From contig MU271522.1 of the NCBI GenBank assembly GCA_021432655.1, forward strand, positions 1-50,871: a stretch of 50,871 nt of DNA, in the 5' to 3' direction. This DNA comes from Atractiella rhizophila (lineage: Eukaryota). Below the pieces are notes generated by a model, which made no database searches, was not told where the DNA came from, and was given only the letters and a program-made list of their open reading frames with translations. Positions 1 to 50,871 of this stretch are shown piece by piece. The position numbers were made by a program, and so were the translations under genes. Position 1 is the stretch's first letter, and every line of letters begins with the position of its first letter.

Positions 1-1294
1 TCGGATGAAGGCGCTGGTGTTCACAAGAAGTAATGACTGCGCTGTTTCCGATCAAATCTGTCCAGGTAATATCCAGTATCTTTTGCTACTACTTCATTCG
101 TTGTTTTACTACAACACCAGTTCGTGTAACCGGAACGGCTATGGACGCTACGCTGCTTTGAGCTCAAGTATCCCCGGCGATATATGTTCTCTGTGCGCCG
201 ACATGATTGCAAAATAAAGCTATATATTTCATTTCCAAGCTACTAGTGTATGTTTAGTAGTAGTCATGCATTCCGTTTCAGCCATTTCAGGATCATGATT
301 CAGAAACTACAACTCGAACTTGTACTTCATTCCCTCTACTGCCCCACCGACAAAGCCGAGGCAACTCCAAGCCGCTTCTATGATCCGCCCAAGTTGTCAC
401 ATGAAGCTGCTACAAACTGCGCGAGGGATGGAGCTGTGGAACAGTTCAAACTAGTAGCAGCAGCCGACGTGCTTGCTTTAGCACTAACATTCCTCGTCAA
501 GCTCGTGGAAATACCGTCAAGGGTCTGTGGCTTCGAAACCCATCCAGTGTACGTCATTCCGTCCCTCCATTTACCCTCTACTTCAACAGAGTACGGAAAT
601 CTTTATGCACCACGTGCTGACTTCAGATGTGGGAATACCGCGATGATTTGATCGAGTGGAAGTCTGGACCCTGATAATATTCCTGGGGAATACTTGCAAG
701 GCCTGGATCATCTTATACGGCACTAGAGCGCTCTCCACCTTCGTTGTCGCTTAGGGACATTCGAGGGCGCTCACATTCGTCAATTCACAATTCACACAAC
801 AACACTGCCCTCATCCAATCAAGTTGGAAGCTCTTGTGACAGCAGTATGTCTCTCCCTCCTCCCCCTTTGTATTTGGACGAGAGTGACGAAGAAACCAAA
901 TTCGAAATATAAAGGGAGGATGTTCGCGGCGAGCTCTCTCACGGAAAGGTCCTGTGTTATCAACAAGCTCAGGTCACCTGGTCACTGCGACCCGTATTTT
1001 ACTGTGTCAACCTAGGTGGAGTCAATCCAGCTATGTGTCTTGGACAAACCTCTTAGAAGTTCTTGTACTCATGGACGACAAAGATACTGGGTCAGCGCTG
1101 CTCTCCTGCCCTCCTCTTCACTGTCGAAGTTACGAATCAAAAAAAAAAAAAAAAAAAGTGCAATTTAGTTGTGCGCGGCGCGTCGTGTTTGTTTGATGGT
1201 GTTTACGACTGTTGATCGAAGAAAGGTGTTGAATTGAGCGGGACAATGGAGTGCTCAATCAGTAGGGAACGATTGGGCTCATAACCTGTTGAAA

Positions 1295-1410
1295 CTGAGG
1301 TTCATCAGAGTGACAGGACGAAGAAAAGATCAGCATTGCATGAACGTTGGTGAGGAGTCACCTACCTGAGGTTCATCAGAGTGACAGGACGAAGAAAAGA
1401 TGAACCTCAG
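1295..1410. repeat. 36-bp direct repeat pair plus 12-bp inverted copy
   Basis: CTGAGGTTCATCAGAGTGACAGGACGAAGAAAAGAT at 1295-1330 and 1366-1401. GATGAACCTCAG (1399-1410) is the reverse complement of the repeat start. Confidence 0.9.
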
Positions 1411-1689
1411 ATAGCTGAAAAACAGACTAAACTACGGGAGCGGGCGGAACTGACACCAGATGCGATAGCCAGCTCAAAAGGGCAGAAAGAAAGTAAAAGT
1501 CGAAAACGTAATAACTTCAACATTTACAACTGGAATTGACCGCGTGACTCGCCAGGAAACTTATTCCTTCTCCTTTGTTGCGTCCAGTTGGACGCCGAGT
1601 GAATCACGTTTAATGCAACAAGGACCGTGGTTTGTGAGCGGTGATAGAACATATCTTCGAATATCTGTTGAACAGAAAATAGATCAGGT

Positions 1690-3297
1690 TACTACATCAG
1701 AATAATGGCATTAAGAAAGAAATATGTTCACTAGGGTTGACAACTGAACGGATGTGTGTGCTGCAGGTAAGCCATCACCCATGCACTGCGTGAAAGAACC
1801 TCACGTAATTGGAAGATGGATGACGGAGAGATGGACTTTTGTCATTATAATCCCACTTCGCGTTCCTCATGGCAGGCATTTGGGAGAATCGAACAAGTCG
1901 TTGGCGGTTATCAGGCATTGGTGCCACGTCAAGTCTGTTTCCAGTCTACATGCTTGAGAAATCTATATGATGCAAGGGTGCACAGGAAGGTGAAGTGAAA
2001 CTCACGCTGACCGTGATTGACAATCGACCTGAAGCAATGCGACAACTTGAGCAGGGCGAGGCCATTCTGAGAAACTTCCTTCAAATATTCGACGATCCTC
2101 TATACAGCGACGTCGCTTTCACCTTCACTCGAGTGGACGGGTTGCCCTTACGTTTGTACTCGTCGCGAGGGTTATTGAGTGGCTTTCATAACCATTTCAG
2201 GACAAGTAGGCAACCTTCAACGAGCTGATAATACCTGAATATTTTCCAGTGTTCAGATCAAATGGCTTCAAAGAATCTCTGGATGTAACAGACGGCGAAC
2301 CTGGCGAGAAGGAGAAGGAAGACCTACTTGAAGTTGAGGCAGAAGATTCTGATAATGATCGCGATATGACATTGAGGCAAAACTTGGTTCGTGTACAACT
2401 ATCGGATGACACCTCTAAATCGTTCTCAGCCTGAAACATGGGAACCTCACAAACTTAAAGAACTTCCGATACGACACGCCTGCTATACGACATATCGTGC
2501 GCTCCTGTTTTATCTATACTCAGGGCTTGTCTTTCAGCTTCAGTTTCCCAGTTTGGCATTGATGCTGACCTTAGGAAGATCGAGTTCGCAGTTCTAAAAT
2601 CGAACAGCAAAGCACAAGAAGTCTGCGCCATTGCTGAAAATAAACCAACCAACGCACATTGCATGGTCGACAGACTTCCAGAGGAGCATTCAGACCCTCT
2701 GCTTACCACACCGGCTGTCACGTCGAAGGAGTCGTTTATCGAGTTGAAACGTGGGCAACTTCGCATTTTAGCAGAGCAACTCTGATCCTTACAACAGAGC
2801 TCTGCCTTAAGGTATCACCGAAATCAATGTATAAACTTGCGCACGGTAAGACCTCTACGGCATTGACGTTGGAAAACTGATGTTAAGGTAGCATATGACA
2901 TCCAACCTCTCAAAGACCTCGCCTTACAGAGTATTGTGGCTCAACTTACGCCAGACAATATCTTACTCGAGGTAACCTCCGTGTTTGCAGCAACGTATGA
3001 CGAGGTTCGAGCGAAAGAGGTGACATATTGGGTGAATAATTGGGTGTGTAGAAACCGAAATCATGGCCGCTTGTCAATTTGACAGTGTTGTAGCAAAAAG
3101 TGAGGCAGAGCCCGGTACATGATCATTTCAAAGTTACGCCCGGTTTTGTCGATTATGGGCTGTTCATCGAGACCATGAGCGAGGTCGAAAGGTCCGTTCT
3201 CATTTTTTGCGGTCAAAGTTGTTGTGCTAGCTCAAAGAGAGCATGTTTAGGGGCAAGGGCAGGAGAAGTCCAAGACGAAGGAACCCAGATTTGTTAA
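1690..3297 (+). CDS. BTB/POZ-domain protein, basidiomycete type, copy 1 (multi-exon; 5' end approximate)
   Basis: Exons give FDDPLYSDVAFTF...F(RS)NGFKES...DSDNDRD...HACYTTYRALLFYLYSG.IEFAVL...VSPKSMYKLAH.YDIQPLKDLALQSIVAQLTPDNILLEVTSVFAATYDEVR...YWVNNW. This is the typical fungal BTB/BACK-like pattern, shared with three other copies here. Confidence 0.8.
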
Positions 3298-4314
3298 ATG
3301 CGTGACACAATGTAAAGCTATGACAAGGTGCAATTCTCTATTGCCATTCTGGACTTGCTTTCTGGGCTCTCATGATGTTAGTACACCGTTCTCCTGCGGA
3401 TTTCATGGGTCTTGAAATTTAGACTGGTTATCTAATGCAAGCATTTAACGTTGTCATCGTCCTCGTACTTGTCTAACTTGAATGTCTCTGCTGAAGAAGA
3501 GATTTCATTATGACTTGCTTCAAGACAGCCCAAAGCTGTCAAGTTTCGACTTGGCACTTAGCCTAGCTTCTACTTTCCTGCATCCGTTGACACGCTGCAT
3601 ACTGACAGATGATTGCAGAGGATATGCAGAAGATACTCGTCTCGGGCACACTATGTGTGGAATGGTCTTTCGTACACATACCTGTCAGTTAGCCTGTGTT
3701 GGAGCGACAAAGAATTTAATGCTCAAACTTCCTTGTGAGTGTGAGAGAGCCCAAACACTGTATTCCGTCCGTGCGCGTCCTCCACTTCAAGGAGCGTTGT
3801 CGGTTATCTTTGATCAAGTGTATAATCCCGCTTTGGGCTCGCTTCCTCCACTCGGTCGAGGAACTGATGCCCTCGTTTATCAGGCATACTCGATCACCTT
3901 TAGAAACGGTGAGAGCCCAAAGGTTCAACTTCGAGCTGCTGAATGAATAGGCCCGCAGGGGAGGAGACTCGGGAGAACGGCGCGCATTTCAATTTCAATG
4001 TATCCAGGCATTCCAGTTAGGTTGCTTGATGTCTGCGACGATCTCCGCCCGAACTTGAATACAGCGAGCAGCGAGAGCACTCTTCCACTACTATTGAACA
4101 TTGAACACACCAAGCTCAATAGGTGGGTCCTCCTTCACCCGGCGCTTCGTGATGTTTGTGCAAGTGGCAGAGTTTCTCAGAGCCTTGAATACGCATGAGG
4201 GACTTCCAGATCATCCATTTTATAGACCAAGGCTGAAAAGGAGACTGTTTGCTTGATGGCACCTTCCCCTCCATCCACACAATTTCGCTGGAAAAAGGAG
4301 ACGCCGTATCATAG

Positions 4315-5907
4315 ATGTCATCATCCTCTTCTTCAGCAGGTTTCAACACCTCCATCGAAGAACAGCTCGAACTCGCTCTTCAACGCGCAGCTGTGGAAGG
4401 AGTGCTATCTACCAGTCGCACCTATCTCACTGGTTTGCACACTCTGTCCTTTCCCCATGTGAGCTTTACTGAACTGAAGGGCAGCTTGCTTTGCACTCTA
4501 CGCTTGGGACTTCGTCCTCACCTTTCCGGGCGAATATAGGGCCATGTGGAAGGCTGAGCGATGGACACCAGTCCGAGTCTCGTTCTTGTTCAATCGGTCC
4601 GCTTCTCTTCTTTCCGAATTCGCTATGTCGTCGGAAGATTTATTGGAGAAATATGAAGGTACTGGGGCCTCTTGACCTTCGTCCAAGCTATGGTTCTTGC
4701 CTGGATTGAAATCAGCCCGAAAACATGCGACAAGATTCAGATTCTTGAACCTATCGCTACCACCATTCTCTTTTGTGCATGCTCTCCTCCCAAACTACGT
4801 TTTAACCTTACATGATCTGGATATAGTGAACTGCGAGTTCCTCCTCGGCGCAAGAGTGTGGGCAGTGTCGAACCGTCGTCCATGGATCGCCTACTTCTTT
4901 GGGATATTCGCGATTAGTGGGACGGCTATCCAGGTCTGGTCGTTTTCTCAGAACACAGCCGTGCGTTTGTGAGTAATCAACCTACGGGAGAGATAAATGT
5001 CGACGTATCCGAAAGATTGCCCGGTTTGAGAGGATGCATCTCAAACAGAGGAGCCCACAAGTAATGCGTCATCACCTCCATCTGTTACGAAGATGCTGAT
5101 GCTTCGTAAAGCTACATATGGGCTTTTTGGTTTGTACTCTACTGCTTAAATATGGATCAGATTGCTAAGTAACCGTAGGGTGCCGGTTCTCCTTTACGAC
5201 ACGACGGCAACGGTGTTCATGCTCATGTGCGTTACCTGGTATTCCTTTTGGCGTGTTGCTAAATCTCCGAAAGACCCGTCCTCACGAACTGGCGCAACGT
5301 ACCACCCACGCGTCTTCTCACAATCTTCATGCGCGATGGCGTCCTCTACTTCATCATCGTATCAGCGTGCAACCTAGTTAACGTAATTTACTTCTCGTTC
5401 GTAGACTTTCCCTTTTCGACAAACCTTTCACCGTGAACTGACGACAACCCGCAATACAGCATGGCTTCAACACCCAACCCGGCTTTGAATGGACCGCTGG
5501 CCATGGCATTCACGACAATGATGGCCTCTCGTATTGTGCTCCACCTTCGATCTGCCGCTCCACGCCTAAACTCACGGGAGGGAGACATCAACCGAAGTGA
5601 CATGTATGGACGGAGTAATACTGCTCCGAAGTTTCGGAGCGCTAACAAGCCGGATGTTCATCAACCACCACCAGACTCGTATCTTCAGAGCGTAGGGAGG
5701 CGGACAGAAGGGGAGCTACCTGTCAGCTATGTTGATGTGATCGTCAATATAGAGACGGAGATAAATGATGAAAAGAGGTCGGCCTGCCATTTTCACCCGT
5801 TACCCGAGGATGCTAATTGGGAAGACAGGAAGGATGCGGGAGAGGAGAGCGAGAGTAGAGGAGAGGATAATTTGTCGGAAAAATATGTTGGAGAAGAGAA
5901 GAAATAA
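4315..5907 (+). CDS. DUF6533-type multi-pass membrane (receptor-like) protein, copy A, apparently intact
   Basis: Spliced: MSSS..EEQLELALQRA..ACFALYAWDFVLTFPGEYRAMWKAERWTPVRVSFLFNRYW..LGARVWAV..GC..LLYDT..FMRDGVLYF..NLVNV..TTMMASRIVLHLR. The WD..LT..E...W...W...F..NRY, RDG..YF and SR..L.LR motifs are characteristic of the basidiomycete DUF6533 family. Confidence 0.85.
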
Positions 5908-7348
5908 GCCAGGAATACAACTTATAGCCTATGATGTGTCTATTCTCGATGGGCAATACGGTGCTTTAAGTTCTGCATTGTGATTAGTTAAGCGGTTCGC
6001 ATGCTGCTCCAGTTGACCGTGTTGCTCTGCAACAATGGATGACGGCGCTGAGGAAAGGGCTGCTCGACTCGGAGAGGTGGAGGGGAGCACAGAGTACAGT
6101 AGACCGTCTGGGCTTGAGCGACAGTCAGGGGATGTTGAGGGAGTTTCAACATATCTTGTCACATTCTTCTGGCGCCAAGTCGTACCTGACGTTTCGGATA
6201 TCTTCTCACCCAGCGCCCTGCTTCCCGCGCGCTGTGTCCCGGGCGAGTGCGACAGTACGGTGCTTGTAGAGGAGTGACACCCAATTGCTCTGGATTCTCA
6301 CCTCCCAGTATGCGACTTCTCAAGCGTACCAGCCGAGGTCACCAATGAATAATGGCTGCACGAAAATTCACCCATTACTTGCGTCCGAAGCGAGGCACGG
6401 TGGTCATTTCTATCGCCACGTTGTAGGCGCATCGAAAGGACCTACGGATTTATCCACTGTGTAGGAGCAACTTGAACGATGAGTCTGCAGAACTCCATAG
6501 TATTCGAAGCAGGATACAGTCAACGAGCATCGACCTGAGGGCACAGACCGTCATGCTCCATATTGCGAACCTGGATTCCCCATCATGGATAATTGGATTG
6601 TGCGCATCACTTCCCCTTCAATCGACCGATTTGGGTAGCTCCATGACTTTGATATCACTCTTTCTTGAAGCGCTTATAGACTCATAGTGTATGAAAACGC
6701 TTGTTCTGAATGATTTTATTATTATTCTGAGACATCCTCCAGCAGAAGCTTTCTTGAAACTCATTATGGACCAAAATATGTGGTACCCCTTCATGGAATC
6801 AGACGATTCGTTGAGGACGGGTTTACTATTGATTTTGGAGCTTCATGCGAAGGCTTCCAGTTTGACGATTTAATTCAGGTACCAGCATTTGAACCCGTTG
6901 TAATCGTTCTCCCGTTTACCGTGGCGAGAATGGCCCTTGATCCAACTTGCTCTCAGGTTACTGTATGTGCTCTGAGGACGGAACACTCCGCTGAAAATAG
7001 TTGAAGCAAATGTGTTGTAATCCTGTTCTGAGAACCTGTGGTTGCCCCCGCAGAAGGTCTGATGGGAGTGCAGTCAAAACTCTCGTCCGAATGCGGAGAA
7101 AGAGTGCTGAACAAATGTCCATCTTGCTTGTTCTACCAATTGACCGCGATTGCCCTCCTGAATTGGTGGGTCGTCTTTCGTCGCGGCTTCAATTTTGTGT
7201 GCACAGATATACAAACCTAATGGTTCCTCAAAGTTCTTCAGCAGGATTTCCAGATCAGTTATATTGGGATGAGGCTTATTTAACCAGCTAGCGCCTTGCA
7301 GCCTTTCACAATCCTCAATTTGCTAGGCATCGTGATCGACGAGACGCC

Positions 7349-8918
7349 ATGTCATCTTCTGCTCCTTCGGGGGACCTTACCGTGCAAGAGCAGCTCGATC
7401 TCGCTAATCAGCGTGCGGCCGTGGAGGCCATCCTTTCTGCTAGTCGGACCTATCTGACCGGTTCGTGTTGTCCACTTCCTTTCATTTTCCCCGTCGCTGA
7501 CTAGGAGGCCAGCTTGCTTTGCGGTTTACGGTTGGGACTTCATTATCACTTTCCCAGCCGAATATAAGTCCATGTGGAAGGGGGGACGTTGGACGCCTGT
7601 CCGAGTCTCATTTTTCTTCAACCGGTACCTCTCCTTCCTCTCTCTTCCGCTCTCAGGCGCGAAACTTATGGGGGAAATAGGTACTGGGGCCTCTTGGATT
7701 TCGTCCTCGTGATGTGTTTTATCTGGCTTGAATTCAAGCCGAAGACTTGCGAGAAGGTTCATTTTCTGGAACCTATCGCTACCACTATTCTCTTCTGTGC
7801 GTCCATTCTGGTGGCCAGTATCAGCAGGCTGACTAATGTAGTCTGGATCAAGTAAACTGCGAGTTCCTTCTCGGCGCAAGGGTCTGGGCAACCTGGAACC
7901 GTCGCAATTGGGTTGCCTACTTTTTCGGGTTATTTGCCCTTGTGGGGACTGCCGTTCAAGTCTGGTCGTTTGCTGGGAACAAACCCCTGGCTTTGTGCGT
8001 CTTCAAGCTATGAGAGAGAAGTACTGACATTTCCCATAGACTGCCCGGATTGAGAGGATGCATCTCTGCTCGAGCAGGTGATAAGTGATTCGTTTTCAGA
8101 TCAATCTAACTGAACCTGGCTGATGCGTCGTAAAGATACATATGGGTTTATTGGTCCGTGTCCCTATCGAAGTATTAATCAGAATGCTGATGAAAAGCGC
8201 AGGATCCCGCTTCTCCTCTATGATACCACGGCAACGATATTTATGCTAATGTCCGTCACCCATCGCTCATGCGACTAACTCCTGAGCCTTTAAAAGACCA
8301 CTCATCTCACATTCGCGCAATGCACCTCTTACGAACCTCCTCTCAACCTTCATGCGCGATGGTGTCCTATACTTCGGCGTCGTAACCATTTGCAACCTGG
8401 TGAATGTCATTTATTTCTCGTTCGTAGTGCCTTATCTCCCTCTTTTCAAGCTGACTTCTCTTTCGAACCAGCATCCCTACAGTACCCAGCCCAGCTTTAA
8501 ATGGGCCACTCGCCCTCACGTTCACCACAATGATGGCTTCACGTATTGTGCTGCACCTTCGATCTGCCGCTCCTGGCTCACAGGGAGGTGGCACAAGCCT
8601 GAGTGGGAGTGGTTCCCACGCACGCAGTAACATAGGTCCAAAATTTTGGAACCGGAATAAAACCAATGTTCATGAACCTCCTGAGGTGCATCTTCAGAGC
8701 GTGGGGAGGCGAATAGAGGGGGGGTTACAGGTTAGTTATACAGGTGTGATCGTTGAGGTGGAGACGGAGACAAACGTGGAAAAAAGGTTGGTCTGGGGTT
8801 TATCCTTGTAGGTCAAGGATCCTGATGGGGGTATAGACTTGAGGCGGCCGAAGATGCAGCGAATCAAGAACGGGAGCACAGGTCGTTAGAGCAAAGCGTT
8901 GTATCAGAGAAGAGATAA
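7349..8918 (+). CDS. DUF6533-type multi-pass membrane protein, copy B, apparently intact
   Basis: Same motifs and intron positions as copy A (WDFIITFPAEYKSMWK, FNRYW, MRDGVLYF, MMASRIVLHLR). ATG at 7349; last exon ends SVVSEKR-TAA at 8918. Confidence 0.85.
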
Positions 8919-9898
8919 CTGGAGCAATTTGTCATCAACGTATATTGACCAATATCTCCAGTGTCGCCAAAATTGCCTATCATATAAACCTTAGCTTCCA
9001 TTAGGATTGATGGAATGGAATAATACTGACTCTGCACTCTAAATCGGTTTCAATTCAATTTCACATAGTTTCCCTAATGCATAGATATGGTTAATATCAA
9101 GATATACACCCAACGGATGGAAAGGTTCCCGCAAAGAACCTGAATCCAACTGACTTTCGATTATACATTTCGAGGGACTCAGACTCAAACTTGAGGTTCA
9201 TACAGGTTCGTTATTAAACCCTCTGAGTTTCTTGATCGAACAAAGACGTTTTTCCGCTCCAGCGCTTCTTTCAATGGGTATGCGCTGGCAACGAACCACA
9301 ACCGGTATTCCAACGTGCTCCAGGCACTGCAATGACCACCAATCTTTTGGGAGCTCTTGCTCAAGCTACTGTGCTGGAACTGAAAGTTATCGAATGGAGT
9401 ATGGTATCTGCATGCTAAGTCGAGCTTCTTGGGAAGAAGGAACATCCGAAAATGTCCATCATCAAATCATGTTCGTAGACGATATCAAACAGAAGGGAAA
9501 AGGCAACGAGTATGGCAAAAGAGGAGGAAAGAAGAGAACGAGGAACCAGAGAACGGAAAGAAAAGCGTATACAAGAACATCTGCCTCGCGTTGCCTTCAT
9601 CCCCTTAGCGTTGTTGCTTCTTCCCGCTCTTAATGAGTGAGGCAGTCTGTCGCAACTTGAAGCAAAGACGATCCAGGCAAATTCCCTTTCTGTAGAGCAA
9701 TTCTCCTCCCATCCAAGCGAATTCTCAAACAGCGCAACGCAGTTCGTGACCTCGTCGTTGATTATAGTAAGTACTTCCCCGTGCTTTCCCAGTTCAATTT
9801 CCACCCGAGAATGATGCTCATTCGTGTTTGTATAGTGATCACGCAGGGGTAATAAATATTTATGCACTACCTGGGCTGGGATGCTAAGTGGGAGCAAT

Positions 9899-12054
9899 GT
9901 TTGCGTGGAGATATTTATACGATGTCCAAAATGGCTTGCTACCATTGCTTCGGACTCCAACTAAGGCTCCGTGCAGGCTCCTGCAATATTTGCCTCTCCA
10001 GAGCTACGTCGTGCGTATCACTCCATTTCCATATATTCCCTGAGGAATATGACCTAGTAGTACAGGAGAATGACTCGCGCAACACCCTGCTTTCCAAAAT
10101 ACCCATAGCGTATGAAAACGCTGGATACTGTCTCGTTCGGCGTATCTCAAGCCCAAGCTCTCCCTTAAACCCACGAAAGGAAATCTAAGCACTAGCCCTC
10201 TATGTTCCCCAGAATGAGGAACTGAATTGAGGTGCTTGCCCATTTTTATAGCCCTTAATTTGAGGTTCCAGAAGGACCAGTTATGAAGGAGTCAATTTCT
10301 AAAACTGGCCCTGTCTCATACATGCCCATCTAGTACACTTGGAAGTAGTCACGTCAGTTATACGAAATGGCACCCAAGATGTACCATCCAACTTGGTTGT
10401 TTGAATTGTCATTAGATTCTGCCTCGCGCGATACTTATTTCTTTCTGATACGTCAAGTTGGACCATGAAGTGACCTGTTGCAGCTCTGCCGGAGGGTTTC
10501 TCGGTGTAGGTAACATATTGGATGGAGACATGGGCTCGCACAAGTCAGAGTCTCATTCTCGCCTACTACTTCTACCTTTCTATAGGCAGCGCAGCGGGGT
10601 ACACCCGCTTCAAACAAACTTGTGCGTGGAAATATCAGTCATGATCTGTTCGTCCGGACAATGACCGGAGTGATTCTGATCCTGTCGGTTCCCGAACCAG
10701 TCTTTTAATTATATCTTGATTTTTGAGTACCGTCCGGCGTAGAGTTGAGTTCAGGCTGCAAGGAAATAGTACATTTTATCCTGGTAACAAGCGGCGAAAT
10801 TTTGCGAACAGAAAGCAGAGCTGCTTGAGACGAGTAAATGATTGAGCGACAAGAATAGCTGGGAACAGGAGGGTTGGATTGCCCTGACCCCACAGACCGT
10901 CCTGTTTCATGGATGTGATCTTCTGTTGTGATGGAATGCAACAAAACGAAAGTACTTGTGCGAATATGGCGAGTGAAAGTTTCAAACAATGTTCTGTTTT
11001 TCTTCGTTCTCGCAGTTGATTTCTATTGAGGTCCACTGAGTTCTTCACGGTAGCGTTGACAGAGCTTCTAGCAAGAAGGACTTTCAGAACACTTTGTATT
11101 CAAATAGTCGCATAAAGAAGCATGTTTAGCCCGCAGCAAGAGACCTGCACCTTTATTTGGCACCAAGGGTACCAAGGGGACGCTATCTCATCGTCCCCTC
11201 CCTCAAGAGGCAGTCCAACTGTGGAATAACAGCTCGATTTCGCCGTCCAACGCCAGGTTTTGGAGAAAGTCCTGTCTGTCAGGCGTATCTATCTCACAAG
11301 TTTATGTCTCCTCAATCCTACTCGAGCCTTAGTGAAAGAGAGTACAGTGTGCTTTGCAATTTATGGATGGGACTTAATCCTCACTTTACCAGGCGAATAC
11401 AAGGCTATGTGGAAGGCAGATCGTTGGACGCCAGTTCGAGTCTCAACTTTCTTCAACCGGTATGTCTCTCTGCATGCCCTCGAGGATCACTCCAATGCAC
11501 AGAAGACTGATGTGGGAAATATGAAGGTATTAGGGTCTGTTGACTTTTGCCCTAGCAATGTGTCTCCTCTGGTTTGAATTCGCCTCGAAATCGTGTGACC
11601 TCGAACCTGTTGCTACTACCATTCTCTTTGTGTCCCATCCGCCCTAATCCTAAAATATTTAACGCGTTATAGATGCCCTGGACTGCGAGTTCCTCCTTTG
11701 TGCAAGAGTCTGGGATTGTGGAATCGTCGTAAAGGGATCGCGTATTTCTTTAGGATATTTGCCATTAGCGGCACGCCAATTCAGGTATGGCCCTTCGCCG
11801 GGGACTATACTGGTATCAACTTTTACTTTTAGGGAACGATGACTTATATTGCGTAAACTGATTCCAAAATATTCCTAGCGTGTCCATTATTGGGATACAA
11901 TCGCACAATACATATATACTTCTCAACAGAAGTGAAATTATTATCCATGCAACAATACCTTACAGCTCCACATCTTTTCCCTCAAGCCAAGCCTTTGTTA
12001 TCACCCACAGCATCGTCATGAGCTTTAAATTTTACATGAATACAAAGGAAGGAA
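9899..12054 (+). repeat. Tandem segmental duplication, copy 1
   Basis: 9899-9982 matches 12496-12579, 10255-11811 matches 12580-14135, and 11812-12054 matches 15329-15571, with high identity and scattered SNPs and 1-bp indels. Confidence 0.95.
11185..11811 (+). pseudogene. DUF6533-type pseudogene, copy C (3'-truncated)
   Basis: The start codon position reads ATC, there is an in-frame TAA at 11227 and further indels. The WDLILTLPGEYKAMWKADRWTPVRVSTFFNRY motif is retained. The gene is cut off at 11811 by a deletion. Confidence 0.85.
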
Positions 12055-12065
12055 AAAAAAAAAAA

Positions 12066-12499
12066 AAACGAGGGAGGGTCAAGAATTGCGCCTCTCGCTC
12101 CGGATGATCCCTTGCGCCCCCAAGGGGGAGGCAACTCGCACACGTGAGCGGAATACGAATGGGTGAAAAATATTTAAAATGCGTAATAATGAGCCTTTGA
12201 AGGCGTCATAGGCATAATACTGGCAAAGATAAATTAAGGAAAGCAAGGATGGAGTGGGGAAAAGGTCTTCGTTGAGTTTTTGATGGTATAAAGGGTCAAG
12301 AACTTGTTTCAGGTGCTTTTGAGGTTAACCAAAGCCTTTGAAGTGATATCAAGTGCAGAAAATGGTGTCTTGCTCGTGCTAGAAGTTGGCGAAAATAGTT
12401 ACAAGACGCGCCAAGAAACCTGGGGGGCCTGCAGGTTCCACCTTGGGGAGTCCAACAATCATCTGGAGCGGCAAAAGTTTTCTTGACCCTCCCTCGTTT
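12066..12499. mobile_element. Non-autonomous TIR element (MITE-like, ~430 bp) at the duplication junction
   Basis: Perfect 20-bp inverted repeat AAACGAGGGAGGGTCAAGAA (12066-12085) / TTCTTGACCCTCCCTCGTTT (12480-12499), extending imperfectly inward (CGCTCCRGATGAT, CCCCAAGG). No credible ORF inside. The outer AAAC/GTTT may be host sequence. Confidence 0.8.
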
Positions 12500-13508
12500 G
12501 CATGGAGATATTTAAACGATGTCCAAAATGGCTTGCTACCATTGCTTCGGACTCCAACTAAGGCTCCGTGCAGGCTCCTTTAATTTGAGGTTCCAGAAGG
12601 ACCAGTTATGAAGGAGTCAATTTCTAAAACTAGCCCTGTCTCATACATGCCCATCTAGTACACTTGGAAGTAGTCACGTCAGTTATACGAAATGGCACCA
12701 AGATGTACCATCCAACTGTGGTTGTTTGAATCGTCATTAGATTGTGCCTCGCGCGATACTTATTTCTTTCTGATATGTCAAGTTGGACCATGAAGTGACC
12801 CGTTCCAGCTCTGCCGGAGGGTTTCTCGGTGTAGGTAACATATTGGACGGAGACATGGGCTCGCACAAGTCAGAGTCTCATTCTCGCCTGCTACTTCTAC
12901 CTTTCTATAGGCAGCGAAGCGGGGTACACCCGCTTCAAACAAACTTGTGTGTGGAATTATCAGTCATGATCTGTTCGTCCGGACAATGACCGGAGTGATT
13001 CTGATCATGTCGGTTCCCGAACCAGTCTTTTAATTATATCTTGATTTTTGAGTACCGTCCGGCGTAGAGTTGAGTTCAGGCTGCAAGGAAATAGTACATT
13101 TATCCTAGTAACAAGCGGCGAATTTTGCGAACAGAAAGCAGAGCTGCTTTGAGACGAGTAAATGATTGAGCGACAAGAATAGCTGGGAACAGGAGGGTTG
13201 GATTGCCCTGAGCCCACAGACCGTCCTGTTTCATGGATGTGATCTTCTGTTGTGATGGAATGCAACAAAACGAAAGTACTTGTGCGAATATGGCGAGTGA
13301 AAGTTTCAAACAATGTTCTGTTTTTCTTCGTTCTCGCAGTTGATTTCTATTGAGGTCCACTGAGTTCTTCACGGTAGCGTTGACAGAGCTTCTAGCAAGA
13401 AGGACTTTCAGAACACTTTGTATTCAAATAGTCGCATAAAGAAGCATGTTTACCCCGCAGCAAGAGACCTGCACCTTTATTTGGCACCAAGGGGACCAAG
13501 GGGACGCT

Positions 13509-15256
13509 ATTTCATCGTCCCCTCCCTCAAGAGGCAGTCCAACTTTGGAATAACAGCTCGATTTCGCCGTCCAACGCCAGGTTTTGGAGAAAGTCCTGTC
13601 TGTCAGGCATATCTATCTCACAAGTTTATGTCTCCTCAATCCTACTCGAGCCTTAGTGAAAGAGAGTACAGTGTGCTTTGCAATTTATGGATGGGACTTA
13701 ATCCTCACTTTACCAGGCGAATACAAGGCTATGTGGAAGGCAGATCGTTGGACGCCAGTTCGAGTCTCAACTTTCTTCAACCGGTATGTCTCTCTGCATT
13801 CCCTCGAGGATCACTCCAATGCACAGAAGACTGATGTGGGAAATATGAAGGTATTAGGGTCTGTTGACTTTTGCCCTAGCAATTTGTCTCCTCTGGTTTG
13901 AATTCGCCTCGAAATCGTGTGACCTCGAACCTGTTGCTACTACCATTCTCTTTGTGTCCCATCCGCCCTAATCCTAAAATATTTAACGCGCTATAGATGC
14001 CCTGGACTGCGAGTTCCTCCTTTGTGCAAGAGTCTGGGATTGTGGAATCGTCGTAAATGGATCGCGTATTTCTTTAGGATATTTGCCATTAGCGGCACGC
14101 CAATTCAGGTATGGCCCTTCGCTGGGGACTATACTTTGCATTTGTATGTCTTTAAGTTACTACTCTGCGGGAAGGAAACACATCATCATATGGGATCCAC
14201 AACGTTGATCCTTTTAAATCTACGTATAGCTGTATTGGTTTGTGGCCTCTTCAACCTGTTCACTTCAATGTATACATCAGATTGATGACTATAAACATAG
14301 GGTCTAGCTTCTCCTTTCAACACGACGGCAAAGATATTAATGAGAAATGTACTTTCTACCACTTTGCACTAACAATCCCCAATCACTTATTAGTGAGTGC
14401 AAATGGTATAAACGAATATGTGATTGGGGAAAAAAGAAAAGGAAAGAAAACACATCAAGCATACTTATAAGTCCGGACTAGCGGTGAAGTGCACATGTTT
14501 GGCACGGCATCCGGAACGCAATGCAAATAAAACAAACAAGTGGCAATCCACGGATCTCCAACAATATTCATGCTCGTTTGCGCACTTGAACTCTAGTCTG
14601 ACTGTTGGCCAAGTCTCCGAAGTCCACCCATCACTCAGTCGCGTAACACACCACTTACGTGCCTCCTCTCGACCTTTATACGGGATGGAGTCCTCTACTT
14701 CATCATAATATCAATCTGCAACCCAGTCAACGTGGTTTACTTCTCGGTCGTATTGACTTATTTCGAGCCAGACTTTCTCTCACTAACCTACTTTCCAACA
14801 CAGCATCCTGCAGAAGTCAATCCCACTTTGAACTCTCCGCTTACCCTCATATCCACACCGACAATGGCGTCCTGCATTGTACTGCACCTTCGAGTTGTCG
14901 CTTCTACTTCAAACTCGCGAGAGGGAGGTGCGAGTAGTCACAGTGGTTCTAATCGCAGTAATACAGTTCCAAACTTTCGGTCCCTTGACAAGCCTGATGT
15001 TTGCGAATCTTCAGGCTCGCATTCTCTCGGTGTAGGGAGAGTGATGCGAAGAGAGGGGGATCTACATCTCTCAGTATGAGGTGTGAGAGTTGACGTTGAG
15101 ACAGAAATAAACGTGGAAAAGAGGTCTGTCTGCCATCCCAAATTGTAAGTTTGATCAAGGATGCTGATGGGAAAAGATAGACTTGAGGCAGTGGAGGACG
15201 CGGAAGGTCAAGAGGGAGGCTATCTTTCGTCGGATGATGGTGTTGTTGTAAAATGA
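13509..15256 (+). pseudogene. DUF6533-type pseudogene, copy D (full span, disrupted)
   Basis: The start reads ATT, with an early TAA, frameshifts, lost exon parts and an ~220-bp insertion at 14343-14563. The 3' part (MASCIVLHLR...RREGDLHLS..VETEINVEKR) closely resembles copy E. Confidence 0.85.
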
Positions 15257-15475
15257 AATAGGGGAATTTTGTGTTCAGGTATTATGGTATTGGGTATTGT
15301 CCATGTGTTATATTGCATGGTGAAATTGGGTATCAACTTTTACTTTTAGGGAACGATGACTTATATTTCGTAAACTGATTCCAAAATATTCCTAGCGTGT
15401 CCATTATTGGGATACAATCACACAATGCATATATACTTCTCAACAGAAGTGAAATTATTATCCATGCAACAATCT

Positions 15476-15667
15476 CTTACAGCTCCACATCTTTTCCCTC
15501 AAGCCAAGCCTTTGTTATCACCCACAGCATCGTCATGAGCTTTAAATTTTACATGAATACAAAGGAAGGAACTTACAGCTCCACATCTTTTCCCTCAAGC
15601 CAAGCCTTTGTTATCACCCACAGCATCGTCATGAGCTTTAAATTTTACATGAATACAAAGGAAGGAA
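15476..15667. repeat. 96-bp perfect tandem duplication
   Basis: CTTACAGCTCCACATC...TACAAAGGAAGGAA at 15476-15571 and 15572-15667; a third copy lies at ~11959-12054. Confidence 0.95.
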
Positions 15668-16815
15668 AACGCACGATACAATCCTTATAAAGCATCTCAT
15701 GTGCTTCTCCCTCCCTTTGCGGAAGGTCCAACAACACTTTGTGGCCGCCTAGGACCTGCTGTGCGTATCCGAGGTGCTTGTATCCAGAAGGAAACTGCTC
15801 GTTACATAAAGTGAGACTAAAGATAAAGGAGTGGACTAGGAGGAAACATGATGCTTACTTTAGATAATTCGGTATAATCGAGGGCAGGGACCTTTGCTGG
15901 ATCGACGGGAATGATCTTTGTTCAGCTCACACATTAAAATCCTTGCTCATGCAAATAAAGGCCATACCTTGTCCTTTTCATAAAACAGCTTGAACCACCT
16001 CGCCTTCCAACCTCGCTCCGTCTTCAAACAGAAAAACACAATCCGACCGTCCCCTTCCACATCCGCCTCTGCCTCTCCTCCTCCCAAGGCAGGGAAGATG
16101 AATCGCTGGGTTATCGTCGCTTTCATTTTCCCTATCGCTCGTATGCCAGCGCCGGGACCGGAGGCAGCAATGTCCACTGTTCCATCCATGGCATAATAGA
16201 ACATAGAGCCCAAACTGTTAGAGAGCAGCAAACTGGGGGAAGGAGGACAATTGACCGGTGGATCCATTCATTCTATGCATGATGAAATCGCCCCTTTTGA
16301 ATCCAGCTGAAGATAGCTTGATGAATTCGTCGATTGGACGGCCAGCGGACCATGTCGTAAAGACGTAACCTTCGTCCGTAAACAGGTTCCTCAACCTGCT
16401 ACAGCACGAGAAAGCGCATTAAACAGTCAGATGGTTTGATTGAGAAGAGCCGGGAGAAGACAGACCTCCATTCGCAAGCGTCCCGATGCGTCACCCAACC
16501 TTCCATAAGCTCGCGTACCATGTAACGATTGAGCACTTCTGCGGTTTTGGATGCGTCGACGCCTTCAGAGGAAATAGGGATGGAGGCGAACCTTCAGTGC
16601 TTCCGTTTAGGCTGCTGCTCAAACTGGCTGCAGGAAGGGGTGGTTCGTCTCCTATCATCTATGATAGAATGAAGCTATTTTAATCCAAGGACCTAGTTGA
16701 GAATGGGATACGCAACAACGTACCACGCTGAGTGAGGAAATTAAATCGTATGTCAGCGATTGTGCGTAGAGGAGTGGAGCAACGGGAGGGAGTATGCGAG
16801 AGGGACTCACGGCAT
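15573..16815 (-). CDS. PEP2: PEP2-like (pea pathogenicity protein 2) SnoaL/NTF2-like protein, multi-exon
   Basis: Spliced: [125 protein letters not shown]. These motifs are recognisable as the fungal PEP2 family. Confidence 0.85.
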
Positions 16816-19800
16816 GTTCAAGTGTCCGAGTTCAACACCACGAACGATGAAATCGATGAAAGACGCTGCATGCGAGAGTCACAGAAATCTGGCCCTTTTG
16901 TGCCCTTCCCACATCCAGAATGATGAATGATCGAATGAACTTTTTGCCGCTTGCCGCGTCAATCGCAAACGGCAGCTTCCCGCAATTCCCCACGTGAATT
17001 CGACCACTTCGCCAGGAGATGCCTCAGGATATGGATTCGGCCAATGAGAAGATTGCATGGTTGTATTATGGAGAATGATTCAGGGAATAGTACGTCGTCT
17101 CTTTGCGCGCGCTGGAAGGAGAGGAATGGGTGAGCGATATTGATGTGAGCGTGTGATTTGGAAAGGTTCAAGGGCGCTATTGCATCTGCAGCTGCTCATT
17201 CTGCAAGAGCATAAGAGCATTGCTGGATTCGAATGTTGGAGCTTGAGGAAAGAGGAGCTCAGGAAGGAAGCTTAAGGAAAGCAGTGTGTGGTCCCATCTC
17301 CTGCACCCCTACGTGCTGCAAAGAGACATTGAAGTTGGTTGCTGCAGTTAACAAGATACAGACATTCGTTTATCTCAATTCCTGGCTTCTTGCCCACACT
17401 GCCAACTCGCCTGCCTCCTCACACTTTCAACCATCCGCCGCTCCGCTCTGACGTCACCACTCCCGAAACGACCCAACGAGACTGATTCATCAGTCGATGT
17501 ATCAAAATGGAACAAACAGCCATCCTCCACCTCCGAACAGGGACGTGCCACTCATTAGGGGAACCTTCTGATGGCGTAGAGGGAGTTTGCTAGCTGTGCG
17601 GGGAGGTTGAAGGAAGAAGAAAGAGGGCTTTTTGGGGGATGAGAATGCGGGAATTAGACGCACAGGGAGAAACGGTTGGAACTGTTTGGGGAAGGTGATT
17701 TGCTCATGGAGGAAGGTGCGCTTCTCTTTTTCCTGTTATCTTGGGGCGGAAGGGAAGGATTGGCAGATGGAGCGCGAGGAGCCTTCACATGTCATATGCA
17801 ATGTCTCAGGTCCAAACGGGCAAGAGCTCGAAGTTCCCTCCCAACAAAACCGCAGAAGGGAGGGAAGTAGAATAGATGCTAACTATGATCTCATTTAGAG
17901 CCAAGTTCTGCCAAATTTAGATATTTATTTCGATGAGACGATTCTGATATGCAGTAACAAGCGGGATCGAAACTGATCATTGGTGTGATACAGATGCAAC
18001 ACCCTCGATATTCCATCGCTTCCTGCCATTCCAACTACCCAGAATTCATCCAGCCTTCCAACTGAGACTCCAACCACAGTTCAACCTTTTTCGCGCCGAT
18101 CCATCGCCGTAGGATTATCCTCGTCCCGTGCCATCTGATTTAGAAGACACCAAGCTAATCCTTATCTTGTACCTAACAGACCCCCATCGCTTACGCTGCC
18201 ATGTTTGGAACCGACTCCCATGGCTGCTCCACCGGTGTCAGGAAAGAAGTCGAACTTATTGCGGGTGGATTCAACTGAACAATGATAAAGGAGAACCAAA
18301 GGAAGGTCCCCGGCCTTTTCGCGAGGTGGCGGATATGAGGAGTCTCATGGCGCCATGGACTGAAAACTGGCGGAACTTGACGAGCATCGTTGGATTTGCT
18401 CAGGAGTAGTGTAGGACGATAGGGAACCATCAAGCCCGTATCCTCAGTCGATTGAACACGGTGTTCTTGTGCAGACCCAAACGCAAACGGGAACAGGTGC
18501 ATATAGAGCCGAAGAATGGCAGATTGCAACCCTGCCCAGGAAAGAAGGAACAAAGGTCGTCCAAGACTTCATCGAACGCGTGACAAAAACGACAAAGTTA
18601 GACGAGCTTCCACCTAACGAGTTTGCCTCGAAACGCAACCCCTTCGACCAATCTTCTCACCCGGCTCTTCCATGTCATACTCCATCAACCATTCGCGTGA
18701 CCACGACAACAGTTCGAAACTGGAGCGTAGAGCATGCGGACGAGGAGGGAAGACGACGGTAGCATGGATGATGAGGACGATTAAGCGACCTAGGACGAAA
18801 TGTGGGGAGCTCAAGAGCACGTAGGACTGGGGGATCGAACTCGGTGAGGAGATGAGGCCAAGGTTGGAGGAAATGTTGAATATGTCGAAACAGCTCGAGA
18901 AGATAATACCTTGTCCAAGACAACTGTTATCGAAAGATGCTTCTCTTTCTCTCGTTTGTGCCAGAGGTACCGGTTTTCCCGTCACTTGTGGGCGAGTAAT
19001 TCTTATCCACGTCTTCGTTGTAGTTGCAGTGCGCGATTTCTCGCCGAAGAAAAGAAGGCTCTGGTCTCGTCGCAAACAGGAAGCACTGTTGCCCTATAAA
19101 TAGATAGGAAGAAAGTCCAAGGTAGGAACGAGAAGAATGCACACTTGATCGACTTCAAGCTCACTCTCAGTAGAATGCTGCTCTCCGTCCTGGCCGTGAT
19201 GGTATTGAAAGGAAGGAATGGGCGATGGTTCGAGTAGCGGCGGGAGTGTGGAGTTTGGGGTAGAGATCTAACTGATATTCCAGATTCAGAGGAGAAATCC
19301 CACCTATTCTGTCTGGGATATCCTGATGCTCGTGCACCATAGCTGAATCCATGCCAGCTCCACTTCCCACGCTCAATCGTGCGCACAACTTCTTAATCGC
19401 GCACGAAGAATAAGCACTGACAGGGACGATAGGTGAATTAATCTCTTGACGGGCTGCTCATCATGGCGTATCAAAACGCTGGTCTGAATAATGTATTTGA
19501 AGAGCTCGTCCCCACTCGAAATTCGTCGCGAAGCTCTCTTGAAACCCATGAGGAGTTAAATGCAAGCGCCCACGCTATGCATTCCCTTATGGAATGAAGC
19601 AATCGTAAATGACGATGTTTCTTCATGATGCATTAGTTCACACCTTAACTTCCAGACCTTGAATGGCTTGGCTTCCAGGGAGATGGTTCATTCAGGCATT
19701 AAAGTTTAAAAACAATTGACGTTCTCCTATTGAGAGCACCTTGCTCGTAGGTTCTGGCTTTTGCCTGTTCAACTGAATTTGAGAAAGAAACGCCCTGATG

Positions 19801-20181
19801 AAACGCGTTGAAGCCAACGCGTTTAGCTTATTGTTGTTCCGAGAATCTTGCGAGGTTGCTGCCGCAGATTTTTGGTGTGAGGAGAAGCAAACTCTCGTCC
19901 GAATAGGTTAAAGGAATACCTTTCCTTCTTTCTAGCATTTGAAGACGATAAACAACTGTTGAGGTCCTTTGAGCCCAATGGGTGGGTCTTCCTTCTGAGC
20001 CCTTTATCGCGGACGCTGTATTGTACACAATATGCAAATGCAAGGCCAAGACTTTCCCAGAGCTCAAAGGACTTTCAGAACATTTTTCATTCAAACGAGA
20101 ATTATAAAAGAGCCCAAGCCAAGCCAGCCAAGTCCCGCGTTCTTTCTTGGCACACAAAAATTTCTTGGCACAGAAGACGTC

Positions 20182-21734
20182 ATGTCAGGGTCCGCGTCCA
20201 CGCCGAGTGTGGAAGAACAGCTCGATCTCGCTCTCCGACGTGCGGATTTGGAAGGAGTCCTTTCCGCTAGTCGTATTTATCTCACGGGTTTGCACTCTGT
20301 CCGCCTATTGTGGCTTTCACTGAAATGGAGAACAGCTTGCTTTGCAATCTATGGCTGGGACTTCATCCTTACTTTCCCTCTGGAATACAGAGCCATGTGG
20401 AAGGCGGAGCGTTGGACTCCAGTCCGCGTCTCTTTCTTCTTCAATCGGTACATCATCCTCTAACAATTTTGCTACGAAAAACGAAAACTTACGCGAGATT
20501 TCTGAAGCTACTGGGGCCTCCTGACCTTCGTTCTAGCATTGTGCCTGCTATGGTTCGAATTCAGCGCAAAACTTTGTGACAAGGTTCATTTCCTTGAACC
20601 TGTCGCCACCACCGTTCTCTTTTGTGCGTACCTTTTATCAAATCTATGTATCGATACAGTGACTGATCCAGTGTGGATGTAGTGAATTGCGAGTTCCTCC
20701 TTGGCGCAAGAGTATGGGTAATGTGGAATCGTCGCAAATGGGTCGCTTACTTCTTTGCAACATTTGCCATTGCTGGTACCGCTGTTCAGGTGGTCTCCTT
20801 TGCTGAAGATAACGCATTGCCTTTGTAAGTCTTGAAAACAAAGAGAGAAATGCCAATGCGTCCTGCAGATTACCTGGCTTGAGGGGATGCATTTCTATCA
20901 GAGGACGCGACAGGTGATTTGTCTCACCTCAATCTGGCTGGAATAAAGCTGATCATTTGTTTGCCGAGCTACATATGGGTTTATTGGTTGGTTTCTGTCC
21001 TGCAAAATGGACCAAATTGCTGATGCAGAAGGAAGGGTCCCGCTTCTGCTCTATGACACCGCGGCGACGATATTCATGCTCGTGTTCGTCGCGAGCACTC
21101 TTATTTGACCGTTTATTCATTTATTTGAAGGCCACTCCTTACTCAATGGCGTACCGCACCCCCTACGCACCTCATCTCGACCTTCATGCGGGACGGAATC
21201 CTGTACTTTATCATCGTATCGATTTGCAATCTGGTTAATGTGGTTTACTTCTCGTTAGTATCGACCTTATCCTGCCACCTTCTCTATGAACTGGCTGACT
21301 TAAACTGCAACGCAGTATCCCCAAGGAACTCAATCCAACTTTCAACTGCCCGCTTACCCTCACATTCACAACAATGATGGCTTCTCGCATTGTGCTCCAC
21401 CTTCGAGCTATTGCTCCTGGCTCGAACTCACGTGAAGGAGACTCCAGCCGCAGTGGTTCCTTCCCAAAGTTTAGGAACGCTAACAAACCTTCAGACTTGC
21501 ATCTCCACAGCGTAGGGAGGCGAAGAGAGGGGGATCTACATCTCAGTTATGGAGGTGTGAGAGTTGATGTTGAGACAGAGATAAACGTGGAAAAGAGGTC
21601 TGTCTGCCTGTCATTCTCGCATGTTGATTGAAGGTGTTGATGGATAAATTAGACTTGAGTCTGTAAAGGATGCAGCCGATCAAGAGAGAGACTATCGTTC
21701 GTCAGATGAAGGTGTTGTTGTAAAGAAAGGATAA
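20182..21734 (+). CDS. DUF6533-type multi-pass membrane protein, copy E, apparently intact
   Basis: MSGSASTPSVEEQLDLALRRA..WDFILTFPLEYRAMWKAERWTPVRVSFFFNR..MRDGILYF..MMASRIVLHLR..VVVKKG-TAA at 21734; same introns as copies A and B. Confidence 0.85.
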
Positions 21735-21999
21735 ATCAGGTGCATTTTTGTGTCCGGGACTTTGGGAAGTATTCATCACGATCTTGTGTTCGAGCGTAAA
21801 AGAAATTATAAGTGCCTCCTCCAATCTCGTCGTGCTTCATGTACATCACATGAGATTACACCCACGCTGACCAACCCGCCTTAGTGCTCCGCTTGTTAGA
21901 TACACAGTAAGACTCGCTAATCAGAAAGTTATATTTCCTCCCCCGTCACAGTCTGGCGCGCATTTCTGTATTCTCTTCGACAGTTTCCTGTCTCCGCCG

Positions 22000-24524
22000 G
22001 TCTCCGCCCGAACTGAACCAAGACTCGCTCCCGCCAGGCTGGGATCGCTCGACTACGTTACAGTATGAATCACTGCATTTGATATTGTTTTTCACGATCT
22101 GCGGTTCGGGTCTGCACGAACGTCGGCTTCGCGTCGACAACCTGAAGCGAGAGCAACTCGTAGCGACGAGCAGATACTAGTACGTTTGCATTGAGATCAT
22201 GTCATCTATTGTGTGTGGTCCACTTATTCCTTCCCGGTAGCGACAAGTTCTCTAATATTGTGAAGGACCGATACGAATGGCCGCTTCACCTTGATCGAAT
22301 TGTACCTCCATCCACTTCCAATTCTGTCGCTCCTGCAGTTGGTGAAAGGGGGGGAATTGGGGCTCAACTCCACCCATCCCTTGGACGAACTTCATCTGGC
22401 CTTCGTGCAAACTGGAATCACCCCCCCGTCCACCCGAATACGTTCCCCCGGGCCATACGGTCTCAAAACGGTACCATTAGCTTGCAAAATGATCGATGGG
22501 CGATAAAGCTCAATTACGCCGGATCTCATGATGTAGTTTTTTTGGATGGTCAAGCTAGGTCCCTCGCAAGTTTGGAAAGACAGAAGCTCTGCACTATTGA
22601 AGTGGTTTTTTTATGCTCCTACTTACATCGGGTGCTGATATGGGATCTGTAACGACTCAGGTGGATCAACGTTTGCTTGATGATGAGAAATGGAAAACTA
22701 TTGGAAGCTACTCCTTCCTCATTCCTCCCCGAATTGATCCCAGTTCTCATAACGTCATAAACCCTTCTTACTCTGCCAATCATCATCCAAATCTGGCTTT
22801 CATGTTCAGTCTCATTATCCCAATCTCTGATCTCGTCGTACGGCCATCGCGCATTCCTTCATGGTTGTCTGATGGTGCGTAGGGTAACCTGCGCCTTGTT
22901 CAACACCTTGTCGACATCCGAAGTCTCTATGCCGAGTCAATGTACCAAAAAAGTGCAGCCGAAAAGCGCCTTGCAACGTATATAGCGATTTGGAACGACC
23001 CCATGTTTTCAGATGTGGTATTTACTTTCCCAAACTACGCTGCAGGAGGGGAGATGCAGATTTTTGCACCAGTCAAATTGCTGAGAGGTTTTTCGAACTA
23101 CTTTGATATGAGTGCGCTGCTTTTTCTTGTCTGAGGGACGATTCTAATTGACTTGTTGATGGAGTGTTCGGATCCAGCGGGTTCTCTGAGAGTGATGATA
23201 CCCCCACAGAGAAAGCGGACGGTGTAGCTGCTTCTTACGAAGGAGACGAGGAAGATTCAGACATTGAGAAAGATGAGATCCTCTGCGAGTCCTACGTCCG
23301 TCACCGTTCCTGCACCCGTCAATTGCTGACTGGCCGACGAGTTATAGTGTCCACAAACCCTTCCCCGTCCACGGTCTACGTACAAGTTCGTCCCTATAAC
23401 CCATACCTGCTACTCAACCTACCGCGCTGCACTCTACTACTTGTTTTCGAACGAGGTTGCGTTTGCGGACGTCTCTTCTCAGACCAGAGCTAACAGGATT
23501 GTCTGCGGAGAGGCGGAGCCACCAGGCGGCAGCAGAGCGAAGAAGGGCAAGGGGAAACAAAAGGAAACGTCTCACTTCTCTGCAGGTACGCTTCGACGTC
23601 TTGCTGGAATGAATTGCGGGAGGCTTATCACGCCCTCTCGGCGTGGCGCGGATAGCAGACTATTGCACAACTGATCCACTTAAGGTCTCTCCCAAATCCA
23701 TATACCGTCTTGCGCACAGTAGGTCCCTCTTCCGGTCTTCTAACCTATCCGGAATGATGTACCATTTCTGCCATAGCATATGAACTCAAGGAGCTTCGTC
23801 AATTGGCACTAACCAACTTCAAGACCCAGCTAACAGTACACACCGTGCTGCTGGAGCTTTTTTCTCCTTTTGCTCAGTTATACGAAGAGGTTCGTCAGGC
23901 ATGCCTGGAGTATCTTCTACCACATTGGGTACGCCCAGTTCTTCATCTGAATGCTTGTATTGTATTGACCCTTTATTTGTGGCGGGATAGGATGAGGTGC
24001 AAAAATCTCCTGTCCTACCAATCGTCATCACCGAGCAAGGAGCAGTCGAGTTTAGCCTTTTCCAAGAAGTCCTTGCTCAAGCTTCACGAGTTTCGAGACA
24101 AGGTATGACATCTGCAAGTCGAATCCTTCGTGATTCCCCTCGAAATGTCCAGCTTAGTCCTCATTTCGATGGCGATGAAGACTTTGCTCCCCCAATCCCT
24201 CGCCGGAGAGCAAGAGGAACTTGGCATGAGATTCCCGGGGAAGTTCTGATGCCTGAAACAATGAGTACACAGATGGCTGCTTTGGATACTCCGGACAGAG
24301 AGGCGAGGATACATGGGGCAAGTGACGCGGAGAGTTCAAATCTTCCTGCAGAATTGTTTCACTATGTGACAAGCGGTGTGTGGCCGCCAATGAGACAAAG
24401 TAGTTCTAATCGTCATGGCACTACAGATTTTCCTGCTAGTGGTAGTTCTGCTCCTCGGCAAGGTCCAATCCCAGTCGTGCCTCCTGTCCAAGTCAGGGAT
24501 GTCAGAAGAAACGAAATCGTTTAA
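22000..24524 (+). CDS. BTB/POZ-domain protein, copy 2 (long N-terminus, disordered C-tail; 5' end approximate)
   Basis: WNDPMFSDVVFTF..FGSSGFSES..DSDIEKDE..HTCYSTYRAALYYLFSNEVAFA..VSPKSIYRLAH.YELKELRQLALTNFKTQLTVHTVLLELFSPFAQLYEEVRQ; stop TAA at 24524. Confidence 0.8.
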
Positions 24525-24773
24525 AGTTTTCGATACCGTTTAAGTTTGTGTGCTTTCTTACATGTTCTTGCGTCAACTCTTGAATCGTGCTTTGTATGGA
24601 ATCACTGATTGTAACATAATGAAATTGGCAAATCTGTTACTGATTAAGCGATAACCAACATCCAACCCTGCCGTAGGCTTGACATCATTCCTTTGCTCCG
24701 CCGTTGTGACATTTGCCACGGTGGCCACGATGAAATACATTGGCTCGACCTCCCTTCTCGCATGTTCTTAATA

Positions 24774-26704
24774 TCAAATATCGTCGAGGACCTTGGTCCT
24801 AGGTTCTCCACCATCTGGTACTCGATTCACGGCTACTCGAAACGAGGGTACCCAACTCATTGCGGGATGTCTCGGCGTGAGCAGCGTGCTGTCACCGATG
24901 TCCTTCTGAGACGTTGCTTCTAAAAGCTCCTTAACAAGAGAATACGGAAGTGACCCGTGTTGCTCCATGACATGACATGCAACGGGACTGTTGCAAACGT
25001 CTGCCTAAAAATCGGATCGAGCAGAAAGTTAATGCGCGGAATGAAAAGTCTGAAATAGACTTACCCAGTTCTCGACCAAGTATTGCATATAAATTTGTCG
25101 AACTTCATCGTAGGTGTCTGAAAACCGAGAATGCAGCTCGAGTAGTGCATTGTGTGGAGTCAGTTGAGACAGGATATTCTTCGTGGCTAGGTTCTTAAGT
25201 GACTCAACTCCGTACGCTGAGCACAAATGTTACGGCAGCGTACCAATGGCACGAAGGGACTCACCCTGTGCAAGCTTGAATATCGACTTGGGAGAGGCCG
25301 CCAACGGATCGGCAGTCAAGCACTCTGCTTCGATGGTCAGAATAGAAGGCGCCGAGCTGTCAGCTGAGCCACCTGCTTGCGGTAGATTTGAAACGCTCTT
25401 TCCCTTCTTCCACTCAGCAGTTGCCTCCAGAATTTTCCGAGCATCTTCATGAGATTTCAGTGGAGCGAAGCGAATCTCATTTGACAAGAGGTAGTAGATC
25501 GCGGCCCGATATGTCGAATAGCACGTATGATGGATGTTGACGAACTTGAACGTTGACGCCTCTCGCATGAGTGGCTTCGGTACCTAATGCCATGACCCTC
25601 AGTTCAGGGGACAAGAATTCTGATAATAGAAGCCTAACGTATTGAAAACGTAGTACCTCATCTCTCTCGATGTCAGAGTCGTCGGAATCCACCTCTGTCG
25701 TTTCTGAGTGGTCCCCGAGATAGGATGTGTTCTGGGTAGTGCTTAATGACTCCGCAAATCCAGTAGAACTAAACACTGCATAAACTTGTCATTTGGATAT
25801 CGTTAGAGGGAAGCGCAGTCTTACTGTCTCGAAAGTACTCAGAGCAACCAGCCAAAAGTGCTACCGATGAAAAGAGCTGCATCGATTGTTCATGACCGTG
25901 GTGAAAGACAAAGGCGACATCAGAGTAGAGTGGTTCGTTGAAAATGTTGAGATAATTTTTCAGTTTGCAATCTACAGCTTCGAAACGGCGTTCATCGGAT
26001 TTTTGGAAGTTGTGCAAGTCGTAAACAAACAGCGACAAAGTCACTTCCGCCTTAAAAATTGTCAGGAGCTATTTACCAGTAGCCAATTAACAACTGTACA
26101 GGCAACGAACGTATGTTTTTGTTCACTTCCCATTGATCTACAACTTTCATCTGGGGAATGGTTCGGTTTAGATGCTCGCTGGAATTCTGCGTGTCCACTT
26201 TTCGAGCGACCAGGTTTCGTGTGTGAAGTGGCTGCGACACTCCATCGAGGACCTTTTTCCCGCCGAAATCGTCAGGTTGAAGAATGGGCAGGCAAAAACA
26301 AAAAAATTGTGGACCTGCACGATGCATAAACGATCAGTAAAAAGGGCAAACTTTGAATACAGCGTAAAAGACAGCAGGACAGAATACGACAATCGCTGCT
26401 GACAGGAAACACGGATCTGTCGCACATTATTCAAGATAGCTCTGGAAGAAAGCTTCCCCGACGGACTTCCCATGTTTGACTACTTTTCATGATGGAGGCT
26501 CGTTGATGACTTCTATGGGGATCTTGAATAGGGAACATTGAAGCTGAACCGTCTCTGGTTGTGCCATCTGTTGAGTGTTCTTCTTCCGACTCCACACCCA
26601 AATCTTTGAGCAGGAACGTCCAGTGATAGTTCTCCTATATTTCTGTCAGGGAAGATGCCTGCCCAGCGGCGCTCCTAAATGCTCACCGACCAAAGGGGTT
26701 CCAT
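24774..26704 (-). CDS. BTB/POZ-domain protein, copy 3 (possible lesion near 26440)
   Basis: First micro-exon MEPLWS|GTGAGC; FNEPLYSDVAFVF..FSSTGFAES..DSDIERDE..HTCYSTYRAAIYYL..ASPKSIFKLA..LTPHNALLELHSRFSDTYDEVRQ. Closest to copy 4. Confidence 0.8.
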
Positions 26705-27274
26705 CCTCGCCTGTCAGTAGGGCATGACCTCACTTGAGGGGAGTGTGTCGAGCAGCAATGTGGAAGACGCGGGGCACAATCATTATTGAAGGCGACGAAC
26801 GACCCACTAAAATTGCCGAACATTGACATATTGACAGGCGTCCATGTCCAGAATGCGGCAAGGTGGTGGATATTTTGAAACGCGGCCAGCATTCTCACTA
26901 TTCACATCGTAGCGGCGCCGTGCGCCAGTCCCCGACTTACGTGTAAGACAAGTCTTGACTTTTCAGTCTGTGTCCTTTAATTGCGTTGTTGTTCAAGAAT
27001 AAGAAGCGGTGGAGAGAAGGAGAGAACAATTCTGTTTAGTCATATGCTACTAGTGTACGGAGGTACATCATTTTGACCCTCTGGCACAACGGACGGTTGC
27101 ACCAGCAGTAGTGTGGTGCATCTTTGCACAAGGGTAATACATCTAAGGGGGCTACACAATGGCTTCCAGGATTTTTGGTGCAAGGCATTTGTTGTTTCAG
27201 CAATCCCACTTATATTATTGTTAGATGTAGCATTCATTGGTGCAGGTTAGTGAGGAAAGTACTTACTATTCAAT

Positions 27275-27903
27275 TGTCAGGTTTACATCCCATGCAAATC
27301 GGCACCTGTTCGCCACTTTGCATCTCCAGTCGCCCATTTGAGTTCTGTGTGAGTCGGCACCTGTCCGTCCGTTGGCACTCCCATCACCCCATCACCAGTC
27401 TGTGTCTCACATTCGCCGACTTGCACTTGCCATCACCACTTTGTGTCTCCCATTGCCCATTTGTATTTTATGTGAATGAGCGGCCATTTGCCTGTTAGGG
27501 CTGACACTATGTGCAGTTGCCAATGTGTCTCTAGTGGAGATAAACCTAAGGGCATGATATGACATGAGGAGACTAACCTGTAGTGAGATAAACCTAAGAG
27601 ATACTCTAAGGTCACCTCCACTACTCTCGGATCTATATATACAAGCGGAATAACACTGCCACAGAGCGTAGAGGAGAGCAGATGAAACATGTAAGAGAAC
27701 TAAAAGGGGAAGTGACAGTGGGATTACGCGGAGTTAATAAGAGGAGGATAAGCACAATTGGGCTAAGTGGTGATGTAGGCGCAAATGGGCGAACGGGAGA
27801 CGCAGAGTGGCGAACGGGCACCGGTTCGCAGGGAACACAAATGGGCAGCAGGAGACACAATCTGGCGAAGGGGCGCCGATTTGCGTAAGATGCAAACCTG
27901 ACA
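27275..27903. mobile_element. Fold-back/MITE-like element with TGTCAGG...CCTGACA ends and long imperfect TIRs
   Basis: Left end TGTCAGGTTTACATCCCATGCAAATCGGCACCTGTTCGCCAC aligns with the right-end reverse complement TGTCAGGTTTGCATCTTACGCAAATCGGCGCCCCTTCGCCAG over ~90 bp. Internal ~50-bp subrepeats; flanks TCAAT / CCAAC. Confidence 0.75.
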
Positions 27904-28181
27904 CCAACATTGTTGCATTATAGTAATAACAAGTGCATGCCTTCATCAGCAAAACGTCTTGTGAGCTGGGCTAATATGATGCCAAATAATAGAGGCAATC
28001 GGGCTAGGGCAGATTAGGGCAGCATATGATAAGTATGGATTAATGTAAGTACATTTCTCATTTCTAGCACAATATAGCACACACGTTCGCCTATAGCACA
28101 GTATAGCGGCGATGAAGAGGAATACCAGCTGTTCAGGAAAAAACGAAAAAACGACTAGTTGGATTGTAGGGATAGGGTTAG

Positions 28182-29000
28182 ATGAGCCGCGCTCGTGCTC
28201 CTACTTCTTCCATCCCCGTGTTGAAAGCATACAAAGCGAATCCCCCAGACATCCACGTCCACATTGAACCCGCCAGCACATTCATCCTCACAACCACAGC
28301 TCCTGAACCAGAATTTGTGCCTCTGACGAACACTCAACTGTTTGGTAATCACGCCCTGTTTGCCAACAACAACGACTCGGACGCCAATGGCTGACTGGGA
28401 GTGCAATCGCAAGAAAAGAAGTAAAGGGTGATCGCTGTGGAGGAGGATAGAAGCATTGAAGGATTGTTCAGGTCGTATTTGAGCCAGCTTTCCAAGGTAC
28501 GCACTCTATGTTTCCTGGAGTATCGGGTGATGTGTTGGATGCGCTCGGTACTTCATCTGATGTTATATGATTGTAGATTTGGAATGTCTTTCTTTACAGC
28601 GGCCCTACTGTTCTATTTCCATTCCGTCCCATAAACTGTCTATTTGTTCAGCTACCAGCCTCTCGCGACACAGCAACGTTCGATCTCCCTCGACTCCTTC
28701 TCCTTCTCACTGGACCGCCGTACGCCCCGCCATAACTACTTTAACTAGCAGGTAGTCAAGCTTATAGACTAAGATCTATTGAAACAGTTTTGAAAAAAGC
28801 TTGGTTGGCTGCTCAGTTAAAGTGTATGGCATGTGGTGGAACAACGTGAAGGGAGAGAGGAAAAGTTTGCGCTTGGAACGGAGTGAGAGAAGCATACTGG
28901 TACGTGCTTTCTTATTCATGTTTGTATTATATTGAAGTTAGGATTAGGATGAATTGGTCCAGCATCCCCTATCTGAGTTCGGTGCGTATCTATCTTACAT
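28182..29000 (+). pseudogene. Decayed hypothetical gene inside the Plavaka element (3' end approximate)
   Basis: MSRARAPTSS...DANG*LGVQSQEKK*RVIAVEEDRSIEGLFRSYLSQLSK is one reading frame broken by TGA and TAA, followed by GT-AG introns. Confidence 0.45.
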
Positions 29001-29899
29001 CCGTCGATGTGATGCCTGAGCTGGTTGGTTTTGACACAGCTGCAATGAACGGAACCTCCCAATCATTGTTCACTCCCCCACTTTGCCCTCCACACTTCAC
29101 TCGCTTTGAAAACATGCGCTTTCATACATTCTGCACCATTTCAACTTCGGTCACTCGTCACCACTCGTCCTCGTCGTGATCAGCTTCGATGATCCCTCAA
29201 ACTGGCTCTTCAACTTCAACTCTTGGTTTGGGAATGTCTCCGCGGGAGGGGAGACGAGTTTTTATTGTCAACTCGGTGTTAACTTACGATGTATGTTCTC
29301 GATTTCTTTGTAAGCTCTCAGTGACTGTTTGTAACTGATATCATTTGGTTGTCATAGAATTTCCTTTTTTCAGTTTGATCTGATAGGCAGCTGTCATGGC
29401 CTTAACATTATAACGGGCGAGTCAGCTAACGAATGGACCAACTCGCTTAGCCTTCGGGAGAACCTTTCCGGCCATCGACAACGTACAGACAACCACCGCT
29501 TCAGCTGATGTTCACCTAACCCAAAAAATGATCCTCTTCTCTCAAGACACACCATATCCATTCTTCGATACGAAAAGACTACTCCACCATCGTCTCCTGG
29601 TTTAATGGCACCCGACTTCGCACGCTTCCCTGTCCTCAAAGCGAAGCTTGGGCGGTCTCTTCCTTACCTGGCCGGTTCCTCCACCTAGATCTCCTGCCAA
29701 CCTGATAGCTCTAGTCGGAGTCAGAGGAAGGGGAGAGGCTGTGACTGTGCATGTGCATGGACCATCGGATGAGTGAAAAAAAAGTTGCTAAGACGACTGT
29801 ACGGTGGGATTTTGGAGGAGTGATGCTTGGATGAGAAGTAGATTCGAGAACTTGGATCGGAGGTGCGCTGTTCCTGGTTCCCCTGCCAAATATTGAGTT

Positions 29900-30430
29900 T
29901 GTGTGGGCTCAGAATCAGCGTGTAACACTCAAAATCGTACCGCGTCCCTCCTCCGCATGTCTGCCATGGATATTGGCTCCCATCTTCTTCTTCGTCTCGA
30001 ACGTTGATACCTCCACTGGTGTTGGAAGCGGGTACGCTTTGCTTGAGCAGCAGCTTGGGCGATATTTGACACGTCAATTGGTTCAAAGGTCAGACGCAAC
30101 TCTGATACACACCGTTGGTCTAATTGGTGGGATTGGAATCAAAATTGCCCGTATTCTTCGTATGGATCAACATATGGATCTTTTCCACGACAAAGAGCGC
30201 CATCGTTTACAAACCGAATCTGAAGATTCTGAATAACTCGACAGTGACGCTTGACTTTAGACTGGTCGCTCGTGTCATGCAGCATCCTCTCATCCAACCT
30301 CGACCTCTCAAACCTCCTTAAACTCTCTTTCAGCTCTGCGGATCTCATCTACCTTTCTGGCATCCATTTCAATGGCGACTCAATCAGCCTTCCACGTGTG
30401 GAGACGTATGATCTCCTCAATGGAGATATG
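29900..30430 (-). pseudogene. Decayed charged/coiled-coil ORF inside the Plavaka element
   Basis: One minus frame reads IEEIIRLHTWKAD*VAIEMDARKVDEIRRAEREFKEV*EVEVG*EDAA*HERPV*..., protein-like but riddled with mostly TGA stops. Confidence 0.4.
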
Positions 30431-30957
30431 TGTTGAGGCTGGAAAGAAGGAGAGTATAGAGGAAACTCTCCGGTCTTTCAGAAAGGTTGTGAGAGTTGAT
30501 AGTAAGATGAGTGGAGGTTGCAGGTTGGAAAACGGTGAGGAAGGATAAACACAAGAGGAAGATCCTTCGCTTGCCTACGGCTTATGCAATGGTTTGACAT
30601 TTTGGTCTGGTATTTCCTTCATGCTGGCCTGGATGTTGTTGTACTAACTTTGATATTCTAGTGTACTCAACCTACCGCTGCTTTCTCTGCACGACGGTCT
30701 CTTCCCTTTGCATCCGGACGGTTATCCTACTCCCTTTTTTACAGTGCAACCTCTCCAATCCTTTCCTCAGACTTGCGAAACTGGAATATGGTGGCGTAAT
30801 GAAGGGGATTGCATGGGGATTACGGTATGTACTGTTTCTGTTTGAAGAGGGGAAGGGATTTCGTGTTCTTCTGTTTTATTTGTCATATTCTTCTGGTTTG
30901 TGCCAGACAGCTCATGCGTTACAGAGGGTAGGTGGTGCTCCCCTTCCCTGTGTGATG

Positions 30958-33900
30958 CTAGAAAGCGGCCATTGTTAAAAATGCGTCACGGTCACTGAAC
31001 GCATTGAGCCAGAAGGTGTCGTGGGTATCTAGGACTTCTGTGCGGTCTTGTTCAGGAGTCTGAGATTTCCATCGAGGTATGATGAGAGTCGATCGGACAA
31101 TATCGCTGAGCGAAATAACAGAAGCATCCCGCTTCCGTTCATTATGGTGATGGATAATGGAAGGCTTGAGTTGAAACAGGCCGGTAACAGGATCTGGTTC
31201 CTGAGAGGCGAAGGAAAACCACTCTATGAGTGCCACTTCGTGTGTTTGTCCATCATGCTCGAATGAGAAGAAGAGGAGCACTCTTGCAGGACGGTACGGC
31301 AGCAGGCCTTGCCGAGCTCGTTTGTTGGTAGTTTGGTCGATGAGTACACAATCCCATCTAGTTTGAGCACGACCAGTGCGGCGTTCAGTCCACCGCTCTG
31401 TGGCTCGTAGGTAGTGACTGATGAGGGAGCCATCGCAACGGGCAATTGGATGTGGAAGCCATTTGATTCTTGCTCCAGGGCGGCGTTTGATTACACCGTC
31501 GAATGCCGGAGCATGGAGGAGTGAGGTGTGGTTGTGCCTGGGAGGGGGATGCTGGGCACGGAACTGTAATGAAAGGAGGTAGCGGCGAACATGATCTTGC
31601 AGACCGACGATTCCTTCGTCTATGGCTGCGGCTGCTATTGTCTTAGGATAACCTGGATCTATGAAACCATGACCTCTGATACAGAGAAGAGTGGAGGATC
31701 ACGCACAACTCCGAGATGCCAAAGTGCAGCCTTCGATCTCATTGAACACCCGGTTCCTGACACCTTTCGCAGTCCGTACCTCTCGTTGTAGCAGCCCGTG
31801 CTCCTGAAGATATACTTCTTTCTGGCGAAAGATGTCCTCATAATACACCCGTTGAAGCATTTGAAACTCAGGCCGGCATTTATTACTGCTTCGCCAAGGG
31901 TCTTTACACATCGCTTGATGATTTCGTTCGGTATGTTCCGAGTTGAGGCCATCAAGCGCTCCAAATTCCTCGATATCCTCGCGGTAGTGTTGAATTGAAT
32001 GCATTTTAGGAAAGTTGTAGTTGCCTTTATGAACAGGGTCAAAGGCTTTAAGGTTGTTGTAAAACCGAGCCTTTGCCTGTCCATTCGATCAAGCAAGGAG
32101 GAGGTGAAAGACTGGCATTGAGCATAGTTGAGGAAAGCTGTGAGTGCGGCGACGCACTCTGCAGCCCCGTCAGGCACCAGACCAGTTATTGCGGGAGTGT
32201 AAATTGAGATGAGGTTTTGAGCATCTGTAGCCGTCCATTTGGAAAAGTTAACACCGTCGTAAAAGAGACGCAGACCCGGAAAATACGGTGTGGCTCGCAG
32301 ACGGCAGGACAACTCATCGAGACCGTCCTTACCATGCTCTTGCTCGATCAGTCCATTGATCCACTGGACCAGATGCTCGATGAAAAGACCTTTGAGGAGC
32401 TGATGCAATAGATCTGATGTTAGAATGCTGTGAATGTTCGTGTCAGGAATCTGAGACACAAAGATGTCTAACTTGCGGTAACCAAATTGCCTTCGAAGCT
32501 CAGTGATGTTGAAGTGCTGGGCAAGCAGCTCGCGATCACCAAGACAGCGTGGTGAACCTGCGATATTGTGCCCACGTTCCTTCAGAGGGATGTAGCAGCA
32601 GGGGCATCGTCCACGAAGCACTCCAGCTAGCAGTGCTTGCTCTGGGTAGTCCGCAATCCATGTCGCAAGGAAGGGATATACTTGTCGATAGAATCCATCA
32701 GCACATTGAACAAACATCCCCTCATTGCTGAGTGCCGCTAGCTCCCGAAAGATATGCTGTAATGTGGCATGGAAGAGCTGTTGGGAGAAAGAGCGGTAGC
32801 GCTCTGTGTGTTTTTCATCTTCGTTAGCATCTGGACCACGTTTCTTAGCAACCTGCAAGGCCAAATACTGAACGTACCTTCGGGAATAGGTAGATACCCA
32901 ATCAAAATCAAGCCTCGTCGCCTATCAAGGTAGCGTGCTCCACGGCGTATATTGCCAATCGAGAGGTAGACCGGCCAGGCGGAGTTGTTGCCTTTCAGAA
33001 TAGATAAGACGGTCTCATCAGAAGCGCATATGAGTGGACACGCTGTGGCGCCTTCCGGGAGCTCCCCCTGCATAATAGGTAAGATCAGCGTTCTCTGTCA
33101 GTAATTCATGCTTACTTGTCGTCTCAGCCAGCATTCTCCTGAAGCCATTTCAGAGAAAATCCTTTCTCCATTATGGTCATACTCTCGGTAGGGAGCATAG
33201 TCCATATCCGCGGCAAAATCTCGATTGCCAATGAGGGAGGCAACGACGTCTCTGAGGTCGCGGTGGAACAAGAGATAGGTGCTCCGCATGTAACTGGGTG
33301 ATCTTTCGTCTGTATTCGGCACTGTGAGTTTGGTTTCCTCCCATTTGAGATGTGTTCCAGGGATGTCATTAACTAGTTCAAGTAGCTGATCCTTTGTCTT
33401 GAACTGTAGGTCGTTGCCAAAACTCTCCAACACGTCCTGGAACTCCTCCACTCTACGTTCACTCGTCATGACACCACCAGGATTCATCAAGAAACGAGCT
33501 GCTTTGAAGTTCGGCTGGTCGTGGAAGGGATAAAAGGCGTTGTCTTCAAGGGCTTTGTCAGTCTCAAACTGCTCTGCTTCATCTTCTACTGGATTTGCTC
33601 TCTCTCCGGTTGAAAAGTAAGCCCAACCTGCACCAAATTAACCTTTGCTTTGAGCTGATTATTATCTTACTGGCATTAGGATGCATGATCCTCTTACTTC
33701 GTGGACCTTCTGCTTGTGCACTTCCTTGTCTGGATCTTGGAGGAGATGCTCCATTCAAGAAATTGTTAAATGGTTCGTTCATCTCTTCCGCAACCTTGTT
33801 ATCCTGTACGCATTATGTTATCATGACATATTAGTAGAGAGAAGGTATGCGCACGGCAGCTCTCTGGCCTCTGGCTAGAGCATGAGCCCCATGGATGGCA

Positions 33901-33983
33901 AAGTGTCTTGTTAAGCCAGCTCGAGTTGGACAGACCTTCTGGCAGCCAGGGTACCAACAGTGTAGCCCACCTTCGTTAGGCAT
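30958..33983 (-). pseudogene. Plavaka transposase with N-terminal C2H2 zinc finger; near-intact (frameshift at ~32078, TGA at 31699)
   Basis: MPNEGGLHCWYPGCQKVCPTRAGLTRHFAIH (C2H2), NAFYPF, RIFSEMASGECW..Q, PLICASDET..AWPVYLSIGNI, QQLFH, CADG..R..YP.LA.WIADYPEQALLAGV..CPCC, DLLHQLLKG.F..HL, FPGLR.F, NFPKMHS..HY...I..FG..DG..SEHTE..H, and C-terminal WDCVLI..ALIEWF..IVRST.IIP..FWLNAFSD. These are hallmark Plavaka motifs. Confidence 0.9.
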
Positions 33984-34120
33984 GTTTAGAGACTTGTCTT
34001 CTCTAAAAATTTCTCACAGCTGCAATTTGCAATATCAGGATGGTCAGCTTTGTTTCCGTGTTTCATAACTGTGCCATGGCTTTCTATTTTTCTTGTCTAT
34101 GTGACCTCGGATTAACCACC

Positions 34121-36220
34121 ATGGCTGATAATGTTAATGTGGCCAGAGTCAAACGAAAGGCTGCTGAACTGCAGCGGAAAAACTTCCTCAAGTCTGACGT
34201 CATGCCCAAATCACGCCGACAAGCACCATCTGACGATGATGACGCTGCTCCTCCCACAACCAGCAAGAAGCGAACTCTCTCGGCTCGCCAAAAACAAGAG
34301 GCCACCCAACCAGTTGCGGAGAAGAAGAAACGGGCCAGGAGAAATGTTCCCGCTAACACCGCGTCTGCAAGACAAGACAACACTTCACATCAGCCTTTGC
34401 CCTTGCTAAGTCAATCCCACCAGGTTCTTGATCAAACATCGAATTCCCAATTCACTTCCGCCACTCCCGTTCATGTCCGCCAGAATTACCTCAAGTCTAC
34501 TGTAGTGCCAATGGCAGAGGACTCCGAAGAGGATAGAGACTCGGAAGAGGAGCTGGAGGGAGCATCAGAGTCCTTGATTCGTCCGCTAGGTGAAGATGAA
34601 GATGACCAGGTGGACGAGGAACAAGATAACAACGAACACATGTTGACTGCGGCACAAAAAGAGGTAGTTAGGGATATAATGCGATCAGGTCGGACGGCTT
34701 CAGGAACAACGGTAAGTTCCTCACTCTGACTCTCATCTATTCTTCGTCTTTTACTTTTGGATGTAGGCGCTAAGAATGGTACACACCTCCCTAATTGATG
34801 TATGGACATCTTTACATCTTTATAATGCCAGGTTTCTTGCTAATTATTGCCTTAGCCATCGCTGGAGCCATCACCTCCTTCTATTCCTACACGAGGCACC
34901 CCGCACCGCACCTCGTCAGGCTCACGCTCACTCGCTCCAGTGGTCTTTGCCCATGCCTCTGGTTCAGCTACCTCAGCTCGTTTCACAAGCTTCCAACCTA
35001 CCTCTCTAGATAAATTGAGAACTCGAGGTGCTCATTCAAGCTCTCATTTGTTGATGGAACCAGAAACTATAATGAGCGGTGCTGATACGGGACGAGGTCA
35101 TGGTGGAGAGGATTTAACTGATGATCTGCAAGATGTGAAGCTGATTGTTAAGAAAAAGCTCGGTATGAACCCTGTAAACTTCTCAGACAAAGCTAACGAG
35201 ACGGCAGACTGGAGTTCACCAACAAAGGACCGCACTGCTGCAGAGTATGCAAAGGTTGAACAGCTCCGGGATCTTCTCACAATTAATGCCTATCCATCGA
35301 TGGAGGAAGAGAAAGGAATTGCAGCCTCCCGCTATCTGGATGCATCTGGAGGCCTTTCAGCATCTAATCAGGTCTTAAACAATGTATGAGCCCGATCGTT
35401 CTATAATTTGCTAACTTGAAAATAGATTACCTCCCATCAAGCTACGCATCGATCATATTTTGCTCGGAGGGCCAGAAACGGCCTCCTCAAGCTATATGAT
35501 ATCCCCCAAGATGATGCTGAAGAGGCGCTCTATCAGCTCCACTTTTGGGCTCAGTACTTTCACTATGCTGACGGGAACCCGCTCGTTGGCCCTTCAACCG
35601 GCCCTGCTACCGTTGTATATCTTTCTTCCATTTGGCTCACACCTGACACAGCCTCTCTAGCCTCGTAAGGGGTGGCGACACCCTGGATTTTTATCTCTTG
35701 TCAAGGATCAGCTAGAGCAAAGAGAATATGCGCGGGCAACTGCACAATGGGATGAGTTTCAGGCTGCAATTCCTCGTGGATTCCTAGCTCTCATGGCTAC
35801 CGCAGTAAGGTCTCTGTAGAAGTCTCATTGCTAGTGAGATGCTGAGCAAAACGTCAGGTTACCTACGCTTTCGACTATCACATCAAGTACTTTGAATCCA
35901 AGCGAGACAAGAACGATTTACCCATACCTTCCAAGTTTCAATTTAGTGCAGAGCCTCTTAAGGCACCATATGTTGGTCGGTATCGCTCTTTCATGGCGGA
36001 GTTGTCAGATATACCGGATAATTTCTTCGTCAAAGTCAATAAGTTAATTGGTGAGTCTCTTCACCTCAGTGGCTTTCTAATTACGTTGCACGCAGGCCGC
36101 CAAGTGGGATTGATCAACACGGCTTCACAACGGGGCACAATGCAAACTGCCGATGATACCTATCAGCTGCCCCCCCGGTTTGTCTATGTGCCAGATGACG
36201 AAGAAGACATGGATATGTGA
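34121..36220 (+). CDS. Transposon accessory protein with disordered N-terminus and DUF6532-like C-terminal domain
   Basis: Multi-exon. Acidic/basic low-complexity N-terminus, then YFHYADG..GWRHPGFLSLVK..IPRGFLALMATAV..Y, resembling the DUF6532 pattern (from recall, not searched). Lies head-to-head with the transposase. Confidence 0.6.
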
Positions 36221-36687
36221 TTGCAGTTTAGAAGTTTAGATTATGAGCAGACTTCGGTAAGGGAATTTGCAGGATTTACATCTTATTGATGCTGGTTTTT
36301 GCTCGTCCACTCTTTTAGTAGTTCACAACCCTTCTATTTTCATTGTTCGACTTTGCTGTCTCTAGACACTGTTTTAGGACTTGCAATGATTATACCGTGC
36401 TTAATGTTTTGGAAATGAGTCACAGGAAATAGAAGAATATGGCCTGACTATGGATTATTGTATGACAAGCAATAGTCTGCTATCGCTCTTTGTATATCAC
36501 AAACTATCACCTGTATAAGTGCTATCATACACAAGGGATATCGAACAAAGCTATAAGACTGTAGTATATATGATAGCCGTGATAGATACTATAAATTGGT
36601 GGAGCAATTTGCTGATGTTCTTCGTGCTTTCAGGTACCTTGTATGGCCAGCTCTTTTCAACCTTGGCAAAAATGCAGCATGATCATC

Positions 36688-37147
36688 AAGCTGTCGCTAA
36701 CACCGATTCTGTGACAGAAGGAGAAAAGGTCATCAAGACCGCCATTGATGCTTTTGGCACAGTTCATGCATACTTCTCTTCTCCATATGCTGAGCCAGGC
36801 TGAATCGATACTGCAGATTCTGGTCAACAACGCCGGTATCCTTAGGGACAAATCCTTTACCACCATGACCGACGCAGAATGGGACCTGGTTTACTCCGTC
36901 CACCTCAAAGGCACCTACTCCTGCACCAAAGCAGCATGGCCTCATTTCCTCGTACAGAAATACAGTCAATTGTGAATGCTACCTCCGTCGTTGCGCTGTT
37001 TGGGAACTTCGGACAAGCCAACTATTTGACTGCAAAGGCTGCAATTCTTGGATTCTCCAAGGCACTTTCTGTCGAAGGAAAAAAGTACAGAATCCTTGTG
37101 AACATGCTCGTCCCCAATGCCGGTACAGCTATGATGGCTACTATTTG
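36688..37147 (+). pseudogene. FOX2: Fragment of peroxisomal multifunctional beta-oxidation enzyme (SDR dehydrogenase domain)
   Basis: [73 protein letters not shown] / [43 protein letters not shown]...PNAGTAM..TIW. Frameshift near 36968; no GxxxGxG N-terminus and no hydratase domain. Confidence 0.85.
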
Positions 37148-37958
37148 GCTTCTGCTGAGCATTCAATGATGTTTCTTTTGTTCCCTCTCATTATTTCATG
37201 AGCACGTCTTTGCTTCTTCCTTGCAATAATTTTGGCAAGAATAAAGGGGCTGGAAAGAGAATTCTGTACAATTCATGTCTGAATCGTGAGACACAAACTT
37301 ATCAGTTTTGAAGATTTGAATGAACAAGACACTTGGTCAGGAAGTTATCTTTTCATTTCTCAGATGTCACCTTTGTGTTTATGCTTAGAGGCAGGTGCAG
37401 GTTGTAATGTTAGATTTGGGCGGGCAGAAAAAAGGTGGGACCAGGTTTGTAAAGTTAGTAGCCCCTCGAGGGGCTCGGATGCAAGTCGGTAAGTGCTGCG
37501 TGCAGCAGGAACGTTACCGGATGATCGTGTTTGATGCTCAACAAAGACCCTCCTAAACTTCGTTCAGGTAGGGGATGAAAGCCTGAATGAAAGTCTCTTT
37601 CTGCTGATCAGCGAAGATCAGCTGCTAATCTGATGTCTCCAACCATCACATTCCAACGATCCCAGCTTTGCCTCCTTAGGGATAATCCCTACATGGGATT
37701 CCGCATTTGATGCAGGGGTTTCCAATATAGATCCGAATTTTGGCAATTGATTCTAACCTATATGATATTATATACTTTTTGGAATAGCAAGCTGCCGATT
37801 GTAAGATGGCGTGAGAATTGGCACAAAAACAGGGATGACCCAGCACAATACGCAACACTCACAATCTGCGGTGAGAGGCGCTTTATTGACTGTTCCTTCC
37901 TTCAGCACTGTGACATTGGCCGCAAATGTTAGCATCACCCGCCCCTTTCTCCAGATTC

Positions 37959-39924
37959 TTAGTAGTATATATCGTCCTCGCTCTCGCCCAACATCTCCTC
38001 CAAGTCCAACGCAGTCATCTCTCCAAACACCCGGGCTGGGATCTGGCTGTTAAGAATAACTGCACTTTTCAGAGGAAGCACTCTGCTGCCGCTCCTCTCC
38101 CTCTCAGACGAACTTTTGGTGCTCATAAGCTCCTTGACAAGAGAATACGAGAGTGATCCATGTTCCTCCATGATATGAGAGGCGACAGGACTTCTACTAA
38201 CGTCTCCCTAAATATCAGAATTAACTTCCAGATCCAAGGTAGTATAGAGAAGGTTGTCTAGATGGAAGAGACTTACCCAGTTTTTAGCTAGGTACTTCAT
38301 GTAAACCTGTCGAACCTCATCGTACGTGTCTGAAAATCGAGAGTGAAGTTCGAGCAATGCGTTGTGTGGAGTTAGTTGGGATAGTATATTCTCCATGGCT
38401 AGGTGTTTGAGACCGTCAATCCCGTAAACTTTGCAATATTTGAGCAGCATCGCGAAAACAATGCATGAGAATCCTACCATGGGCGAGCTTAAAGAGCGAT
38501 TTCGGCGAGACCATCAACGGATTGGTGTTTAAATGCTCGGGCTCTGTTCCTGCCATTGTCAGAATTTCAGATTCGCAAGCCAAGCTGAACACACCTTTTG
38601 GTGGCAGCGGTTGGGCTTCCCCTGAGACAGAAACCGCTTCTTGAATCTTTCGAGCAGTTTCATGGGATTTCAGGGGAGCAAAACGAATTTCATTGGAGAA
38701 CAGGTAATAGAGGGCAGCTCGATAGGTCGAATAGCATGTATGCTCGATGGTAATGAACTTGAACGTTGACGCCTCTCGCACGAGAGGCTTAGGTACCTGA
38801 ATCCCATCACAGTTAGTCCAAAGAACGGGAGCATTTGGGATAGAGCGCAAACGTAGTGAGAACGTAGCGCCTCATCTCTCTCGATGTCGGAGTCGTCCGA
38901 ATCCACCTTTGGGGTCGCAGATTGTTCCGCAGAACTGTTGGCATTAGTGTTGGTGCTCAAGGATTCTGCAAATCCACTAGACATAAACACTGGGAAAACT
39001 TGTAAGTTTGAGGCAACTAGACAACAATGGAATCCTACTGTCTCGAAAATAGTCCGAGGTGCCAGTCAAGAGTGCTACTGAAGAGAAAAGCTGCATCGAC
39101 TCTTCACCCGCGTAGGGAAAGATGAAGACGACGTCCGAGTAGAGTGGTTCGTTGAAAATGTTGAGGTAATTTTTTAGTTTGTTGTTGACACCTTCTAAGC
39201 GACGTTCGTCTGACTTTTGGAAGTCGTGCAAATTGTAAACGAAAAGTGTCATAGTTAATTTTTCCTTGAAATGAAATGAACAAGCGTCTATCCCTCCTAA
39301 AGAAGGTACCCTTACGGGAAACGAGCGGGTGCTTTGGATCACCTCCCATTGATCTCCAACAAGGCTGCGTGGAAAACTTCTGTGCGCAATATCGCTTGAA
39401 CTCTGGCTGTCCACCTTTCGAGCTATCAGGTTTCGAGTGTTAAATGGCTGTGAATCCCCACTGAGCAGCTTTCCAGAACCGTTAGTCGGACTGGTAAAAT
39501 AAAACATAGAAAACCTTTGACCTCCACAATGCACAAACGATCGGTAAACAGTGGAAACTTGGTAAGCAGCGTGAATGATAGTATCACTTCAGGTTCGAGG
39601 GACGGTGGGTGAGAATAAGCAGCTCGGTGTCGACAGAAAATTTCTATCTATTGGATATAGTTCGAAAACAAGACCTGAAAGGGTAGATGGTAGACGCACG
39701 TCCCAAGTTTTACAACCTTTTTTGATGGTCTGTTGGCGACTTTGGCTTTGAACTCTCGGAAAGGGGGGTGTGCCCCCACTGCCAGTATCTGGCGTTTGTC
39801 CTTCCTCTGATTCTATACCCAGGTCTTTGCGCATAATCTTCCATTGGTACCTCTCCTAAAAGTCAATCAGCTGGACATGATCTTCCCCTTGTTTTCAAAT
39901 CCTCACCCACCAAAGGGGCTCCAT
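37959..39924 (-). CDS. BTB/POZ-domain protein, copy 4
   Basis: First micro-exon MEPLWW|GTGAGG; FNEPLYSDVVFIF..FMSSGFAES..DSDIERDE..HTCYSTYRAALYYLFSNEIRFAPL..VSPKSLFKLAH..LTPHNALLELHSRFSDTYDEVRQ. Confidence 0.82.
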
Positions 39925-41053
39925 CCTAAGCTGATGTGACTTGATTTCGGAACTGTGTTGCAGAGTATCGAGCGCAGCTGGAGAAGTTTGAACCAACCGC
40001 ACATGGCTTATATGCAGATTCTAGGAAGCGACGTGAACGACCCAAATTTTGATGACGGATGACTTTGACAGTTGGCGCACGTGAGAAACTGGCCAACATT
40101 CCTTCCTTGATAGGTAATAGTAGCCATTAATTTCAAAGATGGAAGACCGTGGGACACTTCAAATTCATCCCAAGGGCACTCCTCTCACTCATAGCAGAGT
40201 AGATGAAAGTGGAGAATCCGTCAGAGATCGGATGCGTCATCAATGCCTTGAGAAACATTCCTCAGAAGGGTGGAAGGGATTCAAGTGGGAGAAAGTCTAC
40301 AGGCCGAGCATCTGGCTCGTCCTTCACTTGACACACCGAACAAGGAAGTCAGAACTAGCCCGAGCGATGAGGCGGTGATGGCGCTCGTGGGCATGGAGAG
40401 AGAACGAGAGGGACAGCGGCGTGAGCAGTTCATGGAAAATACTTCAACTTTTAAATTAGGATTAAAATGCATCGCTGTTGTATTTCGAAGTCAGCCTCGC
40501 CGCTATTTGTTTGTGGACAGGCTTGGCCGCAATTCGGAGTAGAGTAGGGACTGGACTGCCACGGAAACGTCGACCAGTTGATGGCAACCTATCATATAGA
40601 CGGCCACGCATTTTGAGTGACAGGTGTAGAGCAGAACTTTCGACCACCATAAAGATCCATGTAACGCTGACGAAGTAGGTACTCCACCGGCTCTCACGAG
40701 GGCTTTACACTCAGTCTTTCGAGTGCACAACCTCAAAAGTTAGTGACACTCAGTTGAGTATTTGTCTACAACGAGTTTGCATGAAAATGGGAAACAACAT
40801 AAGCGCCCCAGTGCTCAACTTGGAGGAATAGAGTATAGCGTAACGCTCATTAGCAAGTTCAGTCTCGTCATCTTTTCTCATGCGGTCCCCCGTCCCATAT
40901 CCAAGAAATTATAGCAACATCGTGAGTCTGATTTTGAAATTGGTGTTTCAAATGTGTCGGCCCGCTCCGATTCCCGCTCTTGCACCTGAAATCGTTCTCC
41001 AATCCCATATCCTGCATCCATCCCAGCTCATCCTGGGCACTCGCACTGTCACC

Positions 41054-44047
41054 ATGTCCGCCAGCACTTCTCCAGCCATGGCCGCCGCCCAACTCAACGC
41101 CCTCTTCGCCCGCCTCTCAGCGCACTACTTCCGCCATCGACCCGCCTACCAGAAAGCGCTCATGGCTACTTGGTCCGCTTACATTCTCCTCAGCACCGCT
41201 AAGGGACTGGGGTTGTTCGGCACTCCGCCTGCTGCGAAGAAGAAGAAGGGAAAGGATGGGGAGAGTGTTGGTTCTGCTGCTGTGTCGGTGGAGGACGATG
41301 GAGCCGGAGGAGGGAGGAGAGGAAAACGGAAGGCGAAGGGTAGAGGAGAGGTATGTCTTTCTTCCATCTACTCCATCTCATGGATATGGATATGAAAATT
41401 AAATGGTTCATGTTTCTATGAAAGGTGGACGCCATCTTCTTTGCCCGAATCAAGAAGCTCCTCAAGCTCCTCTACCCCTCCCCGACCTCCTTGACGTCCA
41501 TCCTCCTCTTCTTCCACACCACCTTCCTCCTCCTCCGCTCCCTCCTCTCCGTCCTCGTCGCGCACCTCGACGGCCGCATCGTCTCCGCCCTCGTCCGTCG
41601 TCAGCCCGCCATCTTCGCTCGCAGGATCGCGACCTGGATGGCCGTCGCCGTCCCCGCCGTGTTTTGTAATTCGATGATTGAATACTTGCAGAGCAGGCTG
41701 GCGACGGAGTATAGGAGGACGTTGACGAGGGAGGTGGGGGAGACTTATTTGAGGGGAATGACGTTTTATGCGTTGGGGAATTTGGATGATAGGATCAAGA
41801 ATGCCGATCAACTCGTAACCGCTGATGTAGCTTTGTTCTCCAACTCTCTCGCTCTGATTTAGTATGTCTCTCTCTTCCTTTCCTTATCGTTCATCTTCAT
41901 TGACAATGTGTGAAGTGGAAACATTGCAAAACCAATCTTGGATGTCATACTCTACAATTACCAACTCTCCCGCTCCGTCGGCGCAGAAGCACTCATAGGC
42001 CTATCCTCCATCATCCAACTCTCCGCCATCCTCTTGCGCCTCCTAACACCCGCATTCGGGCGCTACGCAGCCGAAGAACAAGCATTAGAAGGCGAGTTCA
42101 GGTTCACGCATACGCGGTTGATTGAGAACGCGGAGGAGGTGAGCTCTCTTCCTCTTTTTGTGTAGATGTACATATTAGCAGGAGGAATGGCTGATTGATT
42201 GATGATTGGATGGATAGGTCGCGTTGTATAGGGGACACGAGGTTGAGAAAAATATCGTCGAAAGAGCTTACTACAGTTTAGTCAAGCACGTCAACCGGAT
42301 CTATCGCATGAGATTGCTTCATGGCATGGTGCGTCCCTTCCCATCATTGCATCCCATCGCGAGAATTCTGAACGGAGAATTGTGGACAAAGGTCGAAGAC
42401 GGAATCATAAAGTGGTTCTGGGGATCGCTTGGACTTTGTATCTGCGCCGTTCCCGTTTTCTTCAATTCTGGAGGTGGAGGAGGAGCGATGGATTTCGGTG
42501 GGAGGACGGAGAGTGCGTCTTTTTTCTCAGCTTTCCGTTTCTGAGACAGGGTGGACGTTTGCATTTTGGATGAACAAAGGAGAGCTAACGAAAGATGGGA
42601 TGGTGTCTAGGCTTCGTGACGAATAGGAGACTGTTGTTGAGTGCCAGCGACGCGTTTGGGAGGGTCATGTATAGCTACAAAGAGGCGCGTACTTTCTTTC
42701 CACTTCACAGATCACTACGTTAACGAGAGCTTTGAATCTTGCTTGTTTGGTTCGTGGTTACAGTTGGCCGAACTCGCGGGATACACTCTGCGCGTGTCGA
42801 GCCTGTTGGAGACCATGGAGGACATTTCGAAGGGCAAATTCGAGAAGAAACTGGTGTCTGGAGCCGAAGTCGGCGTCGAAGGACACCAAAAAGGTGCGTA
42901 GCATTGCCTTCCCTCTACCGTCTGCCTGTGCGCTAATGCGCTTTGGTATCGGATGGACCAGTGTTGAGCGGACGAGGAGAGATCGTGGAGTCGGAAGAAG
43001 ACATCATCTTCGACCAAGTCCCCATCGTCTCTCCAAACGGGGACGTCCTCATACCCAAACTCTCGTTCCACGTCAAACCAGGAAACCACCTGCTCGTCGT
43101 CGGGTGCGTTCCCCTCCCTCCCTTCCTTTGGCTCTGCCGTTTCTGACTGCTTGACTCGCTTTGTTTTGTTGGTGGATGGATGGGATAGACCGAACGGATC
43201 CGGGAAATCATCCTTGTTTAGGATTTTGGGTGGGTTGTGGCCGGTGTATGGAGGGAAGGTCACGAAGCCCCCGGCGAGAGAGTTCACGTATATTCCTCAA
43301 CGTCCTTATCTCTGCGTTGGGACATTGAGGGACCAGTTAATCTACCCCGATACGAAGGAGGAGATGATTGCTCGTGCGTATCCTCCCTTGTATTCGTCAC
43401 GCGTTTGGGGCTGCTGCTGATTCTGATATTTTATTCTGCGCGTCTTTGCGGCGCATGGATAGGAGGAGTAAAGGATTCGGATCTGGAGGAACTGTTGAAG
43501 AAGTTGGAGGTCCACCATATCCTGACTCAGGAAGGAGGCTGGGACGCGAAGAAGGAATGGAGGGATGCCCTTTCCGGAGGAGACAAGCAGCGTCTGGCCG
43601 TCGGGAGGCTGTTCTACCATCGTCCCAAGTATGCCATCTTGGATGAGAGCACCAGTGCGGTCACTCTGGAGATCGAGAGGGTCATGTATGAACATGCAAC
43701 CGGTGCGCTCTCATTCATTCACAGAGCTCTCGCTCCAATGGTACTAATCGTCGAATATGGTGCAGAACTTGGAATCACACTTTTGACCGTGTCACATCGT
43801 CCTAGTTTGTGGAAGTATCACAAATATATCCTTCAGGTGCGCCGCTTTCATGCTGTTTCTCATACAGTCCAGTTAAATGTGTGCGGTATGGGAACAGTTC
43901 GACGGACAAGGCGGGTACTCATTTGGAGAGCTTGAAGACCCTGAGAGGAGATTGGCTTTGGAAGAGGAGAAGAGGGATTTGGAGAGGAAGCTTGTGGATG
44001 TTGAAAAATGGAGGGAGAGGCTGAAGGAAATGAAGGAGAGAGCATGA
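41054..44047 (+). CDS. PXA2: Peroxisomal ABCD-family half transporter (long-chain acyl-CoA import), Pxa2-like
   Basis: [15 protein letters not shown]-like [23 protein letters not shown], Walker [25 protein letters not shown] signature, [29 protein letters not shown]. The C-terminal motif is more like Pxa2 than Pxa1. Confidence 0.9.
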
Positions 44048-44279
44048 TCGATAGATCTTACAATCAATATACCATAGAGGTGATTATCTCATTGAGACAA
44101 CGTAATGCCGATACCTTGCTTCTTGATTCTGTATCTGCTCTCTGTGCAAAACAAAGACGGGTTCAATCGCTCAAACAAAAGTATGGACAACAAAAGACTA
44201 AGATGGGGGGAATCCTGTAAAGGCACGACACATAAGAGCGGGCTTAAATTATTCAAGGGAAGGTGCACCTCGTCAAAAG

Positions 44280-45044
44280 CTACCACGAACGCTGAGCACC
44301 CATCCACTCGCTATTTCCTTTGTGGTCGTGCTGATCCACTCCATCTCCGGAAAGACCATCCTCCACCTCTTTGTCCTCAGCCAAAGACTCGTCGTCTTCT
44401 CCCGTGGAGTGAGCGCCACAGTTATCGCAAACTGCCCTTTTAGGCTGATAGTGTGGAGATAAGGAGGAAGCCTTTGCATGAACGATTTTCAGGATGGCCG
44501 TTGCGCGCTTCTGGAGACGAGAGACCACGGTCGATGAGGCGTCTCGGAGTTGGACGGTAGGGGTATCGTGGTGAGACTCAGCAGAGGTAGCCTGTCCACC
44601 AGAAAGGCGGTCGACGAAATCGTTTAGAAGGGCTGTGTAGGAGTGACCTGGTGGGATAGGAGCTTGAGAATGGACTATGGAGGAACGGGAAGGGAACGCA
44701 CCATATATCTTCGTCCCGACAGAGTCCAAGACACCGACTGCATCTCCATTGAGACCATTTCCTAAGTCAACGCCAGCAGGCTCGGGAATGGAACGCCGCT
44801 CGATGCTAGTTCCCTCTTCATGGACCTGACGACGTCCAGTAGGAGATGGACGGCCAGCTGTTGAGCTCGTATGCGGGTGAACAGGCGGTTGACGCGTCGG
44901 TTTGTCATAATGAGTTCCGCGAACGATCCCCCTACCATGCCAGACGCCCTCATTTCTGGCCACTAGAAAGCTGGTTTCATCGCTGGTGGGAAGAGCAGAC
45001 GCCACAGCGATGATGGCAATGAATAAGTGGAGGAGAAGCATCAT
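44280..45044 (-). CDS. Intronless secreted protein, ~254 aa, unknown function
   Basis: MMLLLHLFIAIIAVASALP signal peptide, a long uninterrupted ORF, several RR/KR dibasic sites, and one CxxC. Confidence 0.7.
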   Translation of the reverse strand: MMLLLHLFIAIIAVASALPTSDETSFLVARNEGVWHGRGIVRGTHYDKPTRQPPVHPHTSSTAGRPSPTGRRQVHEEGTSIERRSIPEPAGVDLGNGLNGDAVGVLDSVGTKIYGAFPSRSSIVHSQAPIPPGHSYTALLNDFVDRLSGGQATSAESHHDTPTVQLRDASSTVVSRLQKRATAILKIVHAKASSLSPHYQPKRAVCDNCGAHSTGEDDESLAEDKEVEDGLSGDGVDQHDHKGNSEWMGAQRSW

Positions 45045-46593
45045 GATGTTAATAGATCGAGAAAGAAGAGGAATGTTGATTACTGAACGATGTCCCTCTT
45101 GTCGAAAGTTGAATATCGATTGAATATTCAAGTTGTTTGGAAAGTTAAAGGAAGGAAAAAAGGAATGTGGGGGTTTGATAAGCTCTAAAAAGGGAAGTTG
45201 AAGTGCTTGAACGTCACGTCGGCAGATTCTGGCACATCGTCCCACCATCACTGTTTCATCGTGGGAACCTGACTGAGACAGGAGAGGTCCGGAAACAACC
45301 AAGTTCCCAAACCCCCCGCAGTCTGGTTGTTGGTCCCCTTGCAGTTGCAGCTCTCTCACCTCTAGATGCTATAGTGGAATCGCAAAAGCCCATGAGATCA
45401 TAAAATTCGCAAAAGCTAATGAGTTCATAAAATTCGATAATGTAGGAAGGAGGAATACAGAAACCTTGATCTTGAAAGTCATGAAGCATAAGCATTGGCT
45501 TCAGACTAGAACATATGCAGCAGACAATCGCTGTAGGACTGTTCTCAAAGTTCCAAGATGAACTGTGATCTTTGCTATGACATTATAGAACGCCATGATT
45601 AGAACCTTCAAAATGGAAATTGGAGAGGAAGGCAGAGAACCGTGCATCAGTGCAATAAACAAACCTGGATCCTGCTTGAATTGTAGATTTAATGTCCTCA
45701 GGGTCGGGACAAGCTACAGAAAAGAAGACTCTTCATTTCGGCCACAGTGATGGCAAAAGCGCGGCTGCTCGTTTATGGACGGCCTCAGAAGAGACAAGGT
45801 ACTGTAAATCCGAATCAATCTCGTCTCTTTATGAGCAGAACGTTCCCAATGTATTCATGATTGGGGAAGTCTGGGACTCTGAGTGAGTTTCCGCTGGGAT
45901 CTCACGTGCTGGTGCTAGGTACCGTTCCGTTCGTTGATTCAGCAACCTGTCTGCGGAGGAGACAACCGGTAGGACCTTACGAGAAGAGAGCCAGGCCTCT
46001 GGTGCAAGGAGAAATGAAGCTGCGAATTGCGAGAGGGTCAGAACGTTTGTTTGCCAGCTGCTGAGCCTGCTGAGCCACAATGCCTCGCTTTTCCTCTGGG
46101 AACTTGAATGAAGGACTTTGAAGGGAGAATAGAGTCACGGAGTCGGCGTCATCCTCACTTCGTGATTGTATCACCTGATAACAGCGAGGAGCCTTAGTCG
46201 GATGTGATGCCTAAGTCCTTTTGGCAAGGGGCGAACAGAAGCGTCTAACCCTGGTGCATTCTTCTGTAGCAAATGAGATGTTGAAGTTATCCCTCACTGT
46301 CATCCTAGATAGAAATGAGATGACATTGTTGTGCCTTTCTCACTTATCAGACTGTCACATCATTGTGCCTTTCCTTCAATCTTTGGTTACATTTGTCCAT
46401 TAAACACCTCATTTTGCTTTGGACCAGTGGAGTGTGGGTCTCAGTGCGGGGGTGGGTCGCAAGAACGTGTTGAACGACAATAACCTTTCTAAAGTCGAGG
46501 GAGAAGCAATATAAGTCTATCACCAACAGTGACCCAGACTTGTCAACAATCTGGGATCGCCACTTCCTGTTATAGTTGTTGTGTTCATCTAAC

Positions 46594-49500
46594 ATGATAT
46601 GTTTTCACCTCAAGTCATTCTCTCTTCTTCTCTGCCTCTGTCTACCGTATTTCGCGTTCGCACAAGATGCCAAAGAAGAGGAACCAACAAAGAGAGAATT
46701 TGACACCGGTGGAATTATTGGGTTATCTTTCTTTGTCTTATTCTGCGTCGTGTTCATCGTCAGCGTCTCAACTGTTATGTGTGTCATTGCCTTTATGTTT
46801 CTAATATTGCTGAAGGATGTCTGAAGACCAGGACTAGCCCGCTTAGTCTTCTGGTTCGCATGCATACCCTTCGTCATTGTAGAATGGACGATCCTGATTC
46901 CACAGGTCGTCCTCTGCATTCCAGAACATCGCCGCTTTTGGCTTGGGGACTGGATCAACCCGCACCGTCCAAGCATAAACAAAAGAAGACTCTCTCACAT
47001 AAAACATGTCATGAAGAAGCTAGTTTGCGATCCATTGTACAGCTTGAATTCAGCTGAAAGGCTTCGTTTTAGAAAGTGAGCCATTGCTCTTTCCAGGTTA
47101 TGCCTCCACTGACTCACACGGAATTGGTGTAAGGACAGTCGAACGGTATCTCGACACTTCGTACCAGTGCCGTTTTGCTCTCTTTCGTATTGTCTTCCCA
47201 ATTTTCGATAGCCGATTGAAGGAACTTTCTACTGAATTCTTGGGTTTGCCCCTTGAAGTGTTTCTTCCACTATGGGAGCAGAGGACTCGCGAAGTCCTTT
47301 CTGGCCTTCAGATGGCTGTTGGACTCCTTGATTATTCGGTGGCTGACACCGCATATCGATATCCCAATTCCCATCCCACGTTCGAGGAGTGGCTCAGGTC
47401 CGATCCTACGAGGCGGGGGATGGTCGAAGTTTACCACAACAATGCAAGGCTAAGTGAGCCTGACAAAGAGCAGGTGAAGCATATCGTCAAAGTCGCTCTT
47501 TTCTCCGATGCGCTTCAGCAAAATACTGGAAACGGGATCAGGAGCTCCATTCTGAGATGCTATCGGAAGGAGGTGGGAGATGATCCGGAGGAGCGTGAGA
47601 AGAGCCACTTGCATGATCTTCCATACCTTCCGCCCAGTTGGAAGAGAAAGAAGAGAACGGATCAAAACGGTACCCTTCTCACGCGCTGTGCAACTCTATG
47701 CCGTCTGTTTTATTTTCCTCCGCCGAAATTGTGTTGACAGTCAAATAGTTGACGTGGACGCTCCCACAAGCACTAATTTTTACGACGCACTCCTAGCCTC
47801 TCCCATCCTCGAGTATGAACGATCCATTCCACCAGAAGCAGCAGAATCACGTCTCAAGAGAATCGATACCTTGTTTACGGATGAGGATGCAATGGGAGAA
47901 TGGAAGGAGAGAATAATGAGCCTGAAAAATGAGGTTATCACTTCCATTCGTACCCGAGGGATCCCCGCTCACAGGCAGCACAGTTGGTTATGTTGTGTGC
48001 CATAAAAATCTTGCGATTAAGCGCCATAGACAGGCTGCCGCAGTCACTTAAGGCTGGAAAGGAAGGTGAAGAAGGTCTGCATATCATGTGAAAGCTTGCA
48101 TGGTACTAGAAGTGCTGATGACCGATGATTAGACGTCAAACACATCCTATATCTCGCCAAGCTCGCACCGGAATCTCAAGAATGTGAAGCAGTTCTGAAC
48201 TTAGTCGCACAATGGATCGTCATGGAGATGGCTGGGAAACTCCTAAGGCAGAACGTTGAAAACATCGGTGGGACGGATCAGGAGGCAGATACCGAAGAGG
48301 CTCTCACCCCAGCCGCATTTGTCGACCACACGATTGCCGCCCTAAATTTCATTGTCTTGCAGGTGAAAGCGCTAGGCGAAGGACCTTTCTTTGACCAAGT
48401 TACAGATAAGGTGTCCATTCTCCTTTGAAGTAAGCCCCAGTTGACGCCACACAGGCCTCCACAGATCTCGTAAACACGAAGGAAAATGCGGCGAACTTGG
48501 TTTCGGCATACATTGACGAAGCTTTGAGGAAACCAGGGGACCCATTGCAGGGTTCTCTTAATGACAATATCAAGCATGCGGTTGGGTCTTTTAGATATCT
48601 CCGGCGTCACAGAGAGCTAAAGCACATCCAGCTGCGCATATACTCTTTCCTTCAACAGAAGGATGCCTTCCTCGAGCTACACGCTCGACGACTTGCTCGG
48701 CGAATAGCAAAATTTGAATCCATCGATGAGGACAAGGAAACAGAAATTGCTGGGCTCTTCTCGGGGGCAGAATCAAGTTATAAACAAAAGATCATCCGAA
48801 TGCTTGCAGGTTCGTACCTTCTCGCATGACAATCGATCGAAATTGATTCGTAGATAGATATTGGCTGTTCAAAAACCCTGCTGGACCAATTTAACCAAGA
48901 GAGACAGTCTAGCATCAGTTTGTCTCGTTCCTGTGCCGGAAGAAATCTACGGTTTAAGAATAATATCACAGATTTTAACGCCATAGTACTATCCTCTTCT
49001 GCGTCGACTTTCCCACGCTCCGAGTGTGACGGCATGATACTTCCAAAAGCTCTAGAACCATTACATGACGAGTTCAATCAGTTTTTCGCTCGGGAGCAGC
49101 GGTGCGTTTGTTCCCCCGCTTGGTATGAACCTCACTCTTGCGCAGAGGACTGAAGGTGACACACGTACTCCATCTCTCCACTGTAGAGCTGCAAACACGA
49201 TATACGGCCGTCAAATACACGATCCAAGCATCGATTCCCCAAGCTGCGATCCTCCTTCTCTTCGCTGAAGACAAATCAAGTGCGAATCTTGCTACAATAG
49301 CGGAAGAGGTTGGATTAACAGAGAAGGCTGTGAAGCGACTTCTTAATGGACTAGTTAAGCAACATCTCTTATTGTTCGAAAATGAGGAATATCACCTGAA
49401 CCTGCGTGAGACCTTTCACTTTGAACTTAACAACGGGGATTGATTAAAGCTTAGAATTTGCCAGTAAAAAGGTCCGAATACCACTTCACCGCCTTAATGT

Positions 49501-49923
49501 GGATAAGGATAAAGAAGGAATATCAGCAGTCATGATCCAAGTCAATAAAAATCGACTCCTAGCCATCGAAGCGGCGGTTGTTCGGTTCGTCGCTCCTTCA
49601 TTTCACTCCTTCATTTCATTCATTCCCTATGTTCCCTTTAGGGTCATGAAATGTGCTAAACAGCTCACTCGACAAAGCTTAGTGGCGGTGGGTCCCATGG
49701 TACAAAGAGAATTAAGTAAACATTGTTCTGGGCCAGGATACGATCACTGCTCTTCATGCCCAATTCAGCCCTGCTGTGAAGGATATCAACATTGTCATCA
49801 GACGATTGGAGGAGAAGGAAATCTTGAAGAAGATTGATGGAGAAACTGAGAAGTTCGCTGTGAGTCAGTCAAACCCTTTTGCAATAACCTTGACTCTAGT
49901 TTGAACCGCAGTACGTGGCATAA
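46594..49923 (+). CDS. Divergent cullin (Cul1-like C-terminus), predicted to be fused to an N-terminal signal peptide and TM helices
   Basis: Cullin motifs: LVSAYIDEALRK, KDAFLELHARRLARRI, KIIRMLADI..SK.L..QF, AIVLS, LPKALE....EFNQFF, HLSTVEL, QAAILLLF, LNL.FASKKVRI, RLLAIEAAVVRVMK, F.P.V.DI...I..L.EKE.L, YVA*. About 14 GT-AG introns can be removed to give one open frame from ATG 46594. Confidence 0.8.
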
Positions 49924-49965
49924 CTCTGTGCAGCGCTCGCACAAACCATTTTAGAACGATGAGTT

Positions 49966-50016
49966 GAAAGGAGCATATCGTGGAAAGGAGCATGTCGTGG
50001 AAAGGAGCATGTCATG
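49966..50016. repeat. 17-bp tandem repeat x3
   Basis: GAAAGGAGCAT(A/G)TC(G/A)TG occurs three times just after the cullin stop. Confidence 0.9.
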
Positions 50017-50204
50017 ACGGAGGATCAGATCAAGCAAGAGAAGAGAATGTATTCACCAGTTGAATAAAAGACATCGAAGCTCGCAGGCACTTGGAATCAC
50101 AATCTGAAACCACAACAATTACCATCGCCAATATCCTGCTATCGGGCTGTGCGAGAGCATCATCTGTCACCTTAGACGGGAAAGACTGAGAACTCACAAA
50201 TTTT

Positions 50205-50870
50205 CTAAAACAGTCTCCAACGCATCTGTGCCATCTCTCCAGCATCCCTGCTGCTCTCAACATCCTCATCGCACGCTTCGCACCCCACGTTTCCAAGAAT
50301 GCAGGTTTGATTCCCCGTCCTCGTCCCGTCTCCATTTGCTTCGACCATAACCCACGAGGACAAGCCTAAAACCCGCAGAAAGAAGTCGAACATTTTCCAA
50401 CCCTCCAGATATCTCCAAACCGTACTCTCCCTCTTCGCTTCAAACGCAAGTCCGCTAGCAGGGCCTCTCTCAACGCTGTTGAACGATTCGGTGTCATCGG
50501 CAACATCTGAGACGTCCTCTCCCTCTTTGAGTGTGTCAGAAAACATATCCGCAAATCGTTGACGGAGAACAGCCACAGACGGAGCAACAAGGGCGCTAGA
50601 GACGTCGTCGCTTTCCTCACTCATATAGAAGGATGGAAGTGGATATGTGTTGTATAAGGACTCATCTTCTGCGAAAGAAGTTTCGTGGGCTCGAGGTTTG
50701 ACCATTCCATCTTCCTCGTCCGGCAGATCAACTGGAGGGTGAGGACTGTTTTGCGGAGGATTAACCGACGAACTGGTCGATTGGTTGAGCGATTGCACAG
50801 GTAAACGGGCTGGATGTTTGGTTGGAGGCTGGATTGGAGGTTGGGCTATTGGTTGGATTGGAAACTCAAC
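50205..50870 (-). CDS. Hypothetical P/S/acidic-rich protein, partial (runs off window)
   Basis: The minus-strand frame is open from the window end to 50205 (>220 codons); no domain recognised. Confidence 0.5.
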   Translation of the reverse strand, partial: VEFPIQPIAQPPIQPPTKHPARLPVQSLNQSTSSSVNPPQNSPHPPVDLPDEEDGMVKPRAHETSFAEDESLYNTYPLPSFYMSEESDDVSSALVAPSVAVLRQRFADMFSDTLKEGEDVSDVADDTESFNSVERGPASGLAFEAKRESTVWRYLEGWKMFDFFLRVLGLSSWVMVEANGDGTRTGNQTCILGNVGCEACDEDVESSRDAGEMAQMRWRLF

Positions 50871-50871
50871 G

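Follow-up and report, generated by a model that had tools for sequence, protein, structure and literature searches.

Can the scaffold of a ubiquitin ligase carry its own membrane anchor? No class of ubiquitin ligases is larger than the cullin-RING ligases. To our knowledge, the cullins that form their scaffolds have been regarded as soluble, with receptors, adaptors or substrates providing the only route to a membrane. The question is raised by a locus of Atractiella rhizophila, a root-associated fungus and root endophyte. The original prediction, made from a 50,871-nt stretch of contig MU271522.1 (the window), proposed that a signal peptide and transmembrane helices are spliced in frame to a divergent cullin. 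Considering gene structure, RNA-derived contigs, paralogues and hydrophobicity together, we conclude that the product of the gene at 46594-49923 is probably a cullin that has a membrane anchor of its own.

The gene lies on the + strand and comprises 15 exons and 873 codons, with a single terminal stop ending at 49923. Exons 46594-46778, 46827-47075 and 47134-47702 fuse in frame, and 12 more exons complete the open reading frame. Left unspliced, the beginning of the gene appears as a small ORF of 82 codons, stop to stop, at 46576-46824; this ORF, and the in-frame join leading through the cullin to the C-terminal Y-V-A and the stop, had been described in the original prediction and were both reproduced here. 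At 48 nt, intron 1 is typical of the gene, whose 14 introns span 44-58 nt. No second copy of the gene was found in the window by tblastn. The features are as follows:

46475..46593, + strand: 5' leader, from an RNA-derived contig (run X1); without ATG, in-frame stop upstream of the start
46594..46662, + strand: start codon and signal-peptide-like segment, residues 1-23
46663..46707, + strand: short acidic stretch, residues 24-38
46708..46778, + strand: hydrophobic segment 1 (TM1), residues 39-62; final codon finished by base 46827
46779..46826, + strand: intron 1, 48 nt, GTGTGT..GAAG (GT..AG); holds the stop closing the unspliced small ORF
46827..47075, + strand: exon 2, with loop 63-67, segment 2, basic linker, Met124 and the first cullin residues
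Within exon 2, + strand: loop between the hydrophobic segments, residues 63-67 (5 residues)
46843-46920, + strand: hydrophobic segment 2, residues 68-93; Glu, Cys and Pro-x-x-Arg-Arg are conserved in it
46921-47010, + strand: basic linker, residues 94-123
47011, + strand: Met124, the rival start ATG; the first cullin residues follow
47076..47133, + strand: intron 2, 58 nt, GTGAGC..TAAG (GT..AG); joint 47075/47134 in run X15
47134-47702, 47749-47933, 47984-48074, 48133-48410, + strand: exons 3-6, divergent N-terminal cullin half; joints from RNA contigs
48455-48580, 48632-48809, 48858-48917, 48972-49101, 49146-49405, + strand: exons 7-11, main cullin homology domain (PF00888); joints from RNA contigs
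49455-49584, 49642-49687, 49737-49859, 49912-49923, + strand: exons 12-15, neddylation/winged-helix domain (PF10557)
49649-49651, + strand: Lys817 of the V-R-V-M-K motif, within exons 12-15
Ending at 49923, + strand: C-terminal Y-V-A, then stop

Whether the hydrophobic exons and the cullin share one transcript was addressed with Logan assembled contigs of public RNA runs, a type of evidence that is informative on exon joints and uninformative on transcript starts, minor isoforms and abundance. Spliced contigs are present in all four runs compared, including relatives that are 90-97% alike and keep the frame; coverage in these runs begins at 46475, which says nothing on the transcript start. 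In run X1, record 1 (349 nt, one differing letter in 304) covers 46475-46778 and its matching piece ends exactly at 46778. We infer from sequencing depth that its last 45 nt correspond to 46827-46871, given depth bins of 2.28 and 0.76 at a contig depth of 3.64, and a depth of 3.64 at 46857 and 46862. In run X15, which samples a relative about 95% alike, a single contig (record 7, 503 nt) holds the end of exon 1, exon 2 and the start of exon 3, and the joint 47075/47134 is seen directly (side 142). The acceptor 46827 is also used there, in a joint from 46749 in which 20 other letters replace the 29 of the window; the end of exon 1 is thus 9 nt shorter and the frame is preserved. A further record (run X5, record 14, a root metatranscriptome) has a piece that begins at 46827 behind a 41-letter, exon-1-like loose end. 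The supporting contigs come from three studies (P1, P15 and P5). X15 differs from the window at 9 positions within 46688-46707, in the acidic stretch, which varies fast between relatives. Among the differences listed between the window and the relatives, which leave out 62 more, those in exon 2 consist of one synonymous change and four conservative replacements.

Both introns of the original prediction, 46779..46826 with its internal stop and 47076..47133, are supported by these contigs: the X1 piece ends at the donor of the first, whose acceptor appears in X15 and X5, and the joint of the second is seen in X15. The prediction would have failed had 46779-46826 stayed unspliced or had the hydrophobic ORF formed a separate mRNA; since intron 1 is removed in these contigs and exons 1-3 stand on one RNA-derived contig, the hydrophobic ORF is not a separate mRNA in those runs.

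A shared mRNA leaves the choice of start codon. The hydrophobic exons could be a long spliced 5' leader or a regulatory upstream frame, with a soluble cullin translated from ATG 47011, or both forms could arise through different transcript starts or leaky scanning. A cullin beginning at Met124 would have 750 residues, a normal cullin length; the public model of one paralogue (P0002) begins at the equivalent of Met124, and a second, shorter transcript is compatible with the contigs. However, reading the spliced leader from 46475, ATG 46594 (offset 119) is the earliest ATG; it stands in a good context with an A at -3, the frame is open throughout, and the next in-frame Met is residue 124 itself. 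Only 47 of 20,000 mononucleotide shuffles left the 123 codons between the two ATGs free of stops. Protein-level conservation extends over the 61 codons that directly precede Met124 (E 5e-17 to paralogue P0003 and 5e-6 to P0007), P0003 has Leu at the position of Met124, and where the end of exon 1 differs in length in relatives, the frame is preserved. The position and context of the first ATG, the lack of any other Met before 124, the upstream conservation and the Leu of P0003 together disfavour an independent start of the cullin at ATG 47011. We thus consider a soluble product of this kind quite improbable, and very likely that the mRNA encodes the fused anchor-cullin protein.

The same extension occurs in other proteins of this fungus. 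Among 1.84 billion protein representatives, the extension query gave five matches at E<=0.001, of which three are real and all from A. rhizophila; the two others, P0005 and P0006, are repeat proteins and were dropped. Both P0003 and P0007 share the order of the segments, namely a signal-like start, two hydrophobic segments, Pro-x-x-Arg-Arg and the linker. Taken by itself, exon 1 shows weak similarity to P0003 (E 0.035), so its conservation is one of architecture rather than of sequence. In exon 2, the residues invariant among the paralogues are E19, L23, L29, C30, P32, R35 and R36 (counted from the start of the exon). As judged from these alignments, at least three A. rhizophila paralogues have kept the extension at the protein level. 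A T-rich promoter or leader (AT skew -0.26) could have produced the hydrophobic ORF as an artefact, an idea that was rejected on the RNA contigs and this paralogue conservation.

The public models of the family (BT69DRAFT_145614, _1297006, _1284143 and _1331677 for the paralogues, all annotated as 'hypothetical protein' only) belong with the gene studied here but are fragmentary. The gene's own public model, P0001 (BT69DRAFT_1289125), starts at residue 205, lacks the first 204 residues and is mis-spliced around 48810-48971. P0002, 55% identical over the cullin part, starts without an anchor, and both anchor-less models may be truncated. The models P0003 (166 aa) and P0007 (331 aa, without the central part of the cullin) seem to be either broken or poorly predicted, and P0003 and P0004 matched no Pfam family; P0007 nevertheless unites the anchor and a Cullin_Nedd8 domain in one protein (37.4 bits, cut-off 36.9). 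With its public models truncated or mis-spliced, the anchor architecture of this family is invisible in current annotation. A word-based protein search with the exon-2 peptide gave no match among proteins of 145-2000 aa or of 45-144 aa. In metagenome contigs, none of 90 matches to profile-derived patterns was confirmed by tblastn, and no match was obtained with a degenerate DNA pattern that encodes 13 residues of segment 2. The family, which has at least five loci in this one endophyte, suggests an expansion specific to the lineage.

Such an expansion could also be read as that of a recent, transposon-associated family, of which this locus would be a decaying member, transcribed and functionless. 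The broken appearance of P0003 and P0007 would fit, as would a Plavaka transposase ORF lying 14 kb upstream. Against this, all 15 exons are open with their splice sites intact, the spliced contigs described above keep the frame in relatives, and the key cullin motifs are conserved among the paralogues. We consider decay very unlikely.

The Pfam check proposed with the original prediction came out positive for both cullin families: PF00888 was already detected on single exon frames (37.5 and 47.1 bits, cut-off 33.2) and reached 134.7 bits on P0001 and 144.4 bits on P0002, where the matched part of the 620-position profile starts at about 228-259 and stops at 603; PF10557 scored 48.4 bits on P0001 (cut-off 36.9). 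Residues 223-563 of P0001 match the Cullin profile, corresponding to residues from about 427 of our model, or about 48180 onward; of exons 3-6, this takes in the last part only. Compared with solved chains, P0001 ranks Cullin-1 first (E 1.5e-33), then Cul2 (1.1e-27), Cul4B (3e-13) and Cul3 (2e-12), and P0002 also matches Cullin-1 chains (E 4.7e-37); by sequence comparison the C-terminal half is Cul1-like, in the sense of a ranking of solved chains rather than of a tree. The V-R-V-M-K motif aligns to I-V-R-I-M-K of Cullin-1 with the lysine of the neddylation motif kept, which we take to be the equivalent of the NEDD8 acceptor Lys720 of human CUL1. The neddylation motif and the C-terminal Y-V-A are also kept in paralogues at about 55% identity, and the motif recurs in the consensus of the paralogues.

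The N-terminal half is divergent. Exons 3-5 matched no Pfam family, exon 3 matched no PDB sequence at E<=0.1, and the first roughly 300 cullin residues gave no sequence match to the Skp1-binding repeats. When residues 1-300 of P0002 were compared through language-model features, 29 of 30 matches fell in cullin solenoid clusters (score 0.92), which we regard as a lead only; by structure, the same region reached TM 0.48/0.60 to a CACUL1 cluster. AlphaFold2 of P0002 on a 4-row alignment (pLDDT 41) was too poor for a fold search.

The hydrophobic extension itself begins with a segment (residues 1-23) that by eye resembles a signal peptide: its beginning is basic, its core hydrophobic, and the residues at -3 and -1 relative to a cut before Gln24 are small. 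A start of this type is also seen in the alignment for P0003 and P0007, where it ends in V-F-A and V-R-A. On a simple-sum hydrophobicity scale that gives no weight to position, this segment scores +4.1 (+4.2 and +9.0 in the paralogues); this is too weak to span a membrane, which is what a signal peptide would be expected to show. Segment 39-62 is strongly hydrophobic, with a best 19-residue Kyte-Doolittle mean of 2.81 (threshold 1.6) and a simple sum of -2.7 (-2.2 and -0.26 in the paralogues), the minimum in the cullin part being +7.2. Segment 68-93 has a best 19-residue mean of 2.1-2.3 and a marginal simple sum of +0.6 (+2.8 and +0.2 in the paralogues). In the two cullin-only public models no Kyte-Doolittle window reaches 1.6. 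The Pfam search on the hydrophobic exons gave sub-threshold matches only (DUF4395, 18.6 bits, cut-off 24.5). The strongly hydrophobic segments and a putative signal-like start, on which the original prediction depended, are thus present, and we judge it quite likely that the fused protein is inserted in a membrane.

Topology is where caution was advised from the outset, and the caution holds: if a cleaved signal peptide were followed by two true membrane spans, the cullin would be placed in the lumen, and the arguments from charge and from hydrophobicity conflict. The anchored form would then exist with a cullin domain that is either lumenal in the ER or extracellular, and that acts as something other than a neddylated ligase scaffold, for instance as a decoy or a structural protein. 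Segment 2 lies near the insertion threshold in all three proteins scored, the 5-residue loop found here favours a tight helical hairpin of two spans, and in the paralogues the loop that precedes segment 2 carries positive charge. AlphaFold2 of P0003 (5-row alignment, pLDDT 58.5) gave three long helices, segment 2 being a straight 30-residue helix rather than a re-entrant one, in a model of low confidence that is uninformative on topology. The charges flanking segment 2 are ambiguous by eye; the 12-residue loop 24-35 has a net charge of -2. On the other side, the 35 residues after segment 2 carry a net charge of +7 to +9 in two of the three paralogues scored (+7 in this gene), which is unfavourable for translocation. 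Moreover, NEDD8 and Rbx1 operate in the cytosol or the nucleus, and both the neddylation motif and the C-terminal Y-V-A have been kept in this gene and in its paralogues. We consider a lumenal or extracellular cullin unlikely. We lean towards a type I anchor that leaves the cullin in the cytosol, and on balance the cullin may well face the cytosol and work as a ligase scaffold.

In the arrangement that we favour, with the cullin on the cytosolic side, the signal-like start would route the nascent chain to the ER and would be cleaved after A-F-A, leaving the acidic stretch 24-38 as a lumenal or outer stub. Segment 39-62 would cross the bilayer from lumen to cytosol. Segment 68-93, with its Glu/Leu/Cys face and its Pro-x-x-Arg-Arg end, would lie at or in the cytosolic leaflet or pack on segment 1. 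The cullin would thereby be kept on the cytosolic face of a secretory-pathway membrane, where an Rbx1-type RING protein would attach to its C-terminal half, Lys817 would receive NEDD8, and its divergent N-terminal half would recruit an adaptor, leading to the ubiquitination of membrane-proximal proteins. More tentatively, the paralogues could form a small Atractiella family of cullin-RING ligases whose scaffold is an integral membrane protein, in which the conserved segment 2 is more than an anchor and serves in partner or substrate docking or in regulated release. Such a release at segment 2 would resemble that of Nrf1, a membrane-tethered factor that is freed from the ER.

As the original prediction had supposed, no cullin with its own signal peptide or membrane anchor is described in the literature that we searched. 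If the reading is right, this would be the first integral-membrane cullin as far as that literature shows. The scaffold itself could then be fixed to a membrane, offering a model for the effects of spatial confinement on neddylation, CAND1 exchange and substrate choice. The closest known counterpart is Cullin-1 (Cul1/Cdc53), the SCF scaffold, to which the C-terminal half (cullin homology, alpha/beta and winged-helix regions) aligns best, and with which the protein shares the lysine of V-R-x-M-K, a Y-x-A C-terminus and a length of 750 residues from Met124. In contrast to Cullin-1, it is extended at the N-terminus by about 123 residues, which comprise the signal-like start and both hydrophobic segments, and it has no recognisable Skp1-binding region. 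Hrd1, Doa10/MARCH6 and the MARCH family are membrane-embedded RING ligases of the ER and endomembranes. The proposed protein would share their logic, a ligase core held by its own transmembrane segments and facing the cytosol; however, those enzymes are not cullins and carry the RING in the membrane protein, whereas the scaffold described here would need a separate RING subunit and an adaptor. Cullin complexes can also be brought to membranes through substrate receptors or viral adaptors, as is SCF-betaTrCP with HIV-1 Vpu (PMC6212966), and the proposed action on membrane proteins at the membrane surface would be common to both systems. In cullin ligases recruited by receptors or adaptors, membrane contact is made via a receptor, an adaptor or a substrate, whereas here it would lie within the cullin polypeptide.

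The original prediction that hydrophobic exons are fused in frame to the cullin at 46594..49923 (+) is supported by how the transcripts are built, by the reading frame and by conservation among paralogues, and the sequence holds, as it had described, the small open frame at 46576-46824, an ATG at 46594 and the two proposed introns (intron 1, 46779-46826; intron 2, 47076-47133). Contigs from four public sequencing runs were aligned to 46200-50050; in all four they lack short GT..AG stretches and are thus of spliced-RNA origin, even where the type of run could only be guessed. Assembled contigs of this kind are blind to transcript ends and minor isoforms. Their joints define 14 introns of 44-58 nt, among which the 48 nt of intron 1 are an ordinary size, and a reading frame of 15 exons and 873 codons that opens at ATG 46594 and closes with a stop whose last base is 49923. 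In all four runs one joint was called at 49102/49147 with the ends TG..GA; should the runs have G for the window's A at 49146, the intron could instead be 49102-49145, with canonical GT..AG ends, and the residue is Arg and the protein the same either way.

Three contigs bear on the first junctions. Record 7 of run X15 (503 nt) aligns to 47134-47275, to 46827-47075, then through 20 other letters to about 92 nt ending at 46749, a layout that places exons 1, 2 and 3 on one molecule. It comes from a relative, with 11 mismatches within exon 2; the 20 letters stand in place of 29 window letters, a 9-nt difference that keeps the frame, and by hand reading they code for hydrophobic residues. In X5, a root metatranscriptome library, a contig piece begins exactly at 46827, behind a 41-letter loose end resembling the end of exon 1. 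Record 1 of X1 (349 nt, one mismatch in 304) spans 46475-46778, and its last 45 nt would lie at 46827-46871, given depth bins of 2.28 and 0.76 (contig depth 3.64) and the depth of this run at 46857 and 46862.

The public model of this gene, P0001 (BT69DRAFT_1289125, 673 aa), matches exon 3 at 100% identity across 67% of the exon length, and the paralogue P0002 (BT69DRAFT_1331677, 735 aa) at 47%. Compared over 47311-49923, P0001 begins at residue 205 of the product that the RNA contigs support, so that the anchor architecture is hidden in the public annotation. Over 669 aligned residues P0001 and this product are 95.5% identical; a single mis-spliced block makes up most of the difference, and 12 single substitutions are added to it. 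The window, which is fungal, thus comes from A. rhizophila itself or from a very close strain or haplotype. Around 48810-48971 P0001 reads other exons than the spliced contigs do, and P0002 matches the RNA-based version there.

Five lines of evidence support the prediction that the extension (residues 1-123) is translated. ATG 46594 is the first ATG from 46475 on; position -3 is A, and a stop in the same frame lies upstream. The frame has its second Met at residue 124 (ATG 47011), and the 123 codons between the two remain open in only 47 of 20,000 shuffles. As there is no Met in between, exon 2 can be translated only together with exon 1. A search of 1.84 billion representatives with the exon-2 peptide gave five matches at E<=0.001, two of which, repeat proteins with short multi-stretch alignments, were set aside. 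The remaining three all come from A. rhizophila. P0003 (166 aa) and P0007 (331 aa) share the order of signal-like segment, hydrophobic segment, basic loop and second hydrophobic segment, the last closing with Leu-Cys-Ile/Asn-Pro-x-x-Arg-Arg before a basic linker and the first cullin helix; P0004 (298 aa) starts within the second hydrophobic segment. The 61 codons upstream of Met124 alone match P0003 (E 5e-17, 48% over 50 residues) and P0007 (E 5e-6), and P0003, having Leu at the Met124 position, cannot start there. Exon 1 alone is weakly similar to P0003 (E 0.035); its conservation is one of layout. P0003 and P0007, which lie outside the window, both carry the anchor and share one public contig of 95,033 nt; their accession numbers differ by five, which suggests a local cluster of the family.

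Insertion scores were summed from a hydrophobicity scale without position weighting. Segment 39-62 is clearly hydrophobic, with a Kyte-Doolittle mean of 2.81 and an insertion score of -2.7, the minimum in the cullin part being +7.2. Residues 1-23 (+4.1) are signal-peptide-like rather than span-like, and by eye each of the three paralogues has small residues at -3/-1 where its signal-like start ends. Between this start and the first hydrophobic segment, a short acidic stretch carries nine differences in the X15 relative within the 20 nt 46688-46707, eight of them amino-acid-changing, with flanks free of listed differences; a stub that evolves fast, gene conversion or a misalignment at this place may explain them. 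Segment 68-93 has marginal scores (+0.6; +2.8 and +0.2 in paralogues), and its Glu, Leu and Cys, invariant and spaced i, i+4 and i+11, would fall on one helix face. A cleaved signal peptide with one true span would leave the cullin in the cytosol, and with two true spans in the lumen. The five-residue loop between the segments in this gene is compatible with a two-span hairpin, which would suit the luminal placement; the 35 residues after segment 68-93 have net charges of +7, +9 and +3 in three paralogues. NEDD8/Rbx1 machinery is cytosolic or nuclear, and since the neddylation and C-terminal motifs are conserved, we favour, from sequence, the cytosolic orientation.

Other features of the window are as follows.
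49960-50015: 3' repeat, a 17-nt unit present head to tail about three times, after the stop of the cullin gene
31662-32921, minus strand: 420-codon open frame, Plavaka transposase family (PF18759, E 1.4e-40)
43222-43932, plus strand: open frame, weak match to the ABC transporter ATP-binding family (PF00005, 27.8 bits)
50205-50870, minus strand: 221-codon open frame with a proline-rich start and no Pfam match
At 49978 the contig of X5 is 17 nt shorter, a copy-number difference of the repeat unit between relatives. The 43222-43932 frame is probably a single exon of a larger gene; the 50205-50870 frame extends past the window end and converges on the 3' end of the cullin gene.

A full-text literature search, which covered the main text of articles, returned among the matches listed no description of a cullin with its own membrane anchor, and membrane-anchored, transmembrane, membrane-bound and membrane-tethered cullin are absent from it as exact phrases. 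The passages of one paper that enumerate T. cruzi cullins give no signal peptide or transmembrane feature, and the work naming A. rhizophila is, among the matches listed, ecological or taxonomic. That the gene encodes a cullin was borne out by profile search, in which Pfam Cullin and Cullin_Nedd8 matched the exon frames (134.7 and 48.4 bits for the full P0001 model). The roughly 300 residues after Met124 have no sequence match in Pfam or among the sequences of solved structures; a protein language model reads them as cullin solenoid-like (feature score 0.92), with 29 of 30 matches in the Cullin family, which makes a cullin solenoid a lead for this region. AlphaFold2 models were of too poor quality for use. 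Among solved structures, Cullin-1 chains match best (1.5e-33), followed by Cul2, Cul4 and Cul3, and Cullin-1 is likewise the best match of P0002. The neddylation motif V-R-V-M-K, retained in P0002 and P0007, aligns to the Cullin-1 stretch I-V-R-I-M-K, and Y-V-A forms the C-terminus of the protein.
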